Source: a bacterium (GTDB taxonomy: Bacteria; Acidobacteriota; Blastocatellia; HR10). Taken from it: a stretch of 14,609 nucleotides of DNA. The stretch spans positions 1-14,609 of the forward strand of contig JBEPZV010000058.1 of the NCBI GenBank assembly GCA_041640655.1, in the 5' to 3' direction. The position numbers were made by a program, and so were the translations under genes. The notes beneath the pieces are model-generated. The model saw only the letters and a program-made list of their open reading frames with translations, was not told the origin of the DNA and did not search any database. Below, piece by piece: positions 1-14,609 of this stretch. Positions within the stretch are counted from its first letter, which is position 1; every line of letters begins with the position of its first letter.

Positions 1-3000
1 GAGATCGCCGAGACCGTTGAGGTGACCGCCGGAGCCGGCGTGGAGTTGCAGACCGTGGATGCGACGGTCGGAAACGTCCTCAAAGGAGAAACGCTCCTGC
101 GCTTGCCCAACATCAATCGCAGCGCCGTCTCGATCTACCTGCTGCAACCGCTGACGATGCCGTATCGAGGCGTGGGCGTCAATGACAACGTGGGCGGGCA
201 GGTCGCCGGCGCGCGCAGCGATCAGAACACGTTCATCCTCGATGGCGTGGACATCACCGATAACACGGTGGGCACGCACCCGGTGAAACCCTTGAGCAGC
301 GGGCCAGAGCCGATCATCCCCGTCCCGGTCGAGAGCATTGAGGAGTTCCGCGTGGGCACGACCAATCCCAATGCGACGTTCGGCCGCAGCTCGGGTGGGC
401 AGATCGCTTTCGTCACCAAGCGCGGGACGAATGACTTCCACGGCTCGGCCTACTGGTATCATCAGAACGACAACTTGAACGCGAACACGTGGACGCGGAA
501 CCGAACGGGGCAGAAGGATCCCGAGTTGAAGGATAACCGCTTCGGCTTCTCCGCCGGAGGGCCGATTGTGAGGAATCGAACGTTCTTCTTCGCCAACTAC
601 GAAGGGCGGCGATTCCCGCGATCCGAGGACATCGTGCGCGTCGTGCCGACGGAGACCTTGCGTGCCGGGATCCTGCGCTTCCGCGATGCGAGCGGCCAGA
701 TCATCAGCTACGATCTGAAGACCTCGCGATTGTGTGGGCCGGCGAATTCCGATCCCTGCGATCCGCGCGGCATCGGTCTGAATCCGGTGGTCAAGGCGTT
801 GTGGGACCTGCTCCCGCCCGGGAACGATCCCTCCGTGGGCGATGGGTTGAATACGATCGGTTTTCGAGGCGTGGCCGATGCCTCGATCACCAACGACTTC
901 GCCGTCCTGCGCCTGGATCATCACCTGACGGATCGCTGGCGCCTGGAGGCGAGCTATCGGTACTTCCGGCAGATCGCAGCCTCACCGACGCAATTGGATA
1001 TCGGGGGGCTCTTGCAGGGGAACACCAAGGGCGTTCCGGCCTCACTGGCCAAGGTCCCGGTGCAGCCGCGGTTGGTCACGGCTGGACTGATCGGACAGAT
1101 CACCCCGCATGTGACCAACGAGTTCCGTTTCTCCTTCCAGCGCAACTTCTGGTGGCTGCAACGCGTCTCTCCGTTCCCGCAGGTGTCCGGCACAAACGTG
1201 GCGCTTCAGGTCGCCGGTCACCCTGCTTTCGGCGGGTTGGTCTCCGAGCCCATTGATGTGCACACGCAGGTCGCGCGCACGCAAGGGGTCAACGATCACG
1301 TGACGCAGTTTGTGGACAACGTGACCTGGATCAAGGGGCGGCACACGATGCAGATGGGGACTTCGATCCGGCGACTCAAGCTCTATCACCTGCGCGATGA
1401 TAAAGTCGTGGGGTCGCTGGCCGCGCTCGTGGCCGAGCTGGACGTAGCCGGAGCCGTCACGATCCCGCCCGCCCATCGCCCGCCGAGCTGTTCGGAGACG
1501 GTGCGAACAAACTGCCTGCAGCCGGGCGATGTGACCCGGTGGAATCGCCTCTACGCTGGTGCGCTCGGGATCATTGACAACGTCGGCGTCATGATCGTGC
1601 GCGATGGGAGGTTGAATCCGCGCCCGATCGGAACGCCTCTGGAGGTGGATGCCCGCATCAACGCCTATGAGTTTTACTTCAATGACGTCTGGCGCCTTCG
1701 CCCCTCGCTGACGCTCACGCTCGGCGCGAGTTACCAGTGGCAAACGCCACCGGTGGAGAAGGACGGACGACAGACCTTCTTGATCGAGCAAGCGACAGGG
1801 CGAATCCTGACCTCGAGCCAATACTTCGCCGAGCGACGGCAGGCGGCGCTGCGCGGGGAGATCTACAATCCGGCGCTCGCCTTCCAACCCATTCGCAATT
1901 CCGGACGAGATCGCATCTTCGATATTGATCGAACGAACTTCGGCCCACGCGTGGCCGTGGCGTGGAACCCCTCGTTCGAACGCGGCCTCGGGGGAGCCCT
2001 CTTCGGGAATCGCAAGGGGGTGATCCGCGCCGGATACGGGATCGTCTTCGATCGGTTGAACACGGTCCAGACGATCGTCATTCCGCTGCTGGGCGTCGGA
2101 TTCGCCCAGACGATCAACTGTCGGGGCCCGCGGATCGGAGGCATCTGCGCGGGGAACAATGATCCCTCCAACGCCTTCCGCATCGGCGTGGATGGACCGG
2201 CCCCGATCCCCACGATCCCCGCGGTGAGACCACCGGTCGTGCCGAGCATCCCCTTCGGGGAGATCCTCTCCTTCCAAGTTGATCCCGACATCAAGGTCGG
2301 ACGCTCGCACAGCCTCGATCTCACGATCCAGAGAGAGCTGCCCGGCAACTTCCTCGTCGAATTCGGATACGCCGGACGACTGGGACGAAATCTGAACCAG
2401 AACGTGCAGTTGAGCGCCGTGCCATTCTTCATGCGCGATCGTGCGACGCGGCAGACCTTCGCACAAGCCTTCGACGCCGTGGCCGAACAACTGCGGGCGG
2501 GTGTGGCTCCGGATCGCGTGACTCCGCAGCCCTGGTTCGAGAACCTCTTGGGTCCTGGAGGGACGGTCCGCGTCGCGACAGCGCGGACGGCCGCCTTCCG
2601 CGACGGTTTGCTGAACGATCTGTGGACGTTCATCCAAACCTCGCTCCTGGTCGCCGGACAGCCGACGATCACCAATATGCAGGTGCTTGATCTCTGGATG
2701 CGCACCGATGGCGGACGATCGAACTACCACTCGTTCTTCCTCACCGTGCGAAAGGCCTTCTCGCGCAATCTCACCTTTGATGTGAACTACACACTCTCGA
2801 AAGCCCTGGATCAGGCTGGGCTCATTCAAAACTTCATCGGCACGTTCTCCTCATCCTATGACCCCGACATCGACTACGGTCCGGCTTTCTTCGACCGCCG
2901 TCACGTGGTGAATGCGCTGGGATTCTACGAACTCCCCTTCGGGCGGGGGCAACGCTGGGTGACCAACACCTGGTTCGACAAAGTCATCGGTGGATGGCAC

Positions 3001-3519
3001 GTATCCGGGATCTTCACGGCCAATAGCGGACTGCCGCTCACCGTCGTGCAGAGCAATCAGGTCTGGGGCGGTGATCCGCTGAACTTCTCCGTGGGCGCCG
3101 GCGCGATCCCACTTCGTAAGCCCGACTTTCCGAACACCGTGCATAAGGGCGTAGCCGGCTCCGGTGGTGTCGGCACAGCTGGCGATCCCAAGCGGGGTGG
3201 CACGGGCCTGAATCTCTTCGCCAATCCTGAAGCCGTGCTCAACAGCTTCCGAAAGATCCGCATCAGTGAGGATGGACGGCAGGGTCGTGGCGTGCTCCGC
3301 GGCTTGCCCCGATGGAACCTGGACCTCTCCATCGGGAAGAAGACGGCGATCACCGAGAGCGTGCGCCTGGTCTTCACCTGTGACCTGCTGAACGTCTTCA
3401 ACCGCTTGGAGCTGGCCGATCCCACGCTCAGCCTGCTCGACCCGGCCTCGTTCGGTGTCTTGACCACGCAGTTCAATACGCCTCGATTCATTCAGCTCGG
3501 CTTTCGTATCGAGTGGTAG
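1..3519 (+). CDS. TonB-dependent receptor, Oar-like; 5'-truncated by the window edge
   Basis: Frame 1 is open from base 1 (EIAETVEVTAG...), so the GTG at 22 is not the true start. TonB-box-like ETVEVTA; plug motifs GARSDQNTFILDGVD and ESIEEFRV..NATFGRSSGG..VTKRGTNDFHGS; barrel motifs NRFGFSAGGPI and NFGPRVAVAW; C-terminal strand PRFIQLGFRIEW. Confidence 0.93.
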   Translation, partial: EIAETVEVTAGAGVELQTVDATVGNVLKGETLLRLPNINRSAVSIYLLQPLTMPYRGVGVNDNVGGQVAGARSDQNTFILDGVDITDNTVGTHPVKPLSSGPEPIIPVPVESIEEFRVGTTNPNATFGRSSGGQIAFVTKRGTNDFHGSAYWYHQNDNLNANTWTRNRTGQKDPELKDNRFGFSAGGPIVRNRTFFFANYEGRRFPRSEDIVRVVPTETLRAGILRFRDASGQIISYDLKTSRLCGPANSDPCDPRGIGLNPVVKALWDLLPPGNDPSVGDGLNTIGFRGVADASITNDFAVLRLDHHLTDRWRLEASYRYFRQIAASPTQLDIGGLLQGNTKGVPASLAKVPVQPRLVTAGLIGQITPHVTNEFRFSFQRNFWWLQRVSPFPQVSGTNVALQVAGHPAFGGLVSEPIDVHTQVARTQGVNDHVTQFVDNVTWIKGRHTMQMGTSIRRLKLYHLRDDKVVGSLAALVAELDVAGAVTIPPAHRPPSCSETVRTNCLQPGDVTRWNRLYAGALGIIDNVGVMIVRDGRLNPRPIGTPLEVDARINAYEFYFNDVWRLRPSLTLTLGASYQWQTPPVEKDGRQTFLIEQATGRILTSSQYFAERRQAALRGEIYNPALAFQPIRNSGRDRIFDIDRTNFGPRVAVAWNPSFERGLGGALFGNRKGVIRAGYGIVFDRLNTVQTIVIPLLGVGFAQTINCRGPRIGGICAGNNDPSNAFRIGVDGPAPIPTIPAVRPPVVPSIPFGEILSFQVDPDIKVGRSHSLDLTIQRELPGNFLVEFGYAGRLGRNLNQNVQLSAVPFFMRDRATRQTFAQAFDAVAEQLRAGVAPDRVTPQPWFENLLGPGGTVRVATARTAAFRDGLLNDLWTFIQTSLLVAGQPTITNMQVLDLWMRTDGGRSNYHSFFLTVRKAFSRNLTFDVNYTLSKALDQAGLIQNFIGTFSSSYDPDIDYGPAFFDRRHVVNALGFYELPFGRGQRWVTNTWFDKVIGGWHVSGIFTANSGLPLTVVQSNQVWGGDPLNFSVGAGAIPLRKPDFPNTVHKGVAGSGGVGTAGDPKRGGTGLNLFANPEAVLNSFRKIRISEDGRQGRGVLRGLPRWNLDLSIGKKTAITESVRLVFTCDLLNVFNRLELADPTLSLLDPASFGVLTTQFNTPRFIQLGFRIEW

Positions 3520-3526
3520 CGGAACA

Positions 3527-3556
3527 AGGGGCGGAGAGGCGTTTCCTCCCGCCCCT
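3527..3556 (+). terminator. GC-rich hairpin after the receptor gene, possible terminator or 3' stabiliser
   Basis: AGGGGCGG-a-GAGG cgttt CCTC-CCGCCCCT: 12 bp with one bulged A, 7 nt after the stop. No U-tract. Confidence 0.5.
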
Positions 3557-3816
3557 GCCAAAGGGCCGATACCCGGCTGAGGGGAGAACACAGATGTTCG
3601 CCCTTGGGCGTTCACGGTGGGACGAACTTGTAAAAAAGCTGGAAATTCGCAACAATATTGACCCTATGTCATGGCTATTCGGATGGCAAAAGTGGTGCGG
3701 CCCGTCGAGAAAGCGCTGCAGGATCTTCCGAGAAATTCTGAAGGGGCGGGGCGGCCTGAAGGGGAAGCTTTTGAGGCCCAAAATCGTCTTTCGATCGGCT
3801 GAACGATACGACATTG

Positions 3817-3831
3817 TGTCAATTGCTGACA
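3817..3831. promoter_or_regulatory. Candidate upstream activator sequence for a sigma54 enhancer-binding protein
   Basis: Perfect dyad TGTCA-attgc-TGACA, 80-95 bp upstream of the -24 GG. Confidence 0.5.
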
Positions 3832-3870
3832 AAAGCGCAATCCGATCGGGAGGTGAGAGAAGCCTTACGG

Positions 3871-3883
3871 TTTCAATGGATTA
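3871..3883 (+). promoter_or_regulatory. IHF-like binding site
   Basis: TTTCAATGGATTA has one mismatch to WATCARNNNNTTR and lies between the dyad and the sigma54 promoter, the usual IHF position. Confidence 0.4.
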
Positions 3884-3908
3884 GGGCGATCGCGCCGCTC
3901 GCTCTTCT

Positions 3909-3925
3909 CCGGCACGTCGTTTGCA
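3909..3925 (+). promoter_or_regulatory. Sigma54 (RpoN) -24/-12 promoter for the small ORF and glnA
   Basis: CCGGCACGTCGTTTGCA vs consensus YTGGCACGRNNNTTGCW; GG (3911-3912) and GC (3923-3924) are separated by exactly 10 nt; glnA is a classic sigma54 target. Confidence 0.85.
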
Positions 3926-3967
3926 TAACTTGTTCAGGTTGAGCTCTTTCTGGGAGAGGAGCGACCG

Positions 3968-4174
3968 ATGAGAGATGAATATGGGGAGATCATGCGGTTC
4001 CTCCTCCATTTTCGGGAGCGTTTCCCCACGGAGGAGGAGTTCCGGGCATTCTTGGCGGAGGAGGTTCGGCGGTTCGTCAAGGATGTCCGGGACTATGACA
4101 TTGTGATCTCGATCTTACCTGAGTGCCTCAGGCCGAGATCGGTGTTTGTGAGGGAAGGGCATCATCGCTTCTGA
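3968..4174 (+). CDS. Hypothetical small protein (68 aa) upstream of glnA
   Basis: SD GAGGAG at 3956-3961 shortly before the ATG; first ORF after the sigma54 promoter; overlaps no other credible gene; amphipathic-helix pattern (PTEEEFRAFLAEEVRRFVKDV). Confidence 0.65.
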   Translation: MRDEYGEIMRFLLHFRERFPTEEEFRAFLAEEVRRFVKDVRDYDIVISILPECLRPRSVFVREGHHRF

Positions 4175-4264
4175 GGTCTCTCGCTATCAGAGGGGGGCTT
4201 CGGGAGAGCGTCTCGGGTCTTCGGGCGCACGTGTGATATTTTCGATGAGGTGAGGAGGGAGATT

Positions 4265-5650
4265 ATGACGCCACAGAAAGTTCTCGAATATGCGCGCGAG
4301 CATGGGGCGAAGTATGTGGACATTCGCTTCACGGATCTGGTGGGGCAATGGCAGCATATGACGTTCCCGATCGAGCAGTTGAAGGAGGAGAGCTTCGAAG
4401 AGGGCTTCGGCTTCGATGGGTCGAGCATTCGGGGATGGGCGGCGATTCATGAGAGCGACATGTTGCTTGTCCCGGATGCGCGATGGTATTGGATGGATCC
4501 GTTCTACGAGGAGCCGACGCTCTGTTTGATCGGGGATGCCGTGGATCCGATCACGCGGCAGGGGTATGAGTACGATCCGCGGGGAGTCGCCAAGCGGGCG
4601 GAGGCGTACATGCGGTTCACGGGGATTGCGGATGAGGCGTATTTCGGACCGGAGGTGGAATTCTTCATCTTCGATGAGGTGCGATACGAGGTGGACGGTG
4701 TGCGCAGCGGCTATGAGGTGCGAAGCGAGGAGTGGGGCGAGGGCGGTTATCGCATGCGCGGGAAGGAGGGGTATGTGCCGATCCCGCCGGTGGATCGGTT
4801 GCAGGACGTGCGGACGGAGATCGCTGGGCGGCTGCAGCAGATCGGGATCAAGGTGGAGTGTCATCACCATGAGGTGGCCAGTGGGGGGCAGGGCGAAGTG
4901 GACTTCCGCTACGGGGGGCTGGTGGAGACGGCCGATCACGTGATGGCCTTCAAGTACATCGTGCGACAGGTCGCCTGGCGGCGAGGGAAAGTGGCCACGT
5001 TCATGCCGAAGCCGGTGTTCGGGGATAATGGCAGCGGCATGCACTGCCATCAATCGCTGTGGAAGGGCGGGCGTCCGCTCTTCGCTGGCGAGGGCTATGC
5101 GGGACTCTCACAGGAAGCGCTCTGGTACATTGGGGGATTGCTGCGACATGGGCCGGCGTTGGCGGCGTTCGTGGCGCCGACGACCAACAGTTATCGCCGA
5201 TTGGTGCCTGGGTTCGAAGCACCGGTGAACCTCGCCTACTCGCGGCGGAATCGAAGTGCCGCGGTTCGCATCCCTATGTATTCGGCCAATCCCGCGGCGA
5301 AGCGCTTGGAGTTCCGGCCGCCGGATCCGAGCTGCAATCCCTATCTCGCCTTCGCGGCGATGCTGATGGCGGGCTTGGATGGCATTCAGCAGCGGATCGA
5401 GCCGGGCGAACCGCTGGATCGAGACATCTACGACATGAGTCCGGAAGAGTTGAAGGATGTGCCGAAACTCCCGGGTTCGCTCGAGGAGGCTCTGGAAGCG
5501 CTCGAGCGCGATCACGAATTCCTGCTCAAAGGCGATGTCTTCACCCCAGCGCTGATCGAACGGTGGATCCGATACAAGCGCGAGCGCGAAGTGGATGCCG
5601 TGCGCTTGCGCCCGCATCCGATGGAGTTCTACCTCTATCTGGACGTGTGA
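4265..5650 (+). CDS. glnA: Glutamine synthetase type I (GSI-beta-like), 461 aa
   Basis: Motifs [86 protein letters not shown]; adenylylation loop DIYDMSPEE. Start moved to ATG 4265, which follows SD GAGGAGG at 4252-4258. Confidence 0.98.
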
Positions 5651-5687
5651 CCTCGGTGGCCATGGGCGTTCCGGTGGAATGGAGGAT

Positions 5688-5720
5688 CTCCGGCTCGCTC
5701 CGATGAGGGGCGGGCCGGAG
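5688..5720 (+). terminator. 14-bp hairpin downstream of glnA
   Basis: CTCCGGCTCGCTCC gatga GGGGCGGGCCGGAG; the two imperfect pairs are G-U on the + strand, favouring that strand. No U-tract. Confidence 0.6.
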
Positions 5721-5782
5721 CCGCCGGTCGTCCGTGAGTCCTCCTCAGACGAATCTGCAGCGACATCTCCACGGCCCGCTCA

Positions 5783-5811
5783 TTGCTCGCGCTGAAGCGA
5801 GCCGATACAAT
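5783..5811 (+). promoter_or_regulatory. Sigma70-type promoter for panBC
   Basis: TTGCTC (5783-5788), 17-nt spacer, TACAAT (5806-5811), about 33 nt before the panB ATG. Confidence 0.65.
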
Positions 5812-5844
5812 GTATGGTCTGCTCGCGCAGCGAGGGGCACCGTT

Positions 5845-6693
5845 ATGGCGCGCATTACCATTCAGGATCTGAAGGCCATGAAGGGGCGGGGTGAGAAGAT
5901 CGTCATGCTCACCGCCTACGATTACTCCATGGCCCGATTGTTGGACGAGGTGGGGATTCCGGTTCTCCTGGTCGGCGACAGTGTGGGCATGGTGGTGCTC
6001 GGTTACGAGACGACGCTTCCCGTCACGGTGGAGGAGATGCTTCACCACGTGAAGGCGGTCGTGCGCGGCAGCCGCCGCGCTCATGTCGTCGCCGATATGC
6101 CGTTTCTCAGTTACCAAACGGGTCCTGAGGAGGCCGTGCGCCAGGCCGGGCGCTTTCTGAAAGAGGGCGGCGCGCAATCGGTGAAGCTGGAGGGCGGTCG
6201 TGAGATCGTCCCCATCGTCCGTCGTCTCGTGCAGGCGGGCATTCCGGTCATGGGGCATGTGGGGCTCACCCCTCAGGCGATCCATCAGTTGGGCGGCTAT
6301 CGCGTTCAGGGGCGGGACCGCGAGGCGGCGCTTCGGCTCCTTCAGGACGCGATGGCTCTGGAAGAAGCCGGCGCGTATGCGCTCATCTTGGAAGCGATCC
6401 CGGCTCCTCTGGCGCGCGCGATCACCGAGCGGGTGAAGATTCCGACCATCGGCATCGGTGCCGGTCCCTGGTGCGATGGTCAGGTGCAGGTGATTCACGA
6501 CCTCCTCGGCCTCTATCCCGACCTGGCGCCCAAGCATACGAAGCTCTACGCGCGCTTGGGGGAAGCGATTCGTGAGGCGGTCATGGCCTATGTGCGCGAG
6601 GTCCAGGAGGGGGTCTTCCCCGGGCCAGAGCAGAGTCACGCTATGGACGAGACGGTTTTGGCCGAGGTGCTCGCTCTGGCCGATGCCTCGTGA
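5845..6693 (+). CDS. panB: 3-methyl-2-oxobutanoate hydroxymethyltransferase, 282 aa
   Basis: KIVMLTAYDY, LLVGDSVGM, VADMPFLSY, VKLEGG, GIPVMGHVGLTPQ, PTIGIGAG..CDGQV. Start moved from 5734 to ATG 5845 (SD GAGGGG 5832-5837). Confidence 0.97.
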   Translation: MARITIQDLKAMKGRGEKIVMLTAYDYSMARLLDEVGIPVLLVGDSVGMVVLGYETTLPVTVEEMLHHVKAVVRGSRRAHVVADMPFLSYQTGPEEAVRQAGRFLKEGGAQSVKLEGGREIVPIVRRLVQAGIPVMGHVGLTPQAIHQLGGYRVQGRDREAALRLLQDAMALEEAGAYALILEAIPAPLARAITERVKIPTIGIGAGPWCDGQVQVIHDLLGLYPDLAPKHTKLYARLGEAIREAVMAYVREVQEGVFPGPEQSHAMDETVLAEVLALADAS

Positions 6694-6702
6694 GGCGTCG
6701 CC

Positions 6703-7542
6703 ATGCGCGTCGTGCGCACGCTGAGTGAGATGCGGGAGGCGCGAGCCGCGCTGCGCGGCCGCGTGGGATTCGTCCCCACGATGGGATACCTCCACGAAGG
6801 CCATCTCTCATTGATTCGTCGCGCTCGCGCCGAGTGCGAGGCCGTCGTCGTGAGCATCTTCGTCAATCCCACGCAGTTCGGCCCGGGGGAGGATTATGAG
6901 CGTTATCCCCGCGATGAGGCGCGCGATCTCGCTCTGTTGGAGCGGGAGGCCGTAGATGTGGTCTTCGTTCCCACGGTCGAGGAGATGTATCCCCCGGGGT
7001 TCAGCACGTGGGTCGAGGTGACCGGTCCTTTGGCGGAACGGCTGGAAGGGGCGAGTCGTCCGGGGCATTTCCGCGGCGTCGCGACGGTCGTCCTCAAGCT
7101 CTTTCATCTGGTGCAGCCCCATCGCGCGTACTTCGGTGAGAAGGACGCCCAGCAGCTTCGCATCATTCGACGCATGACGACCGATCTCAATCTGCCGATT
7201 GAGATCGTCGCCTGTCCCATCGTGCGCGAACCGGATGGGGTGGCGCTGTCCAGTCGCAATGTCTACCTCTCACCCATGGAGCGGGAGCACGCGCGGGCGC
7301 TCTCGCGCTCGTTGGCCCTGGCGCGTCGTCTCATCCTCGAGGAGGGAGTGCGAGAGGCCGCCGAGGTGCGGCGGCGCCTGCAGGAATATTTGCGCGCGGC
7401 GCCCGGGGTGGCGCTCGACTATGTGAGCTTGGCGCATCCAGAGACGTTGGAAGAGGTGGAACGAATCGAAGGTCCGGTTCTCGTACTCGTCGCCGCGCGA
7501 GTCGGTTCGGCGCGGTTGATTGATAATGCCCTCATTCCGTGA
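6703..7542 (+). CDS. panC: Pantoate-beta-alanine ligase
   Basis: [59 protein letters not shown]; 9 nt after the panB stop with SD GAGG. Confidence 0.97.
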
Positions 7543-7551
7543 AGTGGATGT

Positions 7552-8592
7552 TCACGCGAGCGCGAGCATGCGCGCCAGAGCGCCTCGGGCGCGCTCGGCG
7601 ATCTCCTCCGGGACACGGATCGGATGGACCAGCTCTTTGAGCGCGCGCAGGACCTTGGGCAAGGTCGTGCACTTCATGTATTCGCAGAGCGCATCGTCCG
7701 AGACCGGGTAGAACGTGCGGTCGGGATAGAGCACGCGCAACCGGTAGACCATCCCCTTCTCGGTCGCCACGAGGAAGGTCTTCGCCTTCGAGGTCTCAAT
7801 ATGCCGCACCATGCCTTCGGTCGAGAGGAAGTAGGCATTGCGCGGGAGGTGGCCCGCGACCGCGCGCGCTAGGCAGGTCGTCGCGCAGCCGCATTCGGGG
7901 TGGATCAGGATCTCGGCATCAGGGTGTTCGTCCAGGGCCCGTTCGATCGCCGTCTCCGCGATCTTCGCGTGGACGTGGCATTGGCCGGGCCACAGTGTGA
8001 GGGGACGTCGCGTGAGACCGCTGACGACCGCCCCCAGGTATTTATCCGGCACGAACAGGATCTCCCGATCTTCGGGGATCGCCTCGATGACCTTCTGCGC
8101 GTTGCGCGAGGTGCAACAGTAATCCGAGAGCGCTTTGACGTCGGCCGTGGAGTTCACATAGGTGACGACGACAGCGTGGGGATGGCGCTCTCGCCATGCT
8201 GCCAGTTGCGGAGCCGTCACGCAGGCGGCCAGGGAGCACCCCGCCTCCAGATCGGGCAAGAGCACGAGCTTATCAGGGCAGAGGATCGCCGCCGTCTCGG
8301 CCATGAAATGCACGCCACAGAAGACGATCACACGCGCTTCAGTTTGGGCAGCGTGTTGGCTGAGCCCCAGCGAATCGCCGATGAAGTCGGCGATCTCCTG
8401 AACCTCGGGGAATTGGTAATTGTGGGCGAGGATGACGGCGTGACGCTTCTCCTTCCACTCGAGGATCTCATTGGCCAGTTCGGCCAGTTCCTCGCAGAAG
8501 CTCAGGTTCTCATACCGTCCGGGGTAGAGGTCCGCCGCATAGCGCGTGAACCGTTCGTAGAATGTCCGACCATCGAAGCGCTTCGTCTTCAT
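7552..8592 (-). CDS. nadA: Quinolinate synthase A, [4Fe-4S]
   Basis: VILAHNYQ, GDSLGLS, FCGVHFMAETA, YVNS, HPEC, STEGM; three cluster cysteines in AGCSLA, CHVH and CEYMK; SD GAGGAG upstream of the ATG. Confidence 0.97.
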   Translation of the reverse strand: MKTKRFDGRTFYERFTRYAADLYPGRYENLSFCEELAELANEILEWKEKRHAVILAHNYQFPEVQEIADFIGDSLGLSQHAAQTEARVIVFCGVHFMAETAAILCPDKLVLLPDLEAGCSLAACVTAPQLAAWRERHPHAVVVTYVNSTADVKALSDYCCTSRNAQKVIEAIPEDREILFVPDKYLGAVVSGLTRRPLTLWPGQCHVHAKIAETAIERALDEHPDAEILIHPECGCATTCLARAVAGHLPRNAYFLSTEGMVRHIETSKAKTFLVATEKGMVYRLRVLYPDRTFYPVSDDALCEYMKCTTLPKVLRALKELVHPIRVPEEIAERARGALARMLALA

Positions 8593-8616
8593 CGCGTTGA
8601 CTCCTCAGAGACGAAG

Positions 8617-8625
8617 ATTTTACCA
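8617..8625 (-). promoter_or_regulatory. Extended -10 promoter candidate for nadA
   Basis: Minus strand TGgTAAAAT about 25 nt before the ATG and downstream of the upstream operon's terminator; no good -35. Confidence 0.5.
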
Positions 8626-8676
8626 GACCCGCCTTGCGCTCGCGAGCCGCGGAAGGTGGCCGGCGTGAAGGGAACG

Positions 8677-8713
8677 AAAAGCGTGCGGCGCCCATTGCGC
8701 TGAGCGCCGCACG
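8677..8713 (-). terminator. Intrinsic terminator of the peptidase unit
   Basis: Minus strand CGTGCGGCGCTCA gcgcaa TGGGCGCCGCACG cTTTT: 13 bp with one G-U, followed by a U-rich tail, about 40 nt after the peptidase stop. Confidence 0.8.
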
Positions 8714-8752
8714 AGCTCGGAGGAAGTGCCCGCCTTCGTTGCGACGATACGA

Positions 8753-10867
8753 TCAGCTCTCCGGGATGCGGACGCCGAGTTGCCAGAGGAGGAAGCTCAG
8801 CTCATCGGTCAGATCCTCGATCTGCTTGCTGAGCGGCAATCCTCCCGAGTGACCGGCTTTCGTGTCATACCGAAGGAGGATGGGGCGATCCGACGCCGTC
8901 GCCGCTTGGAGTCGCGCCGCCATCTTCCGCGCATGCAGCGGATCCACGCGCGTATCCGCGTCGCCGGTGATGAAGAGGACGGCCGGATAGCGCGTGCCGG
9001 GTTTCACGCGGTGATACGGAGAGTAGGCGAGCAGGTACTTGAACTGTTCCGGATCGTCCGAGGAGCCGTACTCCGGGATCCAGAAGCGCGCGACCAGGAA
9101 CCGATGGTATCGGATCATATCGAGCAATGGATACGAGCAGACGACGGCGGCGAACAGATCCGGGCGTTGCGTGAGCGCCGCCCCGACGAGCAGTCCGCCG
9201 TTACTGCCCCCGGAGATGGCCAAGCGCGAGGGATTCGTATACCCATTCTTGATGAGCCACTCGGCAGCGGCCAGGAAGTCGTCGAAGACGTTCTGCTTCC
9301 TCTCCAGCATCCCCGCGCGGTGCCACTCTTCGCCGAATTCGCCACCGCCGCGCAAGTTCGGCAGGGCATACACGCCTCCCAGCTCCATCCACAGGACGGC
9401 GCGCGCGGAGAAGCCGGGCAGCATGCTCACGTTGAACCCACCATATCCGGTGAGGAGCGTCGGATTCGAGCCGTCGAGCTTCACTCCGCGCGCATGGGCG
9501 ATGAACATCGGGATGCGCGTTCGGTCGCGCGACTCGTACCAGACCTGTTTGACCTCGAACTGCTCGCTGCGGATCGGCACCTTCAATGCGGCCCACACCT
9601 CTGAGGTCCTCGTGTTCACGTCATAGCGATAGATCGTCGTCGGGATGTGGAAGGAGGAGAACGCGTAGAAGACCTCTGGGCTCTCCCAGCGCCCCCTCAG
9701 GCCGCTGACCGAGCCGATGGCCGGCAACGGGATCTCCTCGAGGAACTTCCCCTGGGGGTCGAACATTCGCACGCGCGCTTGAACGTTCTCCAGGACGTTC
9801 ACCGCGACTCGCCCGCCGACCAGAGCGAAACCAGTGATCACGGCCAAAGAGTGGGGAATGACCTCGCGCCATTGGTCTCGGGCCGTCGCCTTGCGCACAT
9901 CCACGGCGAGGAGGCGGCCTCGCGGGGCATTCCAGTCCGTCAGTAGATAGAGCGTGTCTCCGGCAATTTGTCCGCTGAATCGCGCCTCGATGTCGTTGAC
10001 GACCGGCAGGATGGCGCCATCGCGCGCCACGTCGGAGAGGTAGATCTCCGTTCGTCGGGCGCCGGCGCCGTGCGAGACCGTGAAGAGCGCGTATCGTCCG
10101 TCCTCTGAGAGCGTGACCGTGATGATCTTATCCACGCCATAGCCTCGGCCGAAGATCTCCCGATCGCGCGCCGGGTCATCGCCGCGCCGATGGAAGTAGA
10201 CGCGCGGGCCCTCCGCCGTGTGCCGCGCGTAGTAGAAGCCACTCTTGTCGGAGGTGAACGAGAGGCTGAAATATCGCCCTTTTGGGAGAGCATCGGGGAG
10301 ATCGCGACGAGCTTCGACGTCGAAGAGACGGACGATGATCTCGTCCTCCCCACCCTGACGCACGCCATAGGCGAGCAGGGTCCCATCATCGGAGACGTCC
10401 AACAACGTCACGCTCGTCGTGTGATCCGGGCTCCAGGGATGCGGATCAATCAAAACTTCGTCCGGTCCCTGACGCCCCCTCCGCATGTAGATCACAAATT
10501 GCTCTTGATCCGCGCGCCGCTTGGTGAAGAAATATCGCCCACCGCGTTCGATGGGGAGCCCCACGGCGTCCACTTTCATCAGCTCCGTGAGGCGTCGTCG
10601 AATGCGCTCGCGCCCGGCGACGGCATCGAGCAACGTGCGCGTGTAGGCATTCTGCTCATCAATCCACGCGCGGGTCTTCGGGCTCCATTGGTCTTCGAGC
10701 CAGCGATACGGATCCACGAGCTCGACCCCGTGCAGGACCTCCTTGACGTCCTCCATCGGGGTCTGTGGAGGCTTTCGAGAGAGTTGCGTCCCTCTCCCGA
10801 TCGGGGGAAGGACGCTAAGGAGCAAGAGAAGGATGAGTTCGAGCCATCGAACCCTCACGTTTCGCAT
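8753..10867 (-). CDS. Prolyl oligopeptidase (S9A), exported
   Basis: Signal-peptide-like N-terminus; DPYRWLED; GYGGFN; NLRGGGEFG; catalytic GGSNGG, Asp in ADTRV, His in AGHSGG; SD GGAGGA. Confidence 0.95.
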   Translation of the reverse strand: MRNVRVRWLELILLLLLSVLPPIGRGTQLSRKPPQTPMEDVKEVLHGVELVDPYRWLEDQWSPKTRAWIDEQNAYTRTLLDAVAGRERIRRRLTELMKVDAVGLPIERGGRYFFTKRRADQEQFVIYMRRGRQGPDEVLIDPHPWSPDHTTSVTLLDVSDDGTLLAYGVRQGGEDEIIVRLFDVEARRDLPDALPKGRYFSLSFTSDKSGFYYARHTAEGPRVYFHRRGDDPARDREIFGRGYGVDKIITVTLSEDGRYALFTVSHGAGARRTEIYLSDVARDGAILPVVNDIEARFSGQIAGDTLYLLTDWNAPRGRLLAVDVRKATARDQWREVIPHSLAVITGFALVGGRVAVNVLENVQARVRMFDPQGKFLEEIPLPAIGSVSGLRGRWESPEVFYAFSSFHIPTTIYRYDVNTRTSEVWAALKVPIRSEQFEVKQVWYESRDRTRIPMFIAHARGVKLDGSNPTLLTGYGGFNVSMLPGFSARAVLWMELGGVYALPNLRGGGEFGEEWHRAGMLERKQNVFDDFLAAAEWLIKNGYTNPSRLAISGGSNGGLLVGAALTQRPDLFAAVVCSYPLLDMIRYHRFLVARFWIPEYGSSDDPEQFKYLLAYSPYHRVKPGTRYPAVLFITGDADTRVDPLHARKMAARLQAATASDRPILLRYDTKAGHSGGLPLSKQIEDLTDELSFLLWQLGVRIPES

Positions 10868-10956
10868 CGCGATTCCTCCGTAGACGGCTCTTGGAGAGGC
10901 TCACGTGGCGCCCCGGTCGAAGAGCCGAGTCCCCACGTGAGCCGATGTCGAAAGGT

Positions 10957-13041
10957 TCATCGTCCCGTTCGAGCGCGTCCGGCCTCCTGTCCTGAGCCCT
11001 CGATCGGGACATCTTTATCCTGGCGCTTGTGCTTCTCGAACCACGCGAGCAGGTAGAGTTGCTGCGCCAACTGGTGCGACGGGCGGCGCCAGCCATGATA
11101 CTCCTCGGGCATGCGGATGAGGAGCGTCTCCTTCTTGAGCATCTTCAGCGCGCGGTAGAACTCCTCGCTCTGCCCGATGGGCGTGCGCAGGTCCGCTTCA
11201 CCGGTCATGATCATCGTCGGCGTCTTCACGTTGGCGACATAGTGCAGCGGGGATCGGAGGGCGTACTCCATCGGGTCCTCCCATGGGAACTTCCGGAACT
11301 GGGAGTACCAATTCGGGCCGTCGGTGGTGCCCACGAACGAATGCCAGTTGATGACCGGGCGCATGGAGACGGCCGCTGCGAAGCGATCCGTGTGACCGAC
11401 GATCCAGGCCGTGAGGACACCGCCACCGCTGCCGCCGCAGACGAAGAGGTTGCGCTCATCAATCCAGCCTTTGGCGAGCGCTGCGTCCACGCCCGCCATC
11501 AGGTCATCGTAATCCTTGCCCGGGTATGCGTATTGGATGCCATTGACGAAGTCTTGACCGTAACCCGTGCTCCCTCGCGGATTCGTGTAGAGCACGGCAT
11601 AGCCATTAGCCGCGAAATTCTGGAAGGCCCAATTGAAGCCGACGTTGTACATCGCCCACGGCCCTCCATGAATCCAGAGCACCATGGGGTATTTCTTGGT
11701 CGGGTCGAATTCGGCGGGTTTGATCAGCCAGCCTTGAATCTTCCATCCGTCCGTCGAGGTGAACCACAACTCCTCAACGTCGCCGAGCTTCACCCCCGCC
11801 AGCACGTCTTCGTTGACGTCCACGAGCTTCCGGATGTTCGCCGGATCGCGGAGATTGAAGGTGACGAGCACCCCTGGTTCCTTGAACGTCGAGCGCACGG
11901 TGGCCACCTGTCCGTTCTTGGCCAGGGAGAAGCCCGAGAGGACATGCGTGCCCTCCAGGACCTTGCGCACTTTTCCATCGAGCGAGGCGAAGTAGACGCC
12001 CGTCGTCCCTTTCTCTCCCACGAGGAAGTAGATGCCCGAGCCATCGGGCGCCCAGGTCACGTTGGTCGGTGAGCTGGGGAGGTTCTCGGCGAGGACGCGC
12101 TTGTTGCCCCCATCTTTGTCCATCAGATAGAGGCTCGAAATGTGGAAGGTGTACCCTTTCTCGTCGTAGCCCGTGTAGGCGATCCACCGTCCGTCGGGAG
12201 AGACTGTCGGATTCGTATCCGGGCCGCGTCGGTCGGTGAGGGGACGGATGTCGAGCGTCTGAAGGTCAACGGCATAGATCTCAGTGTCTCCTCGCAGATA
12301 CTCCCAATCGGGCTTGCGAATCGCCGAGACGTAGATCGTCCGACCATCGGCCGACCACTCGGGATCCGTGTGGTTGTACTTGCCGCTGGTGATCTGACGA
12401 GGGGTGCCGCCGAGCGTCGCGTCAACGACGAAGACTTGTGTGTAGCCGCGTGGGAGCAGGCCCTGGCCGTCACGCGCCCAGGTGAGCCGATCCACGACGA
12501 TGGCCGGTCGCGCCCATTGTGCCCCGGCCGGTCGCTCGGGCAGCTTGATCGGCAGGATGGGATCATTGTCGGGGACGAGCATGGTGAAGGCCAGGTACTT
12601 TCCATCGGGCGACCACCGCAGATCGCTCGGAGCCCGCTCCAGACGGGTCAGTTGGGCGACCTCGCGCGTGTCCACCCACATCACGTGGATCTGCGTCGTG
12701 CCATCTCGGTTCGAGAGGAAGGCGACGCGCTTCCCATCCGGGGACCAGACTGGCGAGCTGTCGCGCCAATTCCCCGAGGTCAACTCGCGCACGCGCGTCC
12801 CCGCGACGTCAACGATCCAGAGATTACTGTTGTACTCATCCCGCATCTTGTTGACCCACGTGCGGGTGAAGATGATCTGCTGGCCGTCGGGGGAGATGGC
12901 GGGATTCCCGACGGATTCCATCTCCATGAAGGTCTCCTTGTCCAGCAGCTTGACCTTCTGTTGACCGAGTACTGGGGCGATGGCGCTCATCAGCCCCAGC
13001 ATGAGCGTGAGGACGACGATTCGGCGAAAGGTGTGTGTCAT
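10957..13041 (-). CDS. S9 peptidase (acylaminoacyl/dipeptidyl peptidase-like, PD40 beta-propeller), exported, 694 aa
   Basis: Start moved to MTHTFRR (ATG 13041, SD GGAGGAG); hydrophobic signal peptide; repeated SPDG blades; IHGGP, NPRGSTGYG, nucleophile GGSGGG, Asp in EADLRT, His in EYHG. Confidence 0.93.
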   Translation of the reverse strand: MTHTFRRIVVLTLMLGLMSAIAPVLGQQKVKLLDKETFMEMESVGNPAISPDGQQIIFTRTWVNKMRDEYNSNLWIVDVAGTRVRELTSGNWRDSSPVWSPDGKRVAFLSNRDGTTQIHVMWVDTREVAQLTRLERAPSDLRWSPDGKYLAFTMLVPDNDPILPIKLPERPAGAQWARPAIVVDRLTWARDGQGLLPRGYTQVFVVDATLGGTPRQITSGKYNHTDPEWSADGRTIYVSAIRKPDWEYLRGDTEIYAVDLQTLDIRPLTDRRGPDTNPTVSPDGRWIAYTGYDEKGYTFHISSLYLMDKDGGNKRVLAENLPSSPTNVTWAPDGSGIYFLVGEKGTTGVYFASLDGKVRKVLEGTHVLSGFSLAKNGQVATVRSTFKEPGVLVTFNLRDPANIRKLVDVNEDVLAGVKLGDVEELWFTSTDGWKIQGWLIKPAEFDPTKKYPMVLWIHGGPWAMYNVGFNWAFQNFAANGYAVLYTNPRGSTGYGQDFVNGIQYAYPGKDYDDLMAGVDAALAKGWIDERNLFVCGGSGGGVLTAWIVGHTDRFAAAVSMRPVINWHSFVGTTDGPNWYSQFRKFPWEDPMEYALRSPLHYVANVKTPTMIMTGEADLRTPIGQSEEFYRALKMLKKETLLIRMPEEYHGWRRPSHQLAQQLYLLAWFEKHKRQDKDVPIEGSGQEAGRARTGR

Positions 13042-13119
13042 AAGCCTCTCCTCCAAAGCCTGGGCTGGACAGGTCCTGCGCATCGGGACTACGACCGAAG
13101 CCTCTGCTCCGGTTTCAGG

Positions 13120-14214
13120 TCAACGCACGCGGCCTCGGGCTGCGACGCGCCAGACCGCTTCCACCTGATCCCCGCGAATCCCATACACCTCATCGTGCAG
13201 GTTCATGACGGTGCAGACGTGGTTGGGGATGATCCTCAGCCGCTCCCCCACGCGATAGCGGCGCGAGGAGCGCGAGATGTCCAAGTGTCCGTGCTCCTCC
13301 GAGAGCGCCTCCACCTCGGCTTCCGGGTCCTCGCACACGAGACCGAAGCCGCGGCCGTCGCCGGCGCGGTACCGGTCTGTGGAGAAGGTCTTCGAGCCGC
13401 CATCCACGATAGCGCGGCCGGAGACGGAGGTGCTGACGACCGTCACCAGGATCGAGAGCGCGCAATCCTCGGGGCGGGCCACACCGAGGCCGACTATCGT
13501 GCGGTCATTGAAGATGTACATCCCGGGGCGAATCTCCGTCACGCCGAGGAATTCATGGGAGATGAAGGCCGTCGGCGTTGATCCCCCGCTCACGACGCCA
13601 ATTGAGAGGCCCGCGCGTTCGAAGGCGTCGTAAAAGCGTCGAAGGCGCGTGTTGGCGTCTTCAAGAAGCTGACGCCGTTCGGGTTCGGGAGCCATGAAGT
13701 GTCCGGGGTAGAACATCACACCGCGGAAGTCCACGTTCGGCAGCTCGTGAATGAGGCGGGCCAGAGCGACCGCCTCATCCGGCCGTTGCACACCGCAGCG
13801 ACGGAAGCCGATGTCCAACTCCACCAAAAGACCGATGCGCACGCCGCGCTCCTGCGCGCTGCGGGAGATGTCGCGCACGGCTTCTTCGGAATCCAGAGCG
13901 ACCATGAGCGACGCCCGTTCGGCCAGAGCCGCCAAGCGCGCTGCTTTCTCCCGCCCCAGGATGGGATAGGCGATCAAGACATCGGTGAGTCCCGCTTGGA
14001 TCATCACCTCGGCCTCGCCCAGCTTGGCGACGGTGATGCCCGAGGCGCCGCTGGCCATCTGCCGATGCGCCAATTCCGGGATCTTATGCGTCTTCGTGTG
14101 TGGGCGCAGCGCGAGCCCGTGCCGTCGGCAATATTCGGCCATGCGGGCGAGATTGCGTTCCATGACGTCCAGGTCAATGAGGACGGCGGGCGTCTCCAGC
14201 TCATGCACGCGCAT
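13120..14214 (-). CDS. DSD1-family fold-type III PLP enzyme (D-serine / D-threo-3-hydroxyaspartate dehydratase-like)
   Basis: LETPAVLID, PLP lysine in RPHTKTHK, RCGV, SGGSTPT, EIRPGMYIFND, DGGSKTFS, LSEEHG, metal motif PNHVC; purine-rich SD. Confidence 0.9.
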   Translation of the reverse strand: MRVHELETPAVLIDLDVMERNLARMAEYCRRHGLALRPHTKTHKIPELAHRQMASGASGITVAKLGEAEVMIQAGLTDVLIAYPILGREKAARLAALAERASLMVALDSEEAVRDISRSAQERGVRIGLLVELDIGFRRCGVQRPDEAVALARLIHELPNVDFRGVMFYPGHFMAPEPERRQLLEDANTRLRRFYDAFERAGLSIGVVSGGSTPTAFISHEFLGVTEIRPGMYIFNDRTIVGLGVARPEDCALSILVTVVSTSVSGRAIVDGGSKTFSTDRYRAGDGRGFGLVCEDPEAEVEALSEEHGHLDISRSSRRYRVGERLRIIPNHVCTVMNLHDEVYGIRGDQVEAVWRVAARGRVR

Positions 14215-14252
14215 CTCTCCCTCTCCCCGGCTCCGCGATCTGTGTCGGCGGA

Positions 14253-14282
14253 ATTCTAGAAAGGGGGACGCGGGCCTGTCAA
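14253..14282 (-). promoter_or_regulatory. Sigma70 promoter for the PLP enzyme-peptidase unit
   Basis: Minus strand TTGACA (14282-14277), 18-nt spacer, TAGAAT (14258-14253). Confidence 0.75.
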
Positions 14283-14311
14283 TTCCAGGGAGATCGCCCG
14301 CCTCCCCCGGC

Positions 14312-14340
14312 TTGCGCGACGGCGCGCCTCCCTCTAGTAT
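14312..14340 (+). promoter_or_regulatory. Possible sigma70 promoter for the divergent MBL gene
   Basis: TTGCGC (14312-14317), 17-nt spacer, TAGTAT (14335-14340). Confidence 0.45.
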
Positions 14341-14375
14341 TGACCCCGCATGACCAATGGCGCTGGAGGGAACGT

Positions 14376-14609
14376 ATGAAGGACGCCAGGCTCAAGACGC
14401 TCATCGCCATCCTTGCGATCACGTGGGGGGGTCTGGGCGCCTCTCGACTTCAGGAGGGGAATGTGGATGTTCTGCCCACTGATGAAGGGGAGGTGAAGAT
14501 CCGACCGATCACGCATGGGAGCCTGATGCTGGAGTTTCGGGGGAAGGTCATTCACATAGACCCGTGGAGTCGCGGGAACTACGCGGGCTTGCCGAAGGCC
14601 GACATCATC
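14376..14609 (+). CDS. MBL-fold metallo-hydrolase (UlaG/UPF0173-like) with signal peptide; 3'-truncated, absent from the ORF track
   Basis: SD GGAGG 14365-14369. My translation: MKDARLKTLIAILAITWGGLGASRLQEGNVDVLPTDEGEVKIRPITHGSLMLEFRGKVIHIDPWSRGNYAGLPKADII. HGSL..E..GK.IHIDP..KADII matches the MBL N-terminus; the HxHxDH motif would fall just beyond the window. Confidence 0.82.
   Translation, partial: MKDARLKTLIAILAITWGGLGASRLQEGNVDVLPTDEGEVKIRPITHGSLMLEFRGKVIHIDPWSRGNYAGLPKADII

Follow-up and report, generated by a model that had tools for sequence, protein, structure and literature searches.

The PII proteins (GlnB and GlnK; PF00543) are trimers of ~112-aa subunits with a T-loop, and their genes classically lie in one of two slots, before glnA or after amtB. 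GlnE, an adenylyltransferase, normally takes PII as its input. The cyanobacterial gif genes are encoded separately and are induced under nitrogen excess. Among sigma-54 systems, the pairs PspA-PspF and HrpV-HrpS share a different design, in which a protein encoded by an activator-dependent operon beside the activator gene binds back to that activator. To our knowledge, nitrogen control in the Acidobacteriota is almost unstudied.

Here, we describe a small ORF (sORF) that precedes glnA in a 14,609-nt stretch of DNA from a Blastocatellia bacterium (the whole stretch is referred to below as the window). Like a PII gene, it lies before glnA, and in three relatives after amtB, and appears to be part of a nitrogen regulon; unlike PII, its 68-aa product is modelled as a helical hairpin, has no PF00543 match and occurs alongside PII in 23 of the 27 carriers. 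Elsewhere, small proteins such as PipX, IF7/IF17 and sP26 have proved to be key lineage-specific regulators. The last of these, sP26 of Methanosarcina mazei, is reported in a preprint to interact with glutamine synthetase (GS) and to enhance its activity; it differs from the sORF product in being archaeal and only 23 aa long, and the sORF is also linked to genes for glutamate synthase (GOGAT), AmtB and a NifA-type activator. IF7 and IF17 (gifA/gifB) of cyanobacteria are GS-inactivating factors, small and specific to their lineage, that are reported to control the enzyme by binding it directly (PMC6212724); the sORF, unlike the genes for these inhibitors, lies under an activator-dependent promoter together with glnA, and its product has no significant profile match among PDB chains. 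PipX, also cyanobacterial, is reported to be a coactivator of NtcA and a partner of PII, a small adaptor restricted to its lineage and connected with the master transcription factor of nitrogen control (PMC10609283, PMC11850224). This is the logic that we favor for the sORF, but NtcA is a CRP-type protein whereas the partner proposed here is a sigma-54 AAA+ activator, and the sORF model is all-helical and has no match among solved chains. The sORF resembles pspA and hrpV in its place in an activator-dependent operon next to the activator gene; it differs in having no homology to them and in being much smaller, and for the sORF product, contact with the activator is proposed by analogy. Judged by its sequence and context, the sORF family appears to join the small lineage-specific proteins in nitrogen control.

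The small gene, its promoter and its product

A previous reading of this DNA, made from the sequence alone, had placed the sORF as the first cistron behind a sigma-54 promoter, and our results bear this out. The pattern YGGYAY-N5-YTGC had a single match on both strands of the 14.6-kb window (0.38 expected by chance), 58 nt 5' of the sORF ATG (Table 1), and the −24 GG and −12 TTGC were invariant in seven of seven aligned orthologous upstream regions. With −24/−12 elements at 10-nt spacing that are both close to the gene and conserved, the sORF has the sequence features of a sigma-54-dependent gene. The strong Shine-Dalgarno sequence and the 90-nt distance to glnA that the sequence-only reading had reported were both confirmed, the distance being exactly 90 nt with glnA starting at ATG 4265; the glnA frame is open from GTG 4250, and the ATG is the likely start. 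The glnA product scored as a type I GS with both Pfam (Gln-synt_C, 1.5e-132) and NCBIfam (TIGR00653, 637.5 bits against a cutoff of 429), and glnA was the sole GS gene found in the window's genome. Furthermore, the claim that no clear terminator separates the two genes held up, in that a simple scan of positions 3500 to 5900 gave no terminator-like site (mean of 1.6 in shuffled sequence). An Rfam search of positions 3400 to 4400 returned nothing at an E value of ≤1. We infer that the sORF is cotranscribed with glnA and that it is translated; among 23 listed sequencing runs, no RNA run covered the locus.

A perfect inverted repeat, ~87 nt 5' of the −24 element, is a candidate enhancer. Its left half (TTGTGCCA-like) was the best-conserved block in the alignment of the seven upstream regions, and the closest relative has TGCCA-N5-TGGCA, with both arms changed and the symmetry kept. 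No palindrome was common to all of the promoter sets (ACAA-N2-TTGT was present in 6 of 19 regions and TGT-N9/10-ACA in 3 of 24), and the enhancer assignment is tentative for this reason. Between an outer-membrane barrel gene and the promoter lies a 123-codon open frame; this frame has no Pfam match, its 3' part (from position 3660) is poorly conserved among close relatives, and it is probably not a gene.

Table 1. Coordinates of the features discussed (window positions unless a contig or locus is named)
Feature	Position	Strand	Basis or remark
Small ORF (sORF), 68 aa, ATG start	3968-4174	+	ORF list and translation
Shine-Dalgarno region of sORF, GGGAGAGGAG	3952-3961	+	Ends 6 nt 5' of ATG; contains GAGGAG
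Sigma-54 (−24/−12) type promoter, CGGCACGTCGTTTGC, CGGCAC-N5-TTTGC	3910-3924	+	GG at 3911-3912, GC at 3923-3924
sORF-glnA spacer, 90 nt	4175-4264	+	Carries glnA Shine-Dalgarno sequence GAGGAGGG at 4252-4259
glnA, type I GS, 461 aa from ATG 4265	4265-5650	+	Pfam and NCBIfam
Perfect inverted repeat TGTCA-N5-TGACA, candidate enhancer (activator-binding) site	3817-3831	.	Scan
sORF copy 2, 67 aa	G000 (window's genome) C16:14431-14634 = locus L021 4931-5134	-	Behind TGGCAC-N5-TTGC
Activator of the window's genome	G000 C10:59808-61346 = locus L047 1486-3024		NifA-scoring; contig separate from window
Large outer-membrane barrel gene	22-3519
123-codon open frame	3513-3884	+	No Pfam match
panB, panC	5734-7542	+	3' of glnA; housekeeping
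nadA, two S9-type peptidases, D-serine dehydratase-like gene	7552-14214	-
Iso_dh, aconitase-type large and small subunits, sORF	L081 1637-5204		Metagenome contig
Second sigma-54 type motif, diverging from sORF copy 2-gltB	L022 5649; L023 5654; L085 5741	+

The sequence-only reading had left conservation of the ORF as a point on which it could fail. We found 34 sORF matches in 27 of 61 related genomes, and all 34 were open frames without stops. When the seven orthologues within the window's genus were compared, the 722 nucleotide differences were distributed over codon positions 1, 2 and 3 as 125, 121 and 476, and 394 codon changes were synonymous versus 194 that were nonsynonymous. The 33 distinct ORFs extracted from the loci were 62 to 77 aa long, 31 of them with an ATG start, and most were preceded, within 20 nt, by a GGAG-type sequence. 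On this comparative evidence, the sORF is a real, conserved protein-coding gene.

The product had been called unassigned, and the family databases agreed. Pfam gave no match for the window protein (E value of ≤0.1) or for any of 38 family members (E value of ≤0.01), NCBIfam gave only subthreshold noise (best score of 15.5 bits against a cutoff of 151), the sORF profile had nothing significant among PDB chain sequences (best E value of 0.22), Foldseek of the model against the PDB returned nothing at an E value of ≤0.001, and the ESM Atlas yielded no usable match. A wide VIA-align search reached a Z score of 4.1 at best, below 5, and listed generic helical hairpins. A full-text literature search found nothing on the family. 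By these sequence comparisons, the sORF is the founder of a previously undescribed small-protein family, outside the described Pfam and NCBIfam families. Its conserved core reads YGELMxxLLxxRxRFxTEEEFRAFxxxxVRxFxxDLRDFxIEISxxP. The AF2 model (mean pLDDT of 80.2, pTM of 0.58) predicts a hairpin of helices 7 to 13 and 22 to 41 followed by an extended segment at residues 44 to 50, with the tail disordered from residue 60 onward. The protein showed no functional motif, and the conserved polar residues R16, D39 and R41 formed no clear single patch. Fused or longer forms gave no Rosetta stone clue: one 182-aa protein carries the sORF domain at its N terminus and no known domain otherwise, and P0024 and P0027 look like overlong start calls. 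One subgroup of the family ends in [LI]x[IV]GCE-COOH (the f8 loci L027, L028, L032, L034, L035 and L036), as do P0020, P0028, P0030, P0035, P0036, P0039 and P0043; the window protein does not.

Distribution and gene neighborhoods

Relatives of the sORF are few. There were 36 representatives at an E value of ≤1e-3 among 1.84 billion proteins and nine 90%-identity clusters in a set of 5.8 billion, and the homologue records were named as Blastocatellia or Acidobacteriota bins. Among the 61 related genomes, carriers belonged to families f1 (7 of 7), f2 (3 of 3), f6 (10 of 12) and f8 (6 of 11), and the sORF was not found in the other six sampled families; in a phylum-wide sample, 4 of 401 genomes carried it, all within the same four families. 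The sORF protein tree agrees with the taxonomy, which argues for vertical inheritance while the neighbors of the gene were changing. The family thus appears to be confined to four families of Blastocatellia, to have been vertically inherited and to have been under purifying selection since their common ancestor, and this narrow taxonomic range limits its reach. A second copy (copy 2), ~62% identical to the first, was present in all seven genomes of the window's genus. Because the copy 2 clade (support of 100/99) is nested within that genus, the duplication arose at the genus level.

We determined gene neighborhoods by Pfam scans of flanking ORFs plus tblastn. The related genomes are not independent of each other, and the contexts collapse to about seven architectures. 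In all seven genomes of the window's genus, a sigma-54 motif precedes copy 1 and then glnA, and copy 2 has its own sigma-54 motif and is followed by gltB, the gene for the large subunit of glutamate synthase. The TGA stop codon of copy 2 overlaps the gltB ATG in the TGATG manner in the window's genome, and in five further genomes, G002 excluded, the gap between copy 2 and gltB does not exceed ~40 nt. The order in the sister genus is activator, sORF, glnA and gltB, and that in family f2 (three genomes) is activator, glnA, sORF and gltB, with the activator of G011 on another contig. The order in the 10 carriers of family f6 is activator, GS type III and sORF; all 10 loci have TGGCAAG-N4-TTGCW in the interval from the activator to the GS III gene and no such motif in the interval from the GS III gene to the sORF. 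Two arrangements were found in family f8, namely, activator, amtB and sORF (G020, G024 and G036), with a sigma-54 motif 5' of amtB in two of the three, and activator followed by the sORF alone (three genomes), with the motif directly before the sORF in all three. The f8 GS genes were on contigs other than that of the sORF in the four genomes checked, out of six carriers. Metagenome contigs showed such patterns again, namely, activator-sORF (L079 and L083) and activator-sORF-glnA (L074 to L076). The sigma-54 patterns used had no match at the expected position in L032, L043 or L046, and L045 has no DNA upstream of its truncated glnA.

A GS gene, type I or III, was directly adjacent in 21 of the 34 genomic copies and gltB was adjacent in 10, with 3 copies flanking both. 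The link to nitrogen genes that had been predicted was therefore found, as a gene for GS, GOGAT, AmtB or the activator next to the sORF. The narrower claim of a link to glnA stands as to adjacency and fails as to specificity for GS, since gltB, amtB and activator-alone contexts exist.

Only one context, on metagenome contig L081, has no nitrogen-assimilation or activator gene within 5 kb; there, the sORF follows Iso_dh and genes for the large and small subunits of an aconitase-type enzyme.

A NifA-type activator as the constant partner

The constant partner of the sORF is the gene for a GAF-AAA+-HTH, NifA-type sigma-54 activator. The protein scored as NifA with TIGR01817 (544.7 bits against a cutoff of 528.85), and its orthologues matched GAF_2, Sigma54_activat and AAA_lid_14 in Pfam. 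When orthology was defined by a GAF domain E value of <1e-40, 38 of the 61 genomes had the activator, i.e., all 27 sORF carriers versus 11 of 34 noncarriers. It lay upstream of the sORF, on the same strand and within 10 kb, in 25 of the 27 carriers, and the other two were contig breaks. In close relatives of the window's genome, the activator is ~9.5 kb upstream, beyond a peptidase gene and a barrel gene matching the one in the window; it is directly adjacent in one species of the genus and on three metagenome contigs. An insertion of ~8 kb in the genus, carrying the barrel gene and the PD40/DPPIV-type peptidase gene, parts the activator from sORF-glnA. In the window's genome (G000), copy 2 and the activator do not share a contig, and in G006, more than 100 kb lies between them.

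Across the class, the neighbors of the activator are ammonium assimilation genes, and in genomes without the sORF, it lies beside GS I, GS III or an amtB/PII/glnA cluster. A hidden Markov model search of six-frame segments next to the activator revealed no hidden sORF in the 11 genomes that have the activator but lack the sORF (best E value of 0.18). The activator module thus persists without the sORF, with none hidden, and we regard the sORF as an optional but sticky accessory of the activator-plus-assimilation module.

Sigma-54 motifs stood directly upstream of the sORF in 7 of 7 copy 1 loci, 7 of 7 copy 2 loci and 3 of 3 activator-sORF loci, and the sORF very probably belongs to a sigma-54/NifA-type nitrogen assimilation regulon. 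As to what it does there, the reading that we favor, still tentatively, is that its product is a nitrogen-induced modulator of a shared control layer, e.g., by feedback on the activator. In such a scheme, the NifA-type activator would drive ammonium assimilation (GS I, GS III, AmtB and GOGAT), presumably when triggered by nitrogen limitation, and the sORF protein would be made whenever the activator fires. The protein, predicted to be a cytoplasmic polypeptide of ~65 to 75 aa with a helical hairpin and a short strand, would contact the shared control layer rather than serve as a subunit of one enzyme, and in the form that we prefer, it would be a partner, through feedback or as an adaptor, for the activator or the activator's signal input. 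The sORF stays in the operon neighboring the activator while the enzyme gene swaps or vanishes, which is why action on the control layer seems the most likely. A feedback partner would be expected in a position like that of the sORF, which is encoded in what looks like the activator's target operon, with a sigma-54 motif between the two where examined. The binding partner is suggested by this gene context.

Several points weigh against the control layer reading. Regulators often adjoin their targets, so the linkage may mark the sORF as a mere target of the activator and not as its partner. The abutment of copy 2 on gltB and the position of most copies beside GS or GOGAT genes are the pattern expected of an enzyme accessory. 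Furthermore, the activator occurs without the sORF in 11 genomes, copy 2 is separated from the activator in G000 and G006, the motif was missing from its expected position in L032, L043 and L046, and the contexts amount to about seven nonindependent architectures. A predicted complex between the activator (512 aa) and the sORF protein scored 0.00 and 0.00, which is evidence neither way.

A bolder form of the idea, doubtful but conceivable, is that one-component NifA-type sigma-54 activators have, in the sORF family, a small partner of a new class, which the activator would induce and which would bind back to it or relay nitrogen status to it. Such a relay may act in place of or beside PII, and in some genomes, in which no PII was found and the sORF occupies the slot after amtB, its product may be the main signal protein. 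If this were true, nitrogen control in Blastocatellia would run through a loop that differs from both NtrBC/PII and NtcA/PipX. The sORF is in any case a testable candidate, with the activator, GS, GOGAT, PII and AmtB as possible partners, and it illustrates that "hypothetical" small ORFs in operon leaders can be core members of a regulon.

Other explanations for the sORF

The explanation that survives best after the control layer reading, although we consider it rather unlikely, is action at the level of the enzymes, with the sORF protein binding GS and its paralogue binding GOGAT as an activator, stabilizer or assembly or coupling factor of the GS-GOGAT cycle that would be coproduced with the enzyme when nitrogen is limiting. 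It would account for the GS or GOGAT gene that directly borders 31 of the 34 genomic copies, for the possession by each half of its own copy after the glnA-gltB cluster had split in the window's genus, and for the overlap of the copy 2 stop codon with the gltB start codon in the window's genome, and there is precedent elsewhere in the small GS-binding proteins sP26 and IF7/IF17. However, the adjacent GS genes are of two types whose products are ~25 to 34% identical over part of the catalytic domain, so that one common binding surface is unlikely. Six f8 genomes, moreover, have the sORF after amtB or alone, on contigs that carry no GS gene in all four of those checked, one contig has it after an Iso_dh/aconitase-type operon, and GlnE, GlnD and PII are already present for the control of GS. 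The sequence-only reading had proposed a modulator or stabilizer of GS; the nitrogen gene linkage on which it drew is real, but a dedicated GS partner does not fit the GOGAT, AmtB and activator-only contexts and, because the sORF is unlinked to any GS gene in family f8, is unsupported. An IF7-like inhibitor is improbable, since glnA and the sORF have one activator-dependent promoter in common, and if the sORF product does act on GS, a positive role like that of sP26 fits better by analogy.

We regard as improbable a place for the sORF product in the PII pathway, as an adaptor or as a stand-in for GlnK toward AmtB, GlnE or the activator. The sORF does occur in both classical PII slots, before glnA in the window and after amtB in the three f8 genomes with that arrangement. 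A PII gene lay within ~600 bp of amtB in 28 of 41 amtB-containing genomes (coordinates compared by eye), and the three amtB-sORF genomes were all among the 13 with no PII gene near amtB; two of them, G024 and G036, had no PII gene that we could find anywhere. These are few and related genomes, and the occupation of the PII slot after amtB is a hint only. Against a role in this pathway, the sORF product has no sequence or fold likeness to PII. The absence of PII features reported by the sequence-only reading was borne out, as the 68-aa protein and the 38 family members had no PF00543 match and no other Pfam family, and the window's genome has three true PII genes elsewhere (one beside amtB, near GlnD), in addition to GlnE and GlnD. 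Nor are the distributions complementary, with PII present in 23 of 27 sORF carriers versus 19 of 34 noncarriers, which argues against general mutual replacement, and we rejected the sORF as a general PII replacement on this ground. In three near-complete sORF genomes (G008, G024 and G036, the last two ~100% complete), PII was not found and GlnE was present. The retention of the sORF in these genomes implies that PII is not an obligate partner.

It also seems quite unlikely that the sORF is a coexpressed passenger, either a protective or chaperone-like protein or an ORF kept because its translation aids expression of the operon. The lack of a functional motif and of a clear single patch formed by R16, D39 and R41 would suit such a role, as would the loss of the sORF from 2 of 12 f6 and 5 of 11 f8 genomes in which the activator-GS module stayed. 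A passenger would not be expected to show the apparent purifying selection since the ancestor of the four families, or retention through at least six rearrangements, always in nitrogen loci, and the sORF opens some operons and closes others, a misfit with a pure leader role.

Finally, the idea that the sORF makes no protein and is instead an RNA leader acting in cis or an ORF that arose by chance, suggested by its location in the 5' leader of glnA, is close to refuted by the sequence comparisons, i.e., by the third-position bias and the ~2:1 synonymous excess, by protein-level matches down to 36 to 45% identity with every frame open, by the empty Rfam search and by the position of the sORF 3' of the enzyme gene in other lineages.

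Downstream of glnA in the window are ordinary housekeeping genes, first panB and panC, with no terminator-like site found between glnA and panB, and then, on the opposite strand, nadA, two S9-type peptidase genes and a D-serine dehydratase-like gene (Table 1). At the copy 2 locus of three genomes of the window's genus (L022, L023 and L085), a second sigma-54 type motif diverges from the copy 2-gltB operon. In L022, the divergent motif is directed toward amtB, and in L023, toward a BBP2-type porin gene; the corresponding spot in the window's genome (L021) holds a truncated BBP2-type ORF and no motif on that strand. These observations suggest that the region beside copy 2 and gltB is a small divergent nitrogen-scavenging island.
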